DNA from: a virus
Lineage: Duplodnaviria; Heunggongvirae; Uroviricota; Caudoviricetes
Strand: one strand, 5' to 3'
Virus record (IMG/VR): IMGVR_UViG_3300029516_000004
Coordinates: 31,480-95,479 of that record
DNA: 64,000 nt
The notes under the pieces were generated by a model. It had not been told where the DNA came from. It did not search any database and saw only the letters and a program-made list of their open reading frames with translations. Both the position numbers and the translations under genes were made by a program. This document shows positions 1-64,000 of this stretch, piece by piece. Numbering within the stretch: position 1 is the first letter of the stretch; each line of letters starts with the position of its first letter.

Positions 1-491
1 AGAAATGCCAGATTACGTATATCCTGGCAGCGATCGCTATTTTCCATGAGTGAACGAACCTGGTCGAAATCAGTGCGTTCGAACGCCAGCGCCTGTTTTG
101 CACGCTCACCGGCATCAACGTTTTCTTTTCGGATCCGTCGCATGACCAGTGAAACAGCATTGCTGTCACTTGGTCGTGGCAGCCCGGACCGACGATGAAG
201 CATATTTAGCTGGCCCAAATGTTGCTGGATAGTTTTCACTGCCAGACCGCGCGCCTGAAGATATAGAAGATAATCGCGAACATCTTCAGGTTCTGCGGGA
301 AACCACTTCCGGTTATTCAACTTGCACCATGCCGCCCACGACCGGCAAACGGACAGAAGCATTTTCCAGGTATGCTCAGAAAACGCCTGGCGATCCCTGA
401 ACATGTCCATCAGGTTCTTGCGAACCTCATCACTCGTTGCATCGACCGGTAATGCAGGCAAATTTTGGTGTACGGTCAGTAAATTAGACAT
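1..491 (-). CDS. cre: Cre tyrosine site-specific recombinase, N-terminal 163 codons (3' end lies beyond window start)
   Basis: Reverse-strand translation from ATG at 491 gives MSNLLTVHQNLPALPVDATSDEVRKNLMDMFRDRQAFSEHTWKMLLSVCRSWAAWCKLNNRKWFPAEPEDVRDYLLYLQARGLAVKTIQQHLGQLNMLHRRSGLPRPSDSNAVSLVMRRIRKENVDAGERAKQALAFERTDFDQVRSLMENSDRCQDIRNLAF, recognised as P1 Cre; ORF runs off the window edge so absent from the ORF track. Confidence 0.97.
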   Translation of the reverse strand, partial: MSNLLTVHQNLPALPVDATSDEVRKNLMDMFRDRQAFSEHTWKMLLSVCRSWAAWCKLNNRKWFPAEPEDVRDYLLYLQARGLAVKTIQQHLGQLNMLHRRSGLPRPSDSNAVSLVMRRIRKENVDAGERAKQALAFERTDFDQVRSLMENSDRCQDIRNLAF

Positions 492-498
492 TTAACAC

Positions 499-720
499 TC
501 AGATAATGGTTTTAAGTAAAGTGTACAGGATCGGCTCTGCCTTTACCTGTTTATGGTTCTCGTCATAGAAACGCCAGCGACCGCGCGTGCGTTCTATTTT
601 CTCTTCACCGCGCGATAATGACAGTTGGCAACTATCACGCTCAAACCCTTTTGCCCGCCAGTAACCACGGTTTTTCTCAAGCTCAAGATGAGTGGACACT
701 TTAGCAGCTGAATATCCCAT
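499..720 (-). CDS. hypothetical 73-aa protein between loxP and cre
   Basis: ORF-track ORF; GAGGTG Shine-Dalgarno 5 nt upstream of ATG at 720; ends 8 nt before cre start; function unknown. Confidence 0.35.
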   Translation of the reverse strand: MGYSAAKVSTHLELEKNRGYWRAKGFERDSCQLSLSRGEEKIERTRGRWRFYDENHKQVKAEPILYTLLKTII

Positions 721-809
721 TTTTCACCTCTGATTGATTGGTGGTGCTAAGTGCGCTACGCGAAATCTGGAGCACTAACACTGCCAACATTTCGCAGATT
801 TTACGTAGC

Positions 810-840
810 GCAACCTTGATCAAATGATCAAGTGATCACT
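810..840. promoter_or_regulatory. GATC (Dam) cluster in cre upstream region
   Basis: Three GATC within 20 bp (818-821, 826-829, 834-837) in TTGATCAAATGATCAAGTGATCAC; consistent with a Dam-sensitive cre promoter. Confidence 0.45.
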
Positions 841-909
841 ATTTGACCTGATAAGGTATTGAACTGTATGGATTTACAGGTAAATTGATCATATTCAATA
901 ACCCTTAAG

Positions 910-943
910 ATAACTTCGTATAATGTATGCTATACGAAGTTAT
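910..943. other. loxP: loxP recombination site (34 bp)
   Basis: Exact ATAACTTCGTATAATGTATGCTATACGAAGTTAT: 13-bp inverted repeats flanking 8-bp spacer. Confidence 0.98.
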
Positions 944-986
944 TAGGTCTGAAGAGGGGTTTACTTCCAGCTGCGCATAAAAATCA

Positions 987-1003
987 AGAATTATTAGAGC
1001 AAT
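987..1003. promoter_or_regulatory. C1 operator-like 17-mer (reverse orientation)
   Basis: agAATTATTAGAGCAAT, 15/17 match to reverse complement of ATTGCTCTAATAAATTT. Confidence 0.6.
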
Positions 1004-1069
1004 AAATTTTGAGAGAAAAATCCCACTCCACCAGCCAAAAACTGGATTGCTTTTCATAGTTGTTTGACA

Positions 1070-1086
1070 ATTGCTCTAATAAATTA
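1070..1086. promoter_or_regulatory. C1 operator 17-mer upstream of coi-c1
   Basis: ATTGCTCTAATAAATTA (16/17), immediately preceded by TTGACA. Confidence 0.7.
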
Positions 1087-1324
1087 TAGTTTTGCCGCCG
1101 TTTCGTAATACGACTTTGGATTCACTATTTAATGTGTCTTCAGCGTTGTAGAGCGGCTCAGAAGGAAATGAGCAAACAGGGAAACCTTATACAACGGCAT
1201 TACAGCTATGCATTGCTCATCTTACACACAGCGCAATGTTGTTAGATTACCCCAGCATGGATCATGGGTGAAACAGTAGGTCAGAGCTTCAGGCTCTGTG
1301 TTGTCAATACAGTGAGGCATAATT

Positions 1325-1534
1325 ATGGCTTTCATTCCACCAACCATCGACGACGTTAGACATTGCTCTAACGCTTTATCTGTAGACCCTGCCGAAACCG
1401 ACGCTGCCCGCGCCATTGCTGAACACTACTCAAAGATATCCAATCAGGAGTACCGCATCACCCAAGACGACCTGGATGATCTCACTGACACAATCGAATA
1501 TCTCATGGCCACTAACCAGCCAGACTCACAATAA
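1325..1534 (+). CDS. coi: Coi, C1 inactivator (69 aa)
   Basis: 69-aa ORF directly upstream of c1 in same orientation; size and position match P1 coi. Confidence 0.75.
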   Translation: MAFIPPTIDDVRHCSNALSVDPAETDAARAIAEHYSKISNQEYRITQDDLDDLTDTIEYLMATNQPDSQ

Positions 1535-1644
1535 ATGCACTAATAAATCTATTATTTTCGTTGGATCCTTCTATAATGGTGGCCAACAACTCCCAGTGTA
1601 ATCCGCTGTGAGTTGTTGGCCATGTCAATTCTGGAGGAGGATCA

Positions 1645-2496
1645 ATGATAAATTATGTCTACGGCGAACAACTGTACCAGGAGTTCGTCAGCTTCAGGGA
1701 TCTCTTTCTAAAAAAAGCTGTTGCACGCGCCCAACACGTTGATGCCGCCAGCGACGGTCGTCCTGTACGCCCGGTTGTCGTTCTGCCGTTCAAAGAAACG
1801 GACAGCATTCAGGCTGAAATTGATAAATGGACTTTAATGGCGCGGGAACTGGAACAGTACCCAGATCTCAATATCCCAAAGACTATTTTATATCCTGTGC
1901 CTAACATCCTTCGCGGTGTGCGTAAGGTTACGACTTATCAGACAGAAGCTGTGAACAGCGTCAATATGACCGCTGGCCGCATTATTCATCTGATTGATAA
2001 GGACATTCGCATCCAAAAAAGCGCGGGGGTCAATGAGCACAGTGCGAAATACATAGAGAACCTGGAAGCAACAAAAGAGCTAATGAAGCAGTACCCGGAG
2101 GATGAAAAATTCCGTATGCGCGTACACGGCTTTAGCGAAACAATGCTGCGCGTCCATTACATTTCCAGTAGCCCTAACTACAATGATGGTAAATCAGTTA
2201 GTTACCATGTGCCGCTATGTGGCGTGTTTATCTGCGATGAAACTCTCCGAGATGGAATCATCATCAACGGTGAATTTGAGAAAGCAAAATTTAGCCTTTA
2301 TGACTCTATAGAACCGATCATCTGCGACCGCTGGCCGCAGGCAAAAATATATCGCCTGGCAGATATTGAAAATGTAAAAAAACAAATTGCCATCACTCGC
2401 GAAGAGAAAAAGGTCAAATCAGCCGCATCAGTTACGCGCAGCCGTAAAACTAAGAAGGGGCAGCCAGTAAACAGCAACCCCGAAAGCGCGCAATAG
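1645..2496 (+). CDS. c1: C1 repressor of lytic functions (283 aa)
   Basis: 283-aa ORF with strong GGAGGAGG RBS, between coi and pacB as in P1; its predicted 17-bp operator recurs at about 12 sites in the window. Confidence 0.85.
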   Translation: MINYVYGEQLYQEFVSFRDLFLKKAVARAQHVDAASDGRPVRPVVVLPFKETDSIQAEIDKWTLMARELEQYPDLNIPKTILYPVPNILRGVRKVTTYQTEAVNSVNMTAGRIIHLIDKDIRIQKSAGVNEHSAKYIENLEATKELMKQYPEDEKFRMRVHGFSETMLRVHYISSSPNYNDGKSVSYHVPLCGVFICDETLRDGIIINGEFEKAKFSLYDSIEPIICDRWPQAKIYRLADIENVKKQIAITREEKKVKSAASVTRSRKTKKGQPVNSNPESAQ

Positions 2497-2521
2497 TTTT
2501 CCATCCGGCATGGTCAAATTG

Positions 2522-4006
2522 TTATTCATTAAGCCATGCCAGAGCTTCATCAACCTGCGCTTCGTCTTCGACGCTAAGCACTTCATCTTGGGGAACATAG
2601 TTCGCCAACATAGCGAAACAATATGTATCCCAATGGTCCGGTGAGTGCAGGTTGAGTTTTTTCTTCATATCTTCCTTTGACATCACCTTCCATTGACCTG
2701 CGGAATTTATCCCTACCGGTATCTTTGATGCTTCCTCTATAGTCGCAGCCCCCTTATCAAGCCGCATACGCCCTGATTTTACAGCTTCTGCCGCCTGAAT
2801 ATTCGCGAAAGCGCGCATATCGAAATAAAGGCTTTTATCTTCACGGCTGTGCATCTTTTTACCCCAGCGGATACGCTGGACGGTAATACCATAGCGTTCG
2901 TACATCAGATCAGCCGTCGATTTCCCCAAGCCATCGCCATCAATAGCTATGGTTATGTTCGGGAACCGTTCTGGGTTACATTCTGCGAAAATCTTGGCGG
3001 CTAACTGCGTTTCTGTAACGTCTGTGTATTCCAGCATACGATAGTTGATTACACGGCGTTTATTTCGCTGGCCGGACACCATCATGATATTAATAACGGA
3101 CTTATCTCGTCCTGCGCCACCAGCAACGTCAACACATGCAACCCAGCCCCATCCTTTGGCAATCTTGACCTTTCGCCGCGTCGCCCGCTCAACCTCATCA
3201 CGACCAAGAAGAAAGCCATCTTGAGATTTGGGAAATTCACCACGTACTTTAATCATATACATGGGGTTATCACGACCGCCATACTCCGCAAGTTTTGCTC
3301 GTATAAATTTTGCATCTACAAGCGGAGATTCTTCACTATTCAGTATTATCGCAGTAAACAATCCATCAGGATTTCCCGGGCGAATAGCTAGTCTGTGGTG
3401 TGAATCGTAGAAATAGCCTGAAGGTCGCGTAGGCTGGGAAAGAAGCAGAATACGGTTATCCTTACCGGTCAGCGCACCTGTTATCACACTGAATGCTTTA
3501 TCACTCACACCCGACGCTTCGTCGATGATATACAAGAGATGATCGGCGTGTTCACCAGCCAACGCCTCCTCATTTCCGGGGCGACAGGACTTTATCAATA
3601 TTGTCCAAACACCCTTGCCAGTCACCTCAAAAAAAGACGTTTCTGTAAGAATGAAATACTTCGACAACCACGGGAATCTGCTAACAGCAGTAGCCCAATT
3701 GCTCTTTATGTATTTGAAAATACCATCAAGGACTTGCTGTCTTTTGTTAGCGACCAGAATAACGCGAGCGCCGGGGAAAAACATGATGAAGAGTATTGCA
3801 ATGATACTCGTCATATCCGACTTACCAGTACCATGGCCGGAGGTCACACTTGTCCAACTGCCGTCCTGCTGCGTGGACTCAATGATCTCATCCTGCTGCC
3901 AGGTTGGTGTCTTCCCAAACAACACATCAGCGGCCGCAATCCAGTCATAACGATATAGCGCCACCAGCTCGCGCCAACGTGGGTCCGTTACGCAACTTCT
4001 GGCCAT
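2522..4006 (-). CDS. pacB: PacB terminase large subunit (494 aa)
   Basis: 494 aa, start overlaps pacA stop; synteny pacA-pacB-c1. Confidence 0.85.
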
Positions 4007-5199
4007 TAATCATCATCCCCGTACAGTTTGCGGGTAACTTCTTCGTCTTCCTCCTCGTCTTCGTCCAGATCCTGTTCAAGCCATGCTTCGTTTGATATGC
4101 CTTCCGCATCGACATCACCATAACCACCTGTATCGACGATATCGGCAATTTCTTCTCTACGATGCTCAATCCACAATGCGGCATCAGCGCGGCGGCTGGC
4201 GGCCCGTTCTCGCGCGATTTTATCCAGATCTTCAAGTGATGGAGCGCCAGATGCTGTTTGGTTTTCCTCGTCATCGGTATTGGTCTTAGGAGCACGCAGA
4301 TCGGCTTTGATTTGCTCCAGCATCAGGGGCGGCACTTTCCCTCCATGCGCCTCGATGAATTCAGCTGCTTCCAGCACTGACCAGTTATTTTCACGCTTTC
4401 GTTCGTATGCCAGCTTAACAATGCCAGCTTGCCCCATAGATAAAGCGTGCTTTTCCGCCTCCCGGCTTTCTTTTCGATAGTTATTCCGGATGCTGTAAAT
4501 GGTGTTGATCAGGCTGCTTATCTGCGCGGAACAGCTGTTTAGCATGCTCGCGATACGGTATTCAGGCGGAGTACCTTCATCATCGTCTTTTTGCTGATCG
4601 CGCATTTCCTGCACCAGGCGAATACACGTATCCCTGGCGTTCTCCAGCATAAGGAGATGAGAAAGAGACTTTTCAAGAAGAGTGGTTTCCAGAACATCGG
4701 CCCCGGACCGACGCAACATAGCGCGCGCGGCCTTCCGTGCTTCAACGTTATCTATCAGGTAATCGCCAGCTTCGAATTCAAAGCGTTCACCATCATCATC
4801 CAGGGTGTCGCGTTCCAGGCGATCACGTAAGGTACGGTGGGCGCGAGTGATCACGTCATGATCATCAGAACGATCATTTATGCGCTTATTTTGGCGCTTA
4901 GCGTTCTCGACTGCGGCACTGACAACAGCATTAACTCTTTGTTTTTCAGCCATTTCAGCCACAATGTGATCACCTGCACGTTGATCATTAGCGTGATCAA
5001 TGATCATGCTTTTTAGTGGTTTCCTGACAGGCTTATTTGGCTTACGACTGTCCGCTGTTCCGGTGTCTTCTTTGAATGCACGGAGATAACGACGTGCGGT
5101 GTTTGGGTTGAGATTAAACTCGGCGGCATATTGTGCGATGGTGTAACCACCATCTCGCGCCAGGCGAGCAAAATTCTTCTTGTGATCGTCCCAGGTCAC
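4006..5199 (-). CDS. pacA: PacA terminase subunit (397 aa), contains pac site
   Basis: 397 aa; the GATC-hexamer pac site lies in its 5' coding region. Confidence 0.85.
4821..5008. other. pac: pac packaging site with clustered TGATCA/G hexamers
   Basis: Two clusters of four Dam-site hexamers each (around 4821-4876 and 4965-5006) flanking a central segment, inside pacA. Confidence 0.75.
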
Positions 5200-5285
5200 T
5201 TATGCTTCCTTTCGTATAAAACTCTTTTTGACGCGAGGGTAACGAAAGTCACATGTCAAAAGGCCCGGAACGGGCAAGCAATCAA

Positions 5286-5738
5286 TCAGATACGTGCGGA
5301 TGTAGCATTACCGTAATGACGGTGCTGACGGGCCACCTTATTGAAAAGTTGACGCGCCATTACCCAAGGCTGGTGCTCCCGGCGTTCCTTTTCGTCCTGC
5401 GTCATATAGAGTTCGTTCTGGAGTTTTTCATCAAACCGGCGCGGAGCGCGGCTACGGCGAAAGAATTCAGGATTCAGAGAGTGGATCTGAAATCTACGTG
5501 GGCGTGTACTGTCATCAATCAAAACAGACGAATACTTAGACACAGCGATAGCCTTTAAGCGCAGATAAACATCGCGCTTATCGACATCCAGATGCGGGTA
5601 TTCCTTTTCAAGAATTGCTGCGAGTTCTTTCGCTGATAGAAGAGATTTAGTGCGGATCATGTAATCCGCAATCTCGTACGATGTTATTCGTGAGTGATTT
5701 ATTTCCATGAAGTGGCGTCCCTGCCAGTTAAGTAACAT
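5286..5738 (-). CDS. lpa: Lpa late promoter activator (150 aa)
   Basis: 150-aa ORF immediately upstream of pacA with operator-like site upstream; matches P1 gene 10 position and size. Confidence 0.7.
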   Translation of the reverse strand: MLLNWQGRHFMEINHSRITSYEIADYMIRTKSLLSAKELAAILEKEYPHLDVDKRDVYLRLKAIAVSKYSSVLIDDSTRPRRFQIHSLNPEFFRRSRAPRRFDEKLQNELYMTQDEKERREHQPWVMARQLFNKVARQHRHYGNATSARI

Positions 5739-5808
5739 CCTGTCACCTACTGATTAGCCCATGTCAACTAATCAACGTGGAATATAATACCCTCGATTAA
5801 AGAAATAG

Positions 5809-5825
5809 CAATACATTAGAGCAAT
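5809..5825. promoter_or_regulatory. C1 operator-like site upstream of lpa
   Basis: caATACATTAGAGCAAT, 14/17 to operator reverse complement. Confidence 0.5.
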
Positions 5826-5826
5826 T

Positions 5827-6870
5827 TTATCTAACGCTCAACGAGTGACTTGTGATAGCGCCGACTCCAAGCGCGTAATCAAAGAACAATCGTTGATGCA
5901 TCGCCAGCCTACCGTGCGTCTTCTCCCAATTATCGCGGTCACGCTCAATATCACGCTGGCATGACTGGCACAGAGGAATTGCGTAAATGTCATGCGCGCA
6001 TAATCGACTATGACGAACAATATAAGGCGTAATGTGAGCGCCAGCTCCCGCCGCTCCACACCCACAGCATGGACGGGAAGCAACAAAGTCCATGTACTCA
6101 GGTAATTTTAGCGATTGCAGTTTTGGTATTTTGAAATGCGCCATGCCAGGGTCGGAGTCAACATCCACAGGGCATACTTTTGCACGCATCGGCGCGGCGC
6201 GTTCTTCCATCATCTGAACATATGCTGTAGCGCGATCGTCATACGGGCGAATATCCGCCTCTTTCAGAGGTCCGCTATCCTGCGTTGCGGCTTTCATCTT
6301 ATTTATTGATATACGGCAAACTTCTTCCGGCATCAGGTGCATCATGTTGCGCATGAAAGCCCACCAGCACAGTTCCTGAATACTTAAATCATGGCCATCT
6401 GAAAGCCCCATTTCCTGACGGGCGACATCCAGTATCCAGTTAACGCGATTATTATGCAGCGTTTCTTTCAGCTCATTAAAACCACGCATCCGGTAATGGT
6501 TATCGTGATGCCAGCACAGCAACACCGCGCTATTGTCTCGTTCAGCGTGGACAATATGGTTGTCACACCAACTATGATCTGCGGCCTGGCATCGCCCCTC
6601 TTTCCTGCGCAACCACGCCACCAGCGCGTCAATTCCACCAATACGACGAAACAGCTCATCGCTGTTAAAAAACGGCTGCAACGCCTCATTTGTTGCCATG
6701 GTTTGCTCGGAAACAACGAGGCCGTCGTCCATGTGCTCGATTAACTCACGCGGCACCGGCTCCATAATAAATTTACGGCCAGCCTCCACCAGCTTTCTGA
6801 CCTCCTGATCCACTTTGAACGTGGCGAGGCCAAGCTCTTTCTGTACAAAGGGAGTAATTACGGCTTTCAC
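5827..6870 (-). CDS. hypothetical Cys/His-rich protein (347 aa), post-doc region
   Basis: ORF-track ORF; motifs CWHHDNH and [12 protein letters not shown]...CQSCQ suggest a metal-binding, possibly HNH-like, fold. Confidence 0.6.
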
Positions 6871-6897
6871 ATCACACCTTTAATCACTGATTGGGCT

Positions 6898-7098
6898 TTA
6901 TCTGCTGCCCGGCATTCTCTGTTTAAGCACAACCATTTCCTGACGGCATAACACAGCAATAGCGGTCCTGGCACCAATTTGCTTACCAACCAGGTATTGC
7001 TTTACCTTGCGGCGACTCACGCCATCAAGAAGCATCTTTAACGCTTCACGGGACAATTTGTTGTATTTGCGTGCCATTAATCTACTCCGCAGAACCAT
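6898..7098 (-). CDS. hypothetical small basic protein (66 aa)
   Basis: ORF immediately downstream of doc, overlapping its stop. Confidence 0.45.
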
Positions 7099-7462
7099 AC
7101 AATCTACGTAACGTGTCGGCGACAGAAGATACAGATATCTCGCCAGTCGCAGCGCCTACGGTAAGGTCTGCCAGTTCAGGTGAATCAAATACCTGCACCC
7201 CGTTACGGCGTAGAAATAGCAGCGCACTGTTTAGCGCGGTACGCTTATTGGCATCATTGAATATATGCCCTCTCGCTGTAGCCACCAGGTAGGTGGCGGA
7301 GACTTCGAAAAGGTCGGTGATCTCTTCGTAGGCAACTCTGGCCTGAACTCTCCCGATAATGGCCTCTGCCCTACCCGGATCTGACATTCCCGGCAGGCCG
7401 CCGTAGCGGTTTATATTCGCATCATGAAGCGCAATAAGTTCTTCCGGTGATATATGCCTCAT
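7082..7462 (-). CDS. doc: Doc toxin (Fic-fold kinase), 126 aa
   Basis: [43 protein letters not shown]... recognised as P1 Doc; start overlaps phd stop. Confidence 0.95.
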
Positions 7463-7683
7463 TATCGGTTAACCAGTTCCTTGTTGGTGGAGTCCAGGGT
7501 GTCAAACAGGGATGCAAATTCAGCATCCAGCGCCGCTTTTTTGTAGGCTTCGAAAGTAGCCTTGCTGACAATTACTGCTGGCTCACGGCCTCTGCGGGTG
7601 ATTTCAACCTCTTCCCCGGCCTCAACATTGTTGAGCACTTCAGAAAGGTTGCCGCGCGCGGTACGGAAGTTAATGGATTGCAT
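7462..7683 (-). CDS. phd: Phd antitoxin, 73 aa
   Basis: [73 protein letters not shown] recognised as P1 Phd. Confidence 0.95.
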
Positions 7684-7692
7684 AAATACCTC

Positions 7693-7720
7693 GTGTACTC
7701 GTTATGTGTACACAATTATA
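7693..7720 (-). promoter_or_regulatory. phd-doc promoter/operator with GTGTAC palindromes
   Basis: TATAAT (minus strand, 7715-7720) followed by TGTGTACACA and GTGTAC half-sites just upstream of phd RBS. Confidence 0.5.
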
Positions 7721-7859
7721 AACTTCACAGGCATAAAGCACCAGCACTTTGCGGCTTAACAAACCTCTAGGCAGGTCATTCGTAGCCTAATGTCCGAACT
7801 GCTAAAGCATCCAAGTTGCTGTAGAATCACCGCCAATTACATAAGCCTGAAATAAGTGG

Positions 7860-9422
7860 ATGAAAATGACAAGTATTCAACAACGTGCAGAGCTTCATCG
7901 TCAAATCTGGCAAATTGCTAACGATGTCAGGGGTTCGGTCGATGGATGGGATTTTAAGCAATACGTTCTGGGCGCACTTTTCTACCGTTTTATCAGCGAA
8001 AATTTTTCCAGCTATATTGAAGCCGGGGATGACAGTATCTGTTATGCGAAACTGGATGACAGCGTAATTACTGATGACATTAAAGACGATGCTATCAAAA
8101 CTAAAGGCTACTTCATCTACCCCAGTCAGCTTTTCTGCAACGTAGCGGCGAAAGCAAATACCAATGACAGACTGAATGCAGATTTAAACAGCATCTTCGT
8201 TGCTATCGAAAGTTCTGCTTACGGTTATCCTTCAGAAGCTGACATCAAAGGTTTGTTTGCTGATTTCGATACCACCAGTAACCGCCTGGGTAACACCGTT
8301 AAAGATAAAAATGCCCGCCTGGCTGCGGTTCTGAAAGGGGTTGAAGGGTTAAAACTTGGTGACTTCAACGAACATCAGATTGACCTGTTCGGTGATGCCT
8401 ATGAGTTCCTGATCTCTAACTATGCGGCAAATGCCGGTAAGTCAGGCGGCGAGTTCTTTACACCGCAGCACGTCTCTAAGCTGATTGCACAACTGGCTAT
8501 GCACGGGCAGACCCACGTTAACAAAATCTACGACCCGGCAGCAGGCTCCGGTTCGCTGTTGTTGCAGGCTAAAAAACAGTTTGATGACCATATCATCGAA
8601 GAAGGTTTTTTTGGTCAGGAAATCAACCATACGACCTATAACCTGGCGCGTATGAACATGTTTTTGCACAACATCAACTACGACAAGTTTGATATCAAGC
8701 TGGGCAATACGCTGACTGAACCGCACTTCAGAGATGAAAAACCGTTTGATGCCATCGTTTCTAACCCGCCGTATTCGGTGAAATGGATTGGCAGCGATGA
8801 CCCGACGCTGATTAACGATGAACGTTTTGCCCCGGCTGGCGTTCTGGCCCCCAAATCCAAAGCTGACTTTGCGTTTGTATTACATGCGCTGAACTATCTT
8901 TCTGCCAAAGGTCGTGCTGCGATTGTTTGCTTCCCGGGTATTTTTTACCGTGGCGGTGCGGAGCAGAAAATCCGTCAGTATCTGGTCGACAATAACTATG
9001 TCGAAACCGTGATTTCACTGGCACCGAATCTGTTCTTTGGCACCACCATTGCCGTCAATATTCTGGTGCTGTCTAAACATAAAACCGATACCAAAGTTCA
9101 GTTTATTGACGCCAGCGAACTATTCAAAAAAGAGACCAACAACAATATCCTGACCGATGCCCATATCGAACAGATTATGCAGGTATTTGCCAGCAAGGAA
9201 GATGTTGCTCATCTGGCGAAATCAGTCGCGTTTGAGACCGTTGTTGCTAATGACTATAACCTGTCGGTGAGCAGCTATGTTGAAGCGAAAGATACTCGCG
9301 AAATTATCGATATCGCTGAGTTGAATGCAGAGCTGAAAACCACGGTCAGCAAAATCGACCAGTTGCGTAAAGATATTGATGCAATTGTGGCTGAAATTGA
9401 AGGCTGCGAGGTGCAGAAATGA
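7860..9422 (+). CDS. hsdM: Type I R-M N6-adenine DNA methyltransferase HsdM (520 aa)
   Basis: Motif [12 protein letters not shown] and motif IV SNPPY; translationally coupled to hsdS (ATGA overlap). Confidence 0.95.
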
Positions 9423-10636
9423 GCGAGTTGAGTTATCTGGAAAAATTGATGGATGGGGTTGAAGTTGAGTGGTTGCCACTCTCAAAAGTATTCAACTTAA
9501 GGAATGGTTATACACCGTCTAAAACTAAAAAAGAATTTTGGGCGAATGGTGATATACCTTGGTTCAGAATGGATGACATACGTGAAAATGGTAGAATTCT
9601 AGGGAGTTCACTTCAAAAAATTTCATCCTGCGCCGTAAAAGGGGGGAAACTATTTCCTGAAAATTCAATATTAATATCAACGTCGGCAACAATTGGTGAG
9701 CATGCTTTAATCACTGTACCTCATCTAGCCAATCAAAGGTTTACATGTTTGGCTTTAAAAGAGTCTTATGCTGATTGCTTTGATATTAAATTTTTATTTT
9801 ACTACTGTTTTTCTTTAGCTGAGTGGTGCCGAAAAAACACAACGATGTCCAGTTTTGCGTCTGTTGATATGGATGGATTCAAAAAATTTTTAATCCCTCG
9901 CCCCTGCCCGGATAATCCGGAAAAATCCCTTGCCATCCAGTCTGAAATCGTGCGAATTCTGGACAAATTCAGCGCCCTTACTGCAGAGCTTACTGCAGAG
10001 CTTACTGCAGAGCTTAGCATGCGTAAAAAACAATACAACTACTATCGCGACCAGTTGTTGAGTTTTAAAGAGGATGAGGTTGAGGGTAAGAGGAAAACCT
10101 TAGGGGAAATTATGAAGATGCGTGCCGGACAACATATTTCGGCTCATAATATAATTGAAAGAAAAGAAGAGAGTTATATATATCCTTGTTTTGGAGGAAA
10201 TGGCATACGGGGTTACGTCAAAGAAAAAAGTCATGATGGAGAACATCTATTAATAGGGCGACAAGGAGCATTGTGTGGTAATGTTCAAAGAATGAAAGGC
10301 CAGTTCTATGCTACAGAACATGCTGTTGTAGTTTCAGTCATGCCCGGGATTAACATTGACTGGGCATTTCATATGTTAACGGCAATGAATCTAAACCAAT
10401 ATGCTTCAAAATCGGCACAACCGGGACTTGCTGTAGGGAAATTACAGGAATTGAAATTATTTGTCCCTTCAATAGAGAGACAAATATATATTGCCGCAAT
10501 ACTCGATAAATTCGACACTCTGACCAACTCCATCACCGAAGGTCTCCCGCGTGAAATCGAGTTACGCCAGAAACAGTACGAATATTATCGAGATATGCTA
10601 TTTAGTTTCCTGAAGCCGGAAGTAGCAGAGGCATGA
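9419..10636 (+). CDS. hsdS: Type I R-M specificity subunit HsdS, type IC-like (405 aa)
   Basis: Two AT-rich variable TRD-like halves separated by a conserved central region carrying [13 protein letters not shown]; conserved C-terminal repeat region. Confidence 0.92.
9977..10012 (+). repeat. 3 x 12-bp in-frame tandem repeat CTTACTGCAGAG encoding (LTAE)x3 in hsdS central spacer
   Basis: Perfect triplicate at 9977-9988, 9989-10000, 10001-10012, plus partial fourth unit. Confidence 0.95.
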
Positions 10637-10637
10637 C

Positions 10638-11828
10638 ATGGGCAAGACACTCTCGGAAATAGCTCAACAGCTTAGTACGCCTCAGAAAGTCAAGAAGACT
10701 GTCCATAAAGAAGTTGAAGCGACCAGGGCCGTGCCAAAGGTGCAGTTAATCTACGCTTTCAATGGCACGGGGAAAACGCGTCTTTCCCGGGATTTCAAGC
10801 AACTGCTTGAGTCCAAAGTTCATGACGGAGAAGGTGAAGACGAAGCTGAACAGTCCGCGTTGTCGCGCAAAAAAATCCTCTATTATAATGCCTTCACCGA
10901 GGACTTGTTCTATTGGGATAACGATCTGCAAGAAGACGCAGAACCGAAGCTGAAGGTGCAGCCTAACTCCTATACAAACTGGTTGCTGACCTTGCTAAAA
11001 GATTTGGGACAGGATAGCAATATCGTCCGTTATTTCCAGCGCTATGCGAACGACAAGCTAACGCCACACTTCAATCCAGATTTTACCGAAATCACTTTTT
11101 CCATGGAGCGCGGTAACGATGAGCGTTCCGCCCACATCAAGTTATCCAAAGGTGAAGAGAGCAACTTCATCTGGAGTGTGTTTTACACCCTACTGGATCA
11201 AGTGGTAACAATTCTCAATGTCGCTGACCCGGATGCGCGCGAGACCCACGCATTTGATCAACTGAAATATGTATTCATTGATGATCCCGTTAGCTCCCTT
11301 GATGATAACCACTTGATTGAACTGGCGGTTGATCTTGCAGGGCTGATCAAATCCAGCGAATCCGATTTGAAGTTCATTATCACGACACATAGTCCAATAT
11401 TTTATAATGTACTTTTCAATGAGTTGAACGGTAAAGTTTGCTACATGTTGGAAAGTTTTGAGGATGGTACATTTGCCCTCACAGAAAAATATGGCGACTC
11501 TAACAAGAGTTTTTCCTACCATCTCCACCTAAAGCAAACAATCGAACAGGCAATTGCTGACAACAACGTTGAAAGATATCATTTCACGTTACTGCGCAAT
11601 CTTTATGAGAAAACGGCCAGCTTTCTGGGCTACCCTAAATGGTCTGAACTCTTGCCTGACGACAAGCAGCTTTATCTGAGCAGAATCATCAATTTCACAA
11701 GCCACAGCACGCTATCGAATGAGGCCGTTGCAGAGCCAACGCCAGCGGAGAAAGCGACTGTCAAACTGTTGCTCGATCACTTGAAGAACAACTGTGGCTT
11801 CTGGCAGCAGGAACAAAAAAATGGTTGA
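10638..11828 (+). CDS. prrC: PrrC-type anticodon nuclease (396 aa) embedded in hsd locus
   Basis: N-terminal Walker A FNGTGKTR; C-terminal R-x3-E (LRNLYEKT) with His 36 residues later, falling at positions 320/324/356; gene order hsdM-hsdS-prrC-hsdR. Confidence 0.85.
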
Positions 11829-14800
11829 TTGCACCAAACCAATTGCTGAGTCCAATAATTTTATCATTTTGGACAAATACAACCCGGACTGGAAGATTAC
11901 CGAGAGCTACCAGAGCGAAGGTGATCTGGAGCGTGAGCTGATTCAGGATTTGGTTAACCAGGGCTATGAATACCTGCCAACCCTGAACAACACCAAGGCT
12001 ATGCTCGCTAATGTCAGGGAACAGTTGCAAAACCTTAACAATGTAGAGTTCCTGGAGGCTGAATGGCGTCGCTTTGTGGAAACCTGGATGGACAAGCCCA
12101 GCGATGGCGTTGTTGAAAAGGCCCGCAAGATTCATGATGATTATGTTCATGATTTCGTCTTCGACGATGGCCGTATTCAGAATATCTATCTGCTGGATAG
12201 AAAAAACATCCTTCGCAATAAAGTGCAGGTCATCAAGCAGTTTGAACAAGCAGGCACGCACGCCAATCGCTACGATGTCACCATTCTGGTCAATGGCCTG
12301 CCGCTGGTACAAATTGAATTGAAAAAACGTGGTGTAGCGATTCGTGAGGCTTTCAACCAGATACATCGTTACAGTAAAGAGAGTTTTAACAGCGAAAATT
12401 CCCTGTTTAAGTATCTGCAGCTGTTCGTCATTTCCAACGGCACTGATACCCGTTATTTTGCCAACACCACAAAGCGCGATAAAAACAGTTTTGACTTCAC
12501 CATGAACTGGGCTAAATCAGACAATACACTGATTAAAGACCTCAAAGACTTTACCGCTACCTTTTTCCAGAAACATACTCTGCTTAATGTTCTGGTGAAC
12601 TACAGCGTTTTTGACAGCAGTCAGACGCTACTGGTAATGCGACCGTACCAGATTGCCGCCACCGAGCGCATTCTGTGGAAAATTAAGAGTTCCTTTACAG
12701 CGAAGAACTGGTCAAAACCGGAAAGCGGTGGGTATATCTGGCACACTACCGGTTCTGGTAAAACCCTCACCAGCTTTAAAGCCGCGCGTCTGGCAACAGA
12801 ACTGGACTTTATTGATAAAGTTTTCTTTGTGGTCGACAGGAAAGACCTCGATTACCAGACCATGAAGGAATATCAGCGTTTTTCGCCAGACAGCGTCAAC
12901 GGCTCGGAAAATACCGCAGGCCTTAAACGAAATCTGGATAAGGACGATAACAAAATTATCGTCACTACTATTCAGAAACTCAATAACCTGATGAAAGCAG
13001 AAAGCGACCTGCCTGTATATAATCAGCAAGTGGTGTTTATATTTGATGAATGCCACCGCAGCCAGTTTGGAGAAGCGCAGAAAAACCTGAAGAAGAAATT
13101 CAAACGCTATTATCAGTTTGGTTTTACCGGCACCCCTATTTTCCCGGAAAACGCCTTAGGCTCAGAAACAACCGCCAGCGTATTTGGTCGTGAATTGCAT
13201 TCGTATGTAATTACCGATGCGATTCGTGACGAAAAAGTGCTCAAATTCAAGGTGGACTACAACGATGTGCGGCCACAGTTTAAGTCTTTAGAGACAGAAA
13301 CTGACGAGAAAAAACTGAGTGCGGCTGAAAATCAGCAGGCGTTTCTTCATCCCATGCGTATTCAGGAAATCACGCAATATATTCTGAATAATTTCCGCCA
13401 GAAAACCCACCGTACCTTCCCTGGCTCAAAAGGTTTTAATGCTATGTTGGCAGTGAGCAGCGTGGATGCCGCGAAAGCCTATTATGCGACGTTTAAACGG
13501 TTACAAGAAGAAGCCGCTAATAAATCGGCTACCTATAAACCGCTGCGTATTGCGACAATCTTCTCCTTTGCCGCCAATGAAGAACAAAATGCCATTGGTG
13601 AAATTTCCGATGAAACTTTTGATACCAGCGCAATGGACAGCAGTGCTAAAGAGTTTCTGGACGCTGCAATTCGTGAATATAACAGCCATTTTAAAACTAA
13701 CTTTAGCACCGACAGTAACGGTTTTCAGAACTACTATCGTGATTTAGCCCAGCGGGTTAAAAATCAGGATATCGATCTGCTAATTGTCGTGGGGATGTTT
13801 TTAACCGGTTTCGATGCTCCAACATTAAACACGCTATTCGTCGATAAAAACTTGCGTTTTCACGGCCTGATGCAGGCATTCTCCCGCACCAACCGCATTT
13901 ATGACGCGACTAAAACCTTCGGTAATATTGTCACGTTCCGAGATCTGGAACGCTCAACCATTGATGCCATAACGCTGTTTGGTGACAAAAATACCAAAAA
14001 TGTGGTTTTAGAAAAGAGTTATGCAGAGTATATGGAAGGCTTTACTGATGCTGCCACTGGTGAAGCTAAGCGCGGCTTTATGGCAGTAGTTTCAGAACTG
14101 GAACAACGGTTCCCTGACCCTACCAGTATTGAAAGTGAAAAAGAGAAGAAAGACTTCGTTAAACTGTTTGGTGAATACCTGCGTGCCGAGAACATCCTGC
14201 AAAACTATGATGAATTTGCCACGCTGAAAGCCCTGCAACAAATCGATCTTAGCGATCCTGTTGCGGTAGAAAAATTCAAAGAAGAACATTATGTGGATGA
14301 TGAAAAGTTCGCTGAATTGCAAACGATTCGTCTCCCTGCTGAACGCAAGATTCAGGATTATCGTTCTGCCTATAACGATATTCGTGACTGGCAGCGCCGC
14401 GAGAAAGAAGCTGATAAAAAAGAAAAATCAACCACTGACTGGGATGACGTGGTTTTTGAGGTCGATTTGCTGAAGTCTCAGGAAATAAACCTGGATTATA
14501 TCCTTGGACTGATTTTCGAACACAACAGACAAAATAAAGGCAAGGGCGAAATGATCGAAGAGGTCAAACGCTTAATTCGTTCAAGCCTGGGGAACCGGGC
14601 GAAAGAGGGCCTGGTGGTCGATTTTATTCAGCAAACGAACCTGGATGATTTACCAGACAAAGCCAGTATCATTGAGGCATTCTTTACGTTTGCTCAACGC
14701 GAACAGCAACGTGAAGCAGAAGCATTGATAAAAGAAGAAAATCTCAATGAAGATGCAGCAAAACGCTATATTCGCACGTCTTTAAAACGCGAATACGCCA

Positions 14801-14940
14801 CCGAAAATGGCACAGAATTAAACGAAACATTACCAAAACTTAGTCCGTTGAATCCGCAATATAAAACGAAAAAACAGGCAGTTTTCCAGAAAATCGTCTC
14901 GTTTATTGAGAAGTTTAAAGGCGTAGGCGGAAAAATATAG
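11821..14940 (+). CDS. hsdR: Type I R-M restriction endonuclease/translocase HsdR
   Basis: PD-(D/E)xK-like D..ELK ([18 protein letters not shown]), helicase motif I HTTGSGKT, motif II DECH; ORF-track start 11794 lacks RBS, ATG at 11821 has AGGAAC RBS. Confidence 0.93.
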
Positions 14941-14956
14941 CCCAATTCGTGTTTTT

Positions 14957-14984
14957 CTTGCGGGTTCTTAATTAAACCCGCAAG
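14957..14984. other. 10-bp-stem hairpin downstream of hsdR
   Basis: CTTGCGGGTT-cttaatta-AACCCGCAAG perfect inverted repeat; no U-tract on either strand. Confidence 0.4.
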
Positions 14985-15019
14985 AGCTCGTGGGGTTCCA
15001 AATGGCTAATATACTCCCC

Positions 15020-15106
15020 TTACCCATGCGCGACGATGCCGCCAAAAGTGATAGAGAACAGCCAGAAATAGATCGCGGCCATAATGATTTTGAATGCCGT
15101 GTTCAT
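15020..15106 (-). CDS. candidate small hydrophobic peptide (28 aa)
   Basis: Manual translation MNTAFKIIMAAIYFWLFSITFGGIVAHG; AGGAG RBS 7 nt upstream; below ORF-track size cut-off; downstream of a C1 operator. Confidence 0.3.
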   Translation of the reverse strand: MNTAFKIIMAAIYFWLFSITFGGIVAHG

Positions 15107-15134
15107 ATTTTCAGCTCCTGTGATTGATTGGATA

Positions 15135-15165
15135 CATGCCGCGCCTTGCGGCATGTTTTTATTTT
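15135..15165 (+). terminator. rho-independent terminator ending the hsd operon
   Basis: CATGCCGC-gcctt-GCGGCATG 8-bp stem followed by TTTTTATTTT. Confidence 0.65.
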
Positions 15166-15188
15166 CACTTCCCCTGCCTTAAAAATCT

Positions 15189-15205
15189 ATATTTATTAGA
15201 GCAAT
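15189..15205. promoter_or_regulatory. C1 operator 17-mer at the distal edge of the hsd island
   Basis: ATATTTATTAGAGCAAT (16/17, reverse orientation); candidate -35 TTCATC and -10 TAAATA overlap on minus strand. Confidence 0.65.
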
Positions 15206-15711
15206 TATTGTTGATGAAGAAGCGCATTTTCATACTCCCTGACCATTAATGTAAGTACGCCGTGACTCCTGAAAACACGCGCCACTTCAATCTTATCTTC
15301 CAGCGCGAACGCAATTTTACTTAGACCAATTTTCTTCAGGAGATCAATCTTTGCTGGACCGTCATTTCTGTCATCGGTGGCAGGACGCATAGATAGCAAA
15401 GGCTCCGCCCCATTTGTTACGTGCTTACGCAACCAGGCTCGTGTTTTATCCCTGGCTATCTCACAGCGCCCGGTTACAAACCAGAGGGTGTAAATGCCGG
15501 ACAACTGGCGCACCATATCAATAACTGGAGTGATGGGAGCATCAGTGTCACAGGCAAGGTTAAACTCGTTCCAGTGCTCTGTTAATGCACCTTTGCCAGG
15601 TGGTGGAAGTAAATGCAGCCTGTCTTCCGTTGCCTCTGATATCGTCCCATCAATATCTACTATGACGATGTACGGACGTTCCTGGTGTGCGTGTTTATTG
15701 AAAATACTCAA
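15205..15711 (-). CDS. HAD-superfamily phosphatase-like protein (168 aa)
   Basis: N-terminal VIVDIDGTIS (DxDGT catalytic motif of HAD phosphatases, as in polynucleotide 3'-phosphatases). Confidence 0.7.
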   Translation of the reverse strand: MSIFNKHAHQERPYIVIVDIDGTISEATEDRLHLLPPPGKGALTEHWNEFNLACDTDAPITPVIDMVRQLSGIYTLWFVTGRCEIARDKTRAWLRKHVTNGAEPLLSMRPATDDRNDGPAKIDLLKKIGLSKIAFALEDKIEVARVFRSHGVLTLMVREYENALLHQQ

Positions 15712-15783
15712 ATGCCCTCCTCATTGGACGAAAAAAATGCTGGTGGGAGCACTCCACCAGCATTAAAAGTGACACTGTAACTA

Positions 15784-17046
15784 TCAGCGAACGTAAATAG
15801 TGCCGCCGTTCTCTTTTTCCCATGCATCGCTACGTGCATAGCAAACATCGAGAAGTCTTCTTGCCGCAGTTTCCTCTAAACCCAATTCGACAACCAACTG
15901 CTCATGACGGCGGGTAACCACATCAAACAGGGTATGCAGCCCTTTAGTTGCCAGATCATCAATGAATTCCGGTTCGAACGGCAGCTCTGCATCTGCCAAC
16001 ATAACCTCTTGCGCCCACTCAACTCGACGGACCAATTCCGGGCGACGGCTTTCCATCTCTTTACAGATCAATTCATGGAAGAACTCTACCCAACCTTCCG
16101 GCTGGAACTCGCGGAAAATTGCCAACGGCTGGAAGTTTGGCATCAACCATTCGTTGATTCGGATATCAATGGCATAGCCCATGTCGCAGCAGAACTGATA
16201 AGCAAAGTCCAGCTTAGAAACGATATAAGGACGCTCGTTATTGAACTCTTTAGGCGATGAGATCCCATAAGCCAGGAGGCGCGGGAAGAAGGAGATTTGC
16301 CCTAACGTCGGATGAAGTTTGCTTGCAGGGAAACGGCGCTCAGTAATGCCATACATTTCCTTCTTGAGCGTCGCAAATTTGGCATTCTCATTAACCAGCG
16401 CGGTAACCTCTGCTTTTTTATTAGCAAATGCCACGCGCGCCTCGCTTGCATCTTTAATAGTTTTTTTGAGCTGTTGGTTAAGGTCGGCGACCTGCTTACG
16501 CAGTTCCTGTCGCTCGCTTTTAGCTTTGTTATAGCGTTTCTCAAGGTTAAAAGGATCAAGTTTCATGATCTCTTTATATTGAGATTTTAGCGTTGAAATC
16601 TGTGAGTTCCGCAGTTCAACCATCGCAGTCATTTCATTGAGTTTTGTTTCCAGCTCAATGCTTATACGTTCGGCATTATCAGCACGCTGGTTGGCGTCAT
16701 GCGTCGCATCGTCGATCGCGTCCTGTTGCTGGCGTTTCAAATGTTCAATTTCCAGCTGAAGCTCTTCAATTTCTTTACCCTTCAGACCGAGATCCAACTG
16801 CATATTTTCAGCTGCATCTACCAGGGAGTTATGGCTATCAGCTTCTGCGTTATAAACATCAATAAGCTGTGCGTGAAGCATCTCCGCTGACTGAACCGCA
16901 TTATCAAAAAAACGTGCTGTGAGGTCATCACAACTAACGCGGCGTTGCGCGGCCCGGATGTTCTGGATAATGGCCGGGATACCGGCATTCAGGACATCAG
17001 GGATACATACATTTTCGATTGATTGGTTTTGTGCTGAAGTGCTCAT
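15784..17046 (-). CDS. hypothetical protein with long coiled-coil segment (420 aa)
   Basis: ORF-track ORF; heptad-rich central region (ELQLEIEHLKRQQQ...). Confidence 0.6.
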   Translation of the reverse strand: MSTSAQNQSIENVCIPDVLNAGIPAIIQNIRAAQRRVSCDDLTARFFDNAVQSAEMLHAQLIDVYNAEADSHNSLVDAAENMQLDLGLKGKEIEELQLEIEHLKRQQQDAIDDATHDANQRADNAERISIELETKLNEMTAMVELRNSQISTLKSQYKEIMKLDPFNLEKRYNKAKSERQELRKQVADLNQQLKKTIKDASEARVAFANKKAEVTALVNENAKFATLKKEMYGITERRFPASKLHPTLGQISFFPRLLAYGISSPKEFNNERPYIVSKLDFAYQFCCDMGYAIDIRINEWLMPNFQPLAIFREFQPEGWVEFFHELICKEMESRRPELVRRVEWAQEVMLADAELPFEPEFIDDLATKGLHTLFDVVTRRHEQLVVELGLEETAARRLLDVCYARSDAWEKENGGTIYVR

Positions 17047-17047
17047 T

Positions 17048-17266
17048 TCAAAGTTCCGTATTAGCTTGTGCTTCGGTCATTTTTCCTAAGTATGAAGGAG
17101 GAAGGACTACGCAATTTGTATCCAGTCCCTCACCTATGGCAGCCTGTAAAATTCTGGCTAAGGTGAGTCTCTTGTTGCGATACCTGGTGATGACATGCCT
17201 GATACCGCCGGTCGGCGTAACAAAGGCGATCAGCCAGTAGTGATATTTCCGTCGGAATGGCCACAT
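17048..17266 (-). CDS. hypothetical protein (72 aa)
   Basis: ORF abutting the downstream gene; preceded by operator/terminator module. Confidence 0.45.
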   Translation of the reverse strand: MWPFRRKYHYWLIAFVTPTGGIRHVITRYRNKRLTLARILQAAIGEGLDTNCVVLPPSYLGKMTEAQANTEL

Positions 17267-17280
17267 AGTGCACCTTGTAG

Positions 17281-17346
17281 ATTGCTCTAATAAAAAACGT
17301 GATGAGTGTACATCACGTTTTAAAAATATGGAATTATTAGAGCAAT
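17281..17346. promoter_or_regulatory. two inverted C1 operator-like 17-mers flanking a bidirectional terminator hairpin
   Basis: ATTGCTCTAATAAAAAA (17281-17297), hairpin ACGTGATG-agtgta-CATCACGT with flanking A/T runs, then GGAATTATTAGAGCAAT (17330-17346). Confidence 0.6.
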
Positions 17347-17347
17347 A

Positions 17348-18049
17348 TTATTCTGATTCTCGCTCAAAAAATGAGCTGATAAGGGGAAGCCAATCCTCTG
17401 ACACTTCGCGAGGTCGCGGTTTGCCGTGGAAAAAGATTATTCGGCAGTCTTTTGGTAATGCCCCATTCCCCCTGGAGTAACGCGCGCTCGCATATTTTGA
17501 ACCAGGTTCCACAACATCGGCCTTGTAACTTACAAACCATCCTGGATACAGATCCTGAAATGCTGGTGTATCATCGCCCATAACCTTTCGTAAGAACCCC
17601 TGGTCCCCCCAGCACTCAGTAGTGACACAACGAGAAATCCAACCTTCCGGATCTTGCCAGAATGAACTCCAGATATGCGCTTTAACACTATTTGGTATCC
17701 ACAGGGCACCGCTGCCACGATATTGTGGATGGTAAAAATCCCTAAGCATGGTGAAGCTGGTTGGTGGATGCTCTAGGATTGGGCGTATATCACCGGCAAT
17801 AACCGTGTCCAAATCCAGATAGAACAGATCATCGGTTATATCCGGTCGGAACAACTCGATTTTCGCCCACCAGCCACGGCACTTTTGCCACTGGTTGATC
17901 AATGGGACAACTTTGACGCCAGGTACATGTAAACGCTTCAGGTCTGTCAGGCAAATAATTTCATAGCCTTTTGGCAGTTGATTAACCAGCCACTGCACAT
18001 CGGAAGCGTTATAGTCACCACCAGAGCGAAAAACTAAAGCAATCTTCAT
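17348..18049 (-). CDS. hypothetical protein (233 aa)
   Basis: ORF-track ORF, stop overlaps downstream start of the phosphatase operon. Confidence 0.6.
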
Positions 18050-18738
18050 GCTGCACCATCACCTTTCACTTTCATCAATGTCAGGTTTCCGCAAAATACG
18101 GCACCAGTGTCGATATACTGCTGATTCCAGAATGTCTTCGGGCTTTTCACCGGAGTGTGACCAAAGATAAAACGATCTGCGCCCGAAATTTCGCCACCAA
18201 TATCATCCATCGAATCACTGATACGCTCGCGCGCCCAGACAACGTTGAAAAGCGGCACCTCCTTACCGAATTGGTATTCATTATCCGGATAGTCGGCATG
18301 GGCTATAACGATAGTTTCTTGCCCGGTGTTCAACTCAATGATATAGGGCAGACGCTTTACCAGCTCCACCAGCGCCCAGGCTAATATTTCCTGATCAGTG
18401 TCCAGCATGAAGAACCATTGTCCGCCATTCATTAGCCAGTTATTCACGTTGCCATCTGGACTTAACGCATCAATCATCAGCCGCTCATGGTTCCCCATCA
18501 CTGCCCTGAACCAGGGCATCTGCAATAGTTCCAGACATTCGACATTTTCAGTACCGCGATCGATAAGGTCGCCGACCGATATCAGTAAATCCTGCGCCGG
18601 GTCAAAATCCACACGATGGAGTTCGGACATCAGTCTGGTGTAACAACCATGCAGATCACCAACAACCCAGATATTCCTGTATTTGGTACCGTCGATACGG
18701 TGATAAATTGTTGGTGCCATCATGTATTCTTCAGCCAT
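18046..18738 (-). CDS. ppp: Ser/Thr protein phosphatase, lambda-PPase-like metallophosphatase (230 aa)
   Basis: GDLHG, GDLIDRG and GNHE metallophosphatase motifs. Confidence 0.85.
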
Positions 18739-19346
18739 TCTTTAAGAGTCATCTGCGGAATACCTCCCATTTTCCCGCATGAAACAACGTCAATCTGTTC
18801 ACGCGCAGACTGGAATAACAAAGGCAGGTGACTTAGATTTTTTGGCGTGCCGCCGGAGTGAACGCGTGGTTCTTGCGTAGCGTCAACGCCCACCAGGGCG
18901 ACATGTTTGAATCCGATATGGAAAGCCAGGTTCAGAGCACCATATGCACTATTGCCGCTGGCAATTTCATTCTCATCTTCGCAAAGTCCGAAATGTGCGG
19001 ACCAGCGCCACGCCCACCACTCGGGAGAATTCGTATTTTTTGGCTCCATGCCACGTTCAGCCACACGACGGAAGCACAGAACGCCGTCTCTGACTTCACG
19101 TTCTTTAACATCGGGTAGTGCCATGCAATAACAAACACCACGGCGACGGCGGCCACGACCAACGCGCCGCATATTGTCTGGCGATGGATCAAGTGTGAAA
19201 AAATAAGAAGCGCGGTTCAGCCAGTCGATGGCCCCATTGACCGCTATAATCGGCACTCCGCGCGGCGCAACAAAGTTTGCGGCGCTTGGGCCACTGCCGA
19301 CGATAATAACGCGATCACTGCCTCTAAATTTATTCTTGGGAAACAT
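18720..19346 (-). CDS. hypothetical protein, paralog A with GSGPS motif (208 aa)
   Basis: VIIVGSGPS...IIAVNGAID...VALVGVD; paralogous to the upstream ORF. Confidence 0.6.
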
Positions 19347-19906
19347 TGAATTGCACTGCTCCTACTTGCATTCAAAATATGTAAATCTGCGTGTTTTTTG
19401 CGGGTATCCAAGAACTGCTGTTGCCATTTTGAAATAGACACCTGCGTTGGATTCCGTAGGGCTTGAGGGTGCGCACCATGCCAATGAAGGCCGTTTTGCA
19501 GAGAACAGTCATAGCCGACTAATACCACTACTTCAGCCCCTGATTCAGCAGCCAGACTGATAGCCTGCGCGCCGCTATTTACCCCTTCCGCCGGTCCACA
19601 ATATCGCCTGTACTCCAACGAAAATGATTTCGCCGCCGCTAGGTTGGCTGTCACTTTGCGGAATCTCCCTCCCGGTATGGTGGAGCCGTATTGCTTCCAC
19701 CATGACAAATCACCGGCGTATAAGGCATAAATGTCATCGAACATCTGCCAGGAATTGTTAACCGCGATGATTGAACAGCCAGTTTTTTCTATAGCAGCAC
19801 AGTCCTCACGAGTGAGTGACGGACCGCTACCGACACAAAAAACAGTCCTAGTCGCCCTGGGTGGTATGTTCATTCTCAGCTGCAAATTCAGCCTCCAGGC
19901 GAGCAT
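19244..19906 (-). CDS. hypothetical protein, paralog B with GSGPS motif (220 aa)
   Basis: VFCVGSGPS...IIAVNNSWQ...VVLVGYD; overlaps the downstream paralog by 103 nt. Confidence 0.6.
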   Translation of the reverse strand: MLAWRLNLQLRMNIPPRATRTVFCVGSGPSLTREDCAAIEKTGCSIIAVNNSWQMFDDIYALYAGDLSWWKQYGSTIPGGRFRKVTANLAAAKSFSLEYRRYCGPAEGVNSGAQAISLAAESGAEVVVLVGYDCSLQNGLHWHGAHPQALRNPTQVSISKWQQQFLDTRKKHADLHILNASRSSAIQCFPRINLEAVIALLSSAVAQAPQTLLRRAECRL

Positions 19907-20069
19907 TCATTTCAGCGATTACAGGGTCCACTACAGCATCTGTTTCCTGTTCATTACGCGGCATGATCGATGCCAGCGATTCATAATTAGCCTTGGATGA
20001 CACGATTATTCTCCCGATGTTAATGTGCGCTATATCAAATGGCGCATATGTACTAATTAATTTATTATT

Positions 20070-20648
20070 TTAAGCAGCATACAACCACTTGTCGCCGTTC
20101 AATACATGCTCAATAGCCTCACCCTTTTTAAGGCTCATGTATTCCAGGATGGCGGTTATCGCTTGTTCTGCACCATACGCAAGAACGACGTAGTAACCTT
20201 CCTCTCTAAGCCTGCGCATCCAGGCGATCTGCTCTTGCGTCGGGGCTTTACCATTTGGTTCTTTAAGCTCAATTCGCATGCCGTGATAAATACCGCATGC
20301 TTTATCGAGACTCATGTCCGGATAACCTTTTTTCTGCCCTTCAGCCTTCATTTTCCCGGCGGTTGCTTTTGAACGTTTCCCTCCGTTAGGCGTTGCATGC
20401 AACAGCTCATAGATGTCAGGGTGCTTGCGTTCGAAGTAATCAAAAATGAAAACCTGCTCGAAGTGCTCGCAATTTCCGTCGCGCAGGTCTGGGTTCTTTG
20501 CCAGTGCTGCAAGTGCCTTCGCATGTGGAGAAACTTCTTTTACCGGCGCAAGCGATAAGAATGGATCCTTTTTGGTTTTTGGCCTGGACCGCCCCTTATT
20601 TCGACGCTCACTAAAAGCCTGAAACTCTTCCTCAGTAAAGCGCAACAT
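20070..20648 (-). CDS. VRR-NUC / PD-(D/E)xK-like nuclease domain protein (192 aa)
   Basis: GYPDMSL...GMRIELK pattern typical of VRR-NUC domains. Confidence 0.6.
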   Translation of the reverse strand: MLRFTEEEFQAFSERRNKGRSRPKTKKDPFLSLAPVKEVSPHAKALAALAKNPDLRDGNCEHFEQVFIFDYFERKHPDIYELLHATPNGGKRSKATAGKMKAEGQKKGYPDMSLDKACGIYHGMRIELKEPNGKAPTQEQIAWMRRLREEGYYVVLAYGAEQAITAILEYMSLKKGEAIEHVLNGDKWLYAA

Positions 20649-20650
20649 AA

Positions 20651-33743: not shown

Positions 33744-34092
33744 GTTGTAACCCTTGAATATCAACCACAGAAAGCTCGTTTTTGTAGAAAAAGGCCAGGT
33801 TGAGGCACCCCCTAGTTTGAGCGTATGAGCTGGGACCAATTTCGTTCTTCCAGACAAATGGCTTCAAATCCGTACGGCGAAGCATAAAAATGCGATTTGT
33901 TCCGCTCTGATTCCCAATGAGGCAAAAGCCTTCTTTCACCTTGATAGCCTGCAAGTTGTCGAGTTCACCGCTGGTTACACGGCTATCGAACTCTTTGCGG
34001 CTTATTAGCTCCATCTGCATCTGACGACTCCAAACAAATACCCATTGAAGGGCGATGGCTGAATGGTACCGAAAACACGACATAAAAAACAA
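33736..34092 (-). CDS. hypothetical protein (118 aa)
   Basis: ORF between operator at 34092 and hrdC. Confidence 0.4.
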
Positions 34093-34108
34093 TATTTATT
34101 AGAGCAAT
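34092..34108. promoter_or_regulatory. C1 operator 17-mer in divergent promoter region
   Basis: ATATTTATTAGAGCAAT (16/17). Confidence 0.6.
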
Positions 34109-34188
34109 AATGCAATAGTTAACACCATGTAGACCACAATTAACCTAAGTTAAAATAACGAAAACCAGAGCAAATAATTGGTGATGAC

Positions 34189-34473
34189 GTGGCAAGTATT
34201 GCAACAAAAGACAGCATTTGTTCGGGGCACGGAGGATTCCCATCCAGGCCTCCTGTAGAGAGTGAACCACTACTTAAAGTCAACGGAGTCGAAGTGTTAG
34301 TTGATGGTAAGCAATATGCACAGCATACCGATGGAAACAGTACGCACGGTGGGCAAGCTATATCAACCAGGGCATGGTTTACCGTCAATGGTAAAGGGAT
34401 CGTATGCGTTGGTGACCCTGTTTCATGCGGATCTACCGTAGCGTCCGGAGACGGCCTGGTTCAGGTAAGTTAG
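34189..34473 (+). CDS. hypothetical protein (94 aa)
   Basis: ORF-track ORF, first gene of plus-strand cluster preceding the replicon. Confidence 0.45.
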   Translation: MASIATKDSICSGHGGFPSRPPVESEPLLKVNGVEVLVDGKQYAQHTDGNSTHGGQAISTRAWFTVNGKGIVCVGDPVSCGSTVASGDGLVQVS

Positions 34474-35270
34474 GAGATATCATGCTGGAAAAAGACTACC
34501 AGTTATCCGCATATAAAAAATTGGCCGCCGCCGGTGGGATGAAAACACCTGGTGCCATAACATCGGCACGAAACAGTGCTAACACAGCAAAACTGCTTGC
34601 AGAAGAATTGACCGGATTAATTCTGGATACAATTGTCTATCCCGACACTATTACCAGCTATGTTTCAACGATCAGAACAACCACAACCGGCTTAACGAAC
34701 ATTGGAGAACTGACAACTAAGCACGCGGACCTGTTGGCTGGTTATGCAGATCTGTCAATGCTGCTTCAACTCGATATTGGTTGGGATGTTTACTGCCGTG
34801 CTAATGAGCGAGAAGTTTCAGAACTGCCGATCTCTATTGCCATTGGTGATGTGAATATTACTAAATCGCTTGAGGACGCTGTTAACGCGCTTAATACATC
34901 AAGTTTAGTCGCTGCTATGGGGGAGATTAACCAGACCCTTAACACTGGCTCAGGAAGCTCGTCAAGCTCTGGTTCAGGCGGCGGCACTGCCACTCCCCCA
35001 CCAGCACTAACAGAAGAGCAAATTGAACCTCTGAAAGTAGCAACTGAACAGTTTGGTGTTGTTTTCAACCAGACAACAGCGCCCACAACTGCGTTACAAC
35101 AGCAGTATGAACGAGCGAATGAAAGCGCCAACGTAGCCATAACTGCTTATAACCATGCTATCGGTACCGCGCTTGCGGAAGCATCAGCAAATAAGGTCAG
35201 CACAGCCAGCGCAGTTGCCGCTTTGGTTCCTGATTCTGTTCTTGATGAATTAAACAAAGCGGCACAGTAA
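34425..35270 (+). CDS. hypothetical protein with Gly/Ser-rich linker (281 aa)
   Basis: ORF-track ORF. Confidence 0.55.
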   Translation: MRIYRSVRRRPGSGKLGDIMLEKDYQLSAYKKLAAAGGMKTPGAITSARNSANTAKLLAEELTGLILDTIVYPDTITSYVSTIRTTTTGLTNIGELTTKHADLLAGYADLSMLLQLDIGWDVYCRANEREVSELPISIAIGDVNITKSLEDAVNALNTSSLVAAMGEINQTLNTGSGSSSSSGSGGGTATPPPALTEEQIEPLKVATEQFGVVFNQTTAPTTALQQQYERANESANVAITAYNHAIGTALAEASANKVSTASAVAALVPDSVLDELNKAAQ

Positions 35271-35309
35271 CAAAGGACTTCATTGATAATTTTTCTTCAG
35301 GAGGAAGAC

Positions 35310-35732
35310 ATGTCATTCTTTTCTACGTTAAAAACAGCTTTGTCTTTGAAGGAGAAACTTGCTGCTACTGGTGTTCTTGTTCTGATTTGCGCACTTGTTG
35401 GTGCTGGGTTTGCATGGGAACGTCATCAGCTAAAGCAAGCCATGGAGAAAATTGGCAGTCTTGATCAGGCTATTAAGGAACGTGATAAGTCAATAATGGA
35501 TCTTAACCAGACCATTGAGACGATGAACAAAGCAGAGCAACATTTTCACAGCCAGGAAGTGAAAAATGAATCAGAACAAGCCAAATATGCTGACAGGCAA
35601 ATGGAACGAAAAGCTGAAGTTCAGAAACAACTGGTTGCGGCGGGTAATGTTCGCCAGCGCATTCCTGCTGATACTCAGCGGTTGCTCCGGGAGTCGATCA
35701 GCGAATTTAACGCCGACGCCGACAAAGGTTAA
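35310..35732 (+). CDS. membrane-anchored coiled-coil protein
   Basis: ATG at 35310 has AGGAGGAAG RBS; N-terminal TM helix VLVLICALVGAGFAW. Confidence 0.5.
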   Translation: MSFFSTLKTALSLKEKLAATGVLVLICALVGAGFAWERHQLKQAMEKIGSLDQAIKERDKSIMDLNQTIETMNKAEQHFHSQEVKNESEQAKYADRQMERKAEVQKQLVAAGNVRQRIPADTQRLLRESISEFNADADKG

Positions 35733-35898
35733 CCACCCTGCCCCCAAAAGTGCATTTATGTGCAGGATGCCAGAGTTTAGCAGTGAATATTTTGATGATC
35801 TGCCAGCGTATATCCTCGATACAGAAACGATGCTGATGGGGATTAACAGGAAGAATCGCAACGTTAATGATTACAACCGCGCTATCAGAGGTAACTAA
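35587..35898 (+). CDS. mlp: putative lipoprotein (lipobox LSGC)
   Basis: From Met at 35587: basic n-region then FASAFLLILSGC; overlaps upstream gene in another frame. Confidence 0.5.
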   Translation: MLTGKWNEKLKFRNNWLRRVMFASAFLLILSGCSGSRSANLTPTPTKVNHPAPKSAFMCRMPEFSSEYFDDLPAYILDTETMLMGINRKNRNVNDYNRAIRGN

Positions 35899-35909
35899 AA
35901 GGGATTTTT

Positions 35910-36302
35910 ATGTCTGATAAAGTAACAGTAAAGCAAACTATCAACAAAGCGACTTCAATCTACAAAATTGAGCACATCACTGTTGGCAAGCCAGGATCTG
36001 AACAATACCGTCATGCTTTCGAGCTTGCCGATCAGCTTGGTTTAAAACACCCGGATTGCATCGAGCATGTATTTCCGACCTATGCTGATGAGCAATGTAC
36101 TCATGTCCTTACCGAAGAGGATTTTTTCAGCACTGAAGAACGAGAAGGCGTTGATCGCTGCATTGGTGTGATTTGCTCTTCAGTGAGTTATGAGTTATTC
36201 CCTAATGTCCATGAAGATGGTGGTATTGGATACCAATTCCTGTACGAAGGCGATGAGCTTAAATGTTATGAACATGGTCTTCTCATCGAAAGCATAGAAT
36301 AA
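35910..36302 (+). CDS. hypothetical protein (130 aa)
   Basis: ORF-track ORF with RBS, followed by a terminator. Confidence 0.55.
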   Translation: MSDKVTVKQTINKATSIYKIEHITVGKPGSEQYRHAFELADQLGLKHPDCIEHVFPTYADEQCTHVLTEEDFFSTEEREGVDRCIGVICSSVSYELFPNVHEDGGIGYQFLYEGDELKCYEHGLLIESIE

Positions 36303-36315
36303 TACAGCTTCCTTC

Positions 36316-36341
36316 CAACCGGCTTTGTTGGCCGGTTTTTC
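36316..36341 (+). terminator. rho-independent terminator upstream of oriR
   Basis: AACCGGC-tttgttg-GCCGGTT followed by TTTTT. Confidence 0.6.
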
Positions 36342-36343
36342 AC

Positions 36344-36565
36344 TTATCCACATTATCCACTGGATAGATCCAATAATTAGGTCCATACAGATCCCTATTA
36401 GATCCATATAGATCCCTGATCGTTGCAGGCCGCGCCACGTCTGGCTTAGAAGTGTATCGCGATGTGTGCTGGAGGGAAAACGATGTGTGCTGGAGGGATA
36501 AAAATGTGTGCTGACGGGTTGCTAATGTGTGCTGGCGGGATATAGGATGTGTGCTGACGGGAAAG
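36344..36565. other. oriR: plasmid origin oriR: tandem DnaA boxes, GATC cluster, five 19-bp RepA iterons (incC)
   Basis: TTATCCACA and TTATCCACT (36344-36361); five GATC in 36367-36418; iterons GATGTGTGCTGGAGGGAAA-like x5 (36459-36565). Confidence 0.85.
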
Positions 36566-36620
36566 CCTGGGTAGTTATCACCACTTATAAAAACTATCCA
36601 CACAATTCGGAAAAAGTAAT

Positions 36621-37481
36621 ATGAATCAATCATTTATCTCCGATATTCTTTACGCAGACATTGAAAGTAAGGCAAAAGAACTAACAGTTAATTCAAACAA
36701 CACTGTGCAGCCTGTAGCGTTGATGCGCTTGGGGGTATTCGTGCCGAAGCCATCAAAGAGCAAAGGAGAAAGTAAAGAGATTGATGCCACCAAAGCGTTT
36801 TCCCAGCTGGAGATAGCTAAAGCCGAGGGTTACGATGATATTAAAATCACCGGTCCTCGACTCGATATGGATACTGATTTCAAAACGTGGATCGGTGTCA
36901 TCTACGCGTTCAGCAAATACGGCTTGTCCTCAAACACCATCCAGTTATCGTTTCAGGAATTCGCTAAAGCCTGTGGTTTCCCTTCAAAACGTCTGGATGC
37001 GAAACTGCGTTTAACCATTCATGAATCACTTGGACGCTTGCGTAACAAGGGTATCGCTTTTAAGCGCGGAAAAGATGCTAAAGGCGGCTATCAGACTGGT
37101 CTGCTGAAGGTCGGGCGTTTTGATGCTGACCTTGATCTGATAGAGCTGGAGGCTGATTCGAAGTTGTGGGAGCTGTTCCAGCTTGATTATCGCGTTCTGT
37201 TGCAACACCACGCCTTGCGTGCCCTTCCGAAGAAAGAAGCTGCACAAGCCATTTACACTTTCATCGAAAGCCTTCCGCAGAACCCGTTGCCGCTATCGTT
37301 CGCGCGAATCCGTGAGCGCCTGGCTTTGCAGTCAGCTGTTGGCGAGCAAAACCGTATCATTAAGAAAGCGATAGAACAGCTTAAAACAATCGGCTATCTC
37401 GACTGTTCAATTGAGAAGAAAGGCCGGGAAAGTTTTGTAATCGTCCATTCTCGCAATCCAAAGCTGAAACTTCCCGAATAA
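36621..37481 (+). CDS. repA: RepA plasmid replication initiator (286 aa)
   Basis: 286-aa ORF flanked by iteron arrays on both sides. Confidence 0.92.
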   Translation: MNQSFISDILYADIESKAKELTVNSNNTVQPVALMRLGVFVPKPSKSKGESKEIDATKAFSQLEIAKAEGYDDIKITGPRLDMDTDFKTWIGVIYAFSKYGLSSNTIQLSFQEFAKACGFPSKRLDAKLRLTIHESLGRLRNKGIAFKRGKDAKGGYQTGLLKVGRFDADLDLIELEADSKLWELFQLDYRVLLQHHALRALPKKEAAQAIYTFIESLPQNPLPLSFARIRERLALQSAVGEQNRIIKKAIEQLKTIGYLDCSIEKKGRESFVIVHSRNPKLKLPE

Positions 37482-37482
37482 G

Positions 37483-37760
37483 TGTGTGCTGGAGGGCAGC
37501 TGCATTTGAAAAATGTGCGCTGCCGGGAATGCCTGCCCATTTTCCTGTTTTTGGTGTGCGCTGGAGGGTTGCGCCACGCAGTTTGCCCAGACATTCCCTC
37601 CAGCACACATCTAACCATCCAAGTTTCCCTCCAGCGCACATCTAATCTTCTATCTTTCCCTCCAGCACACATATTTGATACCAGCGATCCCTCCACAGCA
37701 CATAATTCAATGCGACTTCCCTCTATCGCACATTCTGGTCATGCATCATCCCTCCAGCAC
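37483..37760. repeat. incA: incA iteron array (RepA-binding copy-number control)
   Basis: Multiple TGTGTGCTGGAGGG-type iterons in both orientations downstream of repA. Confidence 0.8.
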
Positions 37761-37874
37761 ACATCTAATAGCCTCATCGCCATTTCTTTACGTGCAATAA
37801 TTGACGCACGAATCAAAAAAAGTTGCACGTAGCAGAATCAAACGTACAATTCACTCATACGAAATGATAAGGAG

Positions 37875-39086
37875 ATGATGATGAAACGCGATTACGGCGG
37901 TGTCGGCACCATAGCTCTTCGTGCAAGCGCATTACTTAAGGCCATGAGTCAGGATATTGAAGATCAGCGTAAAGAGTTCAATCAGACCGAGTATTATCAG
38001 ACGTTCACTCGTAACGCTGTGGCAAAGTTGCCGAAGCTGAGCCGCCGCATTGTGGAGCAGGCCATCAAAGAGATGGAAGATGATGGGTACCAGTTCAACA
38101 AGAAACAGGTCGGTAACGTTGAACAGTACGCGCTGACCATCCAGAACGTCATTGATATCTATGCCCACCGTAAGATCCCCAAATATCGCGACATTCACAA
38201 ATCGCCTTACGTTATTTTTGTCGTAAACCTGAAGGGTGGCGTATCCAAAACGGTTTCCACAGTCACGTTGGCGCACGCTCTGCGTGTGCATCAGGATTTA
38301 CTGCGTCACGATCTGCGCATTCTGGTAATTGACCTTGACCCTCAGGCATCCAGCACAATGTTCCTCGACCATACTCACAGTATTGGTTCCATCCTGGAAA
38401 CCGCCGCGCAGGCGATGCTGAACGACCTGGACGCGGAGACGCTACGCAAAGAGGTGATTCGTCCGACCATCGTTCCTGGCGTAGACGTGATTCCAGCCTC
38501 TATCGACGATGGCTTTGTTGCCAGCCAATGGAAAGAGCTGGTTGAAGAGCATCTTCCCGGACAAAATCAGTACGAAATCCTTCGACGCAATATCATTGAT
38601 CGTGTTGCGGATGATTATGACTTTATCTTTATTGATACCGGTCCACACCTGGATCCGTTCCTGCTCAACGGTCTGGCGGCCAGCGATTTGCTGCTTACCC
38701 CTACCCCACCAGCCCAGGTTGACTTCCACTCAACACTGAAATATCTCACCCGTCTGCCAGAAATGCTGGAGCAACTGGAGGAGGAAGGCGTAGAACCGCG
38801 TTTGAGCGCCAGCATTGGTTTTATGTCGAAGATGACCGGCAAGCGCGATCACGAGACATCACACAGCCTTGCGCGTGAGGTTTACGCCAGCAACATTCTG
38901 GACTCTTCTCTGCCTCGTCTGGATGGCTTTGAGCGATGCGGCGAGTCTTTCGACACCGTAATCAGTGCCAACCCGCAATCGTATCCAGGCAGTGCAGAGG
39001 CGCTGAAGAAGGCACGAACCGAGGCCGAGCGTTTCACTAAGGCTGTGTTTGATCGAATTGAGTTTGTTAGGGGTGAGGCGGCATGA
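37875..39086 (+). CDS. parA: ParA partition ATPase (403 aa)
   Basis: Deviant Walker A NLKGGVSKTVSTV; P1-family ParA architecture. Confidence 0.92.
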   Translation: MMMKRDYGGVGTIALRASALLKAMSQDIEDQRKEFNQTEYYQTFTRNAVAKLPKLSRRIVEQAIKEMEDDGYQFNKKQVGNVEQYALTIQNVIDIYAHRKIPKYRDIHKSPYVIFVVNLKGGVSKTVSTVTLAHALRVHQDLLRHDLRILVIDLDPQASSTMFLDHTHSIGSILETAAQAMLNDLDAETLRKEVIRPTIVPGVDVIPASIDDGFVASQWKELVEEHLPGQNQYEILRRNIIDRVADDYDFIFIDTGPHLDPFLLNGLAASDLLLTPTPPAQVDFHSTLKYLTRLPEMLEQLEEEGVEPRLSASIGFMSKMTGKRDHETSHSLAREVYASNILDSSLPRLDGFERCGESFDTVISANPQSYPGSAEALKKARTEAERFTKAVFDRIEFVRGEAA

Positions 39087-40048
39087 AAAAAATAGTTTCC
39101 CGTGGACGAGTGCTGGGCAAGAATAGCTCCGAGTTTGCTCGCATGCTTGAAGGCAGTGAAGGCACCAAAACCTTTACCCTAAAATCTGGCCGCCAGGCTA
39201 AATTCTTGCTTACCGTCGTGCTGAGTGGTGAGATTGAGTCGCGCACGTTCGTTGACCCGGCAGTTAACGGCCGCGATCAGTCTCTGCTCACCCCTGAGTC
39301 GGTAAGCGATATTTCCCGCACCATTAAATTGCAACAGTTCTTCCCGGCTATCGGTCGTATGGTTGGGGAGCGCATTGAGGTATTGGACGGATCGCGTCGC
39401 CGTGCTGCGTGTATCTTCAATGAAACGAAATTTGAGATTCTGGTGACGAAAGATGAGATCAGCCTGGCGGATGCCCGCCAGCTGGCCATTGATATCCAGA
39501 CAGCCCGCGAACACACTCTGCGCGAGCTGGGTAAACGCTTCGAGGTTATGTACGGTAAGAATATGACCAAAGAAGAGATCGCCCGAGCTGAGAACATCTC
39601 AAAGGCTAAAGTGACGCGAGCTTTCCAGGCTGCCGCGGTGCCGGATGAGATGATTGCTGTCTTCCCCGTAGCCAGCGATCTCGCCCTTCCAGATTACCAG
39701 TTACTGCTCCAGATCGCCGAGGATGCTAACGCTAAAAGCGTGCCGATTGAAGAGCTGGTTGATACGGTGCGCGAACGAATTGCAGAGACTGAGGGCGCGA
39801 AAGAGGATAAAGCGAAGATACTGGCTATCTTCAAAGCGGAAAGCAAAAGCCTGAAGCCCGCGCCGGTTAAATCTGTGGTGGTTGAGAAGCTGCGAGACTT
39901 CTCTGACCGTCGCCAATATGCCCGAAAGAAGTCCGATCCGAAAAAACGGGTTGTCGCCTACGAGTTCTCCAGACTCCCGTCTGAAGTGCAAACTGAAATT
40001 GACGAAGCAATAAAAAAAATCATTGGGAAAATGTCTGCTGGGGAATAA
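39083..40048 (+). CDS. parB: ParB centromere-binding protein (321 aa)
   Basis: Overlaps parA stop; conserved GSRRR/ParB box region (ILDGSRRRAA). Confidence 0.9.
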   Translation: MKKIVSRGRVLGKNSSEFARMLEGSEGTKTFTLKSGRQAKFLLTVVLSGEIESRTFVDPAVNGRDQSLLTPESVSDISRTIKLQQFFPAIGRMVGERIEVLDGSRRRAACIFNETKFEILVTKDEISLADARQLAIDIQTAREHTLRELGKRFEVMYGKNMTKEEIARAENISKAKVTRAFQAAAVPDEMIAVFPVASDLALPDYQLLLQIAEDANAKSVPIEELVDTVRERIAETEGAKEDKAKILAIFKAESKSLKPAPVKSVVVEKLRDFSDRRQYARKKSDPKKRVVAYEFSRLPSEVQTEIDEAIKKIIGKMSAGE

Positions 40049-40094
40049 TCCCGCTGGTGGGAGGCGGCTTTAGCCCCCTCCCCTGTCTAAAATG

Positions 40095-40175
40095 TCCCGC
40101 GCCTATTTCATGTATAAATATATGATATATATAGATATTAATGAAAAATTTCAGACTGAAATTCCCACGGTTTCA
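40095..40175. other. parS: parS centromere (heptamer/hexamer boxes around AT-rich IHF-like core)
   Basis: ATTTCAT, AT-rich core, then TGAAAT-TCCCAC-G-GTTTCAC downstream of parB. Confidence 0.5.
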
Positions 40176-40236
40176 CGCCTGTTTTACTTGCCCCCCTCCC
40201 CCGCACAAAAAATTTAAAAAATTACTTTTAGCGAGA

Positions 40237-40263
40237 AAGTCAACAAGTGACTTTCAATAAAAT
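40237..40263 (+). promoter_or_regulatory. putative late promoter with palindrome AAAGTCA-acaag-TGACTTT and TAAAAT -10
   Basis: GTGACTT-N4-TAAAAT upstream of the head/sheath operon. Confidence 0.5.
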
Positions 40264-40314
40264 CTCTTCCGAAAAGGGATTCACACAAGTGCCTTGTGTT
40301 TAAGGAAGAGTAAA

Positions 40315-42021
40315 TTGAGTAACTTACGCGAATACCAGAATCGTATTGCAGATATCGCAAAACGCTCTAAAGCTGTGCTTGGCTGGGCAAGCACTGCGCA
40401 GTTCGGTACTGATAACCAATTCATTAAAGATGATGCCGCGCGTGCCGCATCTATCCTTGAAGCTGCACGTAAAGACCCAATTTTTGCGGGTATCTCTGAT
40501 AATGCCACCGCTCAAATCGCTACAGCGTGGGCAAGTGCACTGGCTGACTACGCCGCAACACATAAATCTATGCCACGTCCGGAAATTCTGGCCTCCTGCC
40601 ACCAGACGCTGGAAAACTGCCTGATTGAGTCCACCCGCAATAGCATGGACGCCACCAATAAAGCGATGCTGGAATCAGTCGCGGCAGAGATGATGAGTGT
40701 TTCTGACGGGGTTATGCGTCTGCCTTTATTCCTGGCGATGATCCTGCCTGTTCAGTTGGGGGCAGCTACCGCTGATGCGTGTACATTCATTCCGGTTACG
40801 CGTGACAAGTCCGAAATCTATGAAATCTTTAACGTAGCGGGTTCTTCTTTTGGCTCTTATGCTATTGGTGATGTTCTGGACATGCAATCCGTTGGCGTGT
40901 ACAGCCAGTTGCGCCGCCGCTATGTGCTGGTTGCAAGCTCCGACGGCACCAGCAAAACTGCAACCTTCAAGATGGAAGATGTCGAAGGTCAGAATGTCCC
41001 GATTCGCAAAGGTCGAACAAACATCTACGTTAACCGTATTAAGTCTGTTGTTGATAACGGCTCCGGCACTCTGCTTCACACATTCAATAACAAAGCAGGC
41101 GAACAAATCACTGTTACTTGCTCTTTGAATTACAACGTTGGTCAGATTGCCCTGTCGTTCTCCAAAGCGCCGGATAAAGGCACTGAGATCGCCATTGAGG
41201 TGGAGATCAATATAGAAGCAGCTCCTGAGCTGATCCCACTTATCAACCACGAAATGAAGAGTTACACCCTGTTCCCAAACCAGTTCGTCATCGCGGCTGA
41301 GCATACGGTACAGGCGGCGTATGAAGCACAGCGTGAATTTGGTCTGGATCTTGGCTCCCTACAGTTCCGCACCCTGAAGGAATACCTGTCCCATGAGCAA
41401 GATATGCTTCGTCTTCGTATCATGATTTGGCGAACTCTTGCGACCGACTCCTTTGATATTGCACTGCCAGCTAACCAGTCCTTTGATGTGTGGGCAACCA
41501 TCATTCGAGGCAAATTCCAGACGGTATATCGCGGTATTATTGAGCGTATTAAATCTTCTGGTGCGATGGGGATGTATGCCGGTGCTGATGCGGCATCTTT
41601 CTTCAAACAATTGCCGAAGGATTTCTTCCAGCCAGCAGAAGATTACATCCAGACCCCATACGTCCACTACATTGGCACTCTGTTCGGCAACGTCAAAGTG
41701 TTCGAAGTACCAGAAGGTATTTGTACGAACCTGACCGCCGACGGTATCCAGTTCAGCCCAATGGATGTGCTGTGCTACGTCCGTGATGAAAATCCGGGCA
41801 AAGCGGGCTTCGTAACTGGTGATGCAGTCCCGGCTGTCCCATTCCAGCATCCGACCACCCCGGCACTAGTCAACCGAACCACTCTGTGGGGTTCGGCTAT
41901 CAACGATATGCACCCACGTAACGGCGCTGACTACTTCACGCGTGTAACTCTGACTATGGCCAAAAATGGCGGAATTAACTTCCTGACCGGTAACATGATT
42001 GATGCCGGTGACTCTGAGTAA
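40315..42021 (+). CDS. putative major head (capsid) protein
   Basis: Long ORF at head of late operon; no in-frame ATG near 5' end, TTG at 40315 with AGGAAGAG RBS is the probable start (ORF track reports 40294). Confidence 0.55.
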   Translation: MSNLREYQNRIADIAKRSKAVLGWASTAQFGTDNQFIKDDAARAASILEAARKDPIFAGISDNATAQIATAWASALADYAATHKSMPRPEILASCHQTLENCLIESTRNSMDATNKAMLESVAAEMMSVSDGVMRLPLFLAMILPVQLGAATADACTFIPVTRDKSEIYEIFNVAGSSFGSYAIGDVLDMQSVGVYSQLRRRYVLVASSDGTSKTATFKMEDVEGQNVPIRKGRTNIYVNRIKSVVDNGSGTLLHTFNNKAGEQITVTCSLNYNVGQIALSFSKAPDKGTEIAIEVEINIEAAPELIPLINHEMKSYTLFPNQFVIAAEHTVQAAYEAQREFGLDLGSLQFRTLKEYLSHEQDMLRLRIMIWRTLATDSFDIALPANQSFDVWATIIRGKFQTVYRGIIERIKSSGAMGMYAGADAASFFKQLPKDFFQPAEDYIQTPYVHYIGTLFGNVKVFEVPEGICTNLTADGIQFSPMDVLCYVRDENPGKAGFVTGDAVPAVPFQHPTTPALVNRTTLWGSAINDMHPRNGADYFTRVTLTMAKNGGINFLTGNMIDAGDSE

Positions 42022-42081
42022 TCACGGGAAGTTCTCCGTTTAACATAGCGCCCCCGTGCGGGGCGCATAACAGGGAAAGTT

Positions 42082-43671
42082 ATGTCTCAATATTCAATTC
42101 AACAGTCATTAGGTAATGCATCCAGCGTCGCGGTTAGCCCGATCAATGCCGATGCGACGTTATCTACCGGTGTTGCATTAAATAGCAGCTTATGGGCTGG
42201 TATTGGCGTATTTGCGCGTGGCAAGCCGTTTACTGTTCTTGCGGTTACTGAGTCCAATTACGAAGATGTTCTCGGCGAACCGCTGAAGCCGTCTTCCGGC
42301 TCACAGTTTGAACCAATTCGCCATGTGTACGAAGCTATTCAGCAAACGTCTGGTTATGTTGTCCGTGCTGTTCCGGATGATGCGAAGTTCCCGATTATTA
42401 TGTTCGATGAATCAGGCGAACCGGCTAACAGTGCGTTGCCATACGGTTCTGAAATTGAACTTGATAGCGGCGAAGCCTTTGCTATCTACGTTGATGATGG
42501 TGATCCGTGTATTTCACCTACCCGTGAGTTAACCATCGAAACGGCAACAGCGGACAGCGCGGGTAATGAACGCTTCCTCTTAAAACTGACCCAGACGACT
42601 TCGCTCGGTGTGGTAACGACCCTGGAGACACACACTGTGTCTTTGGCGGAAGAAGCGAAAGATGACATGGGCCGCTTGTGTTATCTGCCTACGGCTCTGG
42701 AAGCCCGTTCTAAATATCTGCGTGCGGTTGTTAATGAAGAGCTGATTTCTACAGCGAAAGTAACAAATAAAAAATCGGTGGCATTCACTGGCGGTACCAA
42801 TGGCGATCAGTCGAAAATCTCAACCGCTGCTTACCTGCGTGCGGTTAAAGTGCTGAATAATGCGCCGTACATGTACACCGCTGTTCTTGGCCTGGGCTGC
42901 TATGACAATGCGGCTATCACCGCATTAGGTAAAATCTGTGCAGATCGCCTGATTGATGGCTTCTTTGATGTCAAACCGACATTAAGGTACGCAGAAGCAC
43001 TAACAGCTGTTGAGGGTACCGGTTTACTTGGTACCGATTATGTAAGCTGTTCTGTCTATCACTACCCGTTCTCCTGCAAAGACAAATGGACCCAATCCCG
43101 TGTGGTCTTCGGTCTGTCTGGCGCGGCGTATGCGGCGAAAGCTCGTGGCGTCAAGAAAAACTCTGATGTCGGCGGTTGGCATTACTCACCGGCTGGTGAA
43201 GAACGTGCCGTCATTGCTCGTGCGTCAATTCAACCGCTGTATCCGGAAGATACCCCGGACGAAGAAGCAATGGTCAAGGGCCGTCTCAATAAAGTATCTG
43301 TTGGCACCTCTGGCCAGATGATCATCGACGATGCTTTAACTTGCTGCACGCAGGATAACTATCTGCACTTCCAGCACGTCCCATCCCTGATGAATGCAAT
43401 CAGCCGTTTCTTTGTCCAGTTAGCCCGACAGATGAAGCATAGCCCGGACGGTATTACTGCGGCTGGCCTGACTAAAGGGATGACCAAACTTTTAGATCGC
43501 TTTGTCGCCTCCGGCGCTCTGGTGGCTCCTCGTGATCCCGATGCTGACGGTACAGAACCGTATGTGCTGAAAGTTACGCAGGCGGAATTCGATAAATGGG
43601 AAGTAGTCTGGGCCTGCTGCCCGACTGGCGTAGCCCGTCGTATCCAGGGCGTACCGCTGCTTATTAAGTAA
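42082..43671 (+). CDS. putative tail sheath protein (529 aa)
   Basis: Size, composition and position after capsid gene in contractile-tail operon. Confidence 0.55.
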   Translation: MSQYSIQQSLGNASSVAVSPINADATLSTGVALNSSLWAGIGVFARGKPFTVLAVTESNYEDVLGEPLKPSSGSQFEPIRHVYEAIQQTSGYVVRAVPDDAKFPIIMFDESGEPANSALPYGSEIELDSGEAFAIYVDDGDPCISPTRELTIETATADSAGNERFLLKLTQTTSLGVVTTLETHTVSLAEEAKDDMGRLCYLPTALEARSKYLRAVVNEELISTAKVTNKKSVAFTGGTNGDQSKISTAAYLRAVKVLNNAPYMYTAVLGLGCYDNAAITALGKICADRLIDGFFDVKPTLRYAEALTAVEGTGLLGTDYVSCSVYHYPFSCKDKWTQSRVVFGLSGAAYAAKARGVKKNSDVGGWHYSPAGEERAVIARASIQPLYPEDTPDEEAMVKGRLNKVSVGTSGQMIIDDALTCCTQDNYLHFQHVPSLMNAISRFFVQLARQMKHSPDGITAAGLTKGMTKLLDRFVASGALVAPRDPDADGTEPYVLKVTQAEFDKWEVVWACCPTGVARRIQGVPLLIK

Positions 43672-43680
43672 GGGAATACA

Positions 43681-44496
43681 ATGAGCAAAAACTTTTTTCA
43701 ATCCGGGGCATTTTTGGGGAATGGACTGTCCCGTTTCGCTTTGAACTCTGATCCTGTGCAGCTGATGGAGTCTGCCCGAGCAAGCGCCGAACCGCCAACA
43801 GATCCGGTTATTAATAATAATCCGGAACCGGCGGCACAGACTAACGATAACGTTCCATCTGCCCCGGCTCCAGAGCAAATCCTGGAAGGGAAAGACGGTA
43901 AAGAATGGACCGTCGAACAGGCGCACCAGATGATTCTGGAAGCTGCAAATCGAAGTGCTATGCAGAATGCGTTGAGTGATGCGGCCGACGCCGTTTTCTC
44001 CTGGGCTGATAGCGGTGATCTGACTTTCGACTCCCTTGATGGTTTCGTTCAGGCTATCGCTGGTATCTCTGATGACGACGACTCCGAAGTTACAGAAGAA
44101 CAGGACGATGCCTATAACGAAGCATGGGCAAATGTTGCTGACTTCCTCGCAGCATGCGGTGTAGATGATGACCTGATCGAAGCACTGGCTGACGATGAAG
44201 ACGACGACGCTGCTGCTGATGTTGGTGCCTCTATCGCTGGTTTAGATAGCGACGACCGCGACGAACTGGAAGCGGCGTTTGTTGTTGCTGGCACTTCTGA
44301 TGAAATGCTGACTGAAGCATTTAAGAAGGTTGTTCGTAACGGTGAGATCAAACTCATCCGTAAACGCCTGCGTAAAAAACGTCTGACTGCGGCTCAAAAA
44401 TCGGCGCTGAAAAAAGCACGTCGAAAAGCCCAGACCGGCGCGGCAAAACTTGCCCGCAAAAAGTCAATGAAACTGCGCCGTAAGCGCCTTGGCTAA
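43681..44496 (+). CDS. hypothetical acidic protein with basic C-terminal tail (271 aa)
   Basis: ORF-track ORF; Asp/Glu-rich body and KRK-rich C-terminus. Confidence 0.55.
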   Translation: MSKNFFQSGAFLGNGLSRFALNSDPVQLMESARASAEPPTDPVINNNPEPAAQTNDNVPSAPAPEQILEGKDGKEWTVEQAHQMILEAANRSAMQNALSDAADAVFSWADSGDLTFDSLDGFVQAIAGISDDDDSEVTEEQDDAYNEAWANVADFLAACGVDDDLIEALADDEDDDAAADVGASIAGLDSDDRDELEAAFVVAGTSDEMLTEAFKKVVRNGEIKLIRKRLRKKRLTAAQKSALKKARRKAQTGAAKLARKKSMKLRRKRLG

Positions 44497-44531
44497 AGGA
44501 GGAGGCCGGAGAACTCCGGCCTTTAACTTGA

Positions 44532-45113
44532 ATGGCACCTATACCTTATGGGGTTTACAGCCAGGCTGACGGTGTATCGCCATTTCTGAAAGTTACTTTA
44601 ACGAACTCTCAGTACCAGGTTACCGGATATATCAGCCAGGGGGCAGCAATGAACATGGCCCAGAATTGGGAAGCGCCGTTTACCGGTATGTCCATGGGGT
44701 CTGTTGCTGGTGCTTTCAGTGGTTTTGCGCAGGTTGGTACTGAAACAACGTCGGTGGCCCGTTGGAACAGCTTAATGGTTTGGGAGGGGGGAACACCGCC
44801 GACTTTCACGCTGCCAGTAACTTTCATCGCTTTGTTTGACCCATTCACTGAGGTTTCAGGAGCTATCGCCGCATTGTCAGCGATGATTAGCCCGGAACTT
44901 AAAGATGCCAGCATTGGTGGTCGAATCCCGGAGCGTGTGACGCTAAACATTGGTCGCCGGATCAACATCATTGATGTCGCTATCCAGGACATAAGTTTCG
45001 ATCTCGATGCGCCCAGGGACAGCAATGGGCATTTCCTGAAAAACACCGTCAACCTCCAGTTGACCGGTTCTTCGATATATAACAGCTCCGATATTGTTCG
45101 GGCGTTCCAGTAA
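44532..45113 (+). CDS. putative virion structural protein (193 aa)
   Basis: ORF in late operon. Confidence 0.5.
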   Translation: MAPIPYGVYSQADGVSPFLKVTLTNSQYQVTGYISQGAAMNMAQNWEAPFTGMSMGSVAGAFSGFAQVGTETTSVARWNSLMVWEGGTPPTFTLPVTFIALFDPFTEVSGAIAALSAMISPELKDASIGGRIPERVTLNIGRRINIIDVAIQDISFDLDAPRDSNGHFLKNTVNLQLTGSSIYNSSDIVRAFQ

Positions 45114-45124
45114 AAGGATTTTAT

Positions 45125-45634
45125 ATGGGGCACAATAACACTAAGGGAAACCGTAAATTTATTAAGGGCCGCTATACTGCCAACGCGGCCAAAGGCGAAC
45201 GACTGGTATCTTCTGAATTCCAGCTCACTTTTGCAGGCCATGAAGATATCAGCGTACTGGTTCGCACGTCGCAAATTCCTGAAATGACCCGCGAGGATGT
45301 GGAGGACTATGGTCCGAATGGTGTGAAGTTCAACCAGCACGGTCCAATTCGAAACTCTGGGGAAATCCAGGTCCAGTGCGTGGAGACTATCGAAGGCGAT
45401 ATTCTTCAGTTCATTAAAGATCGCATTGCGGCGAAGGACTATGTTGATATCACGATGGCTGCGACCCCTGAATCCAAATCTTCCGGGGTTAACGCTGTGA
45501 CTAAAGCTGCTACAACAATTGAAATGTTGGACTGCAAAATCTACAGTGATGCAATCGACTTTAGTACCGAAGATGTGACTGCTGCTGTGCGCCCGTCACT
45601 TCGTATCGTCTACAACTGGATTGAGTGGGATTAA
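45125..45634 (+). CDS. putative tail tube protein (169 aa)
   Basis: Size and position after sheath gene. Confidence 0.5.
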   Translation: MGHNNTKGNRKFIKGRYTANAAKGERLVSSEFQLTFAGHEDISVLVRTSQIPEMTREDVEDYGPNGVKFNQHGPIRNSGEIQVQCVETIEGDILQFIKDRIAAKDYVDITMAATPESKSSGVNAVTKAATTIEMLDCKIYSDAIDFSTEDVTAAVRPSLRIVYNWIEWD

Positions 45635-45653
45635 GAGTCATCCCTTGTATTTT

Positions 45654-45677
45654 AAAGCTCCTTCGGGAGCTTTTTTT
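45654..45677 (+). terminator. rho-independent terminator ending the head/sheath operon
   Basis: AAAGCTCC-ttcg-GGAGCTTT followed by TTTTT. Confidence 0.7.
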
Positions 45678-45805
45678 ATAACTATTTTATATAAACATGC
45701 ATCGATAACATTGTCTGGAGTTTTATGTTAGATTATTAATGTTCTAATAAACTACAATTATTGAGGTAGATGTTTGTGCCTGTACTGTTAAAGGGGGACT
45801 CTAAA

Positions 45806-46402
45806 ATGGCTGTGATTCCAATGTCGTACTCCCCGGGTACTGTCGCTCGTCGATTTTCGATCCTGGACGGAGTTACCATCCAGGGTGTGCTTTACCAGGT
45901 TATATGGGATTCCAAAACCCCATTTGCAGCTGTAATAGAGGCTGCGCCTTCTATTATCGATGGTGATATGCGCCATAAGGTTGTCGCCACTCTTGAACTT
46001 CAACGTCGCCCACAGCTTGAAGGCGTACTGGTGAGGAAGTTCTGGGAAGATAACGATGTTGCCCAGATTGAAGGTATCGTGGTTGATGGAATCGTCCGGG
46101 ATGTCGGTTTAGCCACTTTTGTTTATGAAACCGTAGCTTCAAAAGCCGGAGTTGTTTTGCTAAGTGACAATGAGCAATACGAAGGCGGAAAGGCTCTTTG
46201 GCAGCACATCGCTCGTCGTTCTTCCGAACTAAAAGTTTTTATCCTGGACACCGATACTGCTCAGTATTACCCATTTGATGGCGAACGTGTTTGCTATGAC
46301 GGGAAAAGTATTCCTGAATCCGAGATATGGAGTGAACATCCGGATCGAAGTAAGCATGGGGTTGTTCTTGTCGCAGAATCCATAACTGGAAAGGCGGCAT
46401 AG
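45806..46402 (+). CDS. hypothetical protein in an isolated transcription unit
   Basis: ATG at 45806 has AAGGGGGAC RBS (ORF track begins 45770); AT-rich upstream region after a terminator. Confidence 0.5.
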   Translation: MAVIPMSYSPGTVARRFSILDGVTIQGVLYQVIWDSKTPFAAVIEAAPSIIDGDMRHKVVATLELQRRPQLEGVLVRKFWEDNDVAQIEGIVVDGIVRDVGLATFVYETVASKAGVVLLSDNEQYEGGKALWQHIARRSSELKVFILDTDTAQYYPFDGERVCYDGKSIPESEIWSEHPDRSKHGVVLVAESITGKAA

Positions 46403-46689
46403 CAGTAAAAAATTCCTTGCTCCTTGACAGAGGAGAGGATTAATCTAAGTACGCTAAGCATAGGTATGGCCCCGGTTAATGTTAAGCGTTGTGCGGGACG
46501 CATAATGTTTACTGGGGCTTTCTTTTACCTATTTTGGGATAATCCTGAATTCCGTAGTATTTTGTATCGGCTGCGGCTGCATCAGCGTTTGACTCTATTT
46601 CTATAGAAATCACCTGGAATGGTGAATACCCACATCAGAAGAAACGTTGCAGCAAACATGATCCCTAATGGCCAGACCGCGCCAAAGAA

Positions 46690-48050
46690 AATCCATAGTG
46701 ACTGCTCCCCGCCCTGTCGGGCGAGGCTTCCCACTTCTTAAGCCGCAACCGTCTGTGTGACGGATTTACGCTGGCCTCCATGGGCAGAAACGACGAGTCC
46801 CGCCGCTTGTAATTCCAGTATTCCCTTGCGTTTGATGTTGAGCGCCGCATTGATATCGCGGTCATGTTCAACTCCACACTCTGGACACTGCCAGAAGCGC
46901 TTATGTAATGGCATCTCCGACATTTTGTGACCGCAGCAGTGGCAGGTTTTCGAACTGGCGAACCATTGATCCAGTTTCACCAGATGCACACCTTTCTCTG
47001 TTGCTTTGTATTCCAGTTTTGTGATGAATCCAGACCATCCAGCATCGCCTATCGCACGAGCCAGATGGTGATTTTTCATCATATTTGCCGTTTTCAATGT
47101 CTCGACAATTATCGCTTGGTTTTCGTCAACAATTGCGCGAGATAACTTGTGCTGGAAATCGGCACGGGCACTGGCTACCCGTTCGTGAACGGCTGCAAGT
47201 TGTATTCTGGCTTTGCGCCTGTTTGCGCTCCCTTTTTTCTTACGGGACAGTGCTTTCTGCTTCCGGCGCAGGTTGCGACTTGCATTGATTAGGTGGCGGG
47301 GACTGGCAATTTTATTGCCGTCCGATTTGATGACAAAATGCGCCAGCCCCATATCCAGCCCTGTCACATTTGATATCAGTGCGGGCTTTGCCGGCGCTTC
47401 CATCCCGTCGTCACAGAGTAACGACGCGTAGTATTTCCCGGTTGCGCTGCGGCTCAACGTGATACTTTTCAGCATTCCCGTAATTTCACGATGTAAACGC
47501 GCTTCAATCGGCAAGATTTTCGGTATTTTTATCGCACCATCAAGGACTTTTATGCCAACACAATGATAGCTAGATTGTCTGCCGTGTTTACTTTTAAAGG
47601 TAGGTTTACCTGCTTTCAGTTTCGGATTGAAAAAGTTAGAAAAAGCCACGTCGAGGTTAATTACCGCCTGCTGCAACGCAATAGAATCATATTCTTTAAG
47701 CCATCCATACCGGCGGGATTTCTTCGCCACTGCAAGCAGTGGTTTGAGGTCTTTACGCGGGTTTAAATTTACGCGGTGCCGCTGGTAAGAATGTTTCTTG
47801 ATATGCAGAGCTTTGTTGTACACAAAACGCACTGCACCGAACTGGGCGTTGATAAATTCAGCCTGTTCTGGTGTCGGATAGATGCGTACTTTTGTTGCTC
47901 TTAACATAGTCACCGCTCATTGGTACAGGTTTTTATGCTAACACCGTAATAATATTTTTAAAGCCCTTCGGGCTTTTCCGCCTTTCCTACCCGCCCGCAT
48001 TGGGCGAGGGTTCTCGGCGGTTTTTCGCTGAAAACGCCTGGTGACTCCAG
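46690..48050 (-). mobile_element. IS200/IS605-family insertion element carrying tnpB only (boundaries approximate)
   Basis: Intact tnpB flanked by sub-terminal hairpins sharing CGCCC-N5/6-GGGCGAGG at both ends (46713-46730 and 47997-48014) plus AAAGCCCTTCGGGCTTT hairpin at 47956-47972. Confidence 0.6.
46738..47913 (-). CDS. tnpB: TnpB (OMEGA RNA-guided nuclease; RuvC-like plus zinc finger), 391 aa
   Basis: RuvC-I GLDMG, RuvC-II IIVETLK, zinc finger CHCCGH...CPECG, RuvC-III HDRDINAALNI. Confidence 0.85.
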   Translation of the reverse strand: MTMLRATKVRIYPTPEQAEFINAQFGAVRFVYNKALHIKKHSYQRHRVNLNPRKDLKPLLAVAKKSRRYGWLKEYDSIALQQAVINLDVAFSNFFNPKLKAGKPTFKSKHGRQSSYHCVGIKVLDGAIKIPKILPIEARLHREITGMLKSITLSRSATGKYYASLLCDDGMEAPAKPALISNVTGLDMGLAHFVIKSDGNKIASPRHLINASRNLRRKQKALSRKKKGSANRRKARIQLAAVHERVASARADFQHKLSRAIVDENQAIIVETLKTANMMKNHHLARAIGDAGWSGFITKLEYKATEKGVHLVKLDQWFASSKTCHCCGHKMSEMPLHKRFWQCPECGVEHDRDINAALNIKRKGILELQAAGLVVSAHGGQRKSVTQTVAA

Positions 48051-48064
48051 ATTAGAGCAATCTA

Positions 48065-48910
48065 TCACCCTCTGAATCCTGCCGGTATACCCCATTGTTC
48101 GTTATCTTTATTTTTGGCTAAAACCGCATTAAGAGCTTCGTTTACCGTCATGCAATGCGGCAGATTATCGAAGTTTGATACCCCGCCAATATCAGGAGAA
48201 CGCTTGTTCTTCAGGTAAGCATATTTCCGCGCTGCCGCCTCTACTTTCTGCTTGAACTCATGTTTTTGAGCGCGTTTTTTGGATAACCGCAGATTGTCAG
48301 CCTTTGCTTTTGCCTCAGCGATCCATGAAGTCAATTTTTTGAGTCTGCTCGTTCCGGCACCGCCGGAAACTGATCTTTTTGTTTTTTTAACTTGTGACTT
48401 CTTATTCTTTATTGCCACGTCATCCTGACAGGGGGAAGGGGTATCATTTTGACATGGGGGTGTGGATAAAAAATTAAATAAAGCCAATGTTTTAGCGAGA
48501 ACAGCTTTAACCTTGGTTGCCGCTGAAGAGATCTTTAATTTGCTTTCAATCAGCGCATTTTTGGCTTGTTGTGCGAAGGCCAAAAAGGATGGCGTAAACC
48601 GGTACAGGTTAGCGCGACGTTCACGGTGATCGCCGATAACAATCTCTACAGACAGAATTCCTTTGTTTACAGCTTCACGGAATGCACGAACGACGGTTGA
48701 TTGGCTATAACCAGTTTCTGCCGCGATCAGGCGGTGAGGCTTGTGAATGAAGTATTCACTGGTTGTTGCCGCGAGATTTGCACATTGCGACAGGATATGC
48801 CCGGCGCTACGAGATAAACCGGAGTGTGTTACAAAGCAGGCCAATTCATAGCCAGAAAAAGTAAAATCGCTCATCGTTATACAGCTCAGGAAAGTGACTT
48901 TAGCCAGCAT
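48065..48910 (-). CDS. repL: RepL lytic replication initiator (281 aa)
   Basis: 281-aa ORF downstream of kilA in the c4-icd-ant-kilA-repL arrangement. Confidence 0.8.
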   Translation of the reverse strand: MLAKVTFLSCITMSDFTFSGYELACFVTHSGLSRSAGHILSQCANLAATTSEYFIHKPHRLIAAETGYSQSTVVRAFREAVNKGILSVEIVIGDHRERRANLYRFTPSFLAFAQQAKNALIESKLKISSAATKVKAVLAKTLALFNFLSTPPCQNDTPSPCQDDVAIKNKKSQVKKTKRSVSGGAGTSRLKKLTSWIAEAKAKADNLRLSKKRAQKHEFKQKVEAAARKYAYLKNKRSPDIGGVSNFDNLPHCMTVNEALNAVLAKNKDNEQWGIPAGFRG

Positions 48911-48939
48911 TACAATGCTGGTGGTTCTTACTACGTCTG

Positions 48940-49740
48940 TTAGCGCGTTGCCGCGACAGGTACCAGCACACCAGCATCAAGCAATCGCTTCATCAGCCAC
49001 TGCTGACCTTTGCCGGTTATACGAGTCGTGAAAGAAATCCTGCTTCCATTGCTTGTATCGATCACGGTTTCTTTAAGGGTGAAATACCCACGGGATATGT
49101 ATTCTTGTTTGGGGACGTTTCTGCGTTCACCGGTTGCGATCAGAATTCCGTTATCACGCAACCAGGTGAAGAGATAGTTTTGGCCCAGGCCGAGCACTTT
49201 GGCATAGTTGCCGATTAGAACCCCGCTGGCGGTAGCAACGCGTTCGGCGAATTCGACTTTAGGTGCATCCATCAGCATTTTTTGCTCCAGCCGTTGCTTT
49301 TGCTCTGCCAGGTCAGCAGCCAAACGGAGAGCTTCTGGGAGGCTCTTCGGAATAGCAGGTTGTAATCTTCCAGCTCGATAGTCGATAAATGTCTGGTTTA
49401 CCTTCAGCCGAAACGCGGGAGAAATCCAACCAGCGTACTCCACTGCGAGCAATTCATGGGCAAAAGTGCCGCCGCCACGGCCTTCGAACGAAACTATGCA
49501 ATTCTGCATAGTTTCTTTTTCAAGCTCTTCGATGAGCTGTTTAGCTGACAGCGTTCTTAGCCATTGAGCTGGCGCTTTATGGGCACCGAGTCCGCTCGCT
49601 CTGTGTAGAGCATTAAGGTTGTAACGGCCAGCGCGGTCGGTCGTAATTTCAACACCACAAATAACAGGCAGAGAGGTTGAAGGATCGACATTTTGATGAA
49701 GGTTTGATATATTCATATCCGCATTGAATGTTTGTTGCAT
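48940..49740 (-). CDS. kilA: KilA (266 aa), shares C-terminal domain with Ant
   Basis: C-terminal ~140 aa paralogous to Ant C-terminus (LPEALRLAA-LAEQK...GKGQQWL). Confidence 0.8.
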   Translation of the reverse strand: MQQTFNADMNISNLHQNVDPSTSLPVICGVEITTDRAGRYNLNALHRASGLGAHKAPAQWLRTLSAKQLIEELEKETMQNCIVSFEGRGGGTFAHELLAVEYAGWISPAFRLKVNQTFIDYRAGRLQPAIPKSLPEALRLAADLAEQKQRLEQKMLMDAPKVEFAERVATASGVLIGNYAKVLGLGQNYLFTWLRDNGILIATGERRNVPKQEYISRGYFTLKETVIDTSNGSRISFTTRITGKGQQWLMKRLLDAGVLVPVAATR

Positions 49741-49809
49741 TTTTTCTCCAAATTTGCATCAACCTTCAATCACCAGCACGAAATGGTGATTCTTTGCACT
49801 TAGAAAACG

Positions 49810-49826
49810 AAATTTATTAGAGCAAA
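49810..49826. promoter_or_regulatory. C1 operator 17-mer upstream of kilA-repL
   Basis: AAATTTATTAGAGCAAA (16/17). Confidence 0.65.
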
Positions 49827-49903
49827 TTTTTCCGGCTCGATCCAGATCGGGTTGGTCGAACTGCTCAGAAACCTGCCAGTTTGCTGGCAGGTTTTTTCTT
49901 TTG

Positions 49904-50941
49904 TTAACTTATTGCTACTGGTTTTAACAAATCAGCATCAAGTAGCTTGCGAGTTAACCACTGCTGGCCTTTACCCGTTAATTGGGGCGTCAGCCGTATC
50001 TGGTAGCCATTTTCATCATCCAGCACCACTTCTTTCACCGTGAAATACCCGGCGTTAATGTACTGCTGGCGCGGTACGTTTTTGCGCGCACCAAAAGCCA
50101 TGAGAATGCCGTTCTGGCGCAACCATGAGAAAAGGGCGTTTTGCTTAAGTCCAACGACCTTTGCAAAGTTCCCGATCAGGATTCCATTGGCCACTGATAC
50201 CCGGTCGGCAAAATCGACTTTAGGGGCTGCGGCCACCAGCTGTTGTTCCAGCTGCATTTTCTGTTCTGCCAACTCGGCAGCCAGGCGTAGAGCTTCTGGT
50301 AATGTTTGGGGGATCGATGGGGCAGGGGAGTTTGCCTGCTGCAATTCTTCCAGTTTGTCGATCAGCGAACGGCGGACCGCTTTTGACTCGCGCGCGGCGA
50401 CTCGCAGGGCTTGTTTGAAAGTCATGGTTATGACAAGCATTGATGTTTTGTTCATTTTTTCCACTACACTTTTTGTGTAGTGCTCACCATCAAGCTCATC
50501 GAGTATTTTTTCGATGAATTTGTTGTTCCGAACCTCTGGTTCCCCACATAACTTACGCGCTTCATTGACCATCTTTAACAGTGTCTGGCTGTCGATTGTG
50601 TCTCCAGAGTTGGAGATAACATTCACAGCTGGTGATGGCGTAGCTGAAGCAACAGGTGCTGGTTTTTCAACATTCAAATTATTACCGGTCATTCTGCGCG
50701 CCTCCTTTCTCATTTCTGCTGCCACCGTTGCGTAACGTAGACGTCCTTGTTCAATCAAATAATCCCTGATCTCGGCTATCAGTAGCCTGTTGATCACAGC
50801 CTTATCTGTTCGGGTATAAAAACGCCTGGTTATCATGAAATAGTTGGCAATTGCGCCGGGGATCTCCCGTGTCGGCATACAGGCAGTATGCAGGGCGATC
50901 GCTTCGGCTATGTCATTACGGGTGACGAGAGGTTTTTTCAT
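49904..50941 (-). CDS. ant: Ant antirepressor (345 aa)
   Basis: Downstream of icd; C-terminal antirepressor domain shared with KilA. Confidence 0.8.
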   Translation of the reverse strand: MKKPLVTRNDIAEAIALHTACMPTREIPGAIANYFMITRRFYTRTDKAVINRLLIAEIRDYLIEQGRLRYATVAAEMRKEARRMTGNNLNVEKPAPVASATPSPAVNVISNSGDTIDSQTLLKMVNEARKLCGEPEVRNNKFIEKILDELDGEHYTKSVVEKMNKTSMLVITMTFKQALRVAARESKAVRRSLIDKLEELQQANSPAPSIPQTLPEALRLAAELAEQKMQLEQQLVAAAPKVDFADRVSVANGILIGNFAKVVGLKQNALFSWLRQNGILMAFGARKNVPRQQYINAGYFTVKEVVLDDENGYQIRLTPQLTGKGQQWLTRKLLDADLLKPVAIS

Positions 50942-51159
50942 AAACCCCCCTGAACGTCGGCAGAGAAGGGGAGGCTCCAGTAACTAAGTGAATTGCGCGA
51001 GTTAGTTGAAAAACGGGCAGTAAAAATGCAGGGGCCATCAGGCAATTGAGAGCGTGCTTCGTCTTCAGTTGCTGCGATAACGAAGTGATAGTGGTGTTTT
51101 TTACAGGAATAGAAACGCCAGATGAATTCTGGGCGTGCGCAAGGATTGGCATTAACCAT
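50938..51159 (-). CDS. icd: Icd, interference with cell division (73 aa)
   Basis: 73-aa ORF overlapping ant start, preceded by structured untranslated region. Confidence 0.7.
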   Translation of the reverse strand: MVNANPCARPEFIWRFYSCKKHHYHFVIAATEDEARSQLPDGPCIFTARFSTNSRNSLSYWSLPFSADVQGGL

Positions 51160-51164
51160 AGTTA

Positions 51165-51260
51165 CGGCCTCACTAACAGGTTTAACAACCTGCTACCCGC
51201 TGTCAAACAGGTGGCAGGACGTGACAGGGTTGACAGACTGGCGTTAGTGAAACCAGCAGG
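51165..51260 (-). ncRNA. c4: candidate c4 antisense repressor RNA (approximate)
   Basis: About 100-nt structured region (hairpins CCTGC...GCAGG, CTGG...CCAG) between a TTGACC-17-TATAGT promoter (minus strand, around 51404-51432) and icd; position inferred from P1 organisation. Confidence 0.3.
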
Positions 51261-51472
51261 CCGAAGCCTCCCCATCACGCCCCACCATAATTCGGGCGTA
51301 ACGCGGTTTACGGACACAAAAATACCGCAATATCGGAAATCTGCGGTTGTCCGCACTAACATTCAGGCTGTCAAACCTGGTCGCAGAATTTGCTACGACG
51401 GCGGAACTATAAGCCTGAACGATTAAAAGGTCAATATGATGCGAAAAGATAGCATTCGCGACTTAAAAATAC

Positions 51473-51489
51473 AAATTTATTAGAGCATT
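51473..51489. promoter_or_regulatory. C1 operator 17-mer upstream of c4
   Basis: AAATTTATTAGAGCATT (16/17). Confidence 0.6.
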
Positions 51490-51585
51490 ACATGCTTAAT
51501 AAATACACAATTGGATCTAATAACCTCTTTTTTTTAAAGGCGAAAATATGTACCCTAAATGAGTTATAAGGCAGGTGAGGTTATA

Positions 51586-52233
51586 ATGAGAAAACTATTA
51601 CTACCGTTATTATTTATGGCTGGGACTGTTAATGCAGCATCAAGCGTAAAGGAGATTTGTACCGATTATACGAAATACCTTGGGCACGTTTACGGCTTTG
51701 CTGTCAGTCAAGACGAATCCATGCGCAAGAAGTTACTGTCAGATATGAAACGCCTTAAACTTTCTGAAGCGATGGTGCAGCAAGAACTGTATAAAGTCGC
51801 AACCAACGAAAATGCTAAATATCAATATTCTCGCCTGTTAAATCCCGACGCAAACGAGATCAATCGAAGCTCTTTCGATTATATGGTAAAGGCATGCGAA
51901 ACCGCTCCTGATTTTGCTATTCCTAGCTGGGGTGTGCTGGTGGCGAGCAATGCCGTTAATAAAGAAGACGTTGGAAGAAATGGCATTGACTCAATCAGAA
52001 ATGCCCCAGGAATGCGCCATCAAAACGTGCAGGGTACGCTTGAAGAGCGGGCCAGGGGGCCGGGTACAAACTCCCCAATGGGAAACCTCTCACCAGAGGA
52101 ATTGCAAGAGTATAACCAACGGATGGAGCAGTATGAGAAAGCGGCACGCGAACAAATGGAACAACAAAAGAACGGCTCACTTAATACCTTTCAGCAAGGT
52201 TTAAAAGCGCTTAATTTACCCTATGAATGGTAA
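51586..52233 (+). CDS. secreted protein with cleavable signal peptide
   Basis: From Met at 51586: MRKLLLPLLFMAGTVNAASS signal peptide with GGTGAGG RBS; C-terminal PGMR...VQGTLEERARG motif also present in Sit. Confidence 0.55.
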   Translation: MRKLLLPLLFMAGTVNAASSVKEICTDYTKYLGHVYGFAVSQDESMRKKLLSDMKRLKLSEAMVQQELYKVATNENAKYQYSRLLNPDANEINRSSFDYMVKACETAPDFAIPSWGVLVASNAVNKEDVGRNGIDSIRNAPGMRHQNVQGTLEERARGPGTNSPMGNLSPEELQEYNQRMEQYEKAAREQMEQQKNGSLNTFQQGLKALNLPYEW

Positions 52234-52294
52234 ATATATTATGGATAACCAATTAAAATATTGATAATCGTTAATATCCAAAGGAGATAAATTA

Positions 52295-52771
52295 ATGCGC
52301 ATCAAACGATTTTTTCTAATTCTTGCTTTGCTTACTCCATTTTCATCAATGGCAAATGTAAGCAAATGGTCAACCGGCGAGACTCATGGTGTTCGTTCTT
52401 ATGCTGTTTCCAGCAAAGATAATTATACGCTTACATTTGAGTGCGATGTTGGATTTAATAATACGGATCCCAATCAAGTAGGAACACGACTACTCACTCT
52501 CATGAAAACAGAACCTGGCGGTGAGTCATTTGATGCTAAAAAAGAACAAATAACGCTGAAAGTTGGTGATGATGAATATCCTATCAGTTCTATCGGTTCC
52601 TCTGTGGGTGATAGTTACTGGTATGGTTTTTGGTCAGATACCCCTGATATGGAAGTTAAAACATTCGATGCATACGTAGACGGAAAAAAAATAGCAACAT
52701 TTACGCTACGTAAGGCCGCAGAGCTTTTCAACGTGGCACCTGAAGATGGTTGTCTGAAGCGCGCAAAATGA
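52295..52771 (+). CDS. secreted protein with signal peptide (158 aa)
   Basis: MRIKRFFLILALLTPFSSMA signal peptide; strong AAAGGAG RBS. Confidence 0.55.
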   Translation: MRIKRFFLILALLTPFSSMANVSKWSTGETHGVRSYAVSSKDNYTLTFECDVGFNNTDPNQVGTRLLTLMKTEPGGESFDAKKEQITLKVGDDEYPISSIGSSVGDSYWYGFWSDTPDMEVKTFDAYVDGKKIATFTLRKAAELFNVAPEDGCLKRAK

Positions 52772-52779
52772 CCTGTCAC

Positions 52780-52798
52780 AAATGACTACTCGTAGAAT
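52780..52798 (+). promoter_or_regulatory. putative late promoter (TGACTA-N4-TAGAAT)
   Basis: GTCACAAATGACTActcgTAGAAT upstream of the baseplate/sit operon. Confidence 0.45.
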
Positions 52799-52805
52799 CG
52801 GGTAA

Positions 52806-53396
<591 letters not shown>

Positions 53397-53406
53397 GGAG
53401 GCTGAT

Positions 53407-54018
53407 ATGGGGCTTAATGTTGCTTCAGTAAAGTCTTATGTATCTTCGGCATTAACGACGACATTATTTGGCTCCGGCGTTGGTGAGCGGGAAGTTGGCA
53501 AGCTGACGTCAATCATCATGAACAAAATGCTGTTCGCGCAAGGATGGCAGTTCTCTGTCGAAGTTGATGGTCTGGAGGGGGCAGACTTCTTTGCTAAAGA
53601 CATTACCTACCACGATTACAGCATCGAATATGAAACGATTAAAATCGGCGGAGGGAATATCCTTCAGCCAACGGAGCGTTCGCCTGGGCAGATAACAATG
53701 ATGGTCAGGGATACCGTTGATGGCCTCGTTTTGGACTGGTTTAAGACGGCAAAAAGTCGGGTGATCAATCCGGACGGTACCGGGAATATACCGTCTAAAT
53801 ATTTGCTCAATGTGCGTATTTATCGGTTGCTGTCTTCCGGCTTAACCAAACTGGAAAATGAGATGACGGTATTCCCGGTCACTACCGGCGATGTCACCTA
53901 TGCGCGAGATCAGGTTACTGAATTTAAGTCATTCCCAATGACCTTCGCATTGCACAGCACGTTTAACCAATCCTCAAGTTCTTTGGCTTCCCTTCTGGGC
54001 TTTAGTTTTTCTCTTTGA
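53407..54018 (+). CDS. putative tail/baseplate structural protein (203 aa)
   Basis: ORF in late operon with AGGAGG RBS. Confidence 0.55.
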   Translation: MGLNVASVKSYVSSALTTTLFGSGVGEREVGKLTSIIMNKMLFAQGWQFSVEVDGLEGADFFAKDITYHDYSIEYETIKIGGGNILQPTERSPGQITMMVRDTVDGLVLDWFKTAKSRVINPDGTGNIPSKYLLNVRIYRLLSSGLTKLENEMTVFPVTTGDVTYARDQVTEFKSFPMTFALHSTFNQSSSSLASLLGFSFSL

Positions 54019-54032
54019 ATTAAGGAGCAAGG

Positions 54033-54914
54033 ATGCTTTTACCCCTTTTCCCGCTACCATCGCGGCCAACTGAATTGATCCAGTTCCGTCAGCCAAATAT
54101 TGCTGATGCGATGCGTTTCAACTCGATAACACCGGAGGAACAAGAACAACAGACAACGGCGTATTTAAAAGCCTTGCTGGCTGAACCCGCGAAACATGAT
54201 CCCCTGACATGGACGGCGCAGGACCGGATTACCGCGTTATGGTGGATATTTACCGGCTCCCGTGAAACACCGGTCGAGACATTCACCTACACCTGTAAAC
54301 ATTGCGGTAAAGAGCATTATTACGATTGCGATATGAATGCTCTGGCTGAAGATATCCAGGTCCTGGAAGTGGAACCGTTCATTGACGATATTGAGGTGCC
54401 TGTAGAGGGAGTACCTTATCAATGGCGTATCGTGCCGCTTGATGGTTGGGCAATGGAAATGCTGGAGATGCGCCGTGCAGCATTGCCACCTGAAGACGAC
54501 GCGGAATTCAAAGAAGCGATCGTTGATTTGCGTTTTTGGGAATTCGCTTATCAGTGTGAGCTTTATAACGATGTTAGTGGTACTCGTGAAGATCAGGCTG
54601 AGCGTCGTTATGAAACGATTAAACGGATGGCCATTGATACTGAATTTATGAAGCTGGCGGCACACATCCGACTGGCTCATGAAAAGCTCGAACATGGTTT
54701 ACCGTGCTACATCGATAAAGGTGAAATGCGTCTTCGTCTCCCGCCGCATAAATGCCCAAATCAGGATAAAAAGGAGTCCACAGAGGGTGCATATACCCGT
54801 CTGTGGGTGCCCTTTCGGGCTACCGACTTCATTCCACAGGTGGGGATTGAAAAGCTATCAGACCTTAGTGTCCAACCTGGTTTTGTATGGGGGTATACCG
54901 ATTCAGGACGCTGA
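54033..54914 (+). CDS. putative virion morphogenesis protein (293 aa)
   Basis: ORF in late operon immediately upstream of sit. Confidence 0.55.
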   Translation: MLLPLFPLPSRPTELIQFRQPNIADAMRFNSITPEEQEQQTTAYLKALLAEPAKHDPLTWTAQDRITALWWIFTGSRETPVETFTYTCKHCGKEHYYDCDMNALAEDIQVLEVEPFIDDIEVPVEGVPYQWRIVPLDGWAMEMLEMRRAALPPEDDAEFKEAIVDLRFWEFAYQCELYNDVSGTREDQAERRYETIKRMAIDTEFMKLAAHIRLAHEKLEHGLPCYIDKGEMRLRLPPHKCPNQDKKESTEGAYTRLWVPFRATDFIPQVGIEKLSDLSVQPGFVWGYTDSGR

Positions 54915-54995
54915 AAGGCTTACTGAATCCTATGCGTTTTTCCTGTTGGAGAAACTGGAAGAAAAACTTAAACCGAAACGGTAGGCGATAAGATC

Positions 54996-57900
54996 ATGGA
55001 AAGAAAAAACGCCAATATTGACGATGTTATAAGGACAGTTGAAACCGCCAGCGCGAAAGAGCTGGAAGAGCTTGCAGGTATTCGGGAAGCTGTTGAAGAT
55101 TTGAAAGGGGAACGCGTTGCAACTGTTGACCCAGTATCTCGCAGTGTGTCGGCATTAAATCGCACAATCGAAAATTCACGTCCTGACTTTGTGACCAATG
55201 CGCCATCAGTGGACCCTATTGTTGACGCAATAAAACGGCTTAATTTAGGGGACGTTTCTCGTATACGGGAGGACAAAGTCACTAACCGTGAACAGCAGGC
55301 TGCACCAACAGCGCACAATCCCCCAAATAGACGAAGAGAGGCAATAACAGAGGATGTTAAAGCACAGCGGTTAGAAACGGTCAAACTCGCTCGTGATTTG
55401 AAAGGGGAACGCGTTGCAACGGTTGACCCAGTATCTCGCAGTGTGTCGGCATTAAATCGAACAATCGAAAATTCCCGGCCAGACTTTGTGGCCAATGCGC
55501 CATCAGTAGACCCTATTGTTGACGCAATGAAACGGCTTAATTTAGGGGACGTTTCTCGTATAGTTCAGGAGGGCATTGCTCAACAGGAACAGCAGGTCAA
55601 ATCAACTACACCAAAGGGTAAAAAACGACGCAGGAAGGCTATACCAGAGGATATAAAGGCGCAACGGACCGAAGCAGCCGAACACGCTCGCGAAATGTTC
55701 GATCAAAAAGGCGGTGCGCAAAAAAGCCAAAACCAACGCGATGCGCGTGGTCGTTTTATTGGAAAGTCAGGGAGTAAGGCCGCAGCGGAAGATGCCCGTG
55801 CTGAACGTGCTGAAAGGGCCAGGCGCAAAGAGGATGATGAGCGTCTAAATGCTGAATCAGGTTTATTAAAAAAACTGTCAAAAGTAGCTGAAGGCATAGG
55901 TAACCCTTCAGAGACTCGTGCCGTCGATGCGTTAGGTTATGCCGTTGCTGGTCCATTGTGGGCAGCAGGGAAGGAGCTTGGCGGGATATCAAAAGAAGTT
56001 GGTGGATCGCTTAATGGTGCCAGAAAGTCTATTGCCGATGTGATTCGTGGCAATGACGATAACAGCCGTAGAAAAGGTTTTTTTAGGCGTAAATCGCAAA
56101 ATAGTGCCGATGTCGTTCAGGTTAACACCCAAAAACGGACGGTTCAGGAACTTCAGGAGCAGACCAGCGAAATTAAAGAGGGCAATGACAAGATTCTCAG
56201 CGCCCTTGATCAGATAGCCAAAAACACCGGGAAAAAGAAGGGCGGCTTGCTGTCCAAACTATTTAGCCTGTTAGGGAAGGGGGCCGGTGGCGTCGCGTCG
56301 TTGTTAATGGGGCGTGGCATGCTGAAAAAAGCTGGAGCACTCGCTTTTGGCGCTCTGGGGGCAAAGAAACTTGTAGGAATGCTACGCGGTGGTGGCAAGA
56401 AGACTATCGCCCATGAAGGTGGAGATTTGGCTGCCCGGGCAGCAGGTAAACTTGGATTAAAGGCAGTTGGTAAAGGGGCGTTACGCGCAATTCCCTTAGT
56501 CGGCACAGTGGCTGGAGGTATTTATGATGCGGTAACCGGTTGGAATGATACAGAAGCGCAACGTCGAGCGTTTGGGCTTAAATCAGGACAAGATCCATCA
56601 TTCCAGCAAAAAGCCGCTTATACGTTAGCCAATGTTCTTGATATGGGGGGACTGGTATCTGGTATTAGCAGCGCCATTGGTGAGGTTCTCAAATCACTTG
56701 GATTTGAGGATATCGGCAATATGTTGCAATCATTTTCGACGGAAAGTATTGCCCAGGCCATTGATAGTGGGATTACCAACTTAGAAACATATATTTCTAA
56801 CCTTGGCGACACCATTTCTACCAAGTTCGAAGATTACACAGCAAAGATTGGTGATGCTGTTTCAGCATGGTTTAGCGATACATCTAATAAGCTGCTTGAA
56901 AAGCTGGATGCCATCAAAGACTTCTTTACTGTTGATAACCTGAAACAGGTTTTCAGTGATGCAATTGATAGTGCAATTGATTTCATTAAGAACCCAGGGA
57001 AACACATTAAAGAGGCGGCTGGTAATATTTGGGATGGGGTTAAAAATTTACCTGGTAAAGCATTAGATGCAGCGGTTGATGCCGTTAAAAATACCCCTGC
57101 GGCAATGATTGTATCAAAAATACCCAATCCGATCGGCGAAGCTAATGCGAAAGAAATCACTCCAGAGTTAAAAGCTCCGGTTAATAGCCACCAGGAGACA
57201 TCTGATTCTAAAACTGAATCCGATGCCAAACAGACTAATATTGTTACCCGCGTGATAAATGCGGCACTGGACTCGGCGAAAGATAGCAATAAAACAGTTA
57301 AAGAAACTGCGAATCAGATTATCAATGCAAATGCCGTAGAAACGGGCAATAGCGCGTTGCAGAAAATTGATAAAGCTATTGGTCAAAATAGCTCGTCATC
57401 ATCGTCGCTTAATACCACTGGCACCAGGAATGACATTCAGAAAGCTGCGGATACCTACAACAATGGCCGCTTGGATGTAAAAGTCGGAAGTCTTGGATCT
57501 GAAGGTAAGGCAAATCTCGATAAGTTGGCTCCGTATTTTGCTGAACTAGAGAATAAATATGGTCTTCCAGAAGGCACTCTTTACGCGATTGCTGCAACTG
57601 AATCTGGTGGTAATCCGTATGCAAAATCCCAAACCGGTGCTCTGGGAATGTTTCAGTTCACGGGGATTGCTCGTGAAGAGACTGGCTTAGCTGAAGGTGA
57701 ATCGTTTGATCCTGTGAAATCGGCAGAAGCTGCGGCTCTTCTCATGAGCAAGTATCTGAAGCAAGCCAATGGAGACTTAAACGAGGCCATCACTGCATAT
57801 AACGCTGGGTTTGGCACTATCAATAAGTGGAAAAAAGGCACAGGTGACTTATCGAAAGAAAACCGTGAGTACGCGATCAAGGTCAATACTCATCGTGCTC

Positions 57901-58685
57901 GCTATTTAGGTGGTGAAATCTATACACCTGGAGCAGGAGCACAGGGTGGGGCGCAATATGGAGTGAGGGGACCACTGCCTGATAACGCTGTTATCGATCA
58001 GTCTACTGGCCTGGCGTTTACCCCTGGTGATAGCCCGTTTGAGAAAGGCGGTCTGGTAGACAAAATCGGCAATGCTGTTGGCGTTAACGATCTGGTCAAC
58101 AAATTCATGAATGGCCGGGGTATGCGTCGGGAAGTCGTTCAGGGAACGCTCGAAGAACGTGCACGAGGGAAGGGGACCGCAACAGCAGCTGGCAATGTGT
58201 ATGTTGATACTCCGATGCCAGTTGAAGAGGCGCGTCCGGTGGCCAGCAACTCAAGTTACTTTGACCAACTCGGCGCACAAATGGGGATTGATGGACTATT
58301 CGATAAACTCCGCAACTCGCCGGGGATGCGGAAAAATAATGCGACTGAACCAGCCTCCACGTCCAAGGTGACGACTGCCGCCAACGATTTGCAGCAACCA
58401 ACCGGTCGTATGCAGATAGACGGGCAGGTTATTAGTGACCTTGGCGGTTCCGGTGCCAAGCCGACAATGCAGTTGGCTGATAATACCGTTTCACTTGATG
58501 GTGAAACGAAGCGGCTGTTTGCGCAGATGACCTCATTGCTTGCCAGGATTGAAGAGCACACCAAAGACTCGGCGAAAGGCCAGGGAACTGTCGTAAAGGT
58601 CAGCACGCCTCAGCCGGGCGTTATGCGCACGGTACCACTGTCAATTGATGATCCGTTGATGAATGACTACGCGAGAGTTGATTGA
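54996..58685 (+). CDS. sit: Sit-like injection/tape-measure protein with lytic transglycosylase domain (1229 aa)
   Basis: SLT motifs AIAATESGGNPYAKSQTGALGMFQF; long Gly/Ala-rich and coiled segments; internal in-frame duplication. Confidence 0.85.
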   Translation: MERKNANIDDVIRTVETASAKELEELAGIREAVEDLKGERVATVDPVSRSVSALNRTIENSRPDFVTNAPSVDPIVDAIKRLNLGDVSRIREDKVTNREQQAAPTAHNPPNRRREAITEDVKAQRLETVKLARDLKGERVATVDPVSRSVSALNRTIENSRPDFVANAPSVDPIVDAMKRLNLGDVSRIVQEGIAQQEQQVKSTTPKGKKRRRKAIPEDIKAQRTEAAEHAREMFDQKGGAQKSQNQRDARGRFIGKSGSKAAAEDARAERAERARRKEDDERLNAESGLLKKLSKVAEGIGNPSETRAVDALGYAVAGPLWAAGKELGGISKEVGGSLNGARKSIADVIRGNDDNSRRKGFFRRKSQNSADVVQVNTQKRTVQELQEQTSEIKEGNDKILSALDQIAKNTGKKKGGLLSKLFSLLGKGAGGVASLLMGRGMLKKAGALAFGALGAKKLVGMLRGGGKKTIAHEGGDLAARAAGKLGLKAVGKGALRAIPLVGTVAGGIYDAVTGWNDTEAQRRAFGLKSGQDPSFQQKAAYTLANVLDMGGLVSGISSAIGEVLKSLGFEDIGNMLQSFSTESIAQAIDSGITNLETYISNLGDTISTKFEDYTAKIGDAVSAWFSDTSNKLLEKLDAIKDFFTVDNLKQVFSDAIDSAIDFIKNPGKHIKEAAGNIWDGVKNLPGKALDAAVDAVKNTPAAMIVSKIPNPIGEANAKEITPELKAPVNSHQETSDSKTESDAKQTNIVTRVINAALDSAKDSNKTVKETANQIINANAVETGNSALQKIDKAIGQNSSSSSSLNTTGTRNDIQKAADTYNNGRLDVKVGSLGSEGKANLDKLAPYFAELENKYGLPEGTLYAIAATESGGNPYAKSQTGALGMFQFTGIAREETGLAEGESFDPVKSAEAAALLMSKYLKQANGDLNEAITAYNAGFGTINKWKKGTGDLSKENREYAIKVNTHRARYLGGEIYTPGAGAQGGAQYGVRGPLPDNAVIDQSTGLAFTPGDSPFEKGGLVDKIGNAVGVNDLVNKFMNGRGMRREVVQGTLEERARGKGTATAAGNVYVDTPMPVEEARPVASNSSYFDQLGAQMGIDGLFDKLRNSPGMRKNNATEPASTSKVTTAANDLQQPTGRMQIDGQVISDLGGSGAKPTMQLADNTVSLDGETKRLFAQMTSLLARIEEHTKDSAKGQGTVVKVSTPQPGVMRTVPLSIDDPLMNDYARVD
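55098..55564 (+). repeat. in-frame direct duplication inside sit (about 170 bp repeated at 297-bp spacing)
   Basis: 55098-55267 nearly identical to 55395-55564; both encode GERVATVDPVSRSVSALNRTIENSRPDFV(T/A)NAPSVDPIVDA(I/M)KRLNLGDVSRI. Confidence 0.9.
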
Positions 58686-59041
58686 TGGCCAACAATAACG
58701 AAATTGATCCTTTGCTGACGCTGGAGTTATCCGGCGTAAAAACGTATGAGTCCCAGGAGGAGGCCTGGGGCGCTCGTTTATATGAGTGGCTAAACACTTA
58801 TCAGGGTGAGGTATACGGAGATCCGTCATGGGGCAATGTTTTACCGCAGTTTAAACACGAACCGACCAACTTGTCGCATGTTCAAATTGCGGTTGAGGCA
58901 ATGCTGTTGCAAAAACTGACGGTAGATTTACCTGACATACCGATTTCTGGCTTGTCAGTAGCCGAGGGAGATGCTTTTGATAAGTTGAAAATATCCATTC
59001 GTATCAGGGATATAACTATCACACAGGACGTGGTGCTATGA
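58682..59041 (+). CDS. putative baseplate wedge protein (119 aa)
   Basis: Small ORF coupled between sit and the baseplate J-like gene. Confidence 0.55.
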   Translation: MMANNNEIDPLLTLELSGVKTYESQEEAWGARLYEWLNTYQGEVYGDPSWGNVLPQFKHEPTNLSHVQIAVEAMLLQKLTVDLPDIPISGLSVAEGDAFDKLKISIRIRDITITQDVVL

Positions 59042-60471
59042 GTAAAACAACACCGACTAAAGACAGTATTCGTGCAGAGTTTGAAGAGCTTGTCGAGAAA
59101 GATTCATTCTGGTCGAAGTTTGTCGGCTCTCAATTTGTCTCGATGCTGACATTGTTTATTACCCAGATTGTCTACAGGTGCTTTCAGTATGCCGATGCGG
59201 CGCTGGCTGAAGGCTTTATATCGACCGCGACGCGGCGTTCCTCTATCCTGGCAGCGGCAGAAACGAATAGTTACGTTGGTACCAAGCCAACACCGTCATC
59301 GGGGATGATTGAGATCACCGCCACAAGTGAAGATGCTCCAGCGGTAATCCCCAAAAACATGCCTTTAATATCTGACGACCAGTACCCTTACATGACTATG
59401 GATGTATGCAGGTTGGTTGACGGCACCGGTACGGTAGAAGTGGCACAGTTGGAAATCCAGGAGGTGACATATACCGTTACGGCAGCCAAAGAATTTCTGG
59501 AAGTCGTGTTATCAAAGGCTCTTACTGCTGTCTGCTATAAGCTGGAAGTATTCGTGACGACCGATGGTAAGACCACGCAGTGGTCTTCCAGCACTATGTT
59601 CCGGTTAGCCGGTAGTAAAAGCCAGGTCTACGTTGAGTTTTATAAACCATCCGAGCAGTTGGGGGTTCGATTCGGCGATGGGCTAATTGGGCAAATACCG
59701 CCAGAAGGTTCGACAATTACGCTTAAGGTATGGTGCACCAACGGCGATATAACCCTGGTTGCTGGCCAAAACCTGACGCCTGTCGATTCTGCGGCTAATT
59801 TAGCTAATTTGATTTCAGTTAAGACAACGACACCTATAACCGCAGGTACCGATGCTGAAACAACGGAGATCACACGTAACCGTGCACAATATTACCTTGC
59901 CTATGATGATCAGGTCGTATGGGGCGGGGACTATACGTATTTTCTGGTTCGTAACATCCCTGGGCTGTCCTGGGTAAAGGCATGGGGCGAAGGCCAGCAA
60001 GAGAAATTAGATGGTGCTTATAATGTCCGGAATATCAATAAGATATTTATTTCAGGATGGCATCCAAACAAAAGCCAGTCAGAGCTTGAAGAAATGATCC
60101 TGGCTGCCTTTAAGAAGGTGCCGAATGAGTTGAACAAGAAATTCTCGTATAAAGAGGTCAGAAAACTACCCTTTAAGATCACCATCACCGGGCGGATATC
60201 GGCAAGCCTGACCATTGAGAACGTGACTGATGAGCTGAAGTCGGCACTGGAAACAAAATTTGGGCGTGACTCAACTTTCTTTGATCCGAACCGTGTCGGC
60301 AAGTACATCCTAATCAAGAAAAAAGACGTTTGGGCATTTATCGAAACGCTGGGTTATTTCCGCGACTTTTATCTGGAATTTGTCGAGTGGAATGAGTCAA
60401 ACGGCTTTTACGATTTCGTTTATCTGGATACAGAAAACTCCACCTTTAATATTTCGTATGAGGAGGAGTGA
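59038..60471 (+). CDS. putative baseplate J-like protein (477 aa)
   Basis: Size and operon position before tail-fibre genes. Confidence 0.6.
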   Translation: MSKTTPTKDSIRAEFEELVEKDSFWSKFVGSQFVSMLTLFITQIVYRCFQYADAALAEGFISTATRRSSILAAAETNSYVGTKPTPSSGMIEITATSEDAPAVIPKNMPLISDDQYPYMTMDVCRLVDGTGTVEVAQLEIQEVTYTVTAAKEFLEVVLSKALTAVCYKLEVFVTTDGKTTQWSSSTMFRLAGSKSQVYVEFYKPSEQLGVRFGDGLIGQIPPEGSTITLKVWCTNGDITLVAGQNLTPVDSAANLANLISVKTTTPITAGTDAETTEITRNRAQYYLAYDDQVVWGGDYTYFLVRNIPGLSWVKAWGEGQQEKLDGAYNVRNINKIFISGWHPNKSQSELEEMILAAFKKVPNELNKKFSYKEVRKLPFKITITGRISASLTIENVTDELKSALETKFGRDSTFFDPNRVGKYILIKKKDVWAFIETLGYFRDFYLEFVEWNESNGFYDFVYLDTENSTFNISYEEE

Positions 60472-61307
60472 TGCAACGTTCCTGGTTTAATAATCGGCTT
60501 ACATCAGCTAAGCAAAAGTCATTGCTCTATAAATCATTGGCTGATTTGGTTCAGTCAATGATGGACACCTTTGTTGACCCATGGTTGGAGCGAATTACCA
60601 ACCGGAAGTCTATTTTTTCCATGAGCAAGGAGGATCTGGAGACCAGGACAAATGAACTTGGCCAGTTCTTTACTATCAGAACCTCAAACTCATCTTCCGT
60701 TCCGATGTTGTTACAACAGCGGCTTGATGAGATTCACTTTAAGGGGACTGAACGCCCTATAAACCAGACAATTTACCGCGAATTTAACGGTATTTCTGTT
60801 TTATGGGATCCGATATATGCACCGGTGGACCTTGAACGTCATCCCTATGGCACAGTTCTAATACCAGAAAGCACACTGGAAACTACCGGCGGCACATTCG
60901 GCGAGATGTTTCTGACTTCCAGAGGGATGATCAGTATTCCCATAAACGACCTGGCCCGGACAATGGGTATTACTGGCACGATAGATCAGTCCGCAATTAC
61001 AGAAGAAATTCTCAGAAAGTTTAATCAGTTCGTAAAGCCTCTACTGCCACTGCATATAGTGTTTGATGGGCTTACGCTCTATTTGTCGGTTGTTGTGAAT
61101 GAACAGGCCGACATGATCACTTTGAACGAGATTTCTGATACCGAAAAAGCGTACTGCTGGTTTGAAACTTCGGATACAACTTCGCTTACTGGAGTTACGT
61201 CGATTAGCGCCCCGATCACCGCAACGCCTGGTGGCACTATTGTGAAAGCGACACCTACGTTTGATCGCACACGCGCAGATGATTTGTTGCTGGATAGCGA
61301 TGCCTGA
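60468..61307 (+). CDS. putative baseplate/tail-fibre-associated protein (279 aa)
   Basis: Translationally coupled ORF in the same operon. Confidence 0.55.
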   Translation: MMQRSWFNNRLTSAKQKSLLYKSLADLVQSMMDTFVDPWLERITNRKSIFSMSKEDLETRTNELGQFFTIRTSNSSSVPMLLQQRLDEIHFKGTERPINQTIYREFNGISVLWDPIYAPVDLERHPYGTVLIPESTLETTGGTFGEMFLTSRGMISIPINDLARTMGITGTIDQSAITEEILRKFNQFVKPLLPLHIVFDGLTLYLSVVVNEQADMITLNEISDTEKAYCWFETSDTTSLTGVTSISAPITATPGGTIVKATPTFDRTRADDLLLDSDA

Positions 61308-61385
61308 CAATCACCCCGTCCGCAGGGCGGGGTGACAAGTTACTTCTCTTACAATGAGGCTTCACAACATTGATTAGGGAAAATC

Positions 61386-61820
61386 ATGTCTGACGTCTCA
61401 ACAAACCTCTATAAGAGTCAGTTGTTGGACTATTACTATCAGCGGCGCGCTGAATCGTCCATTAACAAAGGCTCTCGATTTTTAATCAGCAAGGCCGTTT
61501 TCGGTACCAGTTCACTGGTTACTAAGAAAGGAGATGGCACTTATGAGATTGGAGAACTGCCAAAGGCTTTCGATCTGGCAGAACTGACCAGTAAATTTTG
61601 CACCATCAACCTCGTCCCAACCTACTCAGGCGGGATAATTACTGTCCGAATGGACCTTGATCAAAGCCAGTTGCAGAAAGGGAAAAACTACCCATTCAAC
61701 ACTCTGGTTGTTCTGGATAACGAGAACAAGCCAATCGCCATTATTTGTGTCCAGGAAGACTCGCTGTATGTGGGCAAAACATATACCGCAGTTATGGCCA
61801 TAAACACGACTACAGCATAA
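61386..61820 (+). CDS. putative tail-fibre structural protein R-like (144 aa)
   Basis: ORF immediately upstream of tail-fibre gene S. Confidence 0.55.
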   Translation: MSDVSTNLYKSQLLDYYYQRRAESSINKGSRFLISKAVFGTSSLVTKKGDGTYEIGELPKAFDLAELTSKFCTINLVPTYSGGIITVRMDLDQSQLQKGKNYPFNTLVVLDNENKPIAIICVQEDSLYVGKTYTAVMAINTTTA

Positions 61821-61831
61821 GGATATGCTTG

Positions 61832-64000
61832 ATGAATGACGTTACAGTTGTCACATCGGTTACTTACCCATCACCCGAGTCGTTGGCTCTGGTGGCTGAT
61901 GTGCAATACCACGAACCATATCTGTCAGCCGCGCTAAACCGAAAATTCAGGGGGATTGTTGACCCGGGATTTTATGCCGGTTTCTTACCTAAGCCTGGCG
62001 GTGGGATGAACCTGTTAATCACCTCAGTGGATGGTGATAAAACCGCAGGCGCGGCGTCGGTGGATATTGGTGAATTCTACCAGGTAACTATTCAGCAACG
62101 TAAGGATATTTCTCTTGCACTTAGTGCAGGCAAGAAATATGCAATTGTGCTGAAGGGAAGATACCTCCTTGGAGAAGATACCTATCAGGTGAATACCGCG
62201 TCACATATTCATGCGGCTGAATTTGTTTCCAGAACCTATACCGATTCATATCAGTTAGGAGATGGGGAGCTGCTTGTTTGTACGGTGAATATCCCTGCTG
62301 GTGTATCTGCCATTACCCAGGAGATGATTGATACATCCAAGCGTATCAACCGCACGATCGGCATTGATATTTCAGACTCTGTAACCAGTACCAGAAGTGA
62401 TGTTGCTGCGAGTTCGCTGGCAGTTAAAAAAGCCTACGATCTGGCTAAAAGCAAGTATACGGCGCAGGATGCAAGCACAACACAAAAGGGATTAGTTCAG
62501 CTCAGTAGCGCAACTAACAGCGACAGCGAAACAATGGCGGCTACCCCTAAAGCCGTTAAGTCGGTAAAAGAGCTGGCTGATACCAAAGCGCCAATAGAAA
62601 GCCCGAGTCTGACAGGAACGCCAACCGCGCCGACGGCAGCGCAAGGTACAAACAGCACGCAGATCGCAAATACAGCCTTTGTTAAGGCAGCTATAACGGC
62701 ACTTATCAACGGTGCACCTGGCACACTGGATACGCTTAAAGAAATAGCTGCTGCGATCAATAACGACCCGAATTTCAGCACAACTATCAACAATGCTCTG
62801 GCTCTTAAAGCTCCTTTAGCAAGTCCTGCATTAACGGGAATACCTACTGCGCCTACCGCTGCACAGGGTACGAATAACACGCAGATTGCTACGACCGCTT
62901 ATGTAAGAGCTGCTATCTCTGCATTGGTCGGCTCATCACCTGAAGCTCTTGATACTCTGAATGAGCTTGCAGCAGCACTGGGCAATGACCCGAACTTTGC
63001 GACAACAATGACAAATGCGCTGGCAGGCAAACAGCCTCTGGATGCAACTTTAACCGCGCTCGCTGCCCTTGCGACTGGTGCAAACAAACTGCCTTATTTC
63101 ACTGGTAAGGATACGGTAGCGCAGACTGATTTAACGTCAGTCGGTCGCGATATTCTGGCTAAAACAAGCACACTGGCCGTTATCCAATACCTTGGTTTAA
63201 GTGAACTCGGTACCAGCGGTGAAAAGATCCCCCTGTTGAGCACGGCTAACACATGGAGTGCGCGCCAGACTTTCAACGGCGGGATCACCGGGGCGCTGAC
63301 AGGGAACGCCGACACCGCGACGAAATTGAAAACAGCACGCACGATTGGCGGTGTGGCATTTGATGGCTCCGCCAATATCAACCTGCCGGGTGTAAACATT
63401 GCTGGTAACCAGAACACCACGGGGAATGCTGCTACCGCGACAAAACTTGCGACGGCAAGAAACATCAACGGTGTTAAGTTTGATGGCTCAGGCGATATCA
63501 ACATTAATACATTGGTATCTCGTGGCCGAGTTACGGCGTTAAGCGGCTCTACTCAAGGCACTGCTGGCATTCAAATGTACGAGGCGTACAACAATAGCTA
63601 CCCGACCACGTATGGCAACGTATTGCACATGAAAGGTGCGAGTGCTGCTGGTGAGGGCGAGTTGCTTATTGGCTGGAGTGGTACGAGCGGTGCACATGCG
63701 CCAGTTTTCATTCGCTCCCGAAGAGATAACACAGATGCGGCATGGTCAGCGTGGGCGCAGGTATATACATCAAGGGACTCCATTCCTGGTGTGAATGCCA
63801 CTGGCAATCAGAATACAACTGGCAATGCAGCAACCGCTACAAAACTACAGACGGCAAGAACTATCGGCGGAGTTAGCTTTGATGGTACTGCGAATATTAA
63901 TTTACCTGGTGTTAACGTTGCGGGTAACCAGAACACCACGGGGAATGCTGCTACCGCGACAAAACTTGCGACGGCAAGAAACATCAACGGTGTTAAGTTT
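61832..64000 (+). CDS. S: tail fibre protein S, 5' portion (ORF runs off window end)
   Basis: Manual translation MNDVTVVTSVTYPSPESLALVADVQYHEPYL... with repeated motifs TAPTAAQGTNNTQIA and NQNTTGNAATATKL; open to 64000; includes perfect 78-bp direct repeat (63404-63481 and 63923-64000). Confidence 0.8.
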   Translation, partial: MNDVTVVTSVTYPSPESLALVADVQYHEPYLSAALNRKFRGIVDPGFYAGFLPKPGGGMNLLITSVDGDKTAGAASVDIGEFYQVTIQQRKDISLALSAGKKYAIVLKGRYLLGEDTYQVNTASHIHAAEFVSRTYTDSYQLGDGELLVCTVNIPAGVSAITQEMIDTSKRINRTIGIDISDSVTSTRSDVAASSLAVKKAYDLAKSKYTAQDASTTQKGLVQLSSATNSDSETMAATPKAVKSVKELADTKAPIESPSLTGTPTAPTAAQGTNSTQIANTAFVKAAITALINGAPGTLDTLKEIAAAINNDPNFSTTINNALALKAPLASPALTGIPTAPTAAQGTNNTQIATTAYVRAAISALVGSSPEALDTLNELAAALGNDPNFATTMTNALAGKQPLDATLTALAALATGANKLPYFTGKDTVAQTDLTSVGRDILAKTSTLAVIQYLGLSELGTSGEKIPLLSTANTWSARQTFNGGITGALTGNADTATKLKTARTIGGVAFDGSANINLPGVNIAGNQNTTGNAATATKLATARNINGVKFDGSGDININTLVSRGRVTALSGSTQGTAGIQMYEAYNNSYPTTYGNVLHMKGASAAGEGELLIGWSGTSGAHAPVFIRSRRDNTDAAWSAWAQVYTSRDSIPGVNATGNQNTTGNAATATKLQTARTIGGVSFDGTANINLPGVNVAGNQNTTGNAATATKLATARNINGVKF

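Follow-up and report, generated by a model that had tools for sequence, protein, structure and literature searches.

IS608 of Helicobacter pylori, the peel-and-paste model, has tnpA and tnpB oriented alike and TTAC as its target. The element described here resembles it in its sub-terminal imperfect hairpins, its tetranucleotide-specific 3' insertion, the lack of duplication and the scarless excision, but it encodes no TnpA. In ISDra2 of Deinococcus radiodurans, the omega-RNA shares sequence with the 3' end of tnpB and with the right end, and the present element has the same layout; the TAM of ISDra2 is TTGAT, whereas TCAG or TTAG is predicted here. The tnpB-only IS605 elements (ISGst of Geobacillus stearothermophilus and the IS1341-type group) hold tnpB and an omega-RNA between conserved ends and have no tnpA. 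They can be mobilised in trans, their TAM covaries with the left-end DNA guide, and about 75% of tnpB loci are non-autonomous and without tnpA (10.1101/2023.03.14.532601). Our element differs from these in clade and host, in being carried by a phage-plasmid and in being a mosaic of two lineages. Its nearest described relative is ISEc46. Canonical ISEc46 is 1765 bp long, with tnpA transcribed divergently and TTAG as its insertion target, whereas the copy analysed here is 1330 bp, lacks tnpA and follows TCAG; hairpins and right-end terminus are the same in both.

The element is a known and ordinary mobile element with an intact tnpB and a guide-RNA scaffold, located in a P1-like phage-plasmid just 3' of repL. 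Annotations of this insertion exist for phage RCS47 and for RefSeq plasmids, ISEc46 is catalogued, and the biology of TnpB and omega-RNA is well established, so that the locus carries little weight as a discovery. Its practical outputs are exact boundaries, a TTAG/TCAG rule with a matching left-end change, and, for an enterobacterial TnpB clade outside the coverage of Rfam, an omega-RNA structure backed by covariation. What is new is a mosaic copy whose guide perfectly matches element-free sibling plasmids.

Identity, boundaries and target

Breakpoints against four element-free P1-like loci (L002, L005, L093, L094) place the whole element at 46698-48027 on the minus strand of the window, the 64-kb stretch of DNA that was analysed. 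The main features are as follows.

46582..46697, minus: backbone, 3' remnant of a small membrane-protein gene (phrog_3772), first 45 codons missing
46682..46697, minus: predicted 16-nt guide TATGGATTTTCTTTGG, backbone DNA directly 3' of the right end
46698..46701, minus: motif TCAC, last 4 nt of the right end, replacing the TAM at the occupied site (window match search)
46698..46808, minus: omega-RNA scaffold, about 111 nt (covariation in an alignment of 49 relatives, RNAalifold)
46738..47913, minus: tnpB ORF, 391 aa from GTG 47913, with TAA stop at 46738-46740
47914..48027, minus: left end, with hairpin 47990-48010, join 47945-47953 and a sub-terminal motif
48028..48031, minus: target and predicted TAM, TCAG on the tnpB-sense strand (insertion comparison)
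48045..48061, minus: backbone, C1 operator-like 17-mer ATTGCTCTAATCTGGAG (P1 annotation and sequence comparison)

A sequence-only reading of this DNA had proposed a TnpB-only IS200/IS605 element, intact and accompanied by an omega-RNA module, next to repL. Protein domains, alignment to solved TnpB structures, ends defined across many insertions and right-end covariation all bear this out. The limits it gave (46600-48060) were too wide, as 46600-46697 and 48028-48060 are backbone, and the element it left to be named is ISEc46. Phage RCS47 has the same element at the identical site, labelled "Transposase ISEc46, IS605 family" in GenBank; it matches the window with 97.7% identity across 1.8 kb, and the two copies of the element are 99-100% identical. 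Seven plasmids among 5426 complete E. coli genomes have the same junction. For pKBN10P04869B, which is 99.9% identical, RefSeq annotates a 389-aa TnpB. Copies at the repL site are 99.4-99.9% identical to each other, and recent movement is not visible. GenBank and RefSeq label copies of this type ISEc46 or InsQ/TnpB, and a literature search on ISEc46 and on TnpB in phage-plasmids found only resistance-genomics surveys and unrelated papers.

The tnpB gene and right end have 95-100% nucleotide identity to chromosomal ISEc46, the first 100 nt only 76%, and tnpA is absent. By these comparisons the element is assigned to the IS200/IS605 family as a tnpA-less derivative of ISEc46, and as a mosaic rather than the canonical element. 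The Y1 (HUH) transposase TnpA that marks the family is not encoded: a 443-bp segment holding tnpA in canonical ISEc46 is missing, with the join at 47945-47953, and a tblastn search of the whole window with ISEc46 TnpA returned nothing better than E=1.2, in agreement with the earlier reading. The element is therefore non-autonomous.

More than 50 independent insertions served to define both ends. The right-end terminus reads ...GCAGTCAC, and ...GGGGAGCAGTCAC stands identical before unrelated flanks; the left end is likewise kept. Each end has a sub-terminal imperfect palindrome; the two share one orientation and persist from insertion to insertion, and there are no terminal inverted repeats. 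On the plus strand, CGCCC-GCATT-GGGCGAGG (47992-48009) makes up the left-end hairpin, placed at 47990-48010, and CGCCC-TGTC-GGGCGAGG (46709-46728) the right-end hairpin, placed at 46707-46726, the latter also showing compensatory changes. Matching hairpins at both ends had been anticipated correctly, but with loops of five or six nucleotides; they are N5 at the left and N4 at the right. The left end also has a sub-terminal GAGAAC (plus strand GTTCTC, 48010-48015) and a hairpin at 47960-47976 that is a remnant of the tnpA terminator.

The element inserts 3' of one particular tetranucleotide and leaves no target-site duplication. The choice of tetranucleotide follows the left end: elements with the GAGAACCC type stand after TCAG (6/6) and those with the GTAAACCC type after TTAG (18/18), so the covariation of TAM and left-end DNA guide known from tnpB-only IS605 elements is seen here too. 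The empty site sought among P1-like relatives was found in element-free plasmids, where TCAG is joined directly to TATGG, a precise joint with no duplication. An 11-nt left flank apparently common with pHYEC7-mcr1 was dismissed as chance similarity at a TTAG site.

TnpB and its omega-RNA

The protein matches HTH_OrfB_IS605, OrfB_IS605 and Cas12f1-like_TNB in Pfam and guided_TnpB in NCBIfam (342 bits, cut-off 100), and its residues 5-382 align to ISDra2 TnpB (8h1j/8exa) with E=7e-75. In this alignment the RuvC triad is kept (D187 in GLDMG, E271 in IVETL, D353 in HDRDIN), as are the zinc-finger pairs C324xxC and C343xxC, so that the RuvC segments and CxxC...CxxC finger ascribed earlier to a 391-aa ORF are confirmed. 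The start is probably ATG 47907, giving 389 aa, as RefSeq has for pKBN10P04869B. A frameshift, named beforehand as an outcome that would count against an intact gene, is absent in the alignment to solved TnpB, and the ORF is full length. Six substitutions separate the protein from chromosomal ISEc46 TnpB (98.5% amino acid identity), none at catalytic or zinc residues. The dN/dS of 0.07-0.10 against other tnpA-less lineages points to strong purifying selection on the TnpB family, these lineages included. Thus, tnpB is predicted to encode an intact RuvC/zinc-finger RNA-guided nuclease, and a nuclease-dead, TldR-like regulator is ruled out by the catalytic triad.

The scaffold runs from the 3' part of tnpB through the right end. 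Its stems, from RNAalifold and pair counts, are listed below.

46808-46802 with 46794-46788, minus: stem 1
46784-46780 with 46734-46730, minus: stem 2
46777-46770 with 46746-46740, minus: stem 3a
46763-46759 with 46753-46749, minus: stem 3b
46726-46719 with 46714-46707, minus: stem 4, the right-end hairpin

Compensatory changes occur in 17 of the 35 pairs, and 98.4% of cells are paired across the 49 sequences. None of 500 shuffles matched the observed values, and slid controls were 30-56% paired with at most five covarying pairs. The structured RNA expected of an OMEGA system is thus supported by covariation and not by folding energy, as the fold of the single sequence does not stand out from shuffles (z=-1.65). 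The lack of a conserved right-end structure, also named beforehand as counting against an OMEGA module, is not what the 49 relatives show. The covariance search with Rfam models that had been proposed did not detect the scaffold: no omega-RNA family was found over 45500-49500 (E<=1), and the best match was a non-significant HgcC (E=0.84) over the right end. An ISDra2-style pseudoknot (AGUC/GACU) can be drawn; it is 92.8% paired, shows no covariation and is broken in 7 of the 49 sequences. RNAalifold also proposed a long-range helix (46848-46844 with 46705-46701) that never varies and competes with the pseudoknot; it was left out of the pair count.

It could be argued that this pairing reflects single-stranded DNA hairpins read by TnpA and not an RNA. 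IS200/IS605 ends do fold in this way for TnpA (10.1101/2023.03.14.532601), and helix 7 of the alignment is the TnpA-type right-end hairpin. However, four more covarying helices reach 110 nt into tnpB, far past any TnpA site. Many pairs in the scaffold are G:U, which point to a sense-strand RNA; several positions are mostly G:U and would be A-C mismatches on the other strand, poorly tolerated in DNA. The layout also corresponds to stems 1-4 of the solved ISDra2 omega-RNA, whose spacing from the 3' end is almost equal (description in PMC10097598). We regard the DNA reading as highly improbable.

By the rule established for TnpB (PMC8612924, PMC10097598), the guide would be 46697-46682. The sole match in the window to TCAG plus guide is the right-end junction itself, which has TCAC instead of TCAG.

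Mosaic origin and the repL site

The first 100 nt of the element are 91-97% identical to three plasmid tnpB-only elements (L090, L091, L007), and the switch from left end to body lies near nt 100-200. The left end derives from a plasmid-borne, TCAG-targeting tnpB-only lineage, and tnpB and the right end derive from canonical ISEc46. The TnpB body is of the type found in the TTAG-targeting lineage, with Y75 and I78, whereas the TCAG lineage has F75 and M78. I78 aligns with F77 of ISDra2, a TAM-contact residue; in our own alignment-based mapping, the ISDra2 contacts Y52/S56/K76/F77 correspond to P52/L56/S77/I78. Because the body is TTAG-type and the left end and site are TCAG-type, the nuclease may not accept TCAG as the TAM at its own donor joint. 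One possibility, if an unlikely one, is that the mosaic uncoupled target choice by TnpA (TCAG) from TAM choice by TnpB (TTAG), and if so it would offer a natural experiment on the co-evolution of the two specificities.

At its left, 17 nt separate the element from the C1 operator behind repL. The operator-like 17-mer is at the position of P1 Orlf (former Op55), 3 bp past the repL stop, and its sequence is unchanged in the four element-free loci; the element therefore did not truncate it. The neighbourhood had been read correctly as the repL 3' end and a C1-operator-like sequence, although the latter had been called partial. At its right, an AT-rich orphan gene had been proposed. The element instead abuts the phrog_3772 remnant, which PGAP annotates as a pseudogene 'missing N-terminus' in element-free plasmids as well, and the 210-aa ORF at 45770-46402, at a distance of 296 bp, is a member of phrog_7522 (E=5e-146), hence no orphan, and is not AT-rich (GC 0.45-0.48).

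The suggestion that backbone sequence downstream of repL was displaced or interrupted is half correct. A stretch of 143 bp found in many P1-likes is missing, and the element is exactly at the deletion junction, but element-free P1-like plasmids, pTetA_020022 and pExPEC1 for example, commonly have the same deletion.

Predicted activity and rival explanations

Our favoured explanation, which we hold to be very probable, is a non-autonomous ISEc46-derived element with an intact tnpB, an omega-RNA and a guide taken from its flank. Expression, RNA processing, TAM recognition, nuclease activity and mobilisation in trans are the parts that we infer, by analogy with described TnpB systems (PMC8612924, PMC10097598, PMC10278001, 10.1101/2023.03.14.532601). 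With tnpA lost and both sub-terminal hairpins and both cleavage motifs kept, the element would move only when another source, such as a chromosomal ISEc46, provides a Y1 transposase in trans. The RNA would run from the scaffold into guide TATGGATTTTCTTTGG, copied from the flanking backbone. The TnpB-RNA complex would then cut the element-free joint, TCAG followed by TATGGATTTTC..., and so favour retention or re-acquisition of the element by recombination, while the occupied site would be spared because the right end finishes with TCAC and not TCAG.

How tnpB would be transcribed is less obvious. Within the left end, no sigma-70-like promoter scored high enough to reach the scan threshold, and the promoter and terminator scan gave no above-chance site accounting for tnpB or omega-RNA transcription. 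The promoter TTGATA-16-TAAAAT of the canonical left end, itself read by eye, has given way to a weaker TTTAAA-16-TAGCAT. As the scan found no terminator-like site on the minus strand between repL and tnpB, read-through from the C1-controlled kilA-repL operon is possible, and transcription might perhaps be coupled to C1 de-repression.

These points also bear on whether the element is a stranded relic, a fixed and immobile passenger of its plasmid lineage whose TnpB has no useful role here. The mosaic of TCAG left end and TTAG TnpB, which may mismatch its own site, the replacement of the canonical tnpB promoter region, which may leave it short of an adequate promoter, and the rarity and near-identity of the copies at this site (7 of 5426 genomes, recent movement not visible) would all fit such a fate. 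It is nevertheless unlikely, given an intact ORF with all catalytic residues, strong purifying selection in the family even among tnpA-less lineages, two intact ends with their cleavage motifs, and the possible kilA-repL read-through. A different history would make the element itself the cause of the 143-bp gap: a tnpB-only element at TCAG and an ISEc46 at TTAG 143 bp downstream would have stood in tandem, recombination between them would have deleted the 143 bp and tnpA and left the mosaic, and the gapped element-free plasmids would be products of precise excision. On the tnpB-sense strand the 143 bp are indeed bounded by TTTTCAG and CTTAG, the targets of both lineages, the element is a mosaic of left end and body with its switch near nt 100-200, the joint in element-free plasmids is exact and scarless, and coincidence of element and deletion junction seems unlikely for two independent events (about 1 in 700 TCAG sites per plasmid by our own rough estimate). 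However, the predicted intermediate junctions (LE joined to CTAAGATCTCC, and CCGACCTCAAA joined to GTGACTGC) had no record at 80% coverage or more in the 5426 complete E. coli genomes, and the deletion has a 3-nt microhomology (AGT), so that an ordinary slip is possible. Moreover, the left flank of the element-free deleted plasmids differs by about 17% (identity of 82-83.5% across 46441-46697), the mismatches being concentrated in 46441-46597, and these plasmids are therefore not recent excision products of this lineage. On balance we find the tandem history rather doubtful.

Returning to the non-autonomous element with a flank-derived guide, its guide raises one further prospect. TCAG followed by the predicted guide side matches perfectly (30/30 nt) in common element-free P1-like plasmids with the 143-bp deletion, such as pTetA_020022 and pExPEC1, and L093 and L094 show this match. 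A resident P1-like that carries the element could therefore cleave a sibling beside repL, whether incoming or co-resident, and the sibling would be excluded or converted. We consider it quite unlikely that the element acts as such a weapon or drive among sibling phage-plasmids. The same match nonetheless offers a cheap E. coli/P1 system for studying TnpB homing and inter-plasmid interference.

Element ends and the TnpB protein

A tnpB-only IS200/IS605 insertion beside repL, as described in the sequence-only reading, is indeed present, and both the insertion sequence and its mechanism are already known. The new points are modest: the omega-RNA structure of the clade, a TTAG/TCAG rule, a mosaic origin and a perfect match of the predicted guide to sibling plasmids.

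Megablast against phage records found a 1.8-kb counterpart in RCS47, 97.7% identical, where the gene at this place is labeled "Transposase ISEc46, IS605 family". Comparison with P1-like loci without the element gave breakpoints at 46697/46698 and 48027/48028. Termini were taken from 90 loci (E. coli chromosomes and plasmids, Photorhabdus, Serratia, Aeromonas, Halomonas and others): the tnpB-sense strand starts with CGAAAAAC or CAAAAAC and, in more than 50 independent insertions, terminates in ...GGGGAGCAGTCAC followed by unrelated DNA. Conserved termini and breakpoints thus define an element of 1330 bp (46698-48027), the last 4 nt of its right end being TCAC. The sub-terminal hairpins claimed earlier were found at both ends, the left one reading CGCCC-GCATT-GGGCGAGG and the right one CGCCC-TGTC-GGGCGAGG.

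The target varies with a left-end motif. On the tnpB-sense strand, TTAG precedes elements with GTAAACCC in the left end (18 insertions) and TCAG precedes those with GAGAACCC (6 insertions, window included), the loci being the window, L001, L006-L008, L010-L038, L090-L092 and L095. Such a pattern fits base pairing between the target and a left-end DNA guide; a TAM covarying with a left-end DNA guide has been described for IS605-family elements (10.1101/2023.03.14.532601). In the window, the two sites are:

48010-48015, left-end sub-terminal motif
48028-48031, target

The minus-strand ORF (46738..47913) is uninterrupted, with no frameshift, and encodes 391 aa counted from GTG, or 389 aa from the ATG at 47907, as annotated by RefSeq in pKBN10P04869B, a plasmid 99.9% identical. 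The protein has all three Pfam TnpB domains, scores 342 bits against NCBIfam guided_TnpB (cut-off 100) and aligns over residues 5-382 with ISDra2 TnpB, whose structure is solved (E=7e-75). This alignment assigns D187, E271 and D353 to the RuvC site and C324xxC and C343xxC to the zinc finger, bearing out the earlier claim of an intact gene. Among tnpA-less plasmid lineages, tnpB has dN/dS of 0.07-0.10 at dS 0.7-1.3, a strong purifying selection that argues for a protein in use. At least three residues part the TCAG-lineage from all TTAG-lineage proteins (F75 vs Y75 and M78 vs I78 included), a contrast that is only a lead, given a small sample confounded by phylogeny. Residue 78 corresponds in the alignment to F77 of ISDra2, which contacts the TAM. 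The window TnpB carries TTAG-type residues, yet its site is TCAG, and the nuclease might fail to recognize its own donor joint.

Mosaic origin and the 143-bp junction

Canonical chromosomal ISEc46 is 1765 bp long (one such copy, in strain C1, lies between yebE and ptrB) and carries a 426-nt tnpA divergent from tnpB, labeled "IS200/IS605-like element ISEc46 family transposase". The window copy has 9 bp (47945-47953) in place of the 443 bp holding tnpA, the hairpin at 47960-47976 is a leftover of the tnpA terminator, and no tnpA homologue was found anywhere in the 64 kb. A simple recent deletion of ISEc46 is ruled out by the identity to the canonical form, which is 76% over the first 100 nt and 95-100% over the remainder. 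Compared with the tnpA-less elements on p3R-2, p98205 and pPSS-08-1_2, identity is 91-97% in the left end and 65-81% in the tnpB body. From this contrast, the window copy is a mosaic that joins the left end of a plasmid-borne tnpB-only lineage to the tnpB and right end of ISEc46.

Members without tnpA are common, with many Photorhabdus copies and others on the IncY plasmid pHYEC7-mcr1 and further plasmids; one lies on a conjugative plasmid, in its psiA-ardA leading region, and one adjoins a lytic replication gene in a plasmid with phage-type neighbours (portal, head-processing, Icd-like). This fits a published figure by which some three quarters of tnpB genes have no tnpA nearby (10.1101/2023.03.14.532601). 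The plasmid relatives L090 (p3R-2), L091 (p98205), L007 (pPSS-08-1_2) and L095 (pHYEC7-mcr1) have varied contexts: the conjugative leading region between psiA and ardA, the side of a "lytic replication protein", the side of a HicA toxin gene, and an IncY phage-plasmid downstream of dmt. Segments have been exchanged among these elements; the last 400 nt of L007, for instance, are 98-100% identical to the window. In Photorhabdus the TnpB clade reaches a high copy number, one genome having at least 8 loci (P. akhurstii loci are L012, L017, L019, L022-L025 and L037). Left ends, where located (L016, L025, L026, L028, L030-L032, L038, L052, L080), lie upstream of tnpB by about 150 nt, which means that these copies lack tnpA. 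An ISEc46-type element with a TnpB 88% identical and with ends and TTAG target unchanged occurs on L011 (JAHEOE010000054.1); this contig of 3.3 kb was binned as "Candidatus Paceibacterota" but is most likely enterobacterial and mis-binned.

The right end adjoins the 3' remnant of a gene for an 81-aa membrane protein (phrog_3772, E=1e-53) without its first 45 codons, a loss of 143 bp, and the position of the element coincides exactly with the junction of this deletion. Many P1-like plasmids keep the 143 bp intact. In many others the identical deletion is present without an element, PGAP annotating the remnant as a pseudogene that ends exactly at the junction. The location of the element precisely there, and the TCAG and TTAG that border the missing segment at its two ends, suggested tandem insertion followed by recombination as the source of the gap. 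However, both intermediate junctions predicted by such a route were absent (0/5426 genomes), the deletion has 3 nt of microhomology, and the left flank of the deleted element-free plasmids is about 17% divergent overall, with mismatches mainly in 46441-46597.

Compared with the element-free loci L002, L005, L093 and L094, the left backbone is near-identical over 46598-46697 and about a quarter mismatched over 46441-46597 (43/157 positions). The window-type left backbone, with its 210-aa ORF, is common to SJ46 and RCS47; the alternative carries hok/mok, plus IS421 in L005, L093 and L094. This marks a recombination boundary some 100 bp away from the insertion site.

Omega-RNA and proposed function

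No Rfam family detected an omega-RNA, the top match over the right end being HgcC (E=0.84). A single-sequence fold was no better than shuffles (z=-1.65), so the RNA evidence is comparative. In an alignment of the last 180 nt from 49 non-redundant relatives, RNAalifold predicted 35 pairs, with compensatory changes in 17. By pair counting, pairing held in 98.4% of cells, and none of 500 shuffles reached any of five measures; with partners slid by 1-3 columns, 30-56% of cells paired, with at most 5 covarying pairs. Several predicted pairs are mostly G:U and therefore assign the structure to RNA of the tnpB-sense strand. The stems, in nt from the right end (-111 being 46808), are:

-111..-105 with -97..-91
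-87..-83 with -37..-33
-80..-73 with -49..-43
-66..-62 with -56..-52
-29..-22 with -17..-10

They lie close to the positions of ISDra2 omega-RNA stems 1, 2, 3a, 3b and 4 (PMC10097598). AGUC at -6..-3 could pair with GACU in the loop of stem 1 to give a pseudoknot like that of ISDra2; in the 49-relative alignment it showed zero covariation and was broken in 7 sequences. The HgcC match (17.3 bits, not significant) covers 46687-46797 on the minus strand, overlapping the 3' half of the scaffold and the right-end hairpin; it hints at a possible kinship of HgcC-type RNAs with TnpB guide RNAs.

The predicted guide is the backbone directly past 46698, TATGGATTTTCTTTGG. Under the mechanism established for TnpB (PMC8612924, PMC10278001, 10.1101/2023.03.14.532601), the protein would produce omega-RNA by processing its own transcript and then cut the scarless donor joint left by TnpA-mediated excision, here TCAG followed by TATGGATTTTC... 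Transposition would require TnpA supplied in trans; across 5426 complete E. coli genomes, 493 chromosomal sites carry ISEc46 sequence. The sole window match to TCAG plus guide is the occupied junction, with TCAC for TCAG, as would be expected for self-protection. In pTetA_020022 (L093) and pExPEC1 (L094), two element-free plasmids that share the 143-bp deletion, TCAG is followed by 30/30 nt of the window right-end flank, making both perfect predicted targets; pMB9366_2 (L005), likewise deleted and element-free, has one mismatch to the predicted guide, at position 6.

Transcription is the weakest link of this model. The canonical tnpB promoter region is replaced in the window copy, and no promoter-like site in the left end passed the scan. 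No terminator-like site was found between repL and tnpB on the minus strand, so read-through is conceivable, and tnpB might be read from the C1-controlled kilA-repL operon.

Flanking genes and distribution

Gene order around 46.6-48.1 kb (bplB, a conserved 210-aa ORF, the element, repL, kilA, ant) is the same in RCS47, SJ46 and many E. coli plasmids, and is that of a P1-like phage-plasmid. The element occupies this site in RCS47, 7/5426 complete E. coli genomes and 5 PLSDB plasmids, in copies 99.4-99.9% identical. Past the repL stop lies:

48045-48061, minus strand, C1 operator-like 17-mer ATTGCTCTAATCTGGAG, 3 bp past the stop

P1 has the C1 operator Orlf/Op55, ATTGCTCTAATTATAAC, at the matching place. 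An operator-like sequence beside repL had been noted as partial; the sequence is there, but the 17-mer is identical in element-free relatives, so the insertion did not truncate it. Nor is the 210-aa ORF (45770-46402) the AT-rich orphan that it had been taken for: it belongs to phrog_7522 (E=5e-146), is present in RCS47 and SJ46, and has a GC content of 0.45-0.48.

In many P1-like plasmids, RefSeq/PGAP names repL (48065-48910) "MarR family transcriptional regulator" or "helix-turn-helix domain-containing protein"; the RepL protein has no Pfam or NCBIfam match. Between bplB and the 210-aa ORF, a terminator-like hairpin (45654-45691, minus strand) resembles the 3' end of the sRNA STnc130 at 32.7 bits (E=0.03), under the gathering score.

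What the first reader, a model, noticed from the sequence alone, without database searches (positions are those of the whole stretch)
51586..52233. Secreted protein shares a short PGMR...VQGTLEERARG motif with the Sit transglycosylase
The signal-peptide protein encoded divergently from the c4 promoter contains RNAPGMRHQNVQGTLEERARGPGT, closely matching GRGMRREVVQGTLEERARGKGT in Sit (around 58115-58185). Sit has a further SPGMR copy near 58315. The DNA has diverged, so this is not a recent duplication. A shared module between a periplasmic protein next to the immunity region and the injected virion protein is what a superinfection-exclusion factor mimicking or blocking the injection machinery might look like.
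Basis: partly seen in the sequence, partly recalled or inferred. Interest (0 to 1): 0.4.

Follow-up and report, generated by a model that had tools for sequence, protein, structure and literature searches.

The report
Secreted prophage protein copies tape-measure peptide
A P1-like prophage encodes a secreted protein, sitting where phage P1 keeps its superinfection-exclusion genes, that carries a conserved ~50-residue copy of a peptide from the phage's own injected tape-measure/cell-wall-cutting protein Sit; this makes it a good but untested candidate for a decoy that blocks infection by related phages.

Summary
The ORF at 51586-52233 (215 aa, Sec signal peptide) shares a module of about 50 aa with Sit (BLASTP E=7e-9; cross-family PHROG hits at 8e-8 and 2e-8). 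Sit has a weaker second copy.

- **Age of the shared block:** synonymous sites between the two copies are saturated (pS about 0.8), while 13 of 14 core residues are identical. This is an old, selected peptide, not a recent duplication.
- **Distribution:** in 1.84 billion representative proteins, the motif profile finds only Sit-type tape-measure proteins and this ORF family.
- **Genomic setting:** the window is a P1-like phage-plasmid. The ORF lies in the variable slot between the C1 operator Oc4 and the late promoter LPsit, where P1 carries simABC.
- **Link to P1:** P1 "SimA" (52 aa) is the truncated 5' remnant of this gene. The ORF is unrelated to SimC, the protein annotated as conferring P1 superimmunity.
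- **Structure:** AlphaFold2 gives a confident orphan helical domain (residues 19-130). The motif sits in a low-confidence linker, and the tails after it are mosaic across the family.
- **Function:** a periplasmic exclusion or decoy role is plausible, and I favour it at about 0.4. Nothing here tests it. Co-variation with Sit is inconclusive.

This is a new variant of a known kind, of moderate interest.

The parts
51586..52233 (+). Gene for a 215-aa exported protein. It is the full-length form of P1 'SimA' (phrog_3933; 'simA domain protein'). It consists of a signal peptide (1-17), a helical domain (19-130), a Sit-like linker motif (122-170) and a C-terminal helix (170-208).
   Evidence: ORF list and sequence. 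phrog_3933 E=5e-137. Family alignment A1. Identity with P1 SimA over 45 aa counted from ATG 51559. AF2 model.
51949..52095 (+). Sit-like module in the ORF (aa 122-170). The core RNAPGMRHQNVQGTLEERARGPGT lies at 51997-52068.
   Evidence: BLASTP E=7e-9. Alignment A3. HMM 80 bits. pLDDT 45-57, i.e. a predicted flexible linker.
58059..58205 (+). Sit copy 1 of the module (aa 1022-1070). The core GRGMRREVVQGTLEERARGKGT lies at 58110-58175, about 70 residues downstream of the SLT domain.
   Evidence: Conserved in 9 diverse Sit proteins. SLT domain at aa 847-956.
58281..58340 (+). Sit copy 2 (partial): MGIDGLFDKLRNSPGMRKNN, aa 1096-1115. It lies inside a ~50-aa insertion specific to P1-type Sit.
   Evidence: BLASTP E=0.011. 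HMM domain of 16.4 bits. Insertion visible in the Sit alignment.
54996..58685 (+). sit: the tape-measure / structural injection transglycosylase (1229 aa).
   Evidence: Pfam SLT E=1e-26. phrog_2533. Annotated homologues in P1 and P7. Role as tape measure per PMC9024508.
52295..52771 (+). Second gene of the cassette: a 158-aa exported protein (phrog_3429). It is homologous to the YfjT-family (PF27224) neighbours of ORF-family genes in other P1-like elements.
51473..51489 (-). C1 operator Oc4 (AAATTTATTAGAGCATT). It forms the left boundary of the variable slot.
   Evidence: Alignment to annotated P1 and P7.
51207..51292 (-). C4 antisense RNA of the immI operon, transcribed divergently from the ORF.
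   Evidence: Rfam RF01695, 68.8 bits.
52776..52829 (+). Conserved late-promoter (LPsit) region. Homology with P1 and P7 resumes here, so it forms the right boundary of the slot.
   Evidence: Alignment A7 against annotated P1 and P7.

Best explanation
The ORF is a prophage accessory ('moron') gene. Its product is exported to the periplasm.

The product has three parts: a compact helical domain, a flexible linker, and a variable tail. The linker carries a copy of a peptide that is conserved in the C-terminal part of Sit, downstream of the SLT domain. Sit is the tape-measure / lytic-transglycosylase protein that a P1-type virion ejects into the periplasm at infection.

My preferred mechanism is that the protein interferes with the periplasmic stage of infection by P1-like phages. 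That would give superinfection exclusion, protection from lysis-from-without, or both. It could act in either of two ways:

- by occupying whatever the Sit peptide has to contact, which might be a host envelope component, or Sit's own SLT domain in an autoinhibitory contact;
- by co-assembling with incoming Sit.

Shown here: the signal peptide, the homology and its significance, purifying selection on the peptide in both genes, restriction of the peptide to these two families, occupation of the sim slot, and P1 simA being a truncated relic.

Inferred, not shown: expression from the repressed prophage, any contact with Sit or its partner, and any exclusion phenotype.
For: - **Homology:** a module of about 50 aa is shared, with BLASTP E=7e-9, reciprocal PHROG profile hits at 8e-8 and 2.2e-8, and alignment A3.
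- **Exclusivity:** the motif profile searched against 1.84e9 representative proteins gives 11 hits. All are Sit-like tape measures or members of this family, apart from one low-complexity repeat protein. Within the window only Sit and the ORF score.
- **Selection:** synonymous sites are saturated while the peptide is kept. The family member most Sit-like in protein sequence (P0028, 27/34 aa) shares only 8 of 25 identical codons, so this is not gene conversion.
- **Conservation within the family:** the motif is the best-conserved block between the window protein and the most distant family members (17/23 in the motif against 42% overall).
- **Conservation within Sit:** the motif is conserved in all Sit proteins examined, including distant P1-like elements that have no such gene next to sit.
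- **Context:** the slot between Oc4 and LPsit holds simABC in P1. P1 Sim is reported to stop superinfecting phage DNA from reaching the cytoplasm (PMC8546580 and PMC9177967, both citing Kliem & Dreiseikelmann 1989).
- **Structure:** the motif lies in a low-pLDDT linker between confident helical parts, as expected for a peptide that acts by binding a partner.
- **Precedents:** T4 Spackle is a periplasmic inhibitor of the tail lysozyme (PMC7677548). T4 Imm binds the tape measure (bioRxiv 10.64898/2026.03.06.709160). HK97 gp15 is a moron in the tail operon that excludes by acting on the incoming tail (PMC3594210).
Against: - There are no functional data of any kind.
- The protein is unrelated to SimC and to any PADLOC, Pfam or NCBIfam family.
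- Roughly half of the family switches to unrelated Cys-pair tails straight after GMR[HQ]Q, so the full VQGTLEERARG block is dispensable for whatever the family does.
- Co-variation with the resident Sit is not demonstrated.
- The only promoter evidence is P1's 'predicted' PsimA, which my scan did not recover. It sits next to the C1 operator, so expression in lysogens is uncertain.
- P1 and P7 do without the gene.
Confidence: 0.4

Rival explanations
1. The protein is an exported lysogenic-conversion or envelope protein whose role is not phage exclusion. On this reading the shared peptide is a portable periplasmic binding module, for example for peptidoglycan or a host periplasmic protein. Sit and this protein would each use it for their own purposes, such as localisation.
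For: The slot holds assorted exported proteins in different P1-like phages: a lipoprotein plus a DUF5384 protein in P7, and YfjT-like partners elsewhere. The conserved part of the family is the orphan helical domain plus only the short N-x-x-GMR-x-Q core. In the distant element L018 the gene is not linked to sit at all.
Against: The motif profile finds the peptide in no protein class other than Sit-type tape measures and this family among 1.84e9 representatives. That is not what a general binding module would show. The gene family occurs only in P1-like elements.
Confidence: 0.3
2. The shared segment is an evolutionary leftover. A piece of sit was once recombined into the neighbouring cassette gene and has no present function there.
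For: The genes are only 2.8 kb apart. The family is strongly mosaic, with tails swapping exactly at the motif. The motif-bearing part of the gene has a higher G+C content (0.44-0.48) than the rest of the cassette (0.37-0.39), which is closer to sit.
Against: Synonymous saturation combined with 13/14 identical core residues. N139 and R144 are invariant, and G142, M143 and Q146 nearly invariant, across all family members down to 38% identity. No DNA-level conversion tracts are seen; the longest exact run is 12 nt.
Confidence: 0.08
3. The protein works for the phage's own lytic cycle rather than against incoming phages. For example, it might modulate Sit-related or host lytic transglycosylase activity in the periplasm around lysis.
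For: It lies immediately upstream of the late tail operon (LPsit) and is linked to a muralytic protein through the shared peptide.
Against: It is upstream of the late promoter rather than downstream of it, in a low-G+C accessory slot that P1 and P7 fill with unrelated genes. P1 simA, simB and simC are non-essential in a CRISPRi screen (PMC10695390). Sit is made in the cytoplasm and packaged, so it does not meet a periplasmic protein in the producing cell.
Confidence: 0.1

Closest known systems
P1 SimA (P1_gp043, 52 aa, 'putative superimmunity accessory function')
   Same: Same locus, same upstream region, and identical first 45 residues counted from ATG 51559.
   Different: P1 SimA stops after 52 aa, where the simB-simC DNA begins. 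It lacks the helical domain and the Sit-like motif. The window gene is the intact ancestor-like form.
P1 Sim (SimC), the superimmunity / superinfection-exclusion protein
   Same: Same slot between Oc4 and LPsit, an N-terminal signal peptide, and carriage by a P1-type prophage (function per the papers cited).
   Different: There is no sequence similarity to the ORF. SimC has no similarity to Sit either.
T4 Spackle (periplasmic inhibitor of the gp5 tail lysozyme)
   Same: A small, helical, secreted phage protein that could act on the muralytic tail protein of an incoming myophage. It also protects from lysis-from-without (PMC7677548).
   Different: No sequence or fold match. Spackle is not reported to copy a segment of its target. 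It is an early lytic gene, not a prophage moron.
Exclusion proteins that act on the tape measure or incoming tail: T4 Imm, HK97 gp15, TP-J34 Ltp
   Same: They block genome entry after adsorption by acting on the tape-measure protein or tail (PMC3594210; PMC3952083). HK97 gp15 is likewise a moron beside the tail genes.
   Different: Those proteins are membrane-embedded or lipid-anchored. This ORF has neither a lipobox nor a transmembrane helix after its signal peptide. None of them is described as sharing a homologous peptide with the tape measure.
Sit-family tape-measure / transglycosylase proteins (phrog_2533)
   Same: They share the ~50-aa module K-G-x-[VL]-...-G-...-F-x-N-x-x-G-M-R-x-x-x-V-x-G-[TS]-[LM]-x-x-R-A-x-G-x-G.
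   Different: The ORF has no SLT domain, no long helical ruler and no conserved Sit C-terminal plug. Only the module is shared.

Membership tests
SimA / phrog_3933 ('simA domain protein') family | Full-length match to the family profile and to family members from P1-like elements | tested here: met
   phrog_3933 E=5e-137 over 1-215. 28-35 homologue clusters, all on ~90-kb P1-like contigs. 267 P1-like plasmids.
SimA / phrog_3933 ('simA domain protein') family | Orthologous position and shared 5' end with P1 simA | tested here: met
   DNA is nearly identical (a few mismatches) from the c4 promoter/Oc4 operator region through codon ~45, then diverges.
P1 Sim (SimC) superinfection-exclusion protein | Sequence homology to SimC | tested here: not met
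   Best BLASTP E=28.
P1 Sim (SimC) superinfection-exclusion protein | Cleavable signal peptide / periplasmic location | tested here: met
   MRKLLLPLLFMAGTVNA|ASS read from the sequence. Conserved in the family. This is a prediction only.
P1 Sim (SimC) superinfection-exclusion protein | Blocks P1 infection after adsorption | not testable with these tools
   Needs plating and DNA-entry assays.
Sit / tape-measure transglycosylase (phrog_2533, Pfam SLT) | SLT catalytic domain and long helical ruler | tested here: not met
   The ORF has no SLT hit. It matches only positions 929-972 of the 1130-position phrog_2533 profile.
T4 Spackle-like tail-lysozyme inhibitors | Sequence or fold similarity to Spackle | tested here: not met
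T4 Spackle-like tail-lysozyme inhibitors | Binds and inhibits the muralytic domain of the tail protein | not testable with these tools
   The AF2 model of the Sit SLT-to-C-terminus region was low confidence outside the SLT domain (mean pLDDT 45). No complex prediction was available.
Membrane-anchored exclusion proteins that target the tape measure (Imm, gp15, Ltp) | Transmembrane helices or a lipoprotein anchor | tested here: not met
   There is no Cys at the signal cleavage site and no hydrophobic helix after residue 17 (sequence). The model is a soluble helical bundle.
PTP-like phytase (PF14566) | Score above the Pfam gathering threshold, and the catalytic C-x5-R loop | tested here: not met
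   26.7 bits against a cut-off of 27, over residues 24-109 only. Neither Cys (C25, C104) is followed by R at +6 (sequence).

The most novel reading that the evidence does not exclude
The protein is a superinfection-exclusion factor that works by molecular mimicry. It displays, on a flexible periplasmic linker, the same short peptide that the ejected tape-measure protein Sit uses for an essential and so far unknown periplasmic contact. That contact could be with a host factor or with Sit's own transglycosylase domain. The two copies are kept alike by selection rather than by gene conversion. If true, this would be the first exclusion protein known to copy a piece of the injection machinery. It would also point directly to a functional site in the P1 tape measure.
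Probability: 0.3. Interest if true: 0.7.

Novelty: new variant of a known kind. Interest (0 to 1): 0.5.

Why it matters
How contractile-tailed phages get their tape measure and DNA across the periplasm is largely unknown for P1, and so is how resident prophages stop them.

A peptide shared only between the injected tape-measure/transglycosylase and a secreted prophage protein marks a specific, mutable site in Sit (N-x-x-G-M-R ... G-T-L-x-x-R-A-x-G). It gives a simple, testable hypothesis for its role.

It also changes the reading of a textbook genome. P1 'simA' is not an accessory superimmunity gene but the stump of a larger gene that many P1-like phage-plasmids still carry intact. In the plasmid collection, 84 of 267 matching plasmids cover at least 80% of the gene, and further plasmids carry allelic versions with different tails.

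These P1-like plasmids are common carriers of resistance genes in Enterobacteriaceae. Factors that govern which P1-like element can enter a cell that already holds one therefore have practical relevance.

Tried and rejected
1. **Relation to SimC, SimB or P7 Upf50.0.** None found by BLASTP.
2. **Known-family assignment.** Pfam gives only a sub-threshold PTP-like phytase hit, with no catalytic loop. NCBIfam and PADLOC give nothing.
4. **AF2 model of Sit residues 801-1229, to see whether the motif docks on the SLT domain.** Only the SLT core was modelled with confidence (mean pLDDT 45), so the result is uninformative.
5. **Recent gene conversion between sit and the ORF.** Rejected. The longest exact DNA run is 12 nt, and codon identity at conserved residues is about 25-35%.
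6. **Within-genome co-variation of the two motifs.** For the 12-aa core in 9 genomes, permutation p=0.41. For the 34-aa extended block in the 5 genomes that have it, 4 of 120 permutations reach the observed value. This is suggestive at best, and the sample is small and not phylogenetically independent.
7. **Protein search with the Sit C-terminus.** It returned mostly partial Sit fragments and added little.
8. **Lobocka et al. 2004 (P1 genome paper).** It is not held in the library. Statements about the original sim work therefore rest on the P1 GenBank annotation, on papers that cite it, and on my own recollection.
9. **Solved structure of the motif region.** None exists; only SLT domains match.

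Full report
**What the window is.** The region matches P1-like phages (genus Punavirus) at 96-98% identity. The closest is Escherichia phage vB_EcoM-Ro157c2YLVW, where the gene is annotated 'hypothetical protein'.
- The immI elements are in place: C4 antisense RNA at 51207-51292 (-) and its a1b1 targets at 51360-51412 (-), icd/ant further left, and a strong sigma-70-like promoter on the minus strand at 51434-51406.
- By alignment to the annotated P1 record, the C1 operator Oc4 is at 51473-51489.
- To the right come pmgC, tub, pmgB and sit.

**The observation.** ORF 51586-52233 encodes 215 aa with a classical Sec signal peptide (MRKLLLPLLFMAGTVNA|ASS) and no lipobox. A good Shine-Dalgarno sequence precedes this ATG, and most homologues start here.
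- BLASTP against Sit (54996-58685, 1229 aa) aligns ORF 122-168 with Sit 1026-1068: 23/47 identical, E=7e-9.
- It also aligns ORF 129-147 with a second Sit segment at 1096-1115 (E=0.011).
- Profile searches agree. The ORF hits the Sit PHROG at E=8e-8, and the Sit C-terminus hits the ORF's PHROG at 2.2e-8.
- With more family members, the homologous module extends to about 55 columns. It includes K-G-K-V-x-K-E-D-x-G-K-S in the ORF family against K-G-G-L-V-D-K-I-G-S-K in Sit.
- A profile of this module scores only these two genes in a six-frame scan of the window.
- At the DNA level the copies are far apart. In the 14-codon core, 13 residues are identical, with pS=0.85 and pN=0.07.

**Where the gene sits, and what P1 simA is.** The interval between Oc4 and the late promoter LPsit is a replaceable slot.
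- P1 has simA-simB-simC there.
- P7 has a lipoprotein gene and a DUF5384 gene.
- This window has the 215-aa gene plus a 158-aa gene for another exported protein.
- Homology among the three phages stops at the operator (P7) or inside the first gene (P1), and resumes at about 52776, just before LPsit.
- P1 SimA (52 aa) equals the first 45 residues of the window ORF read from the upstream ATG at 51559, followed by 7 unrelated residues and a stop where the simB DNA begins. P1 simA is therefore the 5' stump of this gene.
- In the plasmid collection, 267 P1-like plasmids match the protein. 84 match over at least 80% of its length. Others match about 75%, with different tails. Many match only the first 48 codons, which is the P1 arrangement.
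- The ORF itself is unrelated to SimC, and SimC has no similarity to Sit.

**The family.** Protein searches find about 35 clusters, all from P1-like ~90-kb contigs of Escherichia, Salmonella, Klebsiella, Cronobacter and metagenomes.
- Residues 19-130 are conserved, including invariant C25 and C104.
- N139 and R144 are invariant. G142, M143 and Q146 are nearly so.
- Directly after G-M-R-[HQ]-Q the sequences fall into unrelated tail types. One type continues with the Sit-like x-V-[QE]-G-[TS]-[LM]-x-x-R-A-[RY]-G-x-G-T block. The others switch to Cys-pair tails.
- In the most distant clade (38-43% identity overall), the motif block is still 17/23 identical to the window protein, and the protein ends just after it.
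- In most elements the gene is paired with a YfjT-family (PF27224) exported protein. The window's 158-aa ORF2 is 53% identical to one of these.

**The motif in Sit.** In nine Sit proteins from diverse P1-like elements, one of the best-conserved stretches outside the SLT core and the extreme C-terminus is:

S-P-F-x-K-G-G-x-x-D-K-x-G...K-F-[ML]-N-x-x-G-M-R-x-x-x-V-Q-G-T-L-A-[ED]-R-A-Y-G-x-G-T...M-G-N-V

- P1-type Sit (this window, P1, P7) reads L-E-E-R-A-R-G instead. It also has a ~50-aa insertion that carries the partial second copy.
- More distant Sit-like tape measures keep it as well. P0044 has NAPGMRHQVATGSMADRAYG, and P0047 has two copies of AEGMRHQV.
- Those distant elements have no ORF-family gene beside their tail operon. 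The peptide is therefore probably older in Sit, and the ORF copy derived from it.
- A profile search of 1.84 billion representative proteins returned 11 hits at E<=1e-3: Sit-type proteins, ORF-family proteins, fragments of these, and one low-complexity repeat protein.

**Selection versus conversion.** The ORF-family member whose motif most resembles Sit (P0028, 27/34 residues against the L007 Sit) shares only 68 of 102 nucleotides and 8 of 25 identical codons at conserved residues. Across all pairs, codon identity at conserved residues is about 25-35%, and the longest exact DNA run is 12 nt. The likeness is therefore maintained at the protein level.
- I looked for co-variation between each element's ORF motif and its own Sit motif. 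For the 12-residue core in nine genomes there is none (permutation p=0.41).
- For the 34-residue block in the five genomes that carry the extension, own-pair identity (89) exceeds the permutation mean (81.2), and 4 of 120 permutations reach it.
- That set includes L018/L015, which I treated as one element because the two contigs are 100% identical over a 5.6-kb overlap. In that pair both copies read G-S-M-A-[ED]-R-A. In the window both read G-T-L-E-E-R-A-R-G.
- This is a hint only. The sample is small and not independent.

**Structure.** AlphaFold2 on the 14-sequence alignment gives a confident helical domain (residues 19-130, pLDDT above 90). The segment around the motif has low confidence (blocks 131-170, pLDDT 45-57) and contains two short helices (133-138 and 152-156). 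A moderately confident C-terminal helix follows (170-208).
- The Sit model shows the same helix-loop-short-helix pattern around its motif. It is low confidence everywhere outside the SLT core, so it says nothing about docking.
- The helical domain has no detectable structural relative.
- No family library recognises the protein, apart from a sub-threshold PTP-like phytase match that lacks the catalytic C-x5-R.

**Interpretation.** The facts fit a secreted prophage accessory protein that presents a Sit-derived peptide in the periplasm, the compartment into which Sit is ejected.
- The P1 genes in the same slot confer superimmunity / superinfection exclusion. Sim is thought to stop superinfecting DNA from reaching the cytoplasm.
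- There are precedents for exclusion proteins that act on the tail lysozyme (T4 Spackle, PMC7677548) or on the tape measure (T4 Imm, bioRxiv 10.64898/2026.03.06.709160; HK97 gp15, PMC3594210).
- I therefore favour, at about 0.4, an entry-interference role in which the peptide competes for Sit's periplasmic contact or binds Sit's SLT domain.
- The main rival (0.3) is an envelope function unrelated to exclusion, with the peptide serving as a shared binding module.
- A non-functional recombination relic is unlikely given the selection evidence (0.08).
- A role in the phage's own lytic cycle is possible but poorly supported (0.1).
- None of these can be separated without experiments.

**Novelty.** I found no description of the full-length gene, of simA as its remnant, or of the Sit-like peptide. 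The papers available discuss only simABC as a variable region (PMC9603915) and Sit as the tape measure (PMC9024508). The original P1 genome paper could not be consulted. An exclusion protein carrying a homologous piece of the tape measure would be a new variant of a known kind.

Noticed in passing
window 55098-55652 (inside sit): There is a 297-bp tandem duplication (1.9 copies, 83% match) near the 5' end of sit. It makes Sit 1229 aa long, against 1124 aa in a close homologue. If Sit is the tail ruler, this predicts a longer tail, or else a tolerated insertion.
   Followed up: partly
window ~57390-57990 (Sit aa ~800-1000, SLT module): A homologue (P0040) is about 99% identical to the window Sit on both sides of the SLT module but carries a different SLT allele there (G-A-F-Q-I-T type against G-M-F-Q-F-T type). 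Both allele types recur among P1-like Sit proteins, so the muralytic module is exchanged by recombination while the downstream motif stays.
   Followed up: partly
window 52295-52771 (+): The second cassette gene encodes a 158-aa protein with a signal peptide (phrog_3429). It is 53% identical to the PF27224 (YfjT-family) genes that follow ORF-family genes in other P1-like elements, and it is homologous to Cronobacter phage JK004 gene_13. The pair looks like a conserved two-gene exported cassette of unknown function.
   Followed up: partly
L002 (P1) 2060-2218 versus window 51559-51700: P1 simA, annotated 'putative superimmunity accessory function', is a truncated 5' remnant of the window gene. 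Many of the 267 P1-like plasmids that match the protein carry only these first 48 codons.
   Followed up: yes
ORF-family proteins P0009, P0010, P0014, P0023, P0025-27, P0052 (alignments A1/A6): The C-terminal tails switch to unrelated sequences exactly after G-M-R-[HQ]-Q. Several tail types contain a conserved Cys pair. The motif core therefore coincides with a recombination joint between protein modules.
   Followed up: partly
L018 10001-10531, and L015: In a distant P1-like phage-plasmid from a metagenome, the ORF-family gene lies beside the Rep3 replication region rather than next to the sit operon. Its tail operon runs straight from the bplB-like gene into pmgC, with no immI/sim slot.
   Followed up: partly
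window 51700-52300 versus 51300-51700 and 52100-52700: G+C is 0.37-0.39 across most of the cassette but 0.44-0.48 over the motif-bearing part of the ORF, close to sit (about 0.47). This is compatible with the motif segment having come from sit, although amino-acid composition could also explain it.
   Followed up: no

What the first reader, a model, noticed from the sequence alone, without database searches (positions are those of the whole stretch)
55098..55564. In-frame direct duplication inside the Sit injection/transglycosylase gene
A roughly 170-bp block is repeated at exactly 297 bp (99 codons) spacing near the 5' end of sit, duplicating a 55-residue peptide segment. Such duplications in tape-measure or injection proteins change protein length and can arise or collapse by homologous recombination. 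The antisense spurious ORF 54968-55495 reflects the same repeat.
Basis: seen in the sequence. Interest (0 to 1): 0.4.

Follow-up and report, generated by a model that had tools for sequence, protein, structure and literature searches.

The report
Copy-number-variable repeat in P1 tape-measure gene
The tail "tape-measure" gene (sit) of this P1-like phage-plasmid carries two in-frame tandem copies of a 99-codon module that relatives carry one, two or three times, so natural variants probably differ in tail length; this is real but an ordinary kind of variation for such genes.

Summary
The remaining 129 bp, the "tail", is also duplicated but only about 60% identical.

It is not a fresh event in this genome. 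P1, P7 and SJ46 have one copy. About 40% of sit-carrying complete E. coli genome records and 29% of PLSDB plasmids have two copies, and about 2% have three.

Synonymous divergence is 0.15 between heads and 1.16 between tails, against 0.04 for flanking sit versus P1. The extra unit is therefore an old paralogue or an import from an unsampled lineage, and the heads have been partly homogenised.

Chimeric head haplotypes show that unequal recombination in the head made three-copy alleles at least twice, and probably collapsed two-copy alleles to one. Two- and three-copy ORFs are intact, and the two-copy phage phi456 forms plaques.

The antisense ORF is a by-product of the repeat. Each extra copy should add about 4-5 tail rings; this is inferred and untested.

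The parts
54996..58685 (+). sit: tape-measure / injection transglycosylase gene, intact 1229-aa ORF
   Evidence: ORF list and translation. It is 96-97.6% nt identical to sit of P1, P7 and JL22, with pmgB-sit-pmgA-bplA synteny.
55098..55394 (+). Repeat copy 1 (99 codons, Sit residues 35-133)
   Evidence: This copy is absent from P1, P7 and SJ46.
55098..55265 (+). Head of copy 1 (H1, 56 codons); carries the H1 signature 81A/84T/87T/97A (Thr33)
   Evidence: Haplotype table. In this window the 5' 60 nt of H1 is H2-like, which is a conversion mark.
55266..55394 (+). Tail type 1 (T1, 43 codons), found only in two- and three-copy alleles
   Evidence: Megablast census. dS against T2 is 1.16.
55395..55691 (+). 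Repeat copy 2 (99 codons, residues 134-232); its tail is the orthologue of the single unit of P1/P7
   Evidence: T2 is 93% identical to the P1 tail.
55395..55562 (+). Head of copy 2 (H2); has a private 5' motif at positions 14-39
55563..55691 (+). Tail type 2 (T2), contains the basic KGKKRRRK patch
57534..57863 (+). SLT lytic transglycosylase domain of Sit (aa 847-956)
   Evidence: Pfam PF01464, E = 9.9e-27.
54968..55495 (-). Antisense ORF (175 aa); spurious, a stop-free frame of the repeat unit
   Evidence: The stop-free length grows by exactly 99 codons per repeat copy. No promoter-like site was found. It is not annotated in P1 or P7.
54033..54914 (+). pmgB, the upstream neighbour (proposed tape-measure chaperone)
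   Evidence: PHROG 1854. The chaperone proposal is in PMC9024508.
58685..59041 (+). pmgA, the downstream neighbour; its start overlaps the sit stop codon (TGATG)

Best explanation
The window is a P1-like (Punavirus) phage-plasmid. Its tape-measure gene sit carries the two-copy allele of a 99-codon module whose copy number (1, 2 or 3) is polymorphic among P1-like elements.

Each module has two parts. The first is a 168-bp head that stays similar enough between copies (95%) to serve as a substrate for unequal homologous recombination and gene conversion. The second is a 129-bp tail that has diverged too far (~60%) to recombine.

Unequal exchange between heads adds a unit (giving H1-T1-H2/H1-T1-H2-T2) or removes one. 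Removal always leaves tail type 2, which explains why no one-copy allele with tail type 1 is seen.

The extra unit is not a recent duplicate of the resident one. It is an old paralogue, or was brought in from an unsampled Sit lineage, and has since spread by recombination onto several sit backgrounds.

Shown here: the anatomy, the allele frequencies, the age contrast, the recombinant haplotypes, and the intact ORFs.

Inferred: Sit is the P1 tail ruler, so each extra 99 residues should lengthen the tail by about 15-18 nm. That is 4-5 of the 40-Å rings, on a 53-ring P1 tail.
For: Anatomy.

One copy in P1, P7 and SJ46; two in phi456. Three copies in pEC12-3, pXH987-OQX, pEC11-AU-EG2, pEC2_5, p211899A and phage 813R1.

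Census:
- 472 records of complete E. coli genomes carry the sit 5' region. 198 carry tail type 1, at 207 places, so 9 records have three copies.
- In PLSDB, 479 records carry sit. 137 carry tail type 1, at 145 places.
- In IMG/VR, 60 loci have one copy and 18 have two.

Age: dS is 0.15 for H1/H2 and 1.16 for T1/T2, against 0.037 for the adjacent 600 nt of sit versus P1. T1 is at least 99% identical in 193 of 198 records.

Recombination:
- The 5' part of H1 ranges from single-copy-like (L022-24) to H2-like (this window).
- The middle head of three-copy alleles is all H2-like in one group. In the other it is H2-like up to position ~104 and H1-like from position 114. That implies two independent expansions.
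- The one-copy alleles L030 and L081 are H1/H2 chimeras carrying T2.
- The two-copy module sits on several flank haplotypes and on both downstream cassette types.

Function:
- The ORF is intact at 1229 aa here, 1231 aa in phi456, and 1340 aa in three-copy alleles.
- phi456 makes plaques and myovirus particles (PMC10967188).
- Sit is assigned as the P1 tape measure (PMC9024508; PMC12810830).
- The P1 tail has 53 rings with a 40-Å rise (PMC10304247).
- From established knowledge: tape-measure length sets tail length in lambda (Katsura & Hendrix 1984) and T4 (Abuladze et al. 1994). Both are listed as references in PMC13585406.
Against: No tail measurement exists for any two- or three-copy phage. 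The phi456 paper gives no tail length.

The repeat starts at residue 35. This is the head-proximal end of the protein, which in other tape measures can have assembly roles rather than pure ruler roles.

Sit was not resolved in the P1 cryo-EM maps, so its ruler role rests on argument.

P1's 2100-Å trunk needs 1.84 Å per residue over all 1140 aa. That is more than the 1.5 Å of an alpha helix, so the ruler arithmetic is not settled.

No donor lineage for tail type 1 was found anywhere, so old paralogue versus import cannot be decided.

L081 shows that the H1 signature can occur on a one-copy allele. This could be ancestral polymorphism rather than a collapse.
Confidence: 0.78

Rival explanations
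1. This is a recent, genome-specific duplication, possibly heterogeneous in the population, that arose in this element by replication slippage or unequal exchange.
For: Exact 297-bp register and a near-identical 168-bp head.
Against: The same two-copy allele, with T1 at least 99% identical, is present in about 190 complete E. coli genome records and in phage phi456. Tail dS is 1.16, about 30 times the background divergence from P1.
Confidence: 0.03
2. The module is a real, segregating copy-number polymorphism, but it lies outside the length-measuring part of Sit. It could, for example, be a docking or chaperone-binding, terminator-contacting or DNA-contacting N-terminal module. Copy number would then be neutral or would tune something other than tail length.
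For: The repeat begins at residue 35. The heads contain prolines and predicted helix breaks. The tails carry basic patches (KGKKRRRK / NRRRE). N-termini of tape measures have been linked to tail-head joining and termination control. Tail dN/dS is about 0.4, which suggests only a moderate sequence constraint.
Against: [quoted passage not shown] In lambda and T4, in-frame insertions and deletions in the tape measure change tail length proportionally (established knowledge).
Confidence: 0.3
3. The high head similarity reflects a DNA- or RNA-level functional element inside the head, such as a binding site or structure, rather than gene conversion.
For: Synonymous sites are much more conserved in the heads than in the tails.
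Against: Mosaic tracts that differ between sibling alleles are direct marks of exchange. Heads of one-copy alleles vary at synonymous sites as much as nearby sequence does: P1 vs P7 head dS is 0.12. No promoter-like site was found.
Confidence: 0.05
4. The antisense ORF 54968-55495 is a real gene whose product is lengthened by the repeat.
For: It is a 175-codon ORF.
Against: Its stop-free length is 77-99, 198 and 297 codons for one, two and three copies. That is a passive property of the unit. There is no promoter-like site. It is not annotated in curated P1 or P7. Its sequence is low-complexity and Ser/Thr/Arg-rich.
Confidence: 0.02

Closest known systems
Sit of phages P1 and P7 (putative tape measure with a C-terminal SLT lytic transglycosylase domain)
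   Same: It is the orthologue: 96-97% nt identity, the same neighbours (pmgB upstream; pmgA and bplA downstream), and the same SLT domain.
   Different: P1 and P7 have one 99-residue unit, with tail type 2. The window has an additional upstream unit with a divergent tail type 1. sit is otherwise a mosaic of allelic cassettes.
Tandem unit duplication and loss in tape-measure proteins (Belcaid et al. 2011; mycobacteriophage and lactococcal tape measures)
   Same: In-frame tandem units whose number varies among relatives and changes protein length.
   Different: Those units are short, in multiples of 11 aa with periodic Trp/Phe markers. This unit is 99 aa with a single aromatic residue (F31), and is present only 1-3 times near the N-terminus.
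Engineered or selected in-frame deletions and duplications in lambda gpH and T4 gp29 that change tail length
   Same: The same predicted mechanism: ruler length sets the number of tube rings.
   Different: Those are laboratory mutants with measured tails. Here the variants are natural alleles at 30-40% frequency, and their tail lengths have not been measured.

Membership tests
P1 Sit orthologue group (Punavirus tape measure / injection transglycosylase) | High sequence identity and conserved gene order pmgB-sit-pmgA-bplA | tested here: met
   95.9-97.6% nt identity over 96-97% of the gene to P1, P7 and JL22, with the same neighbours. PHROG 2533 matches along its full length.
P1 Sit orthologue group (Punavirus tape measure / injection transglycosylase) | SLT lytic transglycosylase domain in the C-terminal third | tested here: met
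   PF01464, E = 9.9e-27, aa 847-956.
Tape-measure proteins (tail length rulers) | Long, mostly alpha-helical virion protein encoded between the tail tube/chaperone genes and the baseplate genes | tested here: met
   Gene position. The AlphaFold2 model of aa 1-350 is mostly helical but of low confidence, pLDDT 56. Sit was detected in virions and predicted helical (PMC9024508).
Tape-measure proteins (tail length rulers) | A change in protein length changes tail length proportionally | not testable with these tools
   This needs electron microscopy of one-, two- and three-copy variants. No measurement was found in the literature.
Tape-measure tandem-repeat class with 11-residue periodic aromatic markers (Belcaid et al. 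2011) | Repeat units spaced in multiples of 11 aa and marked by conserved Trp/Phe | tested here: not met
   The unit is 99 aa (9 x 11) but contains only one aromatic residue, F31, and has no internal periodicity. The rest of Sit has no further copies: BLASTP E = 14.
Copy-number-variable tandem repeats maintained by unequal homologous recombination | Different copy numbers among close relatives, with recombinant (chimeric) junction units | tested here: met
   One-, two- and three-copy alleles exist. The middle units of three-copy alleles are H2/H1 chimeras with two different crossover points. The one-copy alleles L030 and L081 are chimeras.

The most novel reading that the evidence does not exclude
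P1-like phage-plasmids may exist in nature as discrete tail-length morphs of about 53, 57-58 and 62 rings. These would be set by one, two or three copies of a 99-residue Sit module and interconverted by unequal recombination in the 168-bp head. The two-copy morph is held at 30-40% frequency, which could reflect selection (for example reach across different envelopes) rather than drift.
Probability: 0.3. Interest if true: 0.55.

Novelty: new member of a known kind. Interest (0 to 1): 0.38.

Why it matters
Sit is called the P1 tape measure only by argument: its size, its predicted helicity and its presence in virions. It was not resolved in the recent cryo-EM maps. Natural, viable alleles that differ by exactly 99 or 198 residues offer a ready-made test: count tail rings in P1 (one copy), phi456 or this element (two copies) and pEC2_5-type elements (three copies).

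The polymorphism also matters for annotation and typing of P1-like phage-plasmids, which often carry resistance genes. A 297-bp repeat in sit can be collapsed or expanded by short-read assembly and can look like a frameshift or pseudogene.

Beyond that, it is an ordinary example of repeat-driven length variation in a tape-measure gene.

Tried and rejected
1. Word-indexed protein search with Sit aa 1-330 returned only 19 partial P1-family proteins and no distant relatives.

2. Scanning one genome per species (GTDB) gave only two further real loci. It also gave two tiny contigs, labelled Acinetobacter and a Bacillota MAG, with a 100% identical sit start; these are probably contamination.

3. An exhaustive HMMER search of 1.84 billion representative proteins with copy 1 found three proteins, all P1-family, so no donor lineage for tail type 1 could be identified.

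4. tblastn of copy 1 against phages and plasmids gave strictly bimodal identity, at least 95% or about 70%, with no intermediate lineage.

5. A single-sequence AlphaFold2 model of aa 1-350 had pLDDT 56, so no fold search was run.

6. PDB, Pfam and NCBIfam gave nothing for the N-terminal unit.

7. No further degenerate copies of the unit occur elsewhere in Sit.

8. The literature search found no description of the sit duplication and no tail length for phi456.

9. I considered and rejected assembly artefact, because the tails are divergent and the structure is identical in hundreds of finished records. I also rejected recent de novo duplication (dS) and a real antisense gene.

Full report
**Observation**

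The repeat is real and lies at the stated place. The repeat finder reports 55098-55299 and 55395-55596 (202 nt, 89% identity, spacing exactly 297). It is the strongest direct repeat in the whole window. Tandem Repeats Finder reports one array at 55098-55652 with period 297, 1.9 copies and score 808.

The repeat lies in a 1229-codon ORF, 54996-58685 on the + strand. The ORF carries an SLT lytic transglycosylase domain at residues 847-956 (Pfam E = 9.9e-27). It is 96-97.6% identical in DNA to sit of phages P1, P7, JL22 and RCS47, and has the same neighbours: pmgB upstream, pmgA and bplA downstream. The window is therefore a P1-like (Punavirus) phage-plasmid, and the gene is sit.

**Anatomy**

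Codon-by-codon comparison shows a head-to-tail duplication of a full 99-codon unit. Copy 1 is 55098-55394 (residues 35-133). Copy 2 is 55395-55691 (residues 134-232). Divergence between the copies is sharply bimodal:
- The first 56 codons (the "head", 168 nt) differ at 8 positions: 6 synonymous and 2 non-synonymous (Thr/Ala33, Ile/Met45).
- The last 43 codons (the "tail", 129 nt) are about 57% identical without gaps. A gapped global alignment gives 85 matches over 133 columns. At protein level 18 of 43 residues are identical, still clearly homologous (0 of 2000 shuffles reach the score).

The unit is 99 residues, not 55. No further copies exist elsewhere in Sit. No Pfam, NCBIfam or PDB entry covers the unit.

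**Relatives**

P1, P7 and SJ46 have one unit, with tail type 2. Window Sit is exactly P7 Sit (1130 aa) plus 99 residues. Phage phi456 has the same two units in an intact 1231-aa Sit.

Three units occur in plasmids pEC12-3, pXH987-OQX, pEC11-AU-EG2, pEC2_5 and p211899A_LBHALD, and in phage vB_EcoM-813R1. In pEC2_5 and p211899A_LBHALD the three-copy ORF is intact at 1340 aa (WP_250663835.1).

I used tail type 1 as a probe, because it does not cross-match tail type 2 in megablast. The census is:

| Collection | Records with sit 5' region | With tail type 1 (two or more copies) | With two tail-1 places (three copies) |
|---|---|---|---|
| Complete E. coli genomes | 472 | 198 (42%) | 9 |
| PLSDB plasmids | 479 | 137 (29%) | 8 |
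| IMG/VR (best 80 loci) | 80 | 18 two-copy, 60 one-copy | none |

That condition is not met.

**Age and origin**

Nei-Gojobori estimates are:

| Comparison | dS | dN |
|---|---|---|
| Head 1 vs head 2 | 0.15 | 0.016 |
| Tail 1 vs tail 2 | 1.16 | 0.46 |
| Adjacent 600 nt of sit, window vs P1 | 0.037 | 0.004 |

The extra unit is therefore far older than the divergence among sampled P1-like elements. It is not a recent duplicate of the resident unit. Yet tail type 1 itself is nearly invariant, at least 99% identical in 193 of 198 records. Tail type 2 varies more among lineages, with dS of 0.15-0.18.

A long branch combined with a recent coalescence fits either of two histories. One is import of the two-copy cassette from an unsampled Sit lineage. 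The other is an old paralogue that passed through a bottleneck.

I could not find a donor. tblastn identity to copy 1 is strictly bimodal, at least 95% or about 70%, in phages and plasmids. An exhaustive HMMER search of 1.84 billion representative proteins found only three P1-family proteins. This point stays open.

**Recombination**

The table of 43 distinct head haplotypes shows the following:
- H2 is uniform and has a private 5' motif at positions 14-39.
- H1 has a private 3' signature (81A, 84T, 87T, 97A).
- One-copy heads look like the H1 5' part joined to the H2 3' part.
- The 5' part of H1 ranges from fully single-copy-like (L022-L024), through intermediate (L010, phi456), to H2-like (this window, L016, L025). 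These are conversion tracts of different lengths.

In this window both copies carry such marks. H1 has lost the 18A/33T/36T/39C states. H2 has ATA (Ile) at codon 56, where most H2 have GTA (Val).

Three-copy alleles fall into two groups with different junctions:
- In pEC12-3 and pXH987-OQX, the middle head is H2-like through position 135.
- In pEC2_5, p211899A and pEC11-AU-EG2, it is H2-like up to about position 104 and H1-like from position 114.

That is at least two independent expansions by unequal exchange inside the head.

Two one-copy alleles are candidate collapse products. L030 has an H1-like 5' part and an H2-like 3' part with tail 2. L081 has the H1 signature with an SJ46-like tail 2. 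L081 could instead reflect ancestral polymorphism.

Because exchange can only occur in the heads, a collapse always leaves tail type 2. This matches the absence of one-copy alleles with tail type 1.

The two-copy module occurs on several flank haplotypes and with both downstream cassette types, so it has moved among sit backgrounds. sit as a whole is a mosaic of allelic cassettes.

**Function**

Sit is the protein currently assigned as the P1 tape measure. It is virion-associated, 1140 aa long, predicted helical over its N-terminal two-thirds, and carries a C-terminal SLT domain (PMC9024508). The recent cryo-EM work labels it TMP but could not resolve it. It also reports that the TMP is ejected on contraction (PMC12810830).

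The P1 tail trunk is 53 rings with a 40-Å rise, 2100 Å in total (PMC10304247). The extra length per copy can be estimated two ways:
- At 1.5 Å per helical residue, 99 residues add 149 Å, or 3.7 rings.
- At P1's empirical 1.84 Å per residue, they add 182 Å, or 4.6 rings.

I therefore predict about 4-5 extra rings per copy. This rests on the established behaviour of lambda gpH and T4 gp29, cited as Katsura & Hendrix 1984 and Abuladze 1994 in PMC13585406. It is inference and was not tested.

The two-copy protein is compatible with infectious particles, because phi456 forms plaques and myovirus particles (PMC10967188). No tail length is given there.

A single-sequence AlphaFold2 model of residues 1-350 has low confidence (pLDDT 56). 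It predicts helices broken at the proline-containing and basic segments of each unit.

The main rival is that this N-terminal module is a docking or termination-control element rather than part of the ruler, so that copy number does not change tail length. I give this about 0.3.

**Antisense ORF**

The longest stop-free run in that antisense frame is 77-99 codons in one-copy alleles, 198 in two-copy alleles and 297 in a three-copy allele. No promoter-like site was found. Curated P1 and P7 records annotate nothing there.

**Comparison with known systems, and verdict**

Tandem-unit gain and loss in tape-measure genes is a known phenomenon (Belcaid et al. 2011, cited). This case does not belong to the class with 11-residue aromatic periodicity, because the unit has one aromatic residue in 99. 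It works like a classical copy-number-variable repeat maintained by unequal recombination.

I found no paper describing this sit polymorphism. I rate it a new member of a known kind, of modest interest. Its value is mainly that natural, viable one-, two- and three-copy alleles make the ruler role of Sit directly testable. It also matters because the repeat can confuse assembly and annotation of P1-like phage-plasmids.

Noticed in passing
window 56293-56468, 56969-57269, 57569-57739, 57939-58420: sit is a mosaic of allelic cassettes. In the first two stretches the window matches P1/P7 (97-100%) but is only 52-64% identical to SJ46/phi456 in the most divergent blocks. In 57569-57739 it matches P7/phi456 while P1 has a 30-nt indel and 78% identity. 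In 57939-58420 it is closest to P7/phi456.
   Followed up: partly
L006 3835-3989 and L008 3538-3692; single copy in the window at 57136-57186: A second in-frame length polymorphism in sit. A 51-bp (17-aa, GEANAKEITPELKAPVN) unit is present three times in tandem in pEC12-3 and pXH987-OQX, and once in the window, P1 and P7.
   Followed up: partly
L007 (pEC11-AU-EG2), about 3050-5450: An IS100 (istA/istB) insertion interrupts the third repeat unit of a three-copy sit, so that element has a disrupted tape-measure gene.
   Followed up: no
P0020 (1009 aa, from the representative protein library): This is a chimeric protein. It starts in the end of tail type 1, runs through copy 2 and about 120 further Sit residues, and then continues into an unrelated ~800-aa sequence. 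It is presumably a rearranged P1-like element.
   Followed up: no
window 63299-63481 and 63818-64000: A 183-nt direct repeat at 81% identity, spaced 519 bp apart, lies at the window end. The region matches P1-family tail-fibre (S / long tail fibre) genes near the Cin inversion site.
   Followed up: partly
window 36461-36562 and 37594-37672: Short tandem arrays: 21 bp x 4.8 (GATGTGTGCTGGCGGGATATA) and 31 bp x 2.5. They look like plasmid-replicon iterons, but this was not verified.
   Followed up: no
L092 (Acinetobacter idrijaensis, 337-bp contig) and L093 (Bacillota MAG, 2.9-kb contig): Tiny contigs in non-enterobacterial assemblies carry a 100% identical start of sit. Contamination is more likely than true hosts.
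   Followed up: no
L004 (phage vB_EcoM-673R5) and L009 (phage vB_EcoM-813R1): In these deposited phage genomes sit is broken into several small ORFs by frameshifts, including 1-nt shifts inside the repeat (unit spacing 296 instead of 297). Sequencing errors are likely, but this was not resolved.
   Followed up: no
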